A stretch of DNA of 64,000 bases, from the NCBI RefSeq assembly GCF_006345805.1, contig NC_042998.1:171926001-171990000 (forward strand), in the 5' to 3' direction. Shown here in pieces: positions 1 to 64,000 of the stretch (position 1 is its first letter; the number at the start of each line of letters is the position of its first letter). This stretch comes from Octopus sinensis. Lineage: Eukaryota. The translations under genes were made by a program, and so were the position numbers. Under the pieces are notes generated by a model. That model was not told where the DNA came from. It searched no databases and saw only the letters and a program-made list of their open reading frames with translations.

Positions 1-110
1 GACCAGGCCATACCCTTTCTAGTTAGAAAGTCTTTTCCAGATGATGATATGTATGACCCAAGATATTTGTAATCAGAAACCATATTTAAGGGCGCATTGT
101 AAATACATAT

Positions 111-168
<58 letters not shown>

Positions 169-173
169 ACACC

Positions 174-205
<32 letters not shown>

Positions 206-208
<3 letters not shown>

Positions 209-1110
209 CTATACAATATGTTACATTACTCGGTAGTCAAGATAAAACTCTGAGTTTCAGATGCCGAAGTGGAAATCCACAACACCATCTCTTCGGTTAT
301 CTGGCTATTTGAAAACGTTATGAAAAAATACCGTTAAATAAAGGGAAATTACTCTGTTATAACTCTGCTTGCCTGCGTACTTATACATCGCTCGCATTTT
401 TCGTCATAAAAATTATATAAAAATACATAAAAAATATATGAAAATATATAAAAATATATAAAAAATATATAAAAATATATAAATTCTTCTTGGGACATAA
501 CATAGAAAGCATGTTCTATCTGTTCTCTTTAGGGGACTAAAAACGTAACAGAAATTTAGTCACATGTGGGCATGATCCGAAAAGCTCTGTCCTTGTATTT
601 AGACATGTAGTAGGGTCTAAGCTGCTTTTCCAGATAAGAGAGATGGCTTATCTGGAAAATCAGCTTAGACCCTACTACATGTCTAAATACAAGGACAGAG
701 CTTTTCGGATTATGCCCACATGTGACTAAATTTCTGTTACGTTTTTGGTCCCCTAAAGAGAACAGATAGAACATGCTTTCTATGTTATGTCCCAAGAAGA
801 ATTTATATATTTTTATATATTTTTTATGTATTTTTATATAATTTTTATGACGAAAAATGCGAGCGATGTATAAGTACGCAGGCAAGCAGAGTTATAACAG
901 AGTAATTTCCCTTTATTTAACGGTATTTTTCATAACGTTTTCAAATAGCCAGATAACCGAAGAGATGGTGTTGTGGATTTCCACTTCGGCATCTGAAACT
1001 CAGAGTTTTATCTTGACTACCGAGTAATGTAACATATTGTATAGATAAATTTCCTCTATTTACATATATTGAGGTCTCTTTCTTTCTTTTGTTATCTTAC
1101 CGTTTATCAA
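206..1110 (+). mobile_element. Non-autonomous Penelope-like/retrozyme-type element with an inverted duplication (long palindrome, arms ~206-638 and ~647-1047)
   Basis: The arms are near-perfect reverse complements around an 8-nt loop (agagatgg, 639-646). Each arm carries a hammerhead-like motif. Flanked by (CA)n/(TA)n tracts; no meaningful ORF. Confidence 0.7.
951..1013 (+). ncRNA. Type-I hammerhead-like motif (U4C variant); mirror copy at 240-302 on the minus strand
   Basis: Stem I agataa/ttatct; core CCGAAGA; stem II gatg...catc with an internal gtgg/ccac hairpin; GAAA; stem III ACTC-A-GAGT; cleavage triplet GUU. Confidence 0.6.
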
Positions 1111-1127
1111 TATATATATATATATAT

Positions 1128-1170
<43 letters not shown>

Positions 1171-2439
1171 CAGGGTGCGGTGAATAAATTGTCCTAAATT
1201 ACGCAAAAATGAAAATAAAACTGACATCTCATTTGAATAGATATATTTAGCAAAATTACATACAAATATTTTGAAATACTAAAAAGTAGATTTATGCAAT
1301 AAAATCATTATTGGCTTCAAACACGGCCTTCAGACAACCTTGGAATCTCCTGCAGCTCTTCTGGACGCTCTCCTTGTTTAAGTAGGTGAATGCTGCCATA
1401 ATCCTGGTCTTCAGTTCATCTTTGGTGTTAGAAGGAGTTTTGTTGGTCTCTCGCTCAACTGCGTCCCACACATAATAATCAAGGAGGTTGCAGTCTGGGG
1501 AGTTAGGTGGCCGGATGCCAGGGGTAATGCGGTCGCAGAAATTGTCTGGCAGCCATGACAGCGTTCTCCTTCTTGTGCGGCATAGAGCAGAGTCCTGTTG
1601 CCAGACATAGGGTCTTCCAGCAGTCACCCTCTTGACCCATAGCAGCACTATCTCCTTCAGGCACTTGATATAGACCTCTGTGTTGAGTATGAGGCTGTGT
1701 GAGAAGGTGAATGGAGGCATCACTCTAAACACCATGATGTTGACTGAAAGTTTGATTTTTATCACTCTAAGTACATATTTTGAAGACATGTCAAGCTAAC
1801 GGTTGTTCTGTGTGTTCACCATCTGATCCTGGCAGAATTTTTTCTCCTCTGAGAAAAATCAAAGCATGTTCAGTTGGAGGGGATGTTTATGTTTGTTCAA
1901 AAGTTTCGTAGCGCGATATTTTCCTCTTGTCCTTCATGGCTTGGGATAAAAATTAGCCGTTTCTCATCTTGTATGAGGAATACCGAATGTTTTCATGCAC
2001 TACCTGCCTGATAAGAAACTCAGGCACTCCAATGTCCCTGGCGAATAACTTGATTGACTTGGAGGAATCGTTGTCAATCATGGCCTGGATCTCACCAACA
2101 AATTCAGTAGTCTTTTTCTTATCAGAACGATCAGAGTGAGTTTCCCAAGCTGCCGTACCTTCGCAATCCCCATTAGACTCATCCAAATCTCTCCGAATCC
2201 TCTGCACTGTCCTTAGATTGACACCCAAACACTGTGAAATGTTCGTATTGGAGCTTCCGGCGCAAATACCAGGCAGTACAGCATGTCGTTTCCAAATTTC
2301 TGGCAAAGTGAATTGCGTCGTGGTGGTGTTTTTCTCACAGACAGTACCCAACTATATTGAGTAGTCGACAAAATCAAAAACAATGTGCGTGCGCAAAATT
2401 AAAAACATAGAATGGTAACAGTTTACCCATCACGCCCTA
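1171..2439 (-). mobile_element. Tc1/mariner DNA transposon, DD37D (maT) type, disrupted transposase
   Basis: ORFs 1953-2351 (HTH region) and 1292-1789 (WQQDSA...PPNSPDCNLLDYYVW). 37 residues separate the last two catalytic Asp. Imperfect TIRs cagggtgcggtgaataaattgt / acagtttacccatcacgcccta; TA at the left flank. Confidence 0.9.
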
Positions 2440-2470
2440 TTTACACACAATATATATATATATATATATA

Positions 2471-2517
<47 letters not shown>

Positions 2518-2689
2518 TGAACCCTCATTCATCGTCTTCGATGAGAAAATCCACCATATATATATATATATATATATATCATACAAATAAGAAAATGGAG
2601 AAACAAATTTAGTATATTGGATAAATACTATCCCATAGTGGGTTACACCCATAACCCCTATCTTACTTTGTGTGTGTGTATATATAATG

Positions 2690-2890
2690 TGACCTCGTGA
2701 AGACTACCTGCAATTTTTTTTCCTCTGTCCTCCCGTCTCGGGATCTTTCTTTCTCCTATGTTTCCGACGAAGAGCTCCGCTCGAAACGTCATACCTTCCT
2801 TCTTCCATTTTCCTGAGCGCCTAATAATAATAATACTGTAATTGTTCCACGTGTTGTTGTTTTTTCTGCTTTCCCGTTTGGATTAACCTT
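2690..2890 (+). mobile_element. Penelope-like 3' fragment with a degenerate minimal hammerhead (2760-2794)
   Basis: gttt-CCGACGA-a-gagc-tcc-gctc-GAAACGTC-atac; ends in (TA)n. Confidence 0.5.
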
Positions 2891-2910
2891 ATATATATAT
2901 ATATATATAT

Positions 2911-3307
2911 TCTAGTATTCTATTCTTTTAGTCTATACTGGACCACCGCGTTTAGTCGAACAAATCACTCCCAGGACTTATTCTTTGTAAGCCCAGTACT
3001 TATTCAATCGGTCTCTTTTGCTGAACCACTGAGTTACAGAGACGTAAACACACTAACATCGGTGTTAAGCGATGGTGGCGGGATAAACACAGACACACAA
3101 ATACACATTCGCGCGCACACACACAAAAACACACACACATATACTCCAGGCTTGTTTCAGTTTTCGTCTACCAAATCCACTCACAAGGCTTTGGTTGGCC
3201 CGGGTCTATAGTAGAAGACACTTGCACAAGGTGTCACGCAGTGGGACTGAACCCGGAACCATGTGGTTGGGAAGCAAGTTTCTTACGACACAGCCACTCC
3301 TGCGCCT
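2911..3307 (-). mobile_element. tRNA-derived SINE (major octopus-type family with internal microsatellite)
   Basis: Reverse complement of the head ggcgcaggagtggctgtg..taag...ggttccgggttcagtccc (A/B-box-like); same body as the other copies. Confidence 0.85.
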
Positions 3308-3353
3308 ATTATATATATATATATATAGATATATATATATTATATATATATAT

Positions 3354-3425
<72 letters not shown>

Positions 3426-3658
3426 TATATATATATACATATAATATAATATACATATATATATATAATCTTTTCAAATTGTATTTTTGTACTTTCGTAC
3501 ATCCACCCTGTAATGTTTTGTTTTCCCGAACCCTAATTATCCGAAATTTTGCGGAGGCCCCGAAACGATTATATATATATATATATATATAATATATATA
3601 TGTATGTGTGTGGGGTGTGCGCGCGCGCGCGTATATATTATATATATAATATATATAT

Positions 3659-3695
<37 letters not shown>

Positions 3696-3879
3696 GAGAG
3701 AGACAGGAGTGGCCTATACAAGGAAAATAAGGACGGATCATTCGGAGTTTTCTATCCTCAGTCGAGTTCCTGATTATTTTTGCAATTTCGGCAGTTTATA
3801 CTCAAGATTGCTCCAATCTGGCCAGCCCCAAAGAAATAAGTTAATCAGAAAGTAGAAAGTACTGTACGAGTACTCTGAG

Positions 3880-4195
3880 AATACAGCTGTTTCGTGCAAC
3901 CCAAAGAGGCTAGACTGGTCCACCAAAACAGAACATTGGAGGGGAAGCAGGCATCATACCAACAAAACGCAATGCATGGGTACATATTTTGTAAACTAGA
4001 AGGCAGCAATAGCGTTGAAAGGAAGAGTGACTTCTCTTGTACCTGGGATAGATATATTACACCCGACATAGAATGATATCCCTTCACTATTCAGGAACAG
4101 GAGATAGTTACTAAATACTTGATAAACAACAGAGACAAAGATACCGCCAAACCTCCGCGTTGTGATAAAAATGGTCAGCTCTGCTAAACCCACAT
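3880..4195 (+). mobile_element. Degenerate R4/Dong-like LINE fragment (region between RT and zinc knuckle)
   Basis: Translation MHGYIF...ITPDIE*YPFTIQEQEIVTKYLIN...RCDKNGQLC resembles the HGxY...EG..AxQDQ..T.NY...CRxC block of RLE LINEs. Confidence 0.55.
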
Positions 4196-4253
4196 CATGC
4201 GCTTTCGGTCAGTAATATTGACTGATTATTTTAATAAAAGAAGCGTCGCTTTC

Positions 4254-4357
4254 TAGTCAGTTCAGAGTTGCTCTCTTTTTTTTTTATCTTGAACTGAAGA
4301 GAACTAAAGTGTTCAAAATGCATCACCACTCCAATAGAGAGCGCTTTGAGCTGACTA
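4254..4357 (+). ncRNA. Decayed hammerhead-like motif with an extended flanking helix
   Basis: CTGAAGA-gaac-taaagt-gttc-AAAATGCATC, explicable as CpG decay of C-GAAACGCGTC. Flanked by the inverted repeat tagtcagttcagagttgctctct / agagagcgctttgagctgacta. Confidence 0.45.
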
Positions 4358-5171
4358 AAGTGTTTTGACACCTTTTTGTCTCATGCGAAATCTTTTTCCT
4401 CTTTGATAAACTGTAGCGAAACGCTTTTCACGGTCTCAAATATCTCTCAAACATATTTGAACTGGTCTTAAATGAATTAAATAGTAATCATTAAGAAGCT
4501 AAAGAGCTCTACTACATTGATCCTGTGGTCATATACGGAAGTTTTACTACAGCCATTCCAGAATGTTAGGTTAACGGAACTGTAAGAACATTAGGTTTAA
4601 CGTCTTGTGACATTTGTTCCGGTTCTTTGCGTTCTGAGTTCAAATCCTGCCGTGGCTTACATGAGTGGCATACTTCATCTGTCACTCTGCTTAACACCAC
4701 CACCTGACTTTCGAGGAATTTTTAGCTTAGTTCGCTGTGCTGCACGCATTCGGGTCAGGATTCCGATTTGGGGTTACTTCTCTTCTTCCTTTCTCCCCTC
4801 TTTCTCCTTCCTTCTCTCCATCCATTCGTTCTACAAATCACGGGGGTGGGGTGGGGACTGTGGAAGGTCATGGGTACTGCCTTTCCTTCTGACTACAAAA
4901 AAAAATGATGCAGTACTGAAGAGTACAGAGTAGATGTTGGTTGATGTGGGATCCGTTAGGTGCGACTTCTCAAGTGACAATAATATGAGAGGCGAATTGT
5001 ATCGAGAGGGCTTGGGTAATGGGGTTTGCAGCTTGTTAGTTCACTAAGCACTGTGTACACCACATGAATTGTATCACATAGATTTTAAAGCCATTTGTAC
5101 ATTTATTTACATTCATTGGTTGTACGCAATCTATGTGTGTGCGTGTATATATATATAATATACACTATATA

Positions 5172-5209
<38 letters not shown>

Positions 5210-5855
5210 CACTATATTACATATATATATATAATATATAGACTATGTTACACACACACACACACCACACACATATATATATTATATATATAAATGATAA
5301 TATATATAATATATATATATATATATAATATAATATATAATATATATATATATTATATATATATATATATATATGAATATGCATGTGAGGGCGCGCGCGT
5401 GTGTGTGTATGTACGTGTGAAGAAAAGATAGATAGGTGGACTGTGCACGTGTCAGAGAAAGAGGGAGAAAAACTGGTTAGCATATCACCACAGACATAAA
5501 GAATGCAAAGAAAAAACGCACATGCACGCACACACGTGCGCAACACACACACACACGCACACGCACATATATATTTAGGATATAGCGAGTAAGTAGATAG
5601 GAGTCAGAGAGAGAGAGAGAGAGAGATAGATGGGACGGGAGCTTATATGTGTGCATGCAGGCTAGGGCAGTTGAAGTCTTTTAGTGTATGAATATATTCC
5701 AGAATGCGGTTGTAAAACAGTTTAGTGCAGTTGCATAAACATTCGCGTCGTTATATATTTTAACATATATATTATCGTTACATGTATGCCAATGTGTGTG
5801 GTCCAGCGTTAGTAGCGCATACACAGCTTGTCGCACTCACACACACATTACATAA

Positions 5856-5893
<38 letters not shown>

Positions 5894-6133
5894 TGCATAA
5901 ATGTATGCATGTATTTATGTATGTATGTATGCTTTAGCAAGCTCGCCAATGAAACCAGTCCTCAAAATGGTCTTTTGAAGTTTCCTGACGCTACGATGTT
6001 ACCGTGTATGCTTCAGTATAATTTTCGTGTTTACATTTAAATAAATGTGTGTGTGTTTGTGTGTGTGTGTGTATGTTTGTGTGTGTGAGTGTGTGTACAT
6101 ATGCACATGTTTTTGCTTGTTTGTTTGTTTGTG

Positions 6134-6178
<45 letters not shown>

Positions 6179-6338
6179 ATATTTTGTTATACAAACAACA
6201 GCATTTTTGCCTTCATTTAAATCAGACGTCAGCCTTTACTACTCAAACTGTTGAGTACAATCGGCCGATTGAAGAAAACATTGGTCCGGATGGTAAACTT
6301 ACATATCACAAAGAACAATAATACTTCACACATAATAC

Positions 6339-8635
6339 AGGCGCAGGAGTGGCTGTGTGGTAAGTAGCTTGCTAACCAACCACATGGTTCCGGGTTCAGT
6401 CCCACTGCGTGGCATCTTGGGCAAGTGGTCTTCTGTCTATAGCCCCGGCCGACCAATGCCTTGTGAGTGGATTTGGTAGACGGAAACTGAAAGGAGCCTG
6501 TCGTATATATGTATATATATGTATATGTATGTGTGTTTGTGTGTCTGTGTTTGTCCCCCTAGCATTGCTTGACAACTGATGTTGGTGTGTTTATGTCCCC
6601 GTCACTTAGCGGTTCGGCAAAAGAGACCGATAGAATAAGTACTGGTTACAAAGAATAGTACCGGGGTCGATTTGCTCGACTAAAGGCGGTGCTCCAGCAT
6701 GGCCGCAGTCAAATGACTGAAAACGTAAAAGATAGAAAAAAAGATAGAATACAAATTTTACGCATTTTTAATACTTTGTGCTTAGGCGTGGCTATGCAGC
6801 AAGAAGTTTGCTTCCCGACCACATAGTTCCCGTTCAGTCCCCTGCGTGGCACTTGGGCAAATGTTTTCTACAATAGCCTCGGGTGACCAAAGCTTTGTAA
6901 GCGGATTTGGTAGACGGAAACTGAGAGAAGCCCGTCATATATATATATATATTGATATAGATTGTTTGTGTTTGTGTGTGGTGTGTTTGTCTTTGTGTAC
7001 GAGTTTGTCTCCCATCACCACTTGACAACCGGTGTTGGTGTGGTTAGATCCCCGTGACATTAAGGTTCGGTAAAAGACACGGATAGAATAAATTCCAAAC
7101 TAAAAAAAAAAAAAAAAAAGAAAATAATCATGGCCGTAACCTTCGGGCTGAAACATTTTAAAGGATTAGGATTTAGGGGTCGATTTGATCGACAAAATTT
7201 ATTTAAGGCGGTGCCTCAGCATAGTTGCATTCTAATAAATGAAACAAGAAAAGAAAAGTATAATTATATAGGCGCAGGAGTGGCTGTGTGGTAAGTAGCT
7301 TGCTAACCACCACATGGTTCCGGGTTCAGTCCCACTGCGTGGCATCTTGGAAGTGTCTTCTGCTATAGCCCCGGGCCGACCAATGCCTTGTGAGTGGATT
7401 TGGTAGACGGAAACTGAAAGATGAGCCTGTCGTATATATGTATATATTATATTATGTGTGTTTGTGTGTCTGTGTTTGTCCCCCTAGCATTGCTTGACAA
7501 CTGATGTTGGTGTGTTTATGTCCCCGTCACTTAGCGGTTCGGCAAAAGAGACCGATAGAATAAGTACTGGGCTTACAAAGAATAAGTACCGGGGTCGATT
7601 TGCTCGACTAAAGGCGGTGCTCCAGCATGGCCGCAGTCAAATGACTGAAACAAGTAAAAGATAGAAAGAAAAGATAGAATACAAATTTTACGCATTTTTA
7701 ATACTTTGTGCTTAGGCGTGGCTATGCAGCAAGAAGTTTGCTTCCCGACCACATAGTTCCCGGTTCAGTCCCACTGCGTGGCACCTTGGGCAAATGTTTT
7801 CTACAATAGCCTCGGGTTGACCAAAGCTTTGTAAGCGGATTTGGTAGACGGAAACTGAGAGAAGCCCGTCATATATATATATATATATTGATATAGATTT
7901 GTTTGTGTTTGTGTGTGTGTGTGTTTGTCTTTGTGTACGAGTTTGTCTCCCATCACCACTTGACAACCGGTGTTGGTGTGGTTAGATCCCCGTGACATTA
8001 AGGGTTCGGTAAAAGACACGGATAGAATAAATTCCAAACTAAAAAAAAAAAAAAAAAAGAAAATAATCATGGCCGTAACCTTCGGGCTGAAACATTTTAA
8101 AGGATTTAAGGATTTAGGGGGTCGATTTGATCGACAAAATTTCTTTAAGGCGGTGCCTCAGCATAGTTGCATTCTAATAAATGAAACAAGAAAAAGGAAA
8201 AGTATAAGTATATAGGCGCAGGAGTGGCTGTGTGGTAAGTAGCTTGCTAACCAACCACATGGTTCCGGGTTCAGTCCCACTGCGTGGCATCTTGGGCAAG
8301 TGTCTTCTGCTATAGCCCCGGGCCGACCAATGCCTTGTGAGTGGATTTGGTAGACGGAAACTGAAAGAAGCCTGTCGTATATATGTATATATATATATAA
8401 GTGTGTGTGTGTATATGTTTGTGTGTCTGTGTTTGTCCCCCAAGCATTGCTTGACAACCGATGCTGGTGTGTTTACGTCCCCGTCACTTAGCGGTTCGGC
8501 AAAAGAGACCGATAGAATAAGTACTGGGCTTACAAAGAATAAGTCCTGGGGTCGATTTGCTCGACTAAAGACGGTGCTCCAGCATTGCCGCAGTCAAATG
8601 ACTGAAACAAGTAAAAGAGTAAAAGAGTAAAGAGT
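6339..8635 (+). mobile_element. Array of five head-to-tail tRNA-derived SINEs (6339, 6784, 7270, 7714, 8214); includes a ~935 bp tandem duplication
   Basis: Repeated ggcgcaggagtggctgtgtggtaag / ggcgtggctatgcagcaag heads and A-rich gtaaaaga tails. 6339-7269 is nearly identical to 7270-8213. Confidence 0.9.
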
Positions 8636-8760
8636 ATATGAATAGGTGTGGGTATGGCTGTATGGTCAGACAAGTTTAGAGTTTGGCCCCACTTCGTGAC
8701 AGTTAGGGCAAGTGTTGATAACACTAGAAATTGTGTCGAAACACACATTCTGTCTATCTG

Positions 8761-8813
<53 letters not shown>

Positions 8814-9199
8814 GCCTATGAATGTATGTCCATGTATGTTACACGTACATACATATAATGATAATGCATACATCACGGACATAGATAAACACGCACACAC
8901 GCGCGCGCGCACACACACACACACAACACACACACATACATGCAGACGCAGAGAGACACACACATATACATTCAAACACATACAGATACACACTCATATC
9001 CTCCGTTCCATGGACGCTGCACGCCTTTAGGGAATAGTGGCCGTGACGTTATCACACATGGCATGTCAGAACATATTAAAACCGGTGAATGCATGTATAT
9101 GCGTATGTGTGCGTGTGTGTGCATGTGTGTATGTGTTTGTGTGTATATAAATATGCATGTGTGTATATATGAATATATATATATATATATATCTTATAT

Positions 9200-9620
9200 A
9201 CTTTTATTCATTTATTTGTTTCAGCCATTAGACTGCAGCCAAGCTGGAGCACTGCTTTCAAGTCTTTTTGTCGAACAATTCGGCTCCGAGACTTATTTTA
9301 AAGCCTAGTACTTACTCTATCAGTGTCTTTGCTGAGCCTGTAAATTACCGGGACGCAAACACACCAACACCGGTCGTCAAGCGATGATGGGAGAGGGGGG
9401 CAAACACAGATACAAAGACACACATACATGAATATATAATATATATATATGGATATACGACGTGCTTCTCTTAGTTTTCGCCTGCCTAAACCACTCACTA
9501 GGCTTTCGTCGGCCCGAGGGTAAAATAGAAGACACCTGCCTAAGGTGTCACGCAGTGGGACTAAACCCGGAAGTATGTGGTTGGATAGCAAGCTTCTTGC
9601 CAGACAGCTTCGCCTGCACC
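9200..9620 (-). mobile_element. tRNA-derived SINE, diverged copy
   Basis: Reverse-complement match to the family in 6339-8635. Confidence 0.8.
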
Positions 9621-9644
9621 TATATCTATCTATCTATCTATCTG

Positions 9645-9727
<83 letters not shown>

Positions 9728-9732
9728 GTCTC

Positions 9733-11923
9733 TCAGAGTACTGCAACTGGCAGCAAAATGGTAGCATCCCCGGTTTTGTGAGCCGAGGAGGTGTAACGCT
9801 GCTGAAGAAAGATCCAAACAGGGGGGACGTAATAGATAATTTTGGGCCCATCACTCTGCTCAATGCAGACTTGAAAATTTTGGCCAAGGCGTTAACCAAG
9901 AGGTTGGCGCTTGTCATCGAGAAACTGGTCGACAAGGCGCAAACATGCTCCGTGCCGGGCCGGAGCATCCATGACAACCTCCATCTGATGCGCTACATCA
10001 TAAACAGGGTAGTTAAGGAACCTGGTATGGGTGGGGACCTGATCAATTTTGATCAATCGAAAGCTTTCGATAGGGTAAACCATCGATACTTGGAGGCTGT
10101 CCCCATAGCGGCTGGTTTCGGTCCCGTCTTCCGCAGCTGGATAGCTGCTTTGTACAGAGGCATCCGTTCGGTAATTCGCGTAAATGAACATCTATCGAGA
10201 CCTTTCGACATTGCACGTTCGGTCCGTCAGGGATGCCCCCTCTCGTTGCTTCTATACGTATTGACTCTCCTGCCACTACTGCGGAAGTTGGCGACTCTGA
10301 GGGGCATCCCGCGAGAATTGAGATGCGGGACGTGCGTGTCTACATACGCGGACCACGTCACCGTCATAGTGTCTAGCCAAAAGCACATCGAGCTGGTCGG
10401 CGAGACACTGAAAGACTACGAAGCGGTAACAGGAACAAAAATAAACCGGGAAAAGTCAGTGGGCTTGCGGCTCGGCACCTGGAGAAGCAAGCCCATGCCG
10501 TCCACCAGCGCCTCCGTCGTTGGACGCTGGACAGAGGGTCCGAGAGGAAGCTGTCCCTAAAAGGTCGGGCGGAGGTGGCGAACACGTACATTGCGTCCGT
10601 CATCTACTACTACCTGACCGTCGTGCCTTGTCCCAACCCTACCATCGCCAAACTAGAACCCATTCTCTTCTGCTTCTTGTGGAAAGGATGTGTTCCGATG
10701 GTCAAGCGATCCATTTGCTATCAACACCCGTTAAAAAGAGGGCTGGGCATGCCGTGGTTAATGATGCGCAGACACACGCTGAGACTGCGACATCTCCGGC
10801 TCTACGTAGACGACGCTGAACAGGCGTGGTCGCCGTTTATGAGGCACGCTTTCCCGCAGCTCGTCTTCATGACCGAACTGCAGTCGTGGATCAAAAAGAG
10901 GCCGAGGAAGGGCGAATGGCACCGCGAGTGTCACGTTGCTCTCAAGCAACAATGCCGTCCCGGTGGACCTTGAACGACTTCAACATAACCAAAGTATTCT
11001 ATAGGGGATTAGTGAAGGGGAGGTACGACGACGATCTCGGGGCGAACCTGGGCGTTAACGAGGAATACCTGACCCGCCTGTTCAAGACAACTTTCGGACA
11101 GGGACCTATGGACAACTTCCAGAGATATCCTGGCCTAGCAGTGCTATCGAGAAGCGCTACCCGTTCGGGATAAGCTTTACAGACATGGCTCGAGAAACAC
11201 GAGGCCGACCTGTCCGAGATGCAGTCAGAGCGACGAAACCGTCCTGCACTCACTCGTACAGTGTCAAACCATTTCCGACCTATCGCGTGTGGGACGAATT
11301 CGTTTATCAACCGAGTCTATCGTGAATATTGTTTTGTCCCCTTCGTTGAAACGGGAAGGAAGGGTCATTTTAATCGTACTTGTGGCTATGGCGAAAGAAT
11401 GTGCATAGTGGAGGCGTCTGAAAGGTCTAGAGACAAACTCTTTCCTCTCTGGTCGATCTCTCATCAACTTCTCCAAATTTCTTTGAAGAGGAAAGTGAGA
11501 ATAAAGAGGGAAGCTTTGTCTAGTGAATGTTTCAAAAAAAGATGGGTGAATGTAACAAGGATGGCACGTGTGAATGACGGAGCCAGCTTGAGTATAATCC
11601 TATGAACCAAAAAAATAAATAAATAAAAAATAAAACAAAAAAAAGAGAGCCACTTACTGTAATGTGTTTTCTTTTTAAATGACACTATTGCCCAAGGTTC
11701 CCATGGTCTTTTCCGTAGGCTTTTCTATCCACGGACAAGCCTAATCTGTTTTCCCTTTTTACATTGACATTTCTGTGATATACGATCCCTATTAATCGGC
11801 CCCACTTTTTTTACGATGCCTTTTGATCGAAATTCGACCTTTTCCCCCTCTTCTTCCCAAAAAGAAAAGCTCTACTTTGTATTTTGTCCCTTCTGTATAC
11901 TGCTCTGCGTGGCCAATACAGAA
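9733..11923 (+). mobile_element. 5'-truncated L1/Tx1-clade LINE (ORF2 RT to CCHC, plus 3' UTR), frameshifted
   Basis: NFGPITLLNADLKILAK, DQSKAFDRV, GCPLS, YADH (from YADD), GGLG-like RGLGMP and TCPRCSQSDETVLHSLVQC. Stop at 11605. Both ends abut (TATC)n. Confidence 0.92.
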
Positions 11924-12002
<79 letters not shown>

Positions 12003-12029
12003 AATAAGCAACAAGGATATCCAGAGGTA

Positions 12030-12117
12030 ATGCAGTACGATCGTTTCAAGCAACTCCATTTAATTGAACAATGCAATCATTATATCAATTTAAATGTAGA
12101 GCAATCCTCAGCTGCAT
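12030..12117 (-). ncRNA. Type-I hammerhead ribozyme motif
   Basis: Minus strand: atgcag-CTGAGGA-long stem II-GAAACGATCGTA-ctgcat. 6-bp stem I, palindromic stem III ACGATCGT, GUA cleavage triplet; the stem II base has U-U mismatches. Confidence 0.7.
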
Positions 12118-12337
12118 AAAGACATAGAATTAAATTAAATTAAAACAGATGGACGCATTAATATAATTTTACCTAAAACCTCCAAGAAGGTAAGGAGATA
12201 GACAAAGAACATGCTGTCTTCGCTTCAGCTTATAAGCTACTAAGGTATCAGGAAGAAAGACTTGTTAGAGATCTAGCTTGTCACTGTTTTTTGGGGTCAG
12301 CTTTATTTTATAGTCCTGTTTATCAAATCTTTGTATA

Positions 12338-12653
12338 TCAAAATGAAATTTAAAGTTGATAAGCACCGTTGGAAAGTATATCCACTCGCCAGAGAAAAGG
12401 ATAAATTTCAGTAGAAGAAATCAAATGAAGGGAATGCTATTTTGTTACCATGGATTTATTTTACTTTTTCAAAATTTGTAGCTCAAATATATACCAACAC
12501 AGATTTATAACGATACTTTGTTAAATAACACCTTTCTCAGTCGATTTTAAATAGCATTTCCCTCATTCGATTTCCTCCACTGAAATTCATCCTTTTCTCT
12601 GATGAAATCATATACTTCCCAACGATGCTTATCAACTTTAGATTTCATTTTGA
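12338..12653. mobile_element. Foldback/MITE-like element with ~105 bp inverted arms
   Basis: 12338-12443 (tcaaaatgaaatttaaagttgataagcaccgttgg...) is the imperfect reverse complement of 12549-12653. Confidence 0.65.
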
Positions 12654-12934
12654 GAGGCAGTATATCCATGAAACGATCAACTTTCAAAACTTTAAAAAAT
12701 TATTTTTAATGATCATAGCAGTATTTTATCTATATATTTATTAATACAATATTGCTTATATTATGTACTTATCTCTACTGTGATTTTTAAGATATAACTT
12801 TTCTTACTTTTTACTCTCTAATATATAATCCCTCTCATTGAATCTCTAACTATATTTTTAAGGTTTTAGACATATCTCATACCAAGTACATTTATCTGAC
12901 ATCCAGTATATACTGTTTTCAAGGAATATTTGAT

Positions 12935-12996
<62 letters not shown>

Positions 12997-13487
12997 TGAT
13001 AGATAGATAATAGTATATATAGATAGATAGATAGATATAGATAGATAGATAGATAGATAAGATAGGTATTTACATACATATAAGAGGGAATTACCACTAT
13101 GTGGAAACCCTAATGCTAGAAGTAGATCCACTATGGTCTTACCACTAAGAATTGATCTCTAGAAAATTTAGCAAACATCAGAAACGTAAGCGAGCAAGAC
13201 GAATGAAAAGCAACAAAAATATAGATTAATCATAAGCAATGTTTCACTATAAACAAATTACGTAATTTTACTTACGAAGACTTTCGAAAAATAACCACAA
13301 GTGTAATAGGAAGAACTGCATACATATTCAACCTCGTGTTGATGTCTGGTGTTTAGTTCTTCAAATTATATTTGTATGGACGATCATACTGAAGATCTAC
13401 AGAAAAGTTGCTTTATTAGAAATCATTCTTTCTCGCTTTTGGGACCCCTCAAAAAGTTTGAATTGTTTCTCTTTGAACTTATTTTTC

Positions 13488-13531
<44 letters not shown>

Positions 13532-13563
13532 TACTATATATATACATACATATACATACATAT

Positions 13564-13643
<80 letters not shown>

Positions 13644-13660
13644 TATATACATATATATAC

Positions 13661-14237
13661 AGCATCTTATGGTGGCTGCCCCCTCGTTATCGAGTATGCC
13701 ATTGCACGAAGCTTAATCAATGTTGTTATCGTGCAATGCCTGTGCAAGAAGATTTTTTTAAGGTGAGGAAAGGCTGTGCACTGTGTCAATTCGACTCACT
13801 AAGCAACAGCAGTCATAATCCGAAAAGAAGAACAAGTCAACATCATCGGTAACCACTGAGGTTTTATGTCGGAGTTATCCCAGTTTTATGTCGGAGTTAT
13901 CCCAGTTACCTGAGTTACCTTCTCCTAGAAGGATGCCTTAACAAAGGCTAGGAGTCCTTCACTCCCAATGTTTAACCGCGCGATCGGGTATTCAGTCCGA
14001 TATTTTTTATGTCCCCCGCGCATGATACAGCCTTAAGACATTTATTGGATGGCCGTTGACTCTCAAGAGTTCCTCCGCCCTTTGACGGGTTTTGTTTTTC
14101 ATCCCGCAGGGTGTCCAATAAACACCCTTCTCACCAACAAGCTTGGTGGGGTTGCCGGTTTAGTCGCCGACGACCCAACTATGCAACATGTTGTACTGGG
14201 TTACATGTTACCAGTAGCACTCGAAAGTGACCTGACA
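13661..14237 (-). mobile_element. Probable RTE-related non-autonomous retroelement
   Basis: GC-richer non-coding block in (TA)n. Motifs ctcctagcctt...ctaggagaaggtaactc and a terminal ggcagccacc resemble RTE-type UTRs. Internal 22-bp tandem duplication at 13861-13904. Confidence 0.4.
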
Positions 14238-14305
14238 TATGTACATATATAAGTATATATATATATAATATATATTATATATATATCTAATGCATTTATA
14301 TATAA

Positions 14306-14362
<57 letters not shown>

Positions 14363-14397
14363 GTATATATATACATATATATATATTACATATATAC

Positions 14398-14449
<52 letters not shown>

Positions 14450-14451
14450 AT

Positions 14452-15118
14452 TAGGATAGCATTTTTCGAAAAAAATTTTACAATGGCCAGCATATTGAAA
14501 ATACCTTTAAAGGTTAAATTTATAACCAACTTATAAACAAGGGCAAAAGAAAAAAATTCCAATGCCAAATATGCTGAAAACAGACACATCGTCAATAACC
14601 ATATAATTCATCACTATAAGAGCACGTCTCGAAGAAAGCCGACAAAAATAACTAAAAAATTCCGTTATTATCATATCGGACCCGATTTCAGACTTAATTC
14701 ATAAGAACCTTCTCTTCGTCAGTGATAAATGCGGCAAAGAAATAAATGAAATACTCACTCATTCTCATGAAAGAAGCAAACATTAAGTCATGAGCAGAAT
14801 TAAGTACCCCAAATTTATCCAAACTAGAAATTCTCCAGCATACCTCGAGACACGAGGCGAAAACTCTCATAGAGTGAGAGAGTCCGGAAGTGAACACTAT
14901 TAAATTTACTTCTAATATAGGATAAAATTTTTCAAAAAAAAATTCTATCAATGGCCAGCATATTAAAAAATACCTTTAAAGGTTAAATTTATAAACAAGG
15001 GAAAAGAAAAAAATTCCGAAACAGACACATCGTGAATAACCATATAATTCATCACTATAAGCACGCATCTCGAAGACCCGATTTCAGAGTTAAATCCATT
15101 AGAACTTCTCTTCATTAT
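14452..15118 (-). mobile_element. Retrozyme-like tandem element, ~466 bp unit (one full unit plus a deleted partial unit), subfamily A
   Basis: The unit repeats at 14452 and 14918; contains an intact hammerhead; non-coding; (TA)n flanks. Confidence 0.8.
14662..14734 (-). ncRNA. Type-I hammerhead ribozyme, apparently intact
   Basis: ccgcat-ttatca-CTGACGA-aga...tct-GAAA-tcgg-gt-ccga-TA-tgataa-taacgg. All core nucleotides are present and all three helices pair. Predicted cut after AUA, between 14674 and 14673. Confidence 0.88.
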
Positions 15119-15153
15119 CTATATCTATATCTATATCTATCTATCTATCTATC

Positions 15154-15189
<36 letters not shown>

Positions 15190-15668
15190 ATATATATATA
15201 CATGCATAATGTACACACACACATATATTTACTTACATACATATACATATAGCAGCGTACGTACACTTGTGGTCTCCTACATACATGTATATATTCGAAC
15301 GTTTCGAGACGCATAAATTATAATGGTTATCGACAATTTTTTGTTTCGGCATATTTGGCATTAGAAATTTTCTTCTGCCCTTATCTTGTAAATTATTTAT
15401 AAATTTAACCTTTAAAGGTATTTTTTGATATGCTGGCCATTGATAAAAATTTTTTCCCGAAAAAAATTTTATCCTACATTAATTATAAATTGAATAGTGT
15501 TCACTTCCGGATTCTATCACTCTGTGAAAGTTTCTAGTTCGAATCACAAGTGTCTCGAGATGTGCCGAAGATTTTTCTATTTTGGATATATTTGGGGTAC
15601 TTGGGTCTGCTCAGGACTTAGTGCTTGCTTTTACCATGGGTATGAGTAAGTATTTCACTTATATCTCG

Positions 15669-15736
15669 CGTATTTGCCGCTGAAGAGGGGAAAATTTTCT
15701 TATGATTAACCCTGAAATTGGACCAATCGGTATACG
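15669..15736 (+). ncRNA. Type-I hammerhead ribozyme (array copy 1)
   Basis: ttgccg-CTGAAGA-gggg...ccct-GAAA-ttgg-a-ccaa-T(-)cggta. One base is missing at the cleavage site relative to copy 2. Confidence 0.75.
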
Positions 15737-16116
15737 AATTTTTTAGAGATTTCTATCGGTTTGTTTCGAGACGCATAAATTATATGGTTATCGACAATTT
15801 TTTGTTTCGGCATATTTGGCATTAGAAATTTTCTTCTGCCCTTATCTTGTAAATTATTTATAAATTTAACCTTAAGGTATTTTTGATATGCTGGCCATTA
15901 ATAAAAATTTTTTTGAAAAAATTTTATCCTACATTAATTTAAATTGAATAGTGCACTTCCGGATTCTATCAATTCTGTGAATTTCTGTTCGATCACAAGT
16001 GTCTCGAGATGTGCCGAAGATTTTTCTATTTTGGATATATTTGGGGTAACTTGGGTCTGCTCAGGACTAGTGCTTGCTTTTACCATGGGTATGAGTAAGT
16101 ATTTCATTATATCTCG

Positions 16117-16187
16117 CGTATTTGCGCTGAAGATGGGAAAATTTTTCTTATGAATAACCCTGAAATTGGACCAATACGGTAATAACG
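16117..16187 (+). ncRNA. Type-I hammerhead ribozyme (array copy 2)
   Basis: ttgcg-CTGAAGA-tggg...ccct-GAAA-ttgg-a-ccaa-TA-cggtaa. One C is missing in stem I relative to copy 1. Confidence 0.75.
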
Positions 16188-16413
16188 AATTTTTTAGAGA
16201 TTTCTATCGGTTTGTTTCGAGACGCATAAATTATAATGGTTATCGACAATTTTTTGTTCGGCATATTTGGCATTAGAATTTTTCTTCTGCCCTTATCTTG
16301 TAATATTTATAAATTTAACCTTTAAAGGTATTTTTTGATATTGGCCATTGATAAAATTTTTTTCCCGAAAAAATTATTTTTATCCTACATTAATTATACA
16401 TGTATATATACAG

Positions 16414-16446
<33 letters not shown>

Positions 16447-16723
16447 TATATAATATATTATATATATATATATATAAATATATATATATATTATATATAT
16501 TATATATATATATACATATACATATACATATATATACATACATTATACGTACATATGTATATATATACAGGCTTATATATACATACACTATATACATAGA
16601 TAAGTATACATATACCCATACATATATATACAATATATATATACACACATACATATATTATATACATATATACGTACATATATATATATAATATATATAT
16701 ATATATATACATATATACGTACA

Positions 16724-16755
<32 letters not shown>

Positions 16756-16761
16756 CTATAG

Positions 16762-16798
<37 letters not shown>

Positions 16799-16817
16799 CA
16801 TACATAGTTATAAATAC

Positions 16818-17397
16818 AGTGTAATTTAAACACATAAGAGATAGCCATCATAGGACTACCTGCACGCTAGAGATCTCAGTTAAATTAGAGATAAAAAATC
16901 AAAGGGAATGAAAAATGAAAACTTTTACCATCTAACTCCTGGACCAATGGTTTCTTACTTTTTGTTAGCAAATAAAATAATTTGCTTAGCGAAGACTTCT
17001 TCAGCAGGTACACCTTACATTAAATATATATACACGATGCAATCCAGTATATGCCCCGTGCATATACATTCTAATCTTTCAAATCTACCGCGCAAGCGCA
17101 GCTCCCTGTCGGCAGTAAATAAATATGCCGGCTTTTTCATTTCGAAAACTATCCCCAAAATTATCAATAATTGATAATATCAAAGGTTAATCGGGAATAT
17201 TAGAAATTTCCATTACCAGTGGCCTAGCGTGTAAAAATTCAGTCAATAGATTATATATAGTGTACATTTAGAGACATAAGAGGTAACTATCATAGGACTA
17301 ACCGCACGCTAGAGAGGACAGTTAAATTCCGAACCACTATTAGAGATAAAATATCGATGGAATGAAAAATAAAACATTCACCATCTAACTCCGGCAC

Positions 17398-17398
<1 letters not shown>
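16818..17398 (-). mobile_element. Retrozyme-like element of a different family, ~453 bp unit with a ~130 bp terminal direct repeat
   Basis: 16818-16945 is repeated at 17259-17398; contains a hammerhead; microsatellite flanks. Confidence 0.7.
16938..17008 (-). ncRNA. Type-I hammerhead ribozyme motif
   Basis: cctg-CTGAAGA-stem II (distal agcaaat/atttgct hairpin, mismatched base)-GAAACCA-T-TGGTC-cagg; GUC cleavage triplet. Confidence 0.72.
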
Positions 17399-17433
<35 letters not shown>

Positions 17434-17482
17434 ATATATATATATTCATATATATATATATATATATATTATTATATATATA

Positions 17483-17513
<31 letters not shown>

Positions 17514-17588
17514 TAATATACATATATATATATAGTACATAATATATATACCATGTATATATATATACATATGAATAAATATATATGC

Positions 17589-17619
<31 letters not shown>

Positions 17620-18669
17620 ATTATATATATATATATAATATATATATATATAATATATGTATATACATACGTATATATACACAAATGGACGCGCTTTGGG
17701 AAGGCGCTCCAAGTCTCGCGCCGTCGCAGTCGAAGCCAGTACGGTTCCCGCTCGACCGAATCCTCTTCATCTAGTTCCCGGTCTTTGTTGTACCACGCCA
17801 GGCACTTCCCGCCCAGTTATCCTCAAATCGTGCATTTTTTGTGAGGAAAACCGCGTATCTAACGAGGCGTTTTATGGTTGACACGAGTTCTAGTTGCTCT
17901 ATTTGGCCTTTGCATCTCGCTACAGACAAACCAAAGCGTTCAGAGATCACCTTGCATGCGGTCATTTGGTCTTCTATTGCGACTTATGGTCAAATTTCAT
18001 GAAATGTTGACAGTAATCTTCGCCGTGTGGATCAGCTATTCCAAAGAGCAAACCTACTCATCGACCCTCCACTATATTACCACCACTGGGCCACCTATCT
18101 ATATGCTCCAGCTTGGCCTTATTCGCCCCTCCACCAGCCCTTGGGCATCTACCCTTCATATATAAATACACACACATATATATCTATACATATTCATATA
18201 TACATATACATATATATACATACATATACATATATACATACACATATATTTACATATATGTACATATATACATACACATATATTTACATATATACATATA
18301 TACATATCTATATATACATACATCTATATGTACATACATGCATATATATACATATACATACATACATACATATATATATATATGTACATACATACTCACA
18401 CACGCACACACTCATATATATATATATATATATATACACCCATCCATCCATCCATCCATCCATATATATATATATATATATCGTTTTTCAATTTGTTTTA
18501 GAAACTTTATCTGAAACTGTGTGCTGAAACCGATACTGTTACCCTTTGGGAGAGATATACTGCCAGTAAACACACTCACCGGTTTTGGTTCACTTCGATT
18601 TTTTTGTTAGGTTAACAGAAATTGCTCATCACACCGCTCTGATACGCAAATGGTTTGAATGTGTGTATG

Positions 18670-18721
<52 letters not shown>

Positions 18722-18984
18722 TATATATATATATATGTCGTCAAAATGCAACTGATTTTTTTCCCCTTCTTCACTATTTTGAAATTTTATTTCATATCAT
18801 AAATTGTAACTGAAACAATCTATCGTTTGAATGAAATATTTACTTTGATATTAATAAAAGGAGAAAATATCACATACACACATATACACAAACAAAAAAA
18901 ACACACACACACATACACACATACACATAAGAGACGGCATAATTAAATATATATATATGTGTGCGTTTGTGTGTGTGTGTGTGT

Positions 18985-19042
<58 letters not shown>

Positions 19043-19664
19043 GTTGGTAACATGCAATCTAATGAACCTGAAATTACTGGGGTTTGTCCGTCAGCAATTA
19101 AATCCGTTTACACAAAAGAAATGCCTTGTGAAGAGGATCTGCTTGAAGCTTAGCAGCAAAAGTACAATACTTGTGTAAAGACACCCGAACTCAGCATGAG
19201 GTCAGCGGTCGTATAACAACGAAATACGTGGAACAGAACCACTGGAGATGGTGAACGATCATTCGGTAGTTCAATACGATTTTTAAAAAGAATGAAAGAG
19301 CGCTGTACATGATTACCACCGACTAGAAAATGTAAGAACTTCGTAATCAGAAAACATTTAAATATGTGAATTCTGTCGTTCTTCTTTAACGTGATTCCCA
19401 ATCCTTTAATATAACGAAAGCTTCGTCCGTCCGTTCGTCTGTCCGAAGCCATCAGTAATCAGATAGAGGAAAAGAGAAGGTGAATGAAATAAAAGAGAGT
19501 GAAAGAAAGAAAGGAAGGAAGAATGAATGGAAGAAAGAAAGAGATATTGAGGAAGACGTCAGTCCGTCACAACATATCAATAACGAAGGAAGGGGTGATA
19601 AAAAGAGGGGGGAAAAAACTATAGTAGAGTTGGAAAAGAGAGGGAGGTTGAGAAGTGGAGTTGA

Positions 19665-19764
19665 NNNNNNNNNNNNNNNNNNNNNNNNNNNNNNNNNNNN
19701 NNNNNNNNNNNNNNNNNNNNNNNNNNNNNNNNNNNNNNNNNNNNNNNNNNNNNNNNNNNNNNNN
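19665..19764. other. Assembly gap (100 N)
   Basis: Run of 100 n characters. Confidence 1.
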
Positions 19765-19959
19765 CATGACTGAAAGGCATTTAAATAGTCTGAAAACCAG
19801 CTAAATTACGTACGACAGTTGCAATTCTGCGTCAAGAGATTCTTCTGACATCTTGTTATGGCATTCAACAATTGGTTTGATATCTCTACCAGATTAAATT
19901 ATTAAAGTTCTAGGCTGAAAAAATGTATTCAAGGATCAAACAATTGTTTAGAAAAAAAT

Positions 19960-21030
19960 GGTTTCCTGAACGCTTCTGATGAAACAAGCAAAAGTTTTGG
20001 AAAAATGCTCACATCATCAGACCAGTATTTAGTGGCCTCATCTTGAATTATGGCATCTCTGCTTACAAGTGGCAAGATTGATCAATCTCGTTTTAAGTTG
20101 CCACAGCCTTTCCATAAAATGAGTCCTCTCGACAATATTGACAAAGAACCTGGACAACCAAGTTTCAATGAGTGCGCAGTATCTCACAAATTGCATTCAA
20201 TCTCTCAGTCAGACTTTACAAGATCTCGGCGACGACACTAATATCATGGATGACGTCTAAGTATTACTCTCTAGTGAGAGCACCCCGGCTAATTAATTGA
20301 AAGCACGTATCACAGAAGCTTTTATTTGGGATGAAACGTCATCCGTCTTCTAACAGGAGAGCTATTCATAATAGAGCTGTCTCAGCAGTCAAATTTGCAA
20401 ACGTTTTGTTGCAGTTAGGAGCAATGTTCAAGTACCATTTGACACAATGAATGGAAATGTCAGAATCCAAATAAATTATAGGACAATGATCTACATAACT
20501 CAAGAATGCTATTTAAAGTTAATCTTAGTCTTCCATAGAACTATAGAAATCACGAGGGGCTTTCTGAATGCGCCATATAAGAAAAACAATGACATTCAAC
20601 TGGAACCAATCAATCCAGATGGTATACGTCAGACAACACTGTAGTCCACGTTAGCGTTATAACGAACTATCGAACAGTGTTTCTAAAGTTTCTAAAATTC
20701 TCTTCAGCCCTCTGCTGGGCCATCTCACAATGCTCGAAGGAGGAGATGCACCAATTCTCTGTAAAGCAACAAGACCGACTGACAAAATTCTTGCGCCCTT
20801 TATGATTGAAGCTACCATTATGGCTGGCTGTGCCAAGGAGAAACATGTTTTCTTTCCAGGTGTTCACCTCATCCTATCATATATACTAATTTTGTTCAAG
20901 AACATTCACTTTCTAATGACATTGCTTTTTTATGATCATCAAGTCTTACACAGTCCCTCAAAATTTCTGGAGTTAACTGACGAGTTCATTCTTCTCTCAT
21001 AGCCAGCTTTGTGTAACAGCCCATGTGCTT
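19960..21030 (+). mobile_element. Decayed Helitron RepHel Pif1-like helicase region
   Basis: FLNASDETSKSF (cf. FLDAPGGTGKTF), VASS*IMASLLTSGKIDQSRFKLP (cf. ASSGIAATLL.GGRTAHSxFKLP), MIEATIMAGCAKEKHVFFP and FSHSQL. Confidence 0.8.
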
Positions 21031-21093
21031 AATCTCCGACAGGTATGGAGAAACCGGATTTCTTCAGGCTAGTAAACCCTGTATCATTATTAC

Positions 21094-21130
<37 letters not shown>

Positions 21131-21131
21131 G

Positions 21132-23160
21132 TCATTTACTTTTAATCTGCATGTTTGATGCAATCACTTGCCGGAGCACACCCAGCGCTCTAGGGCAAGT
21201 GAAGGTTAAGAGTTGTTGAAATATAGCTGAAAGCTTGGGGAGGGGAAGTAGAGATATATCTCCATGTAATGCAAACAAACATTTACATTGATAGGGTTTT
21301 TCTAAGGATGTGGGCAGTACTTGTGCACAATCTTTTGGATTTCCTTGAGACATGTTTTCCAGGGATATTGTCTAGGTGTTTCTGACATCCCTTTTTTATC
21401 ATACCTAGGGCACCTACAATAACAGGAACAGTTTTTGTTTTAAGATTCCACATCCTCTGTTTTTCGATTTCCAGGTCCTTATATTTACTAAGTTTGTCAA
21501 TTCCTTGACAGATACATTTTTATCAGTGGGGACGCTTACTTCTATTAATCTGCAGGTATTTTCTTCCCTGTCTTTCACAATTATGTCTGGTCGATTAGCC
21601 TTGATCGTTCTGTCAGTGTTGACTGGTAAATCCCAGAGGATGGTGACATCTTTACCTTCAACAACTGGCTGAGGGGTGGTTTCATACCAGTTAGCAGGAG
21701 TGTCGGATTTGTAGTGTTTACATATCTTCCAATGTTATACTGTCCTACCCTATCGTGGCGATTTTTGTATTCGTTGGTGTCAGCACAGGACATCCCGAAA
21801 CGAGATGGTCTATTGTTTCGTCAAATGTGTCACAGAATCTGCATTTAGGGTCAGTACCGTTTCGGAGAACGTTAGCCTGGTAATTTCTGGTAAACAAGCT
21901 TTGATCTTGTGCTGCATTATGAAGCCTTCAGTCTCTGCTTCAATCCAGAGCTCTTCAGCCACTGATGGTTTGTTTGCTTGCCTACATCAGCGTTTTGGCT
22001 TCGGAGAATATATTGTCCATGCAGGGGCTTCTGGCTCCACCGCCTCTCAATTTGATTCTGCCCGTTCTTTTTGCAGTCTGCTTGATTCGCTTTGCTTGCT
22101 TGGTAGCAGTGGTTTCCGACTCTTCATTTGATTCAAGGTTACTCTAGTTCCCTTTCGAACTTATAAGCTTCCTTGACAATAGAATGCAGCTTTTTGCTGC
22201 TTTCGTGTTCGCACACAAGTCGCAGCATCCAGTCCTTTGTACTAGATAGGTACCTGTTCATTCCTACAGTAGAGGTCTTATAGCACAGCTCTAATTGCAT
22301 CATTCCTCTCCCCCCGCTGCTTCTAGGTAGGTACAAGCGGTCTACATCTGCCTTAGGGTGGTGCATGCTCTTGGATGTCAGTAACTTTCTGTCTTCCTGT
22401 CCAAGCGTTGGAGTTCCGTAAGGTTCCAGTTAATGATGTTAAAACTGTACTGGACTACTGGAAGTGCCAGGGTGTTAATGGCCTCAATGCAATTTTGGGA
22501 GTTGAGTTCAGTCTTCAGTACAAGCCTTATTCTCCTATAATATTCCTTTCTTATCTTTTCCTTCATAGTAGCATGATGTAACCATCTCCTTCGTTGATTC
22601 CTAGGTATTTGTAACTTTCTTGTGGGTCAAGTTCCTTGATGGTAGTGTCAATATCTAATTTAACAGAAGCTGTTTGCCTGAGCTTGCCTCTTACAAAAGT
22701 TGCTTTAGCACACTTATCAAGGCCAAAATCCATCCCGATATCATTGCTAAACTTTAACAGTTGTTAGCAGCCCTTCTAGCTCTTGGTCATTCCTGGCAAC
22801 AGCTTTAGGTCGTCCATATAGAAAAGTGTTTTTATTACCTTACTAAAAACTTTGTACCCATATCTGGTACTATCCAATTCGTTTGAGAGTGGGATCAGTG
22901 CCATGCAAAAAAGTAATGGAGAGAGGGAGTCACATTGAAAGATGCCTCGTTTGATGTTGATGCTATTGGACTGGCTTATCCCATTACTATGGCTTAGAAA
23001 GAGACGTGTGTTCCACATGGTCATGCTATTCTCTAAGAATTTTGAGACGACAGGAGAGATCTTGTATATCTCAAGGGCCTTGAGTATCCATTTATGTGGG
23101 ACACTGTCATACACTTTCCTGTAGTCTATCCATGCCATACTCAGGTTTTTTTTTGTTTTT
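21132..23160 (-). mobile_element. R4/Dong-clade LINE, 5'-truncated and frameshifted, in (TAA)n
   Basis: AWIDYRKVYDSVPH, GIFQCDSLSPLLF, FYMDDLKL, RLYLPRSSGGRG, RHDRVG and RLE region; (TAT)n on both sides. Confidence 0.92.
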
Positions 23161-23167
23161 GTTATTA

Positions 23168-23246
<79 letters not shown>

Positions 23247-23452
23247 GAAGGCGGCGAGCTGGCAGAACCGTTAGCACATAGGATGGAATGCTTAGCAGCA
23301 TTTCGTCCGTCTTTACGCTCTGAGTTCAAATTCCACCGGGGTCGACTTTACCTTTCGGAGCCGATAAAATAAGTACCAGTTGAACATTGCGATCGATGTA
23401 ATCGACTCATCCTCTCCCTCAAAATTGCTGCCCTTGTGGCAAAATTTGAAAC
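23247..23452 (+). mobile_element. tRNA-derived SINE, second family
   Basis: ggcggcgagctggcagaa...gagttcaaattcc (A/B-box-like), ataagtaccagtt body. Confidence 0.8.
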
Positions 23453-23526
23453 CATTATTATTATTACTATGTGAAAACTCAGCCTATTTTGTTGGATATG
23501 ATGGAAAGTGTTAACTGTCCATAGCC

Positions 23527-23593
<67 letters not shown>

Positions 23594-23601
23594 TTATTAT
23601 T

Positions 23602-24153
23602 GAGTGAGAGAGCAGCGCATGCCATCAAAGTGACACCTGGGTAAAATATACGAAGCCCAGTATACTCATCATGACTACTCGTCTGATAAGGGTACACTTG
23701 GCACATGCACCACAACCATATGTGCGCGATATGGTGATCTCATCAAGATAAACATCACATGACCTTGCAGGTGGGGCCCAGTTAGAATTTTCTTCTGGCC
23801 GAGTAACCCATCCCGCTCAAAAGGTCCCTGAATAAGGGTTGTTTAAGGATGCTGAACGAACCAGCCATGTTTCCAAAGGTGAATTATCCAAACCTCCAAC
23901 ACACGGCTATGATGCTCCCCCACTACTGCTCATGATCAGAGATGCACATATCATCAGCCACTAAAGGACATGGTCAACTGGTTAAGGTCAAACAACTGAC
24001 AAGCAAATCTGTGGTATTGAGCAGAATATTTGCTGTAGCCCATATATCTGTAGCCCATCTTTTATACCAAGACAAAACAATGTACATGATAACACTTCCA
24101 ATCAGTTAAGATCAGAAGCCATGAGAGCCACTGCCTGGTACTGCATCAGGGCA
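23602..24153 (-). mobile_element. ~555 bp non-coding (TAA)n-targeted retroposon, full-length copy
   Basis: Reverse complement of 59647-60201 with identical termini; (TAT)n on both sides. Confidence 0.8.
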
Positions 24154-24168
24154 TTATTATTATTATTA

Positions 24169-24207
<39 letters not shown>

Positions 24208-24225
24208 TATTATTATTATTATTAT

Positions 24226-26235
24226 CTTTTTTTTCTTCTTCTTTCAAATTTGCTTCCATTTCTTGCCGAGTGTCTTCCCGACTCCTAGGGCAAAGAAACT
24301 CATAGTATACATTGGTAGGCCATTAAACTAAACTCACTAGTTCGTTCACTTTTTTTTTTTTTTTGATAGAAATAAAGTTAAATTAAAATACATGGGTAGT
24401 AATAGTTCTCACATCGACAATGCTCTTCTCAATACGTGTGATGTACCAGTTAAGAAATCTTTTGCACTTCTTGCAGGGATGGTAAGCCAGGGATTATTTT
24501 CATATAATTTTCGGTTCCCTTCTTGATCATTCCTTGCGCTCCTACGATCACTGGTATAGTAACCGCCTTGAGATGCCACATTTTCTCAATTTCAATGAGT
24601 AGGTCTTTATATTTTCTGAGCTTGTAAAACTCTTTCGCCGAGATATTATGATCACAGGGGATGCTCATGTCGATCAATAAGCAAACTTTATTGTTTTGGT
24701 CTTTCACAACAATATCTGGTTTATTGGCTTTGATGGTTCGGTCTGTATGTACTGGAAAGTCCCACAGAATCGTTACATTTTCTCCTTCAGTTACAGCTTC
24801 AGGGTGGTGATTATACCACTTGTCGGCAGTTTTGATATTGTAATGCCGACTTATTAGCCAGTGTAGATATTGGCCAACTCTGTCATGTCTTAATTTATAC
24901 TCCACTGGTGCTAAGACTTTACATCCAGAGATTAGGTGGTTCACTGTTTCAATCATGTCATTGCAGAATCGGCATTTTGGTTCTGTTCCATTTTTCATCA
25001 CATTGGCCTGGTAGTTCCGGGTTAATAGGCTTTGATCTTGAGCAGCCAGGATGAAACCTTAGCTCTCTGCTTTTAGCCCTGAGCTCCGTAGCCACTGATG
25101 GGTTTGCTTCTGGTCAACATCAGCTTGTTTGCTGCGGGCCACATATTTGCCGTGCAGAGGTTTCTCCTCCCACCTATCAGCCAATTGCTCGTGCGCTTTT
25201 TTCGTTGCCATTATTTTCATCTTCTTTGCAACAATAGTTGCCGTACTTCCCTCGGGTTGTTCAGTTTGGGTATCCTGCACGAGATCAATAGGAAATTTTT
25301 TGCTTTCCTTTATGATAGAATGAAGCTTCTTTCGTCTCTCGTGTTTTTCCACGAGCTTTAGCATCCAGTCATTCGTTATTTCAAGATATTTGGCCAGTTC
25401 AATTGTGGTTGTTTTGTAAGCTAGTTCAAATTGGATCAGGCCTCGACCTCCTTGGGCTCTGGGAAGGTAAAGGCGATCTACATCTGCCTTTGGGTGGTGC
25501 ATCCTATTACAACTCAGCAGCTTGCGTATTTTCCTATCTATATTCTTTACTTCACTCATATTCCAGTTCAACACATTGTAGCTATAAGTAACAACTGGAA
25601 CTGCTAAGGAATTTATAGCTAACACCTTGTTACGTGCATTTAGTTCACATTTCAGGACTGCACGAACTCTCCTATAACATTCCTTCCTGATCTTCTCTTT
25701 CATGCTTGCATGCTGAATACCAGAGCCTTCATTTATCACTAAATATTTGTATGTTTGTTCTTGCTCAAACTCTTTTATGACTGTGTCAACATCTAACACG
25801 ACTGAATTTGTGGTCTTCACTTTCCCTTTCTGGAAAGTGACCTTGGCACACTTCTCAAGCCCAAGCTCCATCCCGATGTCATCGCTGAATGATTTCACAG
25901 TGCGCAATAGGCCTTCAAGTTCATTATCGTCTTTACCATAGAGTTTTAGGTCATCCATATAAAATAGATGGCTTATCTTTTTATTGGCAATTTTATACCC
26001 ATACCCTGTTCTGTTTAATTCACTTGTAAGGGGTATTAGGGCTGTGCAGAATATTAAAGGTGAAAGTGAGTCACCTTGAAAAATTCCACAGTTGATGTTT
26101 ATATTTTCTGAGGCAAGTACTCCATTAGAGTGGTATAATTGGCGATTCGTATTCCACAACGACATATTGAAAGCCTGAAATCACGGGGGAAATTTTGAAG
26201 ATGTCCAGCGATCTCATGATCCATGGATGCGGTAT
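24226..26235 (-). mobile_element. R4/Dong-clade LINE, 5'-truncated, well preserved (RT, CCHC, RLE, 3' UTR)
   Basis: ORFs 25059-26165 (GIFQGDSLSPL, FYMDDLKL, GGRGL) and 24450-25001 (CRFC...HLISGC, RHD, KPDIVV...IDMSIP, KYKDL). Confidence 0.95.
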
Positions 26236-26254
26236 ATTATTATTATTGTTATTA

Positions 26255-26289
<35 letters not shown>

Positions 26290-26305
26290 GTTATTATTAT
26301 TATTT

Positions 26306-26654
26306 GATGAAAACTCACAACTTATTTTGCTGGGTATGATGGAAAGTGTCAATTGTCCACAGCCAGCAGACTAAGATGACACTTGTTTACTGGTCATGCT
26401 TCAAGAATCCCGCAAAGAATTCTTGCAGTTCCAAGCAATGCTGATTTTTGTAGGTGTTCTATCTTTACATTTGTACCAGTCATTTTGAGCCATGCTGGTA
26501 GTTGAGTGCTGATACTTCTCAATGCCCCAACTTCTACTCTGCTCATTGACCACAGCCTTCGTATTTCCCACTTCAAATCGTCGTAGTTGTTCAGTTTTTC
26601 TTCTTTATCTTTGATCCTGTTGTCACCGGGACATGCTATATCGATTATCATGCA

Positions 26655-26655
<1 letters not shown>
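26306..26655 (-). mobile_element. R4/Dong-clade LINE 3' fragment (third family); the same 3' end recurs at 23470-23527
   Basis: IIDIACPGD...YDDLKWEIRRLW...LQKSALLGTARIL; bounded by (TAT)n and (TTC)n. Confidence 0.85.
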
Positions 26656-26685
<30 letters not shown>

Positions 26686-26759
26686 CTTCTTCTTCTTCTT
26701 CTTCTTCTTCTTCTTCTTCTTCTTCTTCTTCTTCTTCTTCTTCTTCTTCTTTTCTTCTT

Positions 26760-27415
26760 CACTAGTTTTATTTTTATCACGTGCTTTCACTGCACTACCG
26801 AGTGCAGCTCTGTGTGTCTTGGGTATGTGCTGTGGTTCGTTGTGATACTCTAATTCTTACTGTGTTTAAAGTGTTTTACGTAAGAAGTGTGCGGTGCCAA
26901 GTAGTACTATTTTCTGTATGTTATATATACTTGTTAGTCCTGGTGTTTTGTTATGTATATTTTTTATCATACCCAATGCGCCTACTATGATAGGAGTTGT
27001 TTCTGCTTTTAGACTTCACATTCGTGTCACCTCTATTTTCAGATCTTTGTATTTTGAAAGTTTCTCCGTTTCTTTTAGAGAAACATTGCCATCTATTGGT
27101 ATTGATACATCGATTAGAAAACATTTTTTTCTTGGTGATCTCTGACAACTATATTCAGCCTATTGCCTTAATTTCTCTATCTGTGAGTATCTTCACATAT
27201 TCTGCAGTTACTTGTATTTATTTTCGTTACATGTTTTTGGTAATTTCTGGTGAGAAGGCTTTGATCTTGTGCTGCAATTAAAAATCCTTCAGTTTCTGCT
27301 TTGAATCCTGAGCTTCTCAGCCATTGATCGGATATTGCTTCGACTATTTCTTTTCTGTTTAGTTTAACCCAGTATTTGCCATGGAGGGGCTTTTCTTGCC
27401 ATCGTTTTATCATGA
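26760..27415 (-). mobile_element. R4/Dong-clade LINE 3' fragment (fourth family)
   Basis: WQEKPLHGKY...ETEGFLIAAQDQSLLTRNY...CRIC, followed by an RLE tail. Confidence 0.85.
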
Positions 27416-27424
27416 TCTGTTGCA

Positions 27425-27476
<52 letters not shown>

Positions 27477-27483
27477 TATTATT

Positions 27484-27527
<44 letters not shown>

Positions 27528-27739
27528 GCAAGGCGAGCGCTTGTGATTGCAAAAATGGTGGATAGGTAAATAGAATGCCTTACAGTATTTGGTTACATTT
27601 CTTTACACTCTGAGTTCAAAACCTGCTGGGATCGACGCCATCTTTCATCTTTACGGTGTCGATCTAAGTAAAATACCACATAAGTGCCGGGAGAATTTAA
27701 TGCACTACACTTCCATTCTCCCAGAAAGACAAATAAACC

Positions 27740-28170
27740 TAGCTGTCTTGTACCTATCTTTAGAAAAAAAATCATTTTTGTTATTACGTGATAGAGTTGG
27801 CCGTTCATCACCAGATAAAATGCTTTATAGTTTTTATGTATCTGGCTTTTGATCATCTCTTTACACTGAAGTCATTCAACTTCTTTACACGTTTTGACAA
27901 AGCTGTGACATTTCTTTGAGTTTTGTGTTTATTTTCCTCCGTTCCTAAAATTGAACATGTGGTTGAGGAAACGGTTTTTGAAGCTGCTTTCGCAAGTACC
28001 GATATATCTTTTACCATTTTTAAGTTACCCACTTGGGATCTTGCCTTATCTATATACGTAATTACTTTGCATAGGTATTTACTGTTAAGCGGACAGTTGT
28101 CTTTGATCCAGAAAATGCATCCGGGTTCTAGTTGTTTTGGTTGGTTCTTCAGACATTCTTTGTGCACCTG
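27740..28170 (-). mobile_element. Penelope-like element GIY-YIG endonuclease relic
   Basis: GCIFWIKDNCPLNSKYLCKVITY, then in a shifted frame GKRYIGTCESSFKNRFLNH, then TALSK. Matches the CxCxxxxxCPLxGxCL...YIG...FKxRxxNH pattern. Confidence 0.75.
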
Positions 28171-28622
28171 AAAGTAACAGTGACGTTGGGTTTGCTGTGT
28201 TGTTGATTGCGACTGAATAGAAGTTGAACAATATGGTTCAAATGTAATAACTAATGTAGCTAGGGATTTTATGAGCATTATCAAGAGGCACTTATCAGCC
28301 ATCCATACGTTTTATAAGCTACTGAACAACGTCTCTCTCTCTCCCCCTTCCTCTCCCACCTCTCTCTCTAACGTACATACACGCTAAACGCCCATACACA
28401 CACATTTCTTTTTCTTTTTTGTTTCACAAACTAGTAAAAAGGCATTTAATACGTATCGTAGAGAATAATTATTTTCTATATACTGTTGGTATATACTCCA
28501 TTGCTATCAGAGTTTCATGGGAACACTTAAAACTCTGAGTAGAAACACAAAAGATAACAGCTGCGGGCAATATATAATACACACGCGCATGCATACGCAG
28601 ATCGTACGTACATAGGTACGTA

Positions 28623-28657
<35 letters not shown>

Positions 28658-29059
28658 ACATACAGATCTCTACTCATAACACGCTTATACGTACCACTCC
28701 CCACACATATACAAGCAATGGTACCCGCCATTGCCCGGGCGCCGAATATTTGGAAGTATTATTTTGTTAACCAGAAATTACTTGAAGGAAATTTGATCTA
28801 CTTTTTGTATGAAATTACATTTGTATATATTCTTATTGTAATACAGATATATGTCTAATGTTGAACTATTCTAGATTACTGTGCGAAGCTTTTGAAACTA
28901 TTTTTATTGATTGTTTGAAATCTTTTGACTTAAGAAAATACTATTTTCATGTTTTACTTTACATATTTTCTTGAAATTCTAACTTGATAAGTGATACACA
29001 AAACTTATGTAAGTCTAACAGAAATGCATTTCATTCAGAAAAAATTCTGGAGTTGATAA

Positions 29060-30665
29060 CACTTGTTCTGCAGTTTCCAAGATGACTTTTCAGTCGCCCA
29101 TCATCACTAAAAGCTGAACGTTTCTAGGAAAACTTCCAGATCCCTGAAGAAATTTGGCTGCTCCACACATGTCGTAGTATAAACAGTTACTAGTCTGAAG
29201 GTGGGTCCGCGTCCTGAGACCCAGACTCTTCTGGAACGATACCGCAGCACTGTTTCCCAATCATGATCGACTTGTAGATAAGTAGATCTTGAAGAGCGGA
29301 AACTCTGGTCTTGCTAATGGCCACCGCATCTGTATCTAGTGATCTGATGTCGTTGAACTGGAAGTCCTATTTCCAAGGTGATCCCAGTCTAGGTTCAGTT
29401 ATACAGCCTACTTTCAGTGCAGCCATGTTTGACAGGGAGGAAACTAAGAATGACTATTTACCTTATTTCTGTGGAGGGACAGCTGCTTCATTCTTCTGGT
29501 TATATGTGGGTGATTTTACAAGTAGTTCTTTATAAAGGCCTTTGTTAATAGCTCCTTGAGAAGTCTTCCATTTCATTGGAATGTCTTGTTTTCAGTCTGT
29601 TATAAGTATATTGGCCTGTTTTTAAGATTTTAATATGAGCTGCCATTTTATGTGGTAGTGTGATCTAGCCATTGTGGTTAATGTTTTAATGTACATTTTT
29701 CCTCAAGCCCTTGTTGTTTGTATCTATGACCGTGAAGTTGATGATGCTTTTGTTTGTTTGGTCTGAGAATGTAGTTAGTTTTGTGTTTTCGCTTGTTGTG
29801 TTTGAAATGGTGATGTTTCTAGTGTTTGAATTTATTTGTGGTTGTGTCGTTTCGTGAGGTGTGTGTGTTTATTCGTGGGGTTTTGTGTCTTTTCATTTAA
29901 GCTATTTGTTTTTGGTTTGATGCAGTGTTTTTCATTTTACTATTTGTATTATCTTGCCCATAACAAGTATCCATTCTGGCGAGTCTCTCGAAAGGATTTC
30001 CTGGGGGACCGAGTTTTCGCAGTTGAAGACATATGTGGCTGGAGAAGAAGTAAGTTTGCGCATTTAAGTAAATCTGTATTTGCAGTCTGGTTAACTTGTG
30101 CAGGTGGGGATCTCTTTGAATTGTGGTTGTATCGGTGATATTTTTTGTGGGTTGTGGTGTCGGTGCTGTTACTGTTGTTGTTGGGCGTCTTTCTCTTCTT
30201 CTTTTTGATACTTCTGTTGCTGTTTTTAGTGCTACTGTTGTTGGTACTGTTGCTGTTTTTGTTGCTGATTCTGCAGTTGGGGAGGATGTTTACAGTAGAA
30301 GGATTTTTCTACGATTTTTTCAGTAGAGAGAAAACTCTTAGATGGCTTACATCCCCACATATATGGCGGTATTCGACTTTCTGCCCTCAACTGCTATGAA
30401 AAGCTAAAAACAATTTGAGTAGTTGATCAAGTCAGGAACAACTTCCATGAAGTGTTGATCTGTTTGGGCAATTTTCCTTTCTCAGTCGGTGGACTTGCAG
30501 AATACTTGTTTTATATTTTCTATGTCGCATATTACGACTTCCACAAGTAAGGAGATATCAGCTCCCGTTGTACTTCAACCACCTTTACTCTTACTTCTCT
30601 GCGGTCGAGGTAGGTTAGAATCGGTAGCATCTCATCACTGTTTAGTTTTGTGGTGGAATTTTTTT
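29060..30665 (-). mobile_element. Decayed L1/Tx1 5' half (ORF1 zinc knuckle and APE endonuclease)
   Basis: VEGRK..HICGDVSHL (ORF1 CCHC relic, ~30330-30395). LGSPWK..NDIRSLDTDAVAISKTR and FRLVTVY...NFFRDLEVFL...VMMGD (APE, 29060-29395). Confidence 0.7.
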
Positions 30666-30819
30666 TCACTGCTTCTTATTCCGTTTGAAAAATCACTTAA
30701 CTGTGCCAAAATGTTGAAGTGAATCTAACGGATTTTGTGTGTTTCTTAAATGGCTTATAAACACCTTCCACGCTGCAATTGTTTTCGTTCCAGCACATGA
30801 TCTCAGATCAAGTCACTTG

Positions 30820-30855
<36 letters not shown>

Positions 30856-30857
<2 letters not shown>

Positions 30858-31244
30858 CTTTATTCTTTTACTATTTTACTTGTTACAGTTATTTGACTGC
30901 GGCTATGTTGGAACACCGCCTTGGAGGATTTTATTCGAACAAATCGCCCCCAGGACTTATTTCTTTTAAGCCTTGTACTTAATCTATGGGTCTCTTTTGT
31001 CGAACCACTAAGTCACGGGGACGTAAATACACCAGCACCGGTTGTCAAGCAGTGATGGGGCGGGGTACAGACGTGCGCGCACGCACACACATACATATAC
31101 GATAAGCTTCTTTTAGTTTCCGTCAACCAAATTCACTTAGTCGGTCCGTGGCTATAGTAGAAGACACTTGACCAAGGTGTCACGCAGTGGGACTGAACTC
31201 GGAACCATGTGGTTGGGAAGCAAACGTCTTGCCACGCACGCCTG
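30856..31244 (-). mobile_element. tRNA-derived SINE (major family)
   Basis: Reverse-complement match to the family. Confidence 0.8.
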
Positions 31245-31246
31245 TG

Positions 31247-31872
<626 letters not shown>

Positions 31873-33807
31873 AACCTGCTTCTTGTCGGAAGAATTCAAA
31901 TAATCATATGCATACATATGTGTGCGCGTGTGTGTATGTATGTATGTATGTATGTATATATGTATGTGTGTAAGTAGATACGTATAATTGTTTGAATTCT
32001 TCCTTTCCTACAAGAAAAAGAGTTTATTATTGTTGGGATCAGGATAGCAAATACGAGAAGTATTGTATGGTGGACATATTTTTAATGTATTCGTAAAGTG
32101 CGTTTTAGCAGGTCACTTTTTTTTACCTGAAAATACTAGTTTTTTGAAAATGTTGCTTAAGCCTTTCCTAACGTGGTAAAATGTGAGTTTATAATTAGAG
32201 CTGAGAAACCGTAGGTGTCTAAGCAGTTGACCATCAGATTTTGGGGGAACGAATTTTTTACTTCTGCTGAACAGCAGACCTTTATAATTGTTATAATGTA
32301 TTTGTGTATATGTAAATATGTATGTAATTATGTATGACTGTCTCTATGTATGCATGAATGTAAGAAAATCTGTGTGTGTGTATAATAAAAATCAAAAGCC
32401 AAAATATACATGGGCATTCACAATCATAAACATTCACATCACCATCTCAGTTACATTTACTCATATGTATACTATATATACCTGCACATATGTATTAAAA
32501 TAAATAGAGACAGCTAACAAAAGAAAATTCCAAAAGCGGCGAAAGGAGAAATTATTGAAAAAGCCACAGATATGTGTTAAAAGACGTTGATAAGTCTATT
32601 AATTAATTAATTAGTTAATAAATTTATTAATAATTATACAGTAGGTGCAACCAATATGATTTTATAGGAAAAAAGGATCTTTTTAAATAATGCGACATTT
32701 GTTTCAGAGCAAGTATCTTGTGAATAAATGCAACACACACATAGAATTAGAAATGAAAATGAATTTCATTAAATCTTAATATCTCATTTTGAAAAATTAA
32801 GATGTTGAAATTTTTTAAAAGAAAAATATTTTGACTTCTGGAAATAGTCTTGGATACAAATTTGGTGTAATGCTAACGTCTTAAAATGTACTTTGGTTGC
32901 TTTCAGTTTAAGTGACAGTTTCACAAATATGTTACCCGTATCAACTAGTTTAAATTGAGCAATGTTGTAATTTCATCATCATGGGGCCTTTTAGTAGATC
33001 AACACTGATCTATTTTGCTCAAAGGGATCAGAAGAAACACTGGTGTATTTATATATCTGAGAAGAACCCATTCTAAAATATTTATGTCTTTATTTGCAAA
33101 CAAAAAGGGAGAAACTCAACAGATATATTATATTATGTATTTTGATAACCAACTATTATCTGAAATCTGCTATAAGATTTCATGGAACATGCAAGAATAT
33201 ATAAACAGGAGCGAAATAGAGGATTTTTCTTTGAAAGTAAACAAAATACTTTCAAAATAAATGTACCGGAAAATCATAAAAGCAGAAAAGAAAAATACAA
33301 TTTAAGAAGTGCTTCGCTCGTTGAGTATTATTTGAAAAGGATAGATGAAGCTAAACAAAATGTTCGGGGTAAATAACGATAAGTCTGGATTATTGCCAAA
33401 GATGAAGTGAGACAAGTAAAATAATAAAAGAACGTTTTTGTTGAAAGCCACTTCAAAACACAGACTTGTTTTGTAATAAAGATGGCAAATAGCCACAAAA
33501 CGAAAACTTTAAAATACGTCTTTTATGTTTTGAGCTTAAGAGGTGAACAAGAAACAGAACAATAACAATAACAATAAAAGTAATTTAAAATCTATTTAAG
33601 TCAAAAGTAAAATGGTATTAATATCAGTCAACCAATTAATTATAGTTTATTTACCGCTGTTGGATGTGAAGATACATTTAAAATGTAATAGGAGTGATGG
33701 TTCCGCAGTATGACCTCAACCCAGTGGCTAGAACAGGTAGAAGAGGTAAACACTGATGACTGGTGAAAATTTTATATGAACTCCAGAACGACTTCGATTC
33801 TCTTTTA

Positions 33808-33893
<86 letters not shown>

Positions 33894-35267
33894 GCAGTTG
33901 TTATTGGTCTTCTTGTGAAATCATCTCCGATTGAGCCAGCCTATGTTAAAAATTATTCCATCCGCGACTATTCTTTTTTTTTTCTTCAGGCTTAGTGTAT
34001 TAGGACTATACCACCCAATGTGTATTTCATGCTTCTTTTTTTTTTTTTTTACACGGTAGGAAAATTTAGTTGCATTTTCTAGCAGCCCGAATGAGAAGTA
34101 GGGACTCCTTCGTTTGAATGAGTAAAGCAGGCATAGATGTTATATAACGGGAAAATTTTTTTTATTATTTGCAATACCAAGTCAGCTCTCGTTAGTCTAA
34201 CCTGCAATGATCAAAGCTACCGTTCTAAATGTGATCATCCCATATTTTTGAGACATAATTTGTCGAACCGTTCTCTAATGTCTTTCCATATTTTAAAGAC
34301 GGTAGGGTGCGAGTTGAATGAAATTTGGCTGTTCAAAAACACATAAGGTGTTTAAAGAATTTTGAGGGAGTTATATAATGATTTTAATCAATTATTCTAT
34401 CAATCTCGAATGGATGAAAGTAAAAGTCAAGTTTTGAACTCAGAATATAAAGGAGCATGGAATATATACTGCAAGGCATGAAGATAAAGGGGCAGAAATG
34501 AATACCACAAGATACTTTACCAGTCGCTTAATAAGTTCTACGAACCCACCACCCTAAAGCATGAATGAATAGAATTTAGATAAATGTAAAGTTAGCTATA
34601 ACAGCATCTGCACAGATCTAGGACCAACTGAAATAGTATTTAACCACCCAGAAAGCGTGATACTTTACAGAACGGTAACCATGGGAGGCAATGAAAGGTG
34701 ATGATGACGGTCACTGCAACCTAATGCTGAGTAGTTTGCAATTTGGATTTTTACCAGTGATTTGTACCACAGATTATATATTTCTAATGATGAAAAAACC
34801 TGGGGAAGAAGAGACAAAGATTGTGTTATAAAAAAATAGTAGATTTCGCTTTGATGTGAACTGGTTGGTAAATATGAAAGCTAAGCGTGAATGAATGATG
34901 TATGTAGTCTATTTATACCAATTTTGTATACATTTTATTTTGAAGAAAAGGGAGGGTATATAGCCACATGAAACTGTACTGGAAGTTTGAAGTAAACTAC
35001 AATAATACATAATATGGAGGGATTCCAAAACAAAAAAAGGAAAAAGAAATCTTTTGATTCTCTGGCTGAACAAATGTGCATATTGTACGACACTCCTAGA
35101 AATATGACCGAGTTTGATGCTTTAAAAAAAGCATGTATCCAACTAATCAGGGGGTAGAGGGTGATACTGTTGTGGAAGATGTAAGAGGGAATGCAGAATG
35201 TCATGATTAAAAAAAAAGGGGTTAAAATTGTAAGTAATAAACGCTATAATGTTAGAGAACATTACTT

Positions 35268-35690
35268 GGATCTTTTCGGTTTGAACGGCAGTTTTTTCTA
35301 GCAGTGTCATATGAAATTGTCATCCATAATTATGACCCTAGAATCGATCTATTGCATTTCAATCTGTTTTAGGGTTAGGGTTAGTTAGGGTTAGGGAGGG
35401 GGGAGGGTATTTTTTCTTCATAAATGTAAATAAACCCAATCTGTTTCTTAAACGAGGGACATATTCATACGGCACAGAATGCTTTGTAACTCAGTAGAAG
35501 TCACTGATTGGTTGAAATTGCAGAAATTGAAGAAAAAACAACAACAAATATCTTACAAACTATAGAATTTTCTCAATAAAGCCAAGAGAAAAAGATGTTT
35601 TATAAACACATTCTACCAGTATACGAAGTTTAAAATTTTTTAGTTAGCTAGAAATTATGTTAAAAACTGCCGTTCAAACCGAAAAGATCC
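35268..35690. mobile_element. Merlin-type MITE
   Basis: 29-bp TIR ggatcttttcggtttgaacggcagttttt; 8-bp TSD cattactt (35260-35267 and 35691-35698). Confidence 0.9.
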
Positions 35691-36795
35691 CATTACTTTA
35701 ATTTCAGTCGCGGATATTGCTCACTGAATAAGTGTACACCAACCGAATGGTTGAAGTGGCATCAACTGAATGGTTGAATAAAGTGTGTTAAATCTTCTTA
35801 AAGTAATAAAATGTAAGTTGCCATCATAGCAGAAATACGTTAAATGTATATCAAATGGAGATGATGATATCGTATGAAACATTGAAACAAAAATAACTCA
35901 TAGGATATCCACTGGATTTTTACCAAGCATCTATCGCTAGCCGAGCGACCAGGTTACCGATTACACTACAAAGCATATCTGCTTCCCTATCTTTTGTTTT
36001 CAAACGCCGTAGTATCTCTCTCCCCCCACTCTCTTCTTTTTTTTATTTTACTGTTAAAACTCCACTAGTATCGCAAATATTTCACAGTTGCTTCATCAGA
36101 TACTTAGCGCTAGCGGGTTGGCTATTCTACTAATGTAAAACATAGCAAGTGCCCAATCATAACCCGATGTTTACAAGGAAGAATTAATAAATATATCTGA
36201 TGACGTTTGCATTAAAGTTTTGTCTGTTAATTTATAATCAAATAAATTTTACTTTGGTTCCTGGTTCAGTCCCACTTGGGTAAATGTATTCTACTATAGC
36301 CTCGAGCCGACCAAAGTCTTGTAAGTGGATTTGGTGAACGGAAACTGAAAGAAGCCCGTTTTGTGTATGTGTGTGTGTGCGCGCGTGTGTGTGGGCGTGT
36401 GCGAGTATACATATGTATATATTTGCAAATTCCTCTTACTCACCACATCCAACCTCCCTCGCAGCTTCCCTATTTTCACGTGTAGTATTCTTTCCCCATT
36501 CTATCATTTCTCCTCTTCAACCAAAAACGCTTATAACTACCCCACTCAGTTAGCTACTCACCTTTCTCTCCTTCTCTATTCACCTCCCTCAATTCAATTT
36601 CATCCACCATCAACACACCTTCATTATATTACTAACTACTGTTACCTTGACCACCGACTTTCACCCCCACACTGTTCACCTCCCTCTATCTTCTCTCAAA
36701 CCTTAGTAATCCCCCTCCGCCGCCGAATTAGACACTTTCCCTCCCTCAGATAATTTCCATCCCTTTTCTCACTATCTCAACTTCCAATAATTCTA

Positions 36796-37004
36796 TTGGA
36801 GATGCAGCACGAATTTTTGTCAGTGAACAGGTCGCAGATTTTGGCGACGAAAATATTTTGACAAATTAAACTTAAATGTTGAAGTGAATCGAACGGCTTT
36901 TGTGTGTTTCTTAAATGGCTTACAAACACCTTCCACGCTGCAATTGTTTTCGTTTCAGCACACGATCTCAGATCAAATTACTTGCTATGCGAGTACATCT
37001 CCGT
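36796..37004. mobile_element. Small non-autonomous DNA element with ~10 bp TSD; fragments also at ~30710-30820, ~53800-53950 and ~58415-58480
   Basis: Short TIR ggagatg/catctcc; flanking direct repeat aataattcta. Confidence 0.65.
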
Positions 37005-39330
37005 AATAATTCTATAGTTATCCATAAACTTTGACACCTATACACATACCCAACAACAGATGACTGCCCTTCAGTTAGTATCTAGCCCGTCCTCCTACTC
37101 ATCGCCCTACTCTCCAGCTCTACTACCACCTCCCTTAATTATTAACCCTCTCCCACTTCTTGAACTAGCTCTCTTATCTCTTCTCACCATTCCCTTTCTT
37201 AACACTCCCCATAACCCTAGCAACCCTAGCGACCCGCCTACGTCCTCCTTCTAATACGGCCAGCTCTTCAAATTTAATCATTCCATCTTTGAACTTCTCT
37301 GCGTTACGACCTGAAATGTAAAAAACTTTTCTACCCTGATGATGGCGGCTCTATTTATTCAATGTTGATTTATCGATTTATCCAATGTTGATTGCTTCCA
37401 TTACGGTCGCATATTGTGATGAACTATATCTACCAGCATTATGATACATCTCCAAGCTTCCAGAAACAGCTGTTGGACTTATAACACATTTCTTCCTCAC
37501 CTTTAATTTTCTCTGTCTTTTGTACTCTGTGTAAGTTGGATCTATCAATATAAATATCTATATATTTATACTTAAATAACGATCGTCTGAAGGTCTCCCT
37601 TTTTCGTTTTCTCTCGTTTTGCATGTATACATATATACATATTTTGCCTGTCACATATAACCCAGTATAATCTACCCGAGGTTTTGTTTTCGTCTACGTG
37701 ACTTCACTTACGTTATGGGTCAACCTGAGGTTATCTTACTCAAGATGCTTTCAGAAAAATTGAACGAAGTGATTGCGAAATGAACTTCTACACCACATTG
37801 CCTTGCCAGTGAGAGAAATAAATAGCGAAATATATTTTCAGTTTCGTTGTGAGCTCAATTTATAGACATTTAATCTTACAGTGGCTGAGTGCTGATTGGA
37901 TACAGTACCCAAGAGCGAGCAGTTTGTATTCTGTCATAAGGACTGACTGCATTGTGTTCATAATAAAGGGTTCTGATCCTCAACGGCTTCTCAGTTCACC
38001 AGGTTGTATATAGATATTATGGTGGGGCTGTAAACAAATACCAGGCTGTAAATAGATACCATAGCTCATTGCTGCAAGCAGCGGGATCATAGTGATCAAC
38101 AGGAACACAATAAAATTTATGAGTGTTTCGTTAACTTTCAGTGCTGCGTTCAATTCTTCCCGTGGGTATAAGTTGAAGGGGAATGGGTTCCAACAGGATG
38201 ATTTGCCTAGATATGAAGATAACCCGCTGGGTTATGAGACTCATCACCAAATATTCTCTTACTCTCGTACCTTCTTCCCCACTTCTTTCTCTTTCTCTCT
38301 TCCTCACACACATACATTCTTTTTACGCATGTACTTACATAGACACACACATATCGAGTGACCTATTATATTTAGCTTTGTGACGAGAGGAACGCCTCAG
38401 TGACTACAGAGAATTGATGTACTATCTGAAGAGAAAGTTGTTATGGCAGCGAGTAAGACAGTAATATTAGGATCTTGTCAGGAAAACGAAGTCCATATGG
38501 ACCATTAAACGATAGGCTGTATTTGGATTTGAATTGTCTTCAATTGGTGCAGACTGTCACTGGGTTTTCACACTGATAGCTCTGAATCGTTAAGTACTTT
38601 TACAGACTTAGAATACTTTCTGTTTATTTATATTTTTTGTTACAGAAATACATTCTAGGTTTGTATTGAGAAATTTAGGAGTTGGAGAGCGAGAACATGA
38701 GGTTTATAGTGGAGCCAGTTCCCTCAGGTATATTGTAATATCTCGTTCTTTACACACACACACAAAGCACATACATATTTATATGTGTGTATATATATAT
38801 ATACATATATATACTAGCATGTGTTTGTGTGTGTGTGTGTGTGCTTGTATGTAACTAGTATTTTATTTTAAGTGTATTGCTGAAGGCTTTATATAACCGA
38901 CTTTTAGAGAAGAGTGACAGCAGTCAAAAGGTTTGTCAGATAATTAATAATAGCAGAAAGGTGAAATACAAAAGAAAAAAAAAGTCCTAACAAGATTGTA
39001 TAGAAAAGAAACGTGGTTGAACTGCATGTTATATGTTTAAAGAATTATACTTGGACTGGTGAAATGCATTAAATATTGGACTTGAAATCAATCGGATTTT
39101 AAATTAACTTTCAAGATTATAATCTGCGTGATATTAGACATGATAATCCTTCATATGAGACAGAAAAGAGAAATAGGCCTACCAAATTGTTGGCGGAGAT
39201 ACCGCGTTGCCCGACGGAACACTTACCAGTGCATCTCTTCAAGTAAGAGACTAACATTTGTTCTTGCTTGGTTAACAGAATTTAAGAAGATAAATTCTGT
39301 TAACAAGCTAATTAGTCAATTAACTAGTTC

Positions 39331-39870
39331 GTATTTCTTTATCGCCCACAAGGGGCTAAACATAGAGGGGACAAACAAGGACAGACAAACGGATTAAGTC
39401 GATTAGATCGACCCCAGTGCGTAACTGGTACTTATTTAATCGACCCCGAAAAGATGATTGGCAAAGTCGACCTCGGTGGAATTTGAACTCAGAACGTAAC
39501 GGCAGACGAAATACTTATTTTTTTACTACCCACAAGGGGCTAAACACAGAAGGGACAAACAAGGACAGACAAACGGATTAAGTCAATTATATCGACCCCA
39601 GTGCGTAACTGATGCTCATTTAATCGACCCCGAAAGGATGAAAGCAAAATCAACCTCGGCGGAATTTGAACTCGTCTGCCGCTACGTTCTGAGTTCAAAT
39701 TCCGCCGAGGTCGACTTTGCCTTTCATCCTTTTGGGGTCAATTAAATAAGTACTAGTTACGCACTGGGGTCGATATAATCGACTTAATCCGTTTGTCTGT
39801 CCTTGTTTGTCCCTTATACCGCTAAGCATTTCACCCGGCGTGCTACCGTTTCTGTCAGCTCGCCGCCTTT
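39331..39870 (-). mobile_element. SINE (second family) containing a nested, partly inverted SINE dimer
   Basis: 14-bp TSD caattaactagttc (39317-39330 and 39871-39884); three body copies, one inverted. Confidence 0.85.
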
Positions 39871-41866
39871 CAATTAACTAGTTCTAGCAAGATAAGTGAA
39901 TATGAAGTTTAATATAATGAATCAGATGCTCTATTTATTTCTAAAACATTAAAAACGAAGTGAATTCAATGTTTTGCCTCGTTTTACACATGATACAAAA
40001 ACTAGATAGAAAGCTTAAGGCTACGCACGATAAAAAGTTTTTAAAGTATAATTTAGAAACTGTATCGAATAATCAATGGAAAAAGTATTTTATCTGTATG
40101 TTAACAAAGGACAACAATCAAGCCAATTTAGTACTAGATCTTTAAGGGACTCTATCCACTATAAACACTCAGTGGTATAAACATTCTACATAATACTACT
40201 GCAATTACAAAGTACATAAAACTGCAAACTACGCATTATCTGTCACATGTTGTACATGAAATACTATTCGTTTACACAACAAAACAAAAGATACTTGAAA
40301 TGGACGACCACTTGTTCATACAATACCGGAGCAATGTTGTTCCGACTCAACCCAGACAAATATAAAGTACACACATATGTTGAAATAGCTGCAATATCGG
40401 GAGCAACAGTTGTCTAAAACAATGTGTTGGAATGATGTGTAATGTCCACCCTCTGACGTAATGCAGCCTACCTACCCTGATGTAATGCAGTGGCCAACAC
40501 CGGAGTCTCTAGGTATATAAATGGACTGTGCAGTGGAGTGAGCGCAACATACACAGACTGACACACTGTAAAGGATCCTCTTGCATGTTTCCTCATCATA
40601 CTAGAAATAGCAAATACTCCCTCACATAACACGCTCTATCTTAAATAAAGAAAAATACATTAGTTAATGTAGTCATTGCTATACGAAAAACGAGATGGCC
40701 ATTGCAAGAGTGCTTTTGATCATAGGTATGTTTGGTAACTTCTGAATCGAGACTAAACAGAATTAGCCGTACCGGAATAGACTGGGCAGTAGGGTAAGTA
40801 CTACGAGTCTGGACTGTCACACTACATGATTCATCACTGTATGTCTAAGTGTACTGTGCTGTCATCTTCAAGGCTCATCTGAGACAATGATCTGTGGGAC
40901 CCCCTAGTCGTTCAACTATTGATCACCAACTCTAACAAATTGTGCGTTAAAAATCAGACTGAAAATTAACTTTAAATATAATCAGTTTTCTATTCTTTAT
41001 TTCTAACTTTAGTATAGTGTGTCACCTTTTGGGAAATAGTATAATCACTTGAACGGACACAAGTTCTTGACTTGTACATATTTTATAGATTTTTGTAAGA
41101 ATGAAAAATAAATCGAGTTTAGCAAGATTTGACCTAAATACCACAAAGTGCTTAGTTCAGCTTCCCACCGTGTCTACCATTTATCGCCTTTAATGGAAAG
41201 TATAAGAAATATTGATGAATTAACAGCAATATTCTCCGGGGAATGGTGGAGACTATGAGTTATGTTCAATATTTCAAGCTCGGACAGTATTATATATCGA
41301 ACATCCTTTGTGTTGTGTTATTTATAATTAATTTGATAAATTCCCTTTGATGAATACTCAAGTGTGATAACCTTGATGAAAATTTATGACACCAATATCT
41401 TAAACCATTCGAAAGTTCTCATATCAAATTACACATACTTAACTGTTACGATAAAATGTTTGGTGTATTATGATAGAAGTTTTTTTTTAGCGCTCATCTC
41501 CGTCTTCATTTAACTATAGCTATCAAAATGTAGTCAGTGTTTTAGCGAAATTTATAACGCTGTAAATTTTGTTTGCTGTAATGAGAAAAGAAGTAGTTTT
41601 TACGATATGACAAGAATAAGTTTTCTTATAAGTGCTCAATTTCTCATTGGTTATATATGATTTATAGATTTTATCTTTTACTTGTTTCAGTCACTGAATT
41701 GCGGCCACGCTGGGGCACCGAATTGAAAAGTTTAGTCGGACAAATGAACCCCGGTACTGATCTAGAAAAAACAAATCTGGTATTTTTTATTAGTCTTTTT
41801 GCTGAACCGATAACTTACGGGACATAAACACACGCACACACACACACACATACACACACACACACA

Positions 41867-41913
<47 letters not shown>

Positions 41914-41929
41914 ACGCACACGTATATAT

Positions 41930-42816
41930 ACTCAGTCTGATCAATAAGTATCCAGATTGTTGCCATAGTAACGAAGCTAAACGACGCAGAGTAAAGAAAC
42001 TTGGCAAAAATTGACCTTGAACTCTGCTGTGCATGCGCATTAAGTTTTAACATTCTAGCTCACTTCCGTTGTTTACAGCAGTGCTTGGAAGGAAGGTGTA
42101 GAATGAGATCGTCACATTGACCATTACAGAGAAAGTTGCCATGGCGATACCTGTCCAGAGACCTACGCAAAGTTGCAGAAAGTGTATGGAGGGGAGTGTC
42201 TAAGTCGCACACAAGTGTACGAGTGGTTCAGACGTTTCCCAGATGGCCCCAAAAAATGTCGATATTGACCAACATTCTGAGAGACCCGCAACCAGCAGAG
42301 CTGAGAAAAATATTGCAGTTGTGCGTGCAGCTGTGGGGGAAAACCGTCGAATCACCACCCGTGAGTTAGAGGATGTGCAGATTAGTTACAGTTCCCTTCA
42401 GTACATTATCACTGAACATTTGAATATGAGACACGTGTCTGCCAAGTTTGTGCCAAAACTGCTTTTAGCTGACCAAAATTCACTCGAGTTTCAGTTGCAC
42501 AAGATCTCTTTGATTGTGTCAAGAACGATGAAAACTTTTTGAAATCTTTGCTAGGCCTCTGAGCAGGTATCGCCAAGCTTTTGGCAAAATTTGTTGCAGA
42601 TTCTCTGATCAACTTTCTCTGTCATGGTCAAGATGGCGATCATACGTTACACACGTTCCTTCCAAGAGCTGTTGTAAACAGCGACAGTGAGCTAGATCGT
42701 TAAAACTTAGTGCACATGCGCGGCAGAGTTTAAGGTCAATCTGTGCAATGTGGTTTCAACCTTCGTGCATCAGCTTCGTTACTATGGCAACAGTCTGGAT
42801 ACTTATTGATCATAAC

Positions 42817-42821
<5 letters not shown>
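41930..42821. mobile_element. Mariner-derived palindromic non-autonomous element
   Basis: ~210-250 bp inverted ends (tgatcaataagtatccaga.tgttgccatagtaacgaagc). Internal HTH relic LQKVYGGECLSRTQVYEWFRRF...SAKFVPKLL. Confidence 0.85.
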
Positions 42822-42883
<62 letters not shown>

Positions 42884-43130
42884 TGTATGTATGTATGTAT
42901 GTATGTAGTTGGAACATACGTTTGCCATGGAGTTTAAACATCAATAAACTGTCCACAAAGTGAGTTCTAATTTTCAATTCATACTGAAACCAATTCGAGT
43001 TATTTACGTCGGAGAAAGGCATGAACTTAATAAAATCATATAGCAAAGGACTTTTAATCGAAAGCCAGATTGTTAAATTAAATGTATATATTTTATCATT
43101 TGGGCAACCAACTCACTCCAAACAACAATT

Positions 43131-43354
43131 ACTCTTACTCTTTTACTCTTTTACTTGTTTCAGTCATTTGACTGTGGCCATGCTGGGGCACCGCCTTTTG
43201 TCGAGCAAATCGACCCCGGGACTTATTCTTTATAAGCCTAGTACTTATTCTATCGGTCTCTATTGCCGAACCGCTATGTTACGGGGACGTAAACACACCA
43301 GCATCGGTTGTCAAGCGATGTTGGGGGACAAACACAAAGACACAAACACACACC

Positions 43355-43440
<86 letters not shown>

Positions 43441-43603
43441 TACGACAGGCTTTTTTCAGTTTCCGTCTACCAAATCCACTCACAAGGCTTTGGTCGGCCC
43501 GGGGCTATAGCAGAAGACAATTGCCCAAGGTGCCACGCAGTGGGACTGAACCCGGAACCATGTGGTTGGTTAGCAAGCTACTTACCACACAGCCACTCCT
43601 GCT
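43131..43603 (-). mobile_element. tRNA-derived SINE (major family)
   Basis: Near full-length reverse-complement copy. Confidence 0.9.
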
Positions 43604-43611
43604 GTGATACA

Positions 43612-43644
<33 letters not shown>

Positions 43645-43647
43645 TGT

Positions 43648-43702
<55 letters not shown>

Positions 43703-44034
43703 CAATATATGAAGAAAATTTAACTTGTCTGAATCAGATGTGTTTATATTGAGTCCCTTTTATGTTTTAACTTAACAGTTCGTCAAATAGATTGATAAAC
43801 TTCAACCAAACTGAAATAACTACTGGATTCATATGATCAATTAAATCCTCAAAAGCAGTGCTCCAGTATGGTTGCAGTCCAATAACGAAAATCAGTAAAC
43901 GAATGGAAAAGATACATTGTTAATATATCATTCTTGAGCAGGAAACAAACTTAGACTGTGTCAAGTGAACAATAAAAAAACAAGTGCAATCGACAGAGGC
44001 AAGTTGTTACGTGTGTATGTGTGTGTGTGCGTGT

Positions 44035-44107
<73 letters not shown>

Positions 44108-45144
44108 ACGAATGCTACAAATTTGTTCCCTCCTATAGGAAGTTGTCAAACTATTAATTGTTCTTATATGATGGTAGTCACTCGTGGCCCAAAAAAGACG
44201 GTTCTGCAGTTTCTTGCTGAAGAGCCTGCCCAAATGATTTGTTTATAATGATCAAACGTATCTGTTGTACATTAACTCACTCCTTCCATCAAATTGACGT
44301 TGCCTGAACGAGTGCATGGTTCACCACACGCCGAAGTGATTGCAGATCAACGTGAGATGAAGTATTTTGTTCAAGGACACAACGTATTACTTAGTTGAAA
44401 AATTAGAACCACGATTTCGTGATCGTGAGTGCAACACCCTAACAAGCAGGTCATGCACCCTCGACATTTATTTTTCTATACACTTAATATAACTGATAGT
44501 GTTTGCCTAAAAGAAAGGCGTAGTGAACGTATGCATGAGTGAGGAATTATTTAGGTAAAAAAAAAAGTACAATATTATGGATTAACCATTGAAGATCAGA
44601 CTTTTTACAAAGTACCTCGAGGGTTTATTTTGTTGTACTGCTAAAATTTCCTCAGTTTGTAAATTACGTATATATATTCCATCCTTTTTGCGTTTTAGGG
44701 TTTAATGCAAAAAATTCGGCCTAAAATATTTCTAGCATAGAAAAGATATAATATGGAACTTAAAAATAAGTACAAGTAGTCAGAAGCGTGAATATGGAAG
44801 GAATGGTAATACGTTTTGTGTGAGGAATTATTTAAATGACAAGGAAAGACTGATATGTAGAATCTTGGCAGTCAAGCTTCAAGACTTCTTAATTTATTCA
44901 GGTGTTCTAAAGAAAATGTATTGTGGGTTCTCTTTCAAGATGTTTTAAATAAATCACTTCAGTTTTTAAATGATATTCTTAAGTTTACTACAACAACAAC
45001 AATCCTTTCTAGGTACAAGAGCCCCAAATTTTTTTGGGGGAGGGGCCTCATCGATTACATCGACTCCAGTACTCAACTGGTACCTATTTTATCGACCCTG
45101 ATAAAGATGGAAACCAAAATCAACTTTGGTGGAATTTGAACTCA

Positions 45145-45195
<51 letters not shown>

Positions 45196-45209
45196 GATAT
45201 GACTGATGT

Positions 45210-45695
45210 GATATGATATGACTGTCCCAATCGATATAAACCTACCAAAAACTGAGCAAATATAAAGATCTTGAAATAGAAATCAGCAAAATGTGGAAGC
45301 TGAAGACTAAAACAATACCTGTTGTCATAGGTGCCCTGGGAATGATAGCGAAAGGGACTGATTGCTACCTAACTCAGATACCAGGAAACCCCAAAATGGC
45401 AGAAATTCAAAAGATAGTGCTCATGGGAACTGCTCATATCCTACGCAAAATACTCTCTATGTAATCCCAAGGTTTAAAACAAACTTTTTTTTTATTCATA
45501 TTTTTTTATTTTTTTATTTTTTTATGTATTAGACATTCACTAGTACAACACCAAAAAAAAAAATATATATATGGCACAGAACTTCCAACCTGTTGTCTCT
45601 TGAGGTCTCTGGGTGAGACTTGGAGCCAACTTGTACAGACATAAAGCAAAAGTCAAACATAGAATAATAATAATAATAATAACAACAACAACAGC

Positions 45696-45726
<31 letters not shown>

Positions 45727-46107
45727 CACTGGGATTGATCAAAAAAGGAATTAAAAATTATTCGCTTGGAATGATCAAAAAAGGAACTGAAAATTATTTA
45801 AGAATGATCCCTGGATTACCATCCATGCAGTAAGTGCAAAAGATTGTCTTAACTGGTACGTCACACGTACTGAGAAGAGCATTGTCGTTGTGAATTTTCT
45901 TTCCTTTTCCCCCTTTATTTTCTTTCTTTACCTTTTATTTTTCCTTTTTCTCTCTGTCTTTCTTCCCCTCTTCCTCTATCACATGACTTTGAAAATGCAC
46001 AATCTGGTGTGTTTACTTTAATGGTATACAGTGTGTTTCTCTCCTCTAGGTGTCAGGAAGACACTCGGCAAGAAATGGAAACAGAATTGAAATAAGGTGA
46101 TAATGAA

Positions 46108-46110
<3 letters not shown>
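45210..46110 (+). mobile_element. Two stacked R4/Dong 3' fragments (45210-45663 and 45728-46110)
   Basis: KLSKYKDLEIEISKMW...PVVIGALG...QKIVLMGTAHILRKIL* and GMIKKGTENYLRMIPGLP...GTSHVLRRAL; separated and flanked by (AAT)n/(AAC)n. Confidence 0.88.
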
Positions 46111-46163
<53 letters not shown>

Positions 46164-46638
46164 GTCTTGGTATAAAAGATGGGCTACAGCAAATATTCTG
46201 CTCAATACCACAGATTTGCTTGTCAGTTGTTTGACCTTAACCAGTTGAGCATGTCCCTTAGTGGCTGACGATATGTGCATCTCTGATCACGAGCAGAAGT
46301 AGTGGGGGAGCATCATGGCCATGTGTTGAGAGGGATTCTTTGGGGTTTGAATAATTCACCTCTGGAAACATAGGTGTTTCGTTCAACATCCTAAAGCAAC
46401 CCTTATTCAGGGACCTTTTGAGCAGGATGGGCTACTCAACCTGAAGAAAATTCTAACTGGGCGCCACCTGCAAGGTCATGTGCTGTTTATCTTGATATGA
46501 GATCACCATGTCGCGCACATATGGTTGTGATGCATGTGCCTGGTGTACCTTTATCAGACGGGTAGTCATGATGGGTATATTGGGCTTCGTATATTTTACC
46601 CCAGTGTCACTTTGATGGCATGAACTGCTCTCTCACTC
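46164..46638 (+). mobile_element. 5'-truncated copy of the ~555 bp (TAA)n-targeted retroposon
   Basis: Same 3' end (ctctctcactc-aataat) as 59647-60201; lacks the first ~80 nt. Confidence 0.8.
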
Positions 46639-46679
<41 letters not shown>

Positions 46680-47571
46680 GGGAATTGAAAGATAGAAAAT
46701 AATTAATATGACGTCTTTATAATTAAATATTTTGGTTACAACTGGATACTTTGAATTAAAATAAAAAGAATTTACTAAACTTTTGGGGGAGGGGGAGACG
46801 GAGGCTTGAATATATATTTTAGCTCACCTACACCAATATTTCACATATTCTGTACTACCAAGATTCATTCTGTTTAAATTTATTTCCTCAGACCAGTCTG
46901 CTCCACAAATTTTTAACTCAACTCATATTTTAGTTAAAATAAGACAAACATTAATTTATCGACTTTGCTTTATTCCGACTGAATTACAGAATTTATTTCT
47001 CAGAACGCGTGGTTTCGCAATTATGATGATGACAACGTGACTACGCCAATACAATCAAAATTTGGTAGTACTATCATAACAATTACCTAATGTTAATCTA
47101 TTTAAGCCGAGGTTAATAGTTTTCTTCTTCTTACAATTAAATCAGATACTATCAGTACAAAATAAAGCCAGGGAAAAATATCTAGATGAAGGTTAACAGA
47201 ATTTAAATCGCTTCAAGGCCAAAGGACTTCAACAACATGCGTCTGTCTCTGCTCGGAAAATAGTTGTCACAGAAAGCAATTGTTGTTTAACTCCTGTGAT
47301 GTCAGCTGATTTCCTGAAGATGTCCAAAATCAATCAAAACCTGTCATAAGAAAGTGTTAAACATGTAAACAAACCTTCACTGGTATCCCGGCATAGCCGC
47401 AGTTTTTATGACCGAAACAAAGAAAAATAAAAGGTAAAAAGTTATCATTAAATAAAAGATAATTTTTTACGCCCTAGGAAGCATCAACGCTTCCTGTCGG
47501 CCTTGACACATTTCATGTGTCCTTATGTTTACAAGGGGGAGACAAGTACCTCCACCCAGCTAAGCCTGCAT

Positions 47572-47611
47572 CTAGAGACTAGTTTCTGAGTCTTGATCGT
47601 CATCAGTCTGG
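47572..47611 (-). ncRNA. Minimal type-I hammerhead motif with a long extended stem I
   Basis: ccaga-CTGATGA-cgatcaagactca-GAAACTAGTC-tctag; palindromic stem III ACTAGT. Flanks pair further (ccagcta/tagctgg, agcc/ggct, tgc/gca). Confidence 0.68.
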
Positions 47612-47824
47612 AGTAGCATGGCTTGCTAGCTGGAGATGGTTGTCTAGGTCGTGTAAATATATAAGAATTCTAGTGAAATAAATCCACTTCTAGTGAATAA
47701 TCCTCTTATGGTAAGAGTTACTGACGATATCACTAGAGAACATATGAAAATATAAGAATACGTGGTGGACGATTAGTATTTGTATTAATAGAAATATTCA
47801 ATGTCCTTGGTAATGAAATACCTC

Positions 47825-48015
47825 GAATTCTTTTCTTCTCAAGGCACAAGGTCCGAAGTTTTTGGGGAGGGGGCCAGTCGATCACATCGACCCCAGTACG
47901 CCACTGGTACTTCATTTATCGACCCCGAAAGGATTAAAGGCAAAATCGATCCCGGCGGAATTTGAACTCAGAACATGAAGACAGACGAAATACCGCTAAG
48001 TATTTTGCCTGGCGC
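47825..48015 (-). mobile_element. SINE, second family (another copy at ~45000-45145)
   Basis: actggtactt..tttatcgaccccgaaagg...ggaatttgaactcagaa body. Confidence 0.8.
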
Positions 48016-48157
48016 CACATTTGCAATATCTCAAATTAAGCAACCAAGGTAGATAAAAAAACTAGAAGAAAATACCAATAGTCTATATCACAGAATAAGG
48101 TGTTCAAATATAATCATAAAGTGTATAACGAATAATAAATTCGCAGCACACCAGTTA

Positions 48158-48557
48158 TCTTTATATATAAAAGTAAGGTTGTGTGTCTGTCTCCTACGAT
48201 TTAGATTCCTAACTACTCCCACATTTTGCGGTGCAGTTTAACCAAAACCGGGTATCTTATAGTCGTGGTTCATATCGAGCCCTTCTGGGTGTTAGCGCGC
48301 GTCTACGATGAGTCTACGATTTTAAAAAAAAATTTACCATCATTTTTTTCCATTTTAATGCATTTTTTTCGCTATTATATAAGGGAAGTAACTCTCTAAA
48401 AATATCTACGATGAGTCAACGATTTAAAAAAAAATTTACCATAATTTTTTTTTCCATTTTTAATGCATTTTTTGCTATTTTTTGGCTATAACTCTCTAAA
48501 AATGCTTATATAGTTATTTCCCTTACAAACCCGAGCAACGCCGGGCGATACTGCTAG
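48158..48557 (+). mobile_element. Non-autonomous Helitron
   Basis: 5' TC, 3' hairpin cccgagcaacgccggg followed by CTAG, inserted between A and T; internal ~100 bp tandem duplication. Confidence 0.92.
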
Positions 48558-49046
48558 TATCTTATAAGAAATTTACAAAAATGTACGCTACACTCTTGAG
48601 GGGAAATTAACAGCTTTAAGACATACTGAGTGAAAAACGTCATTAGCTAGGAAAATGTATTAAAAGCCAGCCTTATCTAAAAAGTTTGCTGCTAATTCAC
48701 AAACTGTATAGTAGAGGATTTAAAAAATCATCTTTATAAAAGAAACCCTATTTTTAATTAGACCTTAAATAATTTTGGCTTAAGACTTGGAATTAAAGAG
48801 AGATTACTGTGCCAACAATCAACTTCGTAACTTTTACAAAGTTGTGAAACAACTGCATTATGGGAAGAGACGATATATATTAGATATTGATACAAGATAA
48901 CAACATTCTACAAAAAGTCAATAATATGCATATCTAAAAGGCATGGGAAAGATCAGATTGGGAGACAAAATTAGATTATGTCAACTTTAACCAAGAACGA
49001 AAATATTGACTTAGTCGAAAATTATGGGTATAAACAATGCATACCT

Positions 49047-49086
49047 ATAACAACAACAACAACAATAACAACAACAACAACAACAA

Positions 49087-49117
<31 letters not shown>

Positions 49118-49262
49118 AACAACAACGACGACGATGATGATGACAACGATGATGATGACAATGATGATGATGACAACGATGATGATGACAACGATGATGA
49201 CAACGATGATGACAACGATGATGATAATAATAACGATGATGATAATAATAACGATGATGATG

Positions 49263-49315
<53 letters not shown>

Positions 49316-49316
49316 T
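49047..49316. repeat. Compound trinucleotide microsatellite (AAC/GAC/GAT/AAT)
   Basis: Direct inspection. Confidence 0.95.
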
Positions 49317-49319
49317 ATA

Positions 49320-50058
49320 ATATCGATAATAAGCAGCCCAAGATGAAGCGATAAAAACAAACAAATTGAGAAAAAATACATATGGAGAGACTGAGTCAGA
49401 AAATGTAGAGCATGTGGAACTTGGAACGAGAATGCACCAAGTTGGCACAGGAAGAAGATAAGAAATAGAGACACGACCAGGTTATGAAAGCTTTACACTG
49501 GAAACTGTGTCAGGAATGGAGATTTAAAGCTGAAAACACATGGTACAATCATCGAGTCGAATGAGTACTAGAGTCAGAGAAATGTAAGATTTTGTGGGAC
49601 TTACCTCTTCAAACGGACAAGAAGTCAGAAAGTAATAGGCCAGATATTACAATCATAAATAAGGAAAAGCGAAGTTGTTTACTTATCGACCCATCATTCC
49701 CGTTTGATTCCAGGATCGTAAAGAAAGAGGAAGAATAACAAAAAGTATAAATACAATCCCTTAAAGTTTGAAATAGGAAGAATTTGGAGCATGAGATTAG
49801 TAAAGGTGGTGCCTATAATAATTGGTGCGTTGGGAACAGTGAGCCAAGATATAGACAAATGGCTGAAGGTGATTGAAATACAATGTCCGATAGAGCTCCC
49901 TCAGAAAGTTTGTCTCTTAGAGTCAGTAAGGATTATCAGGAGGGATCTAAGCACTCGAGAGATTGCCGAAAATTTCTGATCACCTAAGGTTACAGGTGGT
50001 AACCTGCTACTCACATATATCCTACCAGGAATAAGACCAAACCTGAGCTTTGTTTCTA
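49320..50058 (+). mobile_element. R4/Dong-clade LINE 3' fragment
   Basis: CRAC, RHDQV, ILWD..QTD...NRPDI, VVPIIIGALG, QKVCLLES.RIIRR. Confidence 0.85.
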
Positions 50059-50778
50059 TAATGATGATGATGATGATGATGATGAAGAGGAGGAGGAGGA
50101 GGATGGGGAGGAGGAAGAACTTCAGGCGCACTGCAACAAGTCGGAAGCTTATGCATAAATTCTATTCAAGGTGCTTCAACCGATTCATTTAAGACCTTTA
50201 CTTGCACAACAAGGCGGTCACTAATGAACAGGCAGGTAAAAAGTAGGGTATGGGGAATAAAATACAAAGACAATAGAAGTAAAGTAATAAATAAAAGATC
50301 ATCGTGGATTTGGAAATAACATAAAACACCGGAAGACTATCAGAATTGTAGTAGTACTGTAGCGGTGAATCGAAACCACATCGCTTAATATAAGGTCAGA
50401 CATCGCGAGCAAACCACAATAGTTTCACGTAATCGGTCTATTAAACAGCCACTCGGCGTGAAGCTTTTGTTTTCTAGATTGTCTTTCGTGTGCCTTATAA
50501 AAGAGCCTGATTGGAGCCTAAACTCTTTGCAGAGCGTTGGCAGCGGCCGACTCATTCACATGTCTCATCTCTTGCCAAGCAGAGTATTGAAAGACAACTG
50601 AGCAATATGCGCCTCTATTCTTGCCATAGACGGTTGGAAGATAGCCAAAGCAGACGGTTGCGTAGACGGCCAACACAGGTGGCCTAGGACAAATAATCAA
50701 GAACTTCTGTCGCCACAAAAATAGCGCAATTAATTTCAGATATGTTAGGCCAAACGTATGTTGCCGTACCAATTTCCA

Positions 50779-50947
<169 letters not shown>

Positions 50948-51599
50948 ACATACATACGTACATATACATACATGCATGCATACATACATACATACATACG
51001 TACATGCATATATACATACATGCATACATACATACATGCATACATACACACATGCATACATACATACATACATGCATACATACATACATGCATGCATACA
51101 TACATGCATATATACATACATGCATACATACATACATGCATACATACATACATACATACATACATACATACATACATACATACATACATACATACATACA
51201 TACCTAATATACATTATAACCAGAAATGACGAAAGTAGCATTAGTTTTTAGGTTGTTCAATTTTTCTCAACCAATCAATTGGTCAATTGTGTGAACCTAT
51301 CAATAACGAACCTATAAGAACTACTGAAAACAGCTGTAAGTCAAATTTACTACAATAAAGAAAAATATATAATGACCATTATCTATGCCTTGTCTTGTAT
51401 ATCACTCTGTAAAAACCGGTATAACTCGTACACAACCATGGATTTACAGTATAGAATGGCGATGAAATAAACCCTGCCACAAGGATACGTGGCGTTCTTT
51501 TCTAATCTAAACCATATTGTTAGCCTGGTGTACTAACAGAGGGCTCATAAAGTATTTTGCCCGGATTGATAATCCCTCACTAATAATTCTCTCTCTCTC

Positions 51600-52710
51600 T
51601 ATATATATTTCTTTCGACCTCCTCCTGGTTTGAGAAAGTTATGTCCCCCAACCAAATGATTCTGTAAGCTACGAAACAAATGGTAGTCTGAAGGAGCAAG
51701 GTCGGGAGAATAAGGTGGATGAGAATTTTTTCCCAACCAAGTTCTTCGATCTTCTATGACGTGATCTTTGCAGTGTGGAGTCGCACACTGTCCTGATGAA
51801 ACATCACTCCTATCGATTCACTAAAGCGGGTCTTTTTTTCTCCAAAGCTTGGTTCAAACGCTCTAATTGCTGACAGTAGACTTGAGCAATGATTGTTGCA
51901 TTAGGTGTTAACAATTCAAAGTGAATTACTCCTTTGCAATCCCACCAGATAGAAGGAAGAACCTTTTTCCCATGAAGTTCCCTTCTCGGTTGTGGTTCAG
52001 ATTTTTTCCTTTTACCAAGCCACTGTTTATGACGTTTAACATTTCGATAAAAACTCCATTTCTCGTCACCAGTCACATATCTATTTAAAAAGGGTGAAAT
52101 GAGTTTGCGAGAATGGAGAGAAAAGCAGATGTCAACTTGGGATTTGGGGTTGCTTTCGTACACTTCATGAAGCACCCATTTTCTAAGTTTAGAAACCTTT
52201 CCAAATTGTTGAAGATGACGATGAACAGTTGTATGGTTTGAACTAAGCTTTATTACCAATTCTTCAATTGATAACGCAGGATTTTCTTCAAGTAATGCCT
52301 CAAGGAGCTTATCATCAAACTCAACTGGACGTCCTGTTCAATCTTCATCTTCAAGGCTGAAATCTCTACTTATGAATTTTTCAAACCATCTTCTGCAAGT
52401 TCTTTCATTGAAGCATTCTTTCCCATAAACTGCGTGTATGTTTCTAGTTGCTTCGGCTGCAGAGTTTCCCGTTTTGTACTCATAAAGCATTAAGTGCCTT
52501 AAATGCTCTTTGAATACTTCCATGTTAGAAAGGGTTTTAATGAAAGAAATTTTAATTCTTTTATTCCGTAAAATAATATTTAATTAGTTTAAATGTACAC
52601 AAATACATAAAAAATTATTTTAAATTCCATTAGACATTCTAAAATACTATAAAATTTCATTCAATTTTAAAAAAGGTAAAATCAGACTGAACTTATAGGA
52701 TGACCTGATA
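51600..52710 (-). mobile_element. Mariner (DD34D-type) transposon relic
   Basis: WVLHE, VTGDEKW, HGKKVL..WWDCKGV, HQD, PPYSPDLAPSDYHLF; terminal tatcaggtcatcctataagtt. Confidence 0.92.
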
Positions 52711-52717
52711 TTTTTTT

Positions 52718-53111
52718 TTTACTTGTTTCAGTCATTTGACTGCGGCCATGCTGGAGCACCGCCTTTAATCGAGCAACTCGACCCCAGGACTTATTCTTTT
52801 GTAAGCCCAGTACTTATTCTATCGGTCTCTTTTGCCGAACCGCTAAGTGACGGGGACATAAACACACCAGCATCGGTTGTCAAGCAATGCTAGGGGGACA
52901 AACACAGACACACAAACACACACACGCATATATATATATACATATATACGACGGGTTTCTTCCAGTTTCCGTCTACCAAATCCACTCACAAGGCTTTGGT
53001 CGGCCCGAGGCTATAGTAGAAGACACTTGCCCAAGGTGCCACGCAGTAGGACTGAACCCGGAACCATGTGGTTGGTAAACAAGCTACTTACCACACAGCC
53101 ACTCCTGCGCC

Positions 53112-53112
<1 letters not shown>
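52718..53112 (-). mobile_element. tRNA-derived SINE (major family)
   Basis: Full-length reverse-complement copy. Confidence 0.9.
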
Positions 53113-53147
<35 letters not shown>

Positions 53148-53148
53148 T

Positions 53149-53206
<58 letters not shown>

Positions 53207-53251
53207 TATATATATACACACATATATACATACACACACACACACACACAC

Positions 53252-53314
<63 letters not shown>

Positions 53315-54114
53315 GGTAGTGTGCATAATTGAAACCACAGGAAAAAAATAAACAGAAACTTTATAAGGATAACCTGATAGTATTCACCATACTTTCCCCC
53401 ATTTGTTTTAGGTGCCAAAGTACTTATGAACAAACTAACAATGACACCTTTTTCTCTCTCTCACCTTCTACTCAGCATAAAAGGCAGGATGTGGTTGGTG
53501 TAACGAGTAGGGGCTGCAGCAGCACTCGGTTTGACTAAAGTGGCGTAAATTGAAGTGCCTTGTTTAGGGAGACAACGCACTGCCGATTCAGGAATCTAAT
53601 CCAGGACCTTATGATCGTGTGTCCAACATACTAACCACGTAGCCAAACTACAAATGTGCAATGCGAGTATCAACCAGATCGATCTCACATCACTTGGATC
53701 GTCTGAAAATATCAAACTTCCAACTCGGACAAAATAATAAAGATTTAAGACTTGAACAAAGACAAAAAAAAAACTGTTTTGATAATTACTTTTTTTATTT
53801 TTAAACGATTGCAACGCGAAGGATGTTTATAAGCCATTTAAAAACACACAAAACCCGTTAAATTCACTTCAACATTCAAATTTGATTTGTGAAAATATTT
53901 TCGTCGCTTTGAAACCGCGACCTGTTCACTGACAAAATTCCGTGCTACCTCTGAGAAAGTAACAGTTACTTTAAAAAAACATTAATATAAAGTCGATCCT
54001 AAGCGTGTGTTGTAGAACGATCAGGGTTTGTGATAGGTCGCCTACCCACCCCGTAAAATAGTTCATTGCTACTGAAAATATCAGAATCAGAAGATAACTC
54101 CGTCAAGCCCTTAC

Positions 54115-54289
54115 CGATGGAGAGGCAAACAACTGCTGGATGAAAGAAGTTCGCCAATTTGTGGGAGTAAGCTCGTTTCCTTCTTCCATTTGTCCAATAG
54201 GTTCAACGTAGAAAGGTCGGCCGCATCAATTTCGCTGGTCTCTGAGAGACTGTGAATGAAGGTCTCAGGCTCTGCTCCTTCCTCCAGTT
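54115..54289 (-). CDS. Candidate 175-bp internal exon of an unidentified host gene
   Basis: Acceptor tttttcttactgttag and donor CG|gtaagg; one open frame (LEEGAEPETFIHSLSE...CLPLHR); no homology recognised. Confidence 0.22.
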
Positions 54290-56639
54290 CTAACAGTAAG
54301 AAAAATCGGTGTAACAACTCGAACAATAAGCCTGGTCGTGAAGCAACTGAACTGATGATGCTTTATATCGACTGACATACCAAACTGATGATAGAGGTAG
54401 GCATCCCGTTGAAATGTAACTTATCTCTCACCGTATGTGTAATGGCGGCTGAGTAATCAAAGACTACAACAAGACAGAAATGTTTAGTGAATACAATATA
54501 TTATTCTCCCTTCTACTAAGTTTTCTTGTGAGTCACATAGAATAGGTGGCTGGTTGATCCATGACCAGGTAAATTTATTGCCACTAATTCCAGGCTGCTG
54601 TGCCGTTTATCTAGTCCGACGGATGTTTGCTCCACATATGAACAACGCCTCAACTGATATTCACTTTTAACAGCAATGCTTTTCTCCATGTCTTAAGAAA
54701 CTGGGGAAACTCAGGCGCTATCCTGGAGGGTTATTTTCTCTGCTTAACCTGCCGATCTTAATGGAATTGTATTGCACCTGACGTGTCCAACGTGTTACTT
54801 GCGCCTGACGTGTCAAATATAGTTTGAGCGTTGAGGTGCTACTGAAACCATGAGTAGAGAAACATCCACTATCTTTTCTTCCAACCCAGGTAATTGTTCT
54901 GCTCTTAATCGATGTATTAATGACTTGCATATTCGTCTGAAGCTGAATAATATTTACTTCATTAACCAAAACTTTTCTCCTGAAATCAAAATAAAGCACT
55001 GGCCTTATGAATATCTGTAGTTTAGGGAGTAATTAACTCAACTCCTAAAAGTACTTTTGTCGAGACCAATCCACTCAGCACTTGGCAGTTTCTCATCTTG
55101 ACTCTTTAGTCAAGATGTTATAAGAAGCATATGTTTGTAGATTTTTAAATTTTGATATCACATTACTGATTTTTACGCTACAGTACGAATGAAGACGCGT
55201 TGTCTACAATGTATATGTTGTTTGGCTCAAAATAAATCTTTCTCGAGTCAAGTTACTTAATTTTCACAGCAAATAGTGACGAAAATTCAAACGAAAGCAG
55301 ATTGTCTAATTGGAGATACATTTCCTTCACAAAAAAGTTCTAACCAAAAGGAAAAAGAAAAGAATGAGAAAGAAAAAGAAGATTAGATAATGAAAATATA
55401 TTCTACATGCTACATTTTTCAGCTATTTCAATAAGTTTTGTACAAAATTCGTTTCATGTATTTTCCAGATTGCTGAATTTGGCGATAATGGCTAAGATGC
55501 CTTGCCAGATTTGGCACGTATGGCAATGAAATATGAAGCAAAGAATATAGAGTTCTAATTGACAGAATTGGAAGAGTATTGAACTACCGATCGAAAGGTC
55601 AGCTCGAATACTGTCCTCAATGTTTAATCTTTATCTATGATAAAGATTTTATATCTGAAGACTCAACCTGTCTAGTACTAAATGGGTACTATGTGTAGTT
55701 GTAGACACAGATGAATAAAGGAATTAGTTAATGGACAATCAACTGAAAGGTTAATCTGTGTGTCAAAACACTTAATTATCGACATTTGGGTTCACTTGCC
55801 CTAATTATTTTCAGAGAATAGTATAACTCAGTGCAGTAATCAATGGCACTAGTGTAAAATTTACGGGTAATTTGTTAACTGGAAGCTCTGAGTTCTATAC
55901 CCATCCAAAGAAAAAGCAACCAGCAGTATATCAGAATCATATCCAATAAGGTTAGTGGGTGTTGGTTGATTTATCTCTGATCTGTTTAACACAGTGTAAA
56001 TCTAATAAATAAGATGATTAGGACTAGGAAGAAAATGCATAGGTGCAACATAGTACAGCAATGTATACACTACATTATTAAAAAAATTTCATTTGACTGG
56101 AGTTGTGAATTAAAGTTATTCTCTATTGCCGAGCTTGACGATAGAGAGTAATCCCTACAAATATTTTCCAACCAGCTCTGATAATCATTTTCGTCAATTT
56201 TGTCAATGGACTGGTTTTAAATAGTGATGCATCTCATAATTAAAGACCAGGAGACATCCACAATAAAATGGATGAGAATGTTTCTATACGGTCTCTCGAA
56301 CTGATAGAAATAGAGCAATCTCTTCATATGATATCCTACAACCCTAAAAAATGGGAATAGTACAGCATTAAATAATGCAATCCTAGAAAGACTATGTCTC
56401 AAAAGTAAAGACGGAAAGGCCAGGGATATAATGTACTTTATCAAAACTTGCGGTTAAAGCGTAAAATAACAAACAAACAAACAAAAAAAAAACTAAGCGA
56501 TCCATGTTAGTTCGCTTTCCAGCATGTTTAAGTGTGAGATGGAAAACGATCAAAGATTCAAATTTGGATTCGAAACTAAGAGAAACCCCCAAACTTTAGA
56601 AAACTTATACCATCGAAGAAATCGATACACACGCACAAA

Positions 56640-56792
56640 CACAGGCACACACATGGTTCAAAAATATACAAAAAAAGTATACAAAAACAGAGATAGATGA
56701 AAGAACAATACATCAAACGGTGCATTAGTTTGACACTCAGAAAGTCGTTGACGTTTCGAGCCTACGTTCTGTTACGGAAGAAATGAGGAGGG

Positions 56793-56885
<93 letters not shown>

Positions 56886-57690
56886 CTAAAAATGTGGAGA
56901 GAAAATAAACGTGTCTGAATTAATTGTGCTCCATATTGAGGTGACCGGAAAAAAGTGGCTGGCTGGCTGGCTGGCTGGCTGGCCATATGGGTAGCAAGGG
57001 AGACAACAGTGACCAAGTTAAAGCGTTTGTGCGTTAGCGTGTGTGCGTATGTACGAGTCTGTATGGGCGAGCGCGTATCTATGTGTGTGTGAGCAAGAAC
57101 GTGTGTGAGCAAGAACGTGTGTGAGTATAAAGATTATGTGAGTTTGTGTATGCGTATGCAGTATGCATGGGAACACATGTATGTATGCGCGCACGTGTGC
57201 GAACATGCATGTGTGTGTGAGTTTGTGTGTATGTGTGTGTGTGAAACGATATATGTATGCGTAGAGGCGGATTTAGGTGAAAAGTTGAGACCACGGGGGA
57301 CTAAGGAAGAGAGAGAGGGAAAATTAAACCTTGCTCACAACGGAGGTGGGGAGTTCGGGTGACCTCTGTGCAAGACCAGTCTAAACACAAACAGGTGTTG
57401 CAGGGGGTTGGCCGGTCGAGCGGAGGTGGCCCGAGACCGGGGTGTCATCATCGAGCCCGATGTCCTGAAAATGTTCGGCAAACCAGTCAGCTATGTGCCA
57501 GCCAGTTTATACAGGGATTCACTGAGAGAGCAGAGGATGCACATGAATGAGTCGGTGATGTGGTAGGGCGTGGTACCGGTGAGGAAAGCAGTGTTAGAGA
57601 ATGGGAGAAGAAGCCAGGTTGAGTACCAGAAGTGAAGAAGCTACAGACCAGATCATGTAGGTTACGAGCACGTTGGAGCACACGCTGTAT
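56640..57690 (-). mobile_element. Penelope-like (Neptune-type) 3' portion: GIY-YIG relic, microsatellite spacer and eroded hammerhead
   Basis: HITDSFMC...FAEHFQDI...PVSGHLRS...CEQGLIF...PRGLN (57270-57560); gtaggctcGAAACGTC at ~56750-56766. Confidence 0.7.
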
Positions 57691-57716
57691 GTGCATGTGT
57701 GTATCTGGGTTGGTGT

Positions 57717-57952
57717 TTACTCTTTACTCTTTTTTACTCTTTTACTTGTTTCAGTCATTTGACTGCGGCCATGCTGGAGCACCGCCTTTAATCGAGCAAC
57801 TCGACCCCGGGACTTATTCTTTTGTAAGCCCAGTACTTATTCTATCGGTCTGTTTTGCCGAACCGCTAAGTAACGGGGACATAAACACACCGGCATCGGT
57901 TGTCAAGCAATGCTAGGGGAACAAACACAGACACACAAACACACACACACGC

Positions 57953-58008
<56 letters not shown>

Positions 58009-58171
58009 GACGGCCTTCTTTCAGTTTCCGTCTACCAAATCCACTCACAAGGCTTTGGTCGGCCCGAGGCTATAGTAGAAGACACTTACCCAAGATGCCA
58101 CGCTGTGGGACTGAACCCGGAACCATGTGGTTGGTAAACAAGCTACTTACCACACAGCCACTCCTGCGCCT
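57717..58171 (-). mobile_element. tRNA-derived SINE (major family)
   Basis: Full-length reverse-complement copy. Confidence 0.9.
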
Positions 58172-59417
58172 TTGTGCAGAAATAATTTATAATTCTCGAA
58201 AAACTCGAGAAAAGTACAAAAAAATTTAGCACCCTATACAAGGAAAAGGGGAGTGTATATTTATTGGCATTAATGTATACCTTGTTAATCTTGTACCAAC
58301 TCTCCCCCCTTGGTATTACTTCAAAGGTAAACTTTCGAGAAAATATCGATATATTGGAACCTCGATGACGTTTTCAGAATAATGAAATTAATACTAAAAA
58401 TTGCACTTGTTTGGCTAGTGATTTGATCTAAGATTGTGAGCTGTAACTAAGAAAATTACAGCATGAAGGACACATATTAGCAATTCATTAACAATATTAG
58501 AGAATTTTATCTCTATGTTAATCGTGGGTAGAAGTATTAACGTGCGAGAGTTGATGCGTGAGGAAATAAAGTCGGTATGTGACGGTGGAGTGAAGGGCGC
58601 GCTAATGTTTGAATATAAGTATGGGCAAAAACGGACAGTGAGATACATTGTAAACGCAGTCAAAAACAGCATGCCAGAACTAATTCCCATCGTAACTGAT
58701 AACTTTGATTCCTATAAAAGGGCAAAAGCTCCAAAGAAATATCTGGATAGTCTGAATCGAAAGAGGTAGCTGGCTGTCAATAGGATGTACAGAGCTTTCT
58801 AACGTCCAAAATAAATCTTACTCTGCACTTATATTATTGAAGTTTATTATATGCACATATAAGCCACTTTAATAAAAAAAACGTAAACGCATTCTTTCTA
58901 TGCTGTTAATGTGTGGAAAAATAAGGCAGGAGTTTCCTGACGGATAATCTCACCATTTGTTGGCTATTCCAAGAAGAATTCGTACTCGGTTTCTTTCCTC
59001 AAACAATAGCATAGATTGGCAGCTAATAAAGCGGTCACGAATTAGGCTAATACTGGCGTGGATAGCATAAGTTTTATATTCGTATTTTTGTCCGCACATA
59101 AATAGTGTATAAAAATATACTTACATTCTTACTTGTTCCACAATGTAGTTCTGTACCAAGGAAATATATTTCAATTCTTCTGATTTACGCAGTCTTGCAC
59201 ATAGTTATTACTGTCAAAACCACAAATGTGCAAAATAGGCTAGCAGTCACGGTGCTAACTTGGTACATGATTACTTAATATACACCTATTGATTGAAGAA
59301 GAAAACTGGATGCATTTTCTCTAAGGAATGGCCAACAGACTCCGAAATGGTCGCAAAAGAGAATCGTTCCCTTATTTTCAGTAGTGTTTTAAAAATGTGT
59401 TTACATTCATTATTCGA

Positions 59418-59488
<71 letters not shown>

Positions 59489-59490
<2 letters not shown>

Positions 59491-59592
59491 GGGTCACTGC
59501 CAGGAATTCGGAATCTTGGGGTTAGTAGCTCGCGCTCTTAACCACTACGCCATATGCCCCGAGATTCAGAGTTCGATTCCAGGCAGTGACCT
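59489..59592. mobile_element. Head-to-head pair of tRNA-derived mini-SINEs with (AAT)n tails
   Basis: The minus copy has A box tggcgtagtgg; the plus partial copy has B box gttcgattcc. Both end ggcagtgacc followed by (AAT)n. Confidence 0.7.
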
Positions 59593-59646
59593 AAATAATA
59601 ATAATAATAATAATAATAAATAATAATAATAATAATAATAATAAAA

Positions 59647-60201
59647 TGCCCCGATGCAGTACCAGGCAGTGGCTCTCAATGCTTCTAATCTTAACTGTTT
59701 GGAAGTGTTATCATGTACATTGTTTTGTCTTGGTATAAAAGATGGGCTACAGCAAATATTCTGTTCAATACCACAGATTTGCTTGTCAGTTGTTTGACCT
59801 TAACCAGTTGAGCATGTCCTTTAGTAGCTGACGATATGTGCATCTCTGATCATAAGCAGAAGTAGTGGGGGAGCATCATAGCCGTGTGTTGAAAGGAATT
59901 CATAGAGATTTGGATGATTCACCTTTGGAAACATGGGTGTTTCGTTCAACATCCTTAAACAACCCTTATTCAGGGACCTTTCGAGTGGGATGGGTTACTC
60001 AACCTGAAGGAAATTCTAACTGGGCCCCACCTGCAAGGTCATGTGATGTTTATCTTGATATGAGATCACCATGTCACGCACATATGGTTGTGATGCATGT
60101 GCCTAGTGTACCCTTATCAGACGGGTAGTCATGATGGGTATACTGGGCTTCGTATATTTTACCCCAGTGTCACTTTGATGGCATGCACTGCTCTCTCACT
60201 C
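59647..60201 (+). mobile_element. ~555 bp non-coding (TAA)n-targeted retroposon, full-length copy
   Basis: Three copies in the window, all in (AAT)n in sense orientation. Confidence 0.8.
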
Positions 60202-60297
<96 letters not shown>

Positions 60298-60426
60298 AAG
60301 AAGAAGAAGAAGAAGAAGAAGAAGAAGAAGAAGAACAACAACAACAACAACAACAGCAACAACAACAGCAACAACAACGTCGAAAAATACCTTAGAAATG
60401 AGAACACAGGTTCGAAATTTCCCCAA

Positions 60427-60472
60427 GACACCTGATGAAGGCTGGAGGGTATATCAGCCAAAACGTTGTGTT
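60427..60472 (+). ncRNA. Type-I hammerhead motif with an inactivating G12A change, in a Penelope-like 3' fragment (~60378-60560)
   Basis: gacac-CTGATGA-a-ggctg...cagcc-AAAACGTT-gtgtt. Confidence 0.7.
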
Positions 60473-61619
60473 AATAACAAGTAAGATGATGGCAAATATC
60501 CATCAAATGTAAATAATGTAAATAATGTATATAATTCTTCATCTCTTAAATATAGAACTGCATGTGTTTACATTGTTATTTAACTCACGATTCAGCTCTG
60601 TAATATATATATATTTATTTCAGTTTTTCTGAAATTGATAGATATTGTTTCGTGAGCTATGAGTCATCAGAAGTACAAATATGCAAATTATGCCTAAATT
60701 ATGACTACTTTATAAGCAGCTGATATATGCTACCGATTATGAAAGAAAGCCAGGTACATCTCTGAGGTGCAGTGAACAAAATGTGAAACAGTCCGTCTGC
60801 ACACTCCTTCTCTCTATGTGATCTGAACGACATTTTCCGTTTAGAAAGTACTAATTTCTCTCTCTGAAATTGCATTCATTCTGGCTTGTTTGACTAGAGC
60901 TTATAGGTTTTCGGTTCGTGTTTCACCATTTGTTAGCTTTATAACAATGTCTAGCATTAACAAAATTCTTGCTAAAGATCTTGCAATATCTGTATGAAAT
61001 GGGGAAGTGCATGCTAATTAGTGAAAGAAAAGTTCTAGCTACGTTACGTTTGTAGATATATTTGAATTACAGAGCAGATTAAACCAGGAGATATATTCTA
61101 TTTTTCACATGTGGTGTTCTTTGTTAGGAGCTTTTCTATCTATTTCGGTTTGGTATTGAGGCCACTGCGAGCTAGAACCCTATTGTAGCATGAACTGCTT
61201 TGTTGAGTATTCCTCTGTTCGATGTTAGTTTATATGTGTGTTTGATAATGCTTATAATGTGTTGTATGATTGTGCACAACTGATTGGAGCTACTACTCAT
61301 ATATTGTTTCTTCGTTGGGTTTAACATATGGACGTTTTTGCCATTGATTTAGTTTAATATAAGATGGAGTCTGACAGTCACTGTTTCAATGGACAAGACA
61401 GGCTACAGAAGCCACCAATAAGGGATAATAACTCCGAGCCGAAATCAAAGATTTTCATGTGGAGAGAGAATTTTACTTGCGCTGGTGTTGGAAAGCTTGT
61501 TGTCGAAATTAGAATTTTAAAAATGTAGAAATTAGTAAAAATGATTTGTAGAATTAATAAAATAATAATAATAAACAAACTTAACTAGCAAAAAAAGAAA
61601 AAAGAGAAAAAGATCCGCT

Positions 61620-62641
61620 AAAATAAAATATTTAGCTAAAACATTAATAATAACACTAAGCGAAATAATAATTTGCATTATACTTACTCGGATTAATTTC
61701 AATAATTTCTATATGGGTTTCTTGGTAAAGTTTGTCTCTCGTGATTCCTGATGGAAGAACACCTTTCGTCTTGAAACCAAAGATGGTCGTTTTTCTTCCA
61801 GTGCCGATTTAAACCACTCAAGCTGCTCGCAGTAGATCTCTTTTGTTATCGTTTGGCTTAGGTTTAAAAGTTCAAAGTGGATTAAATCTTTCATATCTCA
61901 CTAAACAGATAATAACACCTTACGTGGGTGAAAATCTTTAGCCTGGAGTGCCAGTGTTTCTGCTTCCCCTACATACTTTCTTCGGTGCTTGACATTTTTA
62001 TAGAGAACCCATTTCTCATCACCAGTTTTGGTCCAAAAAAAGGTTCATTCGTGAGACGCGACGACAAAGAAGAGCACACATTTACTCTCTGCATGCGATT
62101 AGACTAGGAAAGTTTGTGAGTAACCCATTTGTTGATTTTTCCAATAGCACGCAGGTGTCGATGAATGGTTGAATGACCAAATCTAAGCTTCTCTGCTAGT
62201 TCCTCAACAGTTACGATGGGATTTTGTTCCACCAGGGTTTGCAGGACGTCCTCGTCGTGCTCTACAGATCTTCCAGGACGAGGCTCGTGTTCTAGGTTGT
62301 AGTTTCTGCCTCGGATTTTCTGGAACCACTGTTGACACTAGCTTACACTTATTGCCCAATCCCCATGTACTGCATTAATATTCCTCGCACTTTCCGCTTC
62401 GTTGTTGCCTTTATTGAACTCATAAAGCAAAATATGCCGAATATGCTCCTTTGTCAATTCCATTATAGCTTTGAAAAAATAATCGAACTGCACTCTTCGA
62501 AACATGCACTAAGAATAAGGATAAAGAAAAAGTATTACCTACTTTTATAGCAAGTTGATGCAGATAGTTTATCCCATTCCCCTCAGACTTTTAGCTCATG
62601 CAATTGAAAAAAAATGCATTATTTATGAGATGACCCAATAT
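61620..62641 (-). mobile_element. Mariner transposon relic
   Basis: TGDEKW, IHFELL...EIYCEQL...FFHQ; terminal tattgggtcatctcataaataatgc. Confidence 0.85.
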
Positions 62642-62894
62642 ATATTCATGCCTATTATTCATTCCATAAGCAGCAAAGTTTGTAAAGATTTTGCTACAAT
62701 CTCCCTATTTTTCCACAGTCGTTGAGCGTGTGCTATAACGCAGGTAGTGCGACGGAAAACAAATGTGTGACCTGATAACCTCAGTGAAAACGACAACACC
62801 GGTCATCTATACGAGGGAAAATTAAGGTCTCATACACACATGAGTCCACCCACAGTGTGTGTCCCTTCATTGGTAGGGTGGTGTTATTGTTATC

Positions 62895-62937
62895 AACGAC
62901 CCAGGCAATGCCGGAGTGCATTGATGTCGAAAATTGA

Positions 62938-62971
<34 letters not shown>

Positions 62972-63022
62972 CAATATGGCTGTAGGTCATAACACCCGGG
63001 CAATGCCGGGGTGCATTGCTAG
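62895..63022 (+). mobile_element. Helitron 3' end (duplicated hairpin); a related minus-strand end lies at ~28712-28740
   Basis: cccgggcaatgccggg followed by CTAG-T; a similar hairpin at ~62900. Confidence 0.6.
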
Positions 63023-63032
63023 TGTGTGTATA

Positions 63033-63052
<20 letters not shown>

Positions 63053-63099
<47 letters not shown>

Positions 63100-63415
63100 A
63101 AAGAGAGTAAGGGAAGAGGTGGAGGAGGGGAAGGATAGAGAAAAAGTGAGAGAGACACACAGGCAGAGAGAGAAAGAAAGAGATAGATAGATAGCGGGAG
63201 AGAGTTACTGAGGAGATGGACGTGTAACAAAAGGCTATAGAATGATGGGGCTCCGTTTCCTGCTATGTTAAACTACCGTGTCGGTATAATTCTATCGATG
63301 GTGTATATAATTCTGACCAATATGGAATAGGGTTATTATGTTGTAACCAGAGTCATATATTACAAAATACAAACAGAAAACAAATTTTCGTTATTTCAGA
63401 AAGTTCATTTGTTTG

Positions 63416-63496
<81 letters not shown>

Positions 63497-63727
63497 CCTT
63501 GTGTTGTAAGTCTTGTACTCTATTTTTTCGTTGTTTAAGAAAAATGTCCATTTCCTTGGTTTTGTGTCTATGTTTTCGTTTCTCATTGTGTTCGACGTTT
63601 TTTTGGTGTCCTGTACCCATATATGCATGTATATATACATATAGATGTATGTACGTACATATATGTATGTACATATGCATATGATTTATTTATTAATTTG
63701 TTATTATATATATATATATATATATAG

Positions 63728-63761
<34 letters not shown>

Positions 63762-64000
63762 AAGAGAGTAAGGGAAGAGGTGGAGGAGGGGAAGGATAGA
63801 GAAAAAGTGAGAGAGACACACAGGCAGAGAGAGAAAGAAAGAGATAGATAGATAGCGGGAGAGAGTTACTGAGGAGATGGACGTGTAACAAAAGGCTATA
63901 GAATGATGGGGCTCCGTTTCCTGCTATGTTAAACTACCGTGTCGGTATAATTCTATCGATGGTGTATATAATTCTGACCAATATGGAATAGGGTATTATG
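63053..64000. repeat. ~290 bp direct repeat (63053-63340 and ~63715-64000), period ~660 bp
   Basis: Near-identical sequence from gagagtaagggaagagg to ggaataggg. Confidence 0.85.

What the first reader, a model, noticed from the sequence alone, without database searches (positions are those of the whole stretch)
16818..17398. Second ribozyme family whose 5' boundary coincides with the predicted cleavage site
Seen: an unrelated ~453 nt unit has a terminal direct repeat and a GUC hammerhead. On the minus strand the element begins (ccggagttagatgg, 17394) within ~4 nt of the position equivalent to the internal cut site (GTC|caggagttagatgg, 16941), then runs more than one unit. Inference: this is the footprint expected from reverse transcription of ribozyme-processed or circular RNA.
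Basis: partly seen in the sequence, partly recalled or inferred. Interest (0 to 1): 0.72.

Follow-up and report, generated by a model that had tools for sequence, protein, structure and literature searches.

The report
Hammerhead retrozyme copy, Penelope-style ends
This is one damaged copy of a protein-free jumping repeat, present at many hundreds of places in the genome, that carries an RNA motif predicted to cut itself and is likely pasted in by a Penelope-type enzyme; sister copies stop just after the predicted cut two to three times more often than elsewhere, but most run straight through it.

Summary
Window 17392-16809 (minus) is a 1.3-unit copy of a dispersed ~470-nt non-coding family with a type I hammerhead (971 exact hits to one 21-mer). 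It starts at +3 from the cut position; its own ribozyme has a broken stem II base. The family's fixed ends are the 3' ends: two sites near +150 and +245, followed by (TA)n. Of 72 head-to-head insertions with both ends classed, 68 pair one site with the other, a Penelope-like footprint. The 5' ends scatter over the whole unit, with a modest excess at +1..+13 (12 seen, 4.4 expected, p=0.002; 6 vs 2.1; 28 vs 8 across the cut). It is a plateau near +3..+9, not a spike at +1, and 56 of 68 arms read through. So a minority of templates were probably ribozyme-cut (or the enzyme stalls on the folded ribozyme); a circular template is possible, not shown. New member of the known animal non-LTR retrozymes. 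The scan has reported the same pattern for other families in this genome. No partner element or RNA-level evidence found.

The parts
16809..17392 (-). Single-armed retrozyme copy, +3 to +147 of the next unit (about 1.3 units); 5' edge ambiguous up to 17398
   Evidence: Alignment to subfamily consensus, 536/616 identical; family hits
17259..17392 (-). 5' terminal repeat (starts at +3 of the cut position; lacks the 5' half of the ribozyme)
   Evidence: 76-77% to the 3' repeat; spacing 453
16938..17008 (-). Type I hammerhead motif: stem I 17008-17005 with 16941-16938, core 17004-16998, GAAA 16954-16951, near-palindromic stem III 16950-16944, predicted cut between 16942 and 16941; basal stem II broken in this copy
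   Evidence: Motif scan; pair check and folding; family covariation
16809..16939 (-). 3' terminal repeat ending at family end site A (about +147), directly followed by (TA)n
16840..16860 (-). Small hairpin upstream of end site A whose stem letters differ but stay complementary between subfamilies (seen by eye, not counted); candidate enzyme-recognition element
   Evidence: Subfamily consensus prints
17160..17180 (-). Position equivalent to family end site B (about +245), read through in this copy
   Evidence: 3' ends at 234-256 in 34 of 101 rows; position from alignment
16395..16806 (.). (TA)n microsatellite at the 3' end (likely target)
   Evidence: Tandem Repeats Finder
17400..17679 (.). (CA)15 and (AT)n microsatellite at the 5' end
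   Evidence: Tandem Repeats Finder

Best explanation
This is one decayed copy of a dispersed non-coding ~470-nt repeat family with a conserved type I hammerhead fold, whose copies end at two fixed 3' sites next to (TA)n and were likely inserted by the reverse transcriptase/endonuclease of a Penelope-like element. Shown: family, fold conservation, two fixed 3' ends, head-to-head arms that pair one end with the other, scattered 5' ends with a 2-3-fold excess at +1..+13. Inferred: the enzyme nicks both strands in TA-rich DNA, primes one strand at site A (~+150) and the other at site B (~+245) inside an RNA from one source, and the two cDNAs are joined where they stop. Most templates still had the hammerhead site intact (uncut multimer or re-ligated circle). 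A minority (roughly one in ten arms above background) were most likely cut at the ribozyme, so the enzyme ran off the RNA end and lost a few bases on joining; the window copy would be of that sort: upstream site cut, downstream site not. With a broken stem II and one ribozyme only, the window copy is predicted to be dead.
For: Family: 61 matches from 40 of 2273 candidates scored; 971 and 603 exact hits to two 21-mers, 0 for the reversed controls. Fold: consensus core letters kept in about 90-97% of aligned copies; on 15 hand-picked copies 79% of cells paired, 25 cells with two-sided changes, 0/500 shuffles as high, slid controls 24-48% paired; stem III stays palindromic or nearly so with different letters. 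3' ends: 54 at site A, 34 at site B, 13 elsewhere of 101 rows. Inverted arm directly upstream in 62 of 101 rows. Arm pairing: 68 AB, 3 AA, 1 BB, 50 with an unclassed end, of 122. Arms of one insertion share non-consensus letters (0.029 vs 0.004-0.016 between loci; 79 of 97 above). 5' excess: 12 vs 4.4 expected at +1..+13, p=0.002; 6 vs 2.1 at +1..+6, p=0.019; 28 on the + side vs 8 on the - side and none at -1..-3, p=0.0013 against a simulated null. The stronger local helix (3' strand of stem II) shows no excess: 2 vs 4.8 and 7 vs 5.4; 6 truncated of 12 filtered rows from 141 anchors, by eye. RT plus GIY-YIG open frames of 775-781 aa exist in the genome. Two internal start sites, AT-rich targets and use of both strands are reported for a lizard Penelope-like enzyme in vitro (PMC11167929).
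Against: No Penelope-like element sharing sequence with the unit was found among 40 GIY-YIG loci (hits were separate old repeat copies), and no coding sequence lies directly upstream of family copies. The distance between the two ends (~95 nt) is longer than the 30-40 nt tail described for Penelope-like elements. The excess is no smaller in subfamilies with U instead of C at core position 3 (8 of 38 vs 4 of 30, p=0.53), although such variants are expected to cut more slowly. Exact +1 starts are rare. Stem I spans the same positions as the excess, so position cannot separate cutting from stalling. In a scan over all 13-nt windows other weak peaks appear (-93..-81, 7 vs 2.2; -44..-32, 8 vs 3.1), and the cut-site window alone would be borderline after correction. 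PMC11167929 found uncut RNA to be the main substrate and no RNA reads ending at the cut. No target-site duplication was found in 35 of 36 single-armed rows, though (TA)n hides them.
Confidence: 0.75

Rival explanations
1. Same element and enzyme, but the excess of 5' ends at +1..+13 comes from the reverse transcriptase stalling or switching template in the folded ribozyme (stem I and its loop-loop contact), with no cleaved template involved.
For: Plateau centred near +5 rather than at +1; covers the 3' strand of stem I; no dependence on the C3/U3 core letter; other weak peaks near hairpins; earlier scan note e1-9589730 saw over-use of +6..+8 but not +1 in another family (unchecked).
Against: The more stable stem II helix shows no excess on its 3' strand; the drop at -1..-3 is sharp (0 of 36 where the simulation puts 62 of 358).
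Confidence: 0.35
2. The main template is a circular monomer made by hammerhead cleavage and ligation; more-than-unit arms arise by going round the circle.
For: 19 of 101 rows span more than one unit; the two repeats within one arm share non-consensus letters more than copies from different loci (35 of 49 above, p=1e-4); long source arrays were not seen (longest colinear run 880 nt in 239 loci) and only 1 of 101 rows holds two whole ribozymes, so linear multimer sources look scarce; circles are reported for coral, mussel and axolotl families (PMC7229834).
Against: A transcript from a two-unit copy explains the same data; no arm above 1.9 units was seen, whereas a circle could give several laps; a stop at the cut on the second pass is not predicted by a closed circle; no RNA data could test it.
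Confidence: 0.4
3. The start of this copy next to the cut is pure chance, and the family-level excess is an artefact of anchors and alignment.
For: Most 5' ends are scattered; samples are small, taken in contig order, limited to exact anchors, and overlap in a few loci; region +1..+9 varies between subfamilies.
Against: Three samples with different anchors agree; flanks of the +1..+13 rows are plainly foreign or inverted arms; the simulation with the same aligner does not produce the asymmetry. For this one copy, chance still accounts for about a third of such starts (4.4 of 12).
Confidence: 0.12
4. The repeat is the terminal repeat of an ordinary protein-coding Penelope-like element, or a satellite spread by DNA-level duplication.
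For: Published retrozymes resemble Penelope terminal repeats (bioRxiv 10.64898/2026.07.22.740005); truncated Penelope copies look similar.
Against: The unit joins head-to-tail to itself with no reading frame between; no RT or endonuclease sequence directly upstream of any copy tested; copies are dispersed, 5'-truncated, inverted and end at fixed sites, unlike satellites.
Confidence: 0.08

Closest known systems
Metazoan non-LTR retrozymes (Cervera and de la Pena 2020, PMC7229834; Li, Clavereau and Pollet 2026, bioRxiv 10.64898/2026.07.22.740005)
   Same: Non-coding AT-rich unit of a few hundred nt with one type I hammerhead per unit, short palindromic helix III, head-to-tail repeat, many dispersed copies, co-occurring Penelope-like elements.
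   Different: Unit 459-476 nt, slightly above the 150-450 bp range in PMC7229834 but inside the 51-972 bp of the preprint; arrays here stay under two units; cleavage, expression and circles untested; those papers, in the parts read, do not map copy ends.
Penelope-like elements, EN+ clades (Frangieh 2024, PMC11167929; Craig 2021, PMC8557442; Cervera 2014, PMC4209133)
   Same: 5' truncation, partial tandems, adjacent inverted 5'-truncated copy, (TA)n or AT-rich targets, two internal 3' ends downstream of a hammerhead, mostly uncut template.
   Different: No reading frame; the two ends are ~95 nt apart rather than 30-40; hammerhead has a long two-part stem II, unlike the minimal form; strict one-end-per-arm pairing was not stated in the passages read.
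R2 retrotransposon with a 5' self-cleaving ribozyme (recalled; only a reference title seen)
   Same: A ribozyme cut can define the 5' end of the copied RNA.
   Different: Different ribozyme class and enzyme; here the cut marks only a minority of 5' ends.

Membership tests
Type I hammerhead ribozyme | Core CUGANGA, GAAA and UH triplet in type I order | tested here: met
   Present in the window copy and in the consensus; three of six subfamilies have U at position 3 as majority
Type I hammerhead ribozyme | Three paired helices, supported by covariation | tested here: met
   Met for the family: 15 chosen copies, 79% cells paired, two-sided changes in stems I and II (related sequences inflate the shuffle test). 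Not met for the window copy, whose basal stem II is unpaired
Type I hammerhead ribozyme | Self-cleavage at the predicted site | not testable with these tools
   Only indirect: excess of 5' ends at +1..+13
Metazoan non-LTR retrozyme | Non-coding head-to-tail unit of a few hundred nt, one hammerhead per unit, GC below 50% | tested here: met
   Units 459-476 nt, AT-rich, tandem junction without reading frame; no open frame of 150 aa or more at the locus
Metazoan non-LTR retrozyme | [quoted passage not shown] | tested here: inconclusive
   Not met by the window copy; met by 1 of 101 rows and by a few loci such as L003, L014, L044
Metazoan non-LTR retrozyme | Expressed as linear and circular monomer RNA | not testable with these tools
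   No RNA holder on record was listed, and only contigs could be laid
Penelope-mobilised element | 5' truncation, inverted 5'-truncated arm, microsatellite target, two alternative 3' ends | tested here: met
   62 of 101 rows with inverted arm; 88 of 101 3' ends at two sites; 68 of 72 AB pairs
Penelope-mobilised element | Sequence match to the terminal repeat of an autonomous Penelope-like partner | tested here: inconclusive
   No match in 40 loci taken from 147 GIY-YIG hits of 5029 candidates
Autonomous Penelope-like element | RT plus GIY-YIG reading frame between the repeats | tested here: not met
   tblastn of three Penelope-like proteins: no hit in the window, and hits in 7 of 219 family loci, none directly upstream in sense
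Plant LTR retrozyme | Type III hammerhead in LTRs, 4-bp target duplication | tested here: not met
   Topology is type I; the terminal repeat is a partial second unit with variable 5' edge; 4-bp duplications were not searched

The most novel reading that the evidence does not exclude
The genomic copies are a fossil record of ribozyme activity in the germ line: about one in ten arms was copied from RNA cut by the hammerhead, the rest from uncut or re-ligated RNA, while a Penelope-type enzyme primes the two target strands at two different fixed sites on RNA from one source. That would be genome-level evidence that an animal retrozyme hammerhead cuts in vivo during transposition, and it gives a measurable cut-versus-read-through ratio per subfamily.
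Probability: 0.45. Interest if true: 0.55.

Novelty: new member of a known kind. Interest (0 to 1): 0.33.

Why it matters
What the hammerhead does for Penelope-like elements and animal retrozymes is an open question (PMC8557442 calls it unclear; PMC11167929 found cleavage unnecessary in vitro). The end map here gives two testable numbers: a 2-3-fold excess of stops right after the cut against about 80% read-through, and near-strict pairing of two start sites in two-armed insertions (68 of 72). The window copy itself is an ordinary dead copy, and the scan has noted the same anatomy in several other families of this genome, so the added value is replication and a quantified, controlled test of the cut-site idea.

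Tried and rejected
Rfam scan of the whole window: only microsatellite-driven miRNA-type noise, no hammerhead hit. RNA evidence: no RNA holder listed on record; three guessed-RNA contig sets and one other run cover the unit but cannot show ends, strand or circles; not used as evidence. Partner search: blastn and a profile search of the unit against 40 GIY-YIG loci found only separate old repeat copies (L245, L249) and one weak hit (L223); the abundant 781-aa family has an unrelated 3' region. Target-site duplication search: one 8-nt candidate in 36 single-armed rows. C3 versus U3 subfamily test: no difference. The first 30 loci were chosen by similarity to the full query and were not used for the 5'-end statistics. 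(first 100 of 603 rows) was read by eye only and is not counted as a separate test. A second peak of 5' ends at -93..-81 was not repeated in the list and was dropped. The idea that the 5' boundary is a fixed family end was rejected. Literature searches listed no title or abstract on 5'-end maps of animal retrozyme copies or on cephalopod retrozymes; most listed papers were seen as listings only, and subscription journals are not covered.

Full report
Observation. A motif scan finds a type I hammerhead with core at 17004-16998, GAAA at 16954-16951 and GUC ending at 16942, so +1 is 16941. The ends repeat each other at 76-77% with spacing 453. The copy sits between (TA)n at 16395-16806 and (CA)15/(AT)n at 17400-17679. 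It has no blastn similarity to the 449-nt repeat next door. Rfam listed no hammerhead.

Family. The window lies in a 2.72-Gb genome (G000); earlier scan notes call it an octopus, which I did not test. The copy has 2273 first-look candidates, 40 scored. Exact 21-mer anchors give 603 and 971 hits with 0 for reversed controls; these count arms or units, not insertions. A consensus from 99 loci is 470 nt; clustering of 162 segments gives six subfamilies of five or more members, units 459-476 nt, members 5-11% from their consensus. The window copy aligns from +3 through one unit to +147, 536/616 identical; its 5' edge could be placed at -4 because the flank matches a few bases.

Ribozyme. The consensus forms stem I (4 pairs, internal loop, 6 pairs), a two-part stem II (6 and 8 pairs) and a short near-palindromic stem III. 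Across subfamilies stem II letters change in pairs and stem III stays palindromic or nearly so with different letters and lengths. On 15 copies that I chose to span subfamilies, 79% of cells pair, 10 of 26 pairs show a two-sided change, 25 cells against a shuffled mean of 13 (0/500), and slid controls pair 24-48%; the count of pairs with a two-sided change is not above the shuffles (160/500), and relatedness inflates these tests. A short palindromic helix III is described as the mark of hammerheads that work as dimers (PMC4209133, passages). In the window copy the three basal pairs of stem II are lost, the constrained hammerhead fold is -10.0 against -19.8 kcal/mol for the consensus, and the stretch folds no better than shuffles (z=+0.28; sister L002 z=-2.15). 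Three subfamilies have U at core position 3 as majority (13/14, 13/14, 9/14).

Ends. I took the first 100 of 971 hits to an anchor at +117, fetched all but one duplicate, and scored every anchor in those loci: 101 rows, 100 distinct 5' ends. 3' ends fall at +138..170 in 54 rows, +234..256 in 34 and elsewhere in 13, mostly followed by (TA)n. 62 rows have an inverted arm directly upstream, 36 none, 3 a same-sense piece. In all family loci held, 122 head-to-head insertions were found; of the 72 with both outer ends at site A or B, 68 pair A with B, 3 A with A, 1 B with B; 50 had an unclassed end. The two arms of an insertion differ less (0.088) than copies from different loci (0.085-0.153 by subfamily; 80 of 97 below) and share more non-consensus letters (79 of 97 above), so they come from one source. 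This matches the structures described for Penelope-like elements: 5' truncation, partial tandems, an adjacent inverted truncated copy, an optional tail, microsatellite targets (PMC8557442, passages), and the in vitro behaviour of a lizard element that cuts and extends both strands of AT-rich DNA and starts at two internal sites downstream of its hammerhead, using mainly uncut RNA (PMC11167929, parts 1-2 of 4). The genome has such enzymes: 147 GIY-YIG matches, several in 775-781-aa frames with an RT domain. I found no partner sharing sequence with the unit among 40 of those loci.

5' ends are spread from +105 to beyond -500. In the 100-end sample the rate is 0.0042 per nt at +14..+106, 0.0147 at +1..+13, 0.0087 at -13..-1 and 0.005-0.009 further up; +1..+13 has 12 ends against 4.4 expected (p=0.002), and -4..+5 has 8 against 2.8 (p=0.008). 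A second sample, all 68 hits to a 32-mer starting at +6 (67 rows, 66 distinct ends), has 6 ends at +1..+6 against 2.1 (p=0.019) and background at -13..-1. A third search filtered out most full-length copies (76 rows); 54 were scored by script and the other 22 read by eye as full-length. Ends lie at +1..+13 in 28 rows and -1..-9 in 8, none at -1..-3; a simulation with uniform ends gives 186 to 172 (p=0.0013). By eye two more rows start at +1 and two minus-side rows are internal deletions, so the script count is conservative. The samples share a few loci. The excess is a plateau with its mode near +5; exact +1 starts are 0 of 100, 1 of 66 and 2 of 54. Of 68 arms that reach +13, 56 go on past the cut. 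A window scan ranks the cut region first but also shows weaker peaks, so the first sample alone would be borderline without the prior hypothesis.

Cause of the excess. For cleavage: the sharp drop at -1..-3, and no excess on the 3' strand of the stronger stem II (2 vs 4.8, 7 vs 5.4; 6 truncated among 12 filtered rows from 141 anchors). Against: few exact +1 starts, stem I covers the same positions, and U3 subfamilies show as much excess as C3 ones (8/38 vs 4/30, p=0.53), although rare core variants are said to cut more slowly yet stay active (PMC7151607, passages). I put cleavage at about 55%, stalling at 35%, artefact at 10%. An arm like the window copy, which crosses one cut site and stops at the next, fits a linear RNA cut at the upstream ribozyme only. 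A fully cut monomer could only give copies of +1 to +150 or +245 with no ribozyme, so the family must have spread through uncut or re-ligated RNA (inference). Whether that RNA was circular is open: 19 of 101 rows exceed one unit, repeats within an arm share variants (35 of 49), long arrays were not seen (longest 880 nt in 239 loci) and only 1 of 101 rows has two whole ribozymes. RNA data could not test it.

Comparison. It works like, and by the features that could be tested belongs to, the animal non-LTR retrozymes (PMC7229834, passages and Discussion; bioRxiv 10.64898/2026.07.22.740005, parts 1-3 of 5, which argues that they are non-autonomous derivatives of Penelope-like elements and saw cleavage in 1 of 9 tested dimers). 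The preprint's supplements are closed and could list related families. I saw these notes after the first end map; the arm-pairing test was prompted by them.

Noticed in passing
window 15301-16398 (+): Unrelated 449-nt repeat, 2.4 units, 92% matches, with its own hammerhead-like core at about 15680 and 16127 and near-palindromic stem III; it ends in the same (TA)n as this copy, tail to tail.
   Followed up: partly
window 14439-14998: Older inverted copy (76%) of the 449-nt family with a hammerhead-like motif at 14722-14674 (-).
   Followed up: no
window 12111-12036 (-): A third hammerhead-like motif (core, 6-pair stem I, palindromic stem III with GUA triplet), followed by a (GATA)n repeat.
   Followed up: no
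window 26180-25062 (-) and 52337-51813 (-): Fragments of a LINE-type reverse transcriptase (PF00078, E=1e-12) and a mariner-type transposase (PF01359, E=2e-26).
   Followed up: partly
family unit about -160 to -120 from the cut (window about 17095-17055, -): A GC-rich motif followed by a TATA-like stretch is kept in all six subfamilies; candidate internal promoter. Its likeness to an NRF-1 site is recalled, not tested.
   Followed up: no
L242-L245, L247-L253: Young Penelope-like family with intact 781-aa RT-GIY-YIG frames and a 3' region of repeated CCAAT/TGACGTCA-like modules; my scan found no canonical hammerhead in it.
   Followed up: partly
L223, L246, L250: Another Penelope-like family carries a minimal hammerhead with palindromic stem III in its 3' region and ends about 190 nt later in (TA)n, the same geometry as the retrozyme.
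   Followed up: partly
subfamilies S1, S6, S10 (e.g. L138, L141, L060): Whole subfamilies spread with U instead of C at hammerhead core position 3.
   Followed up: partly
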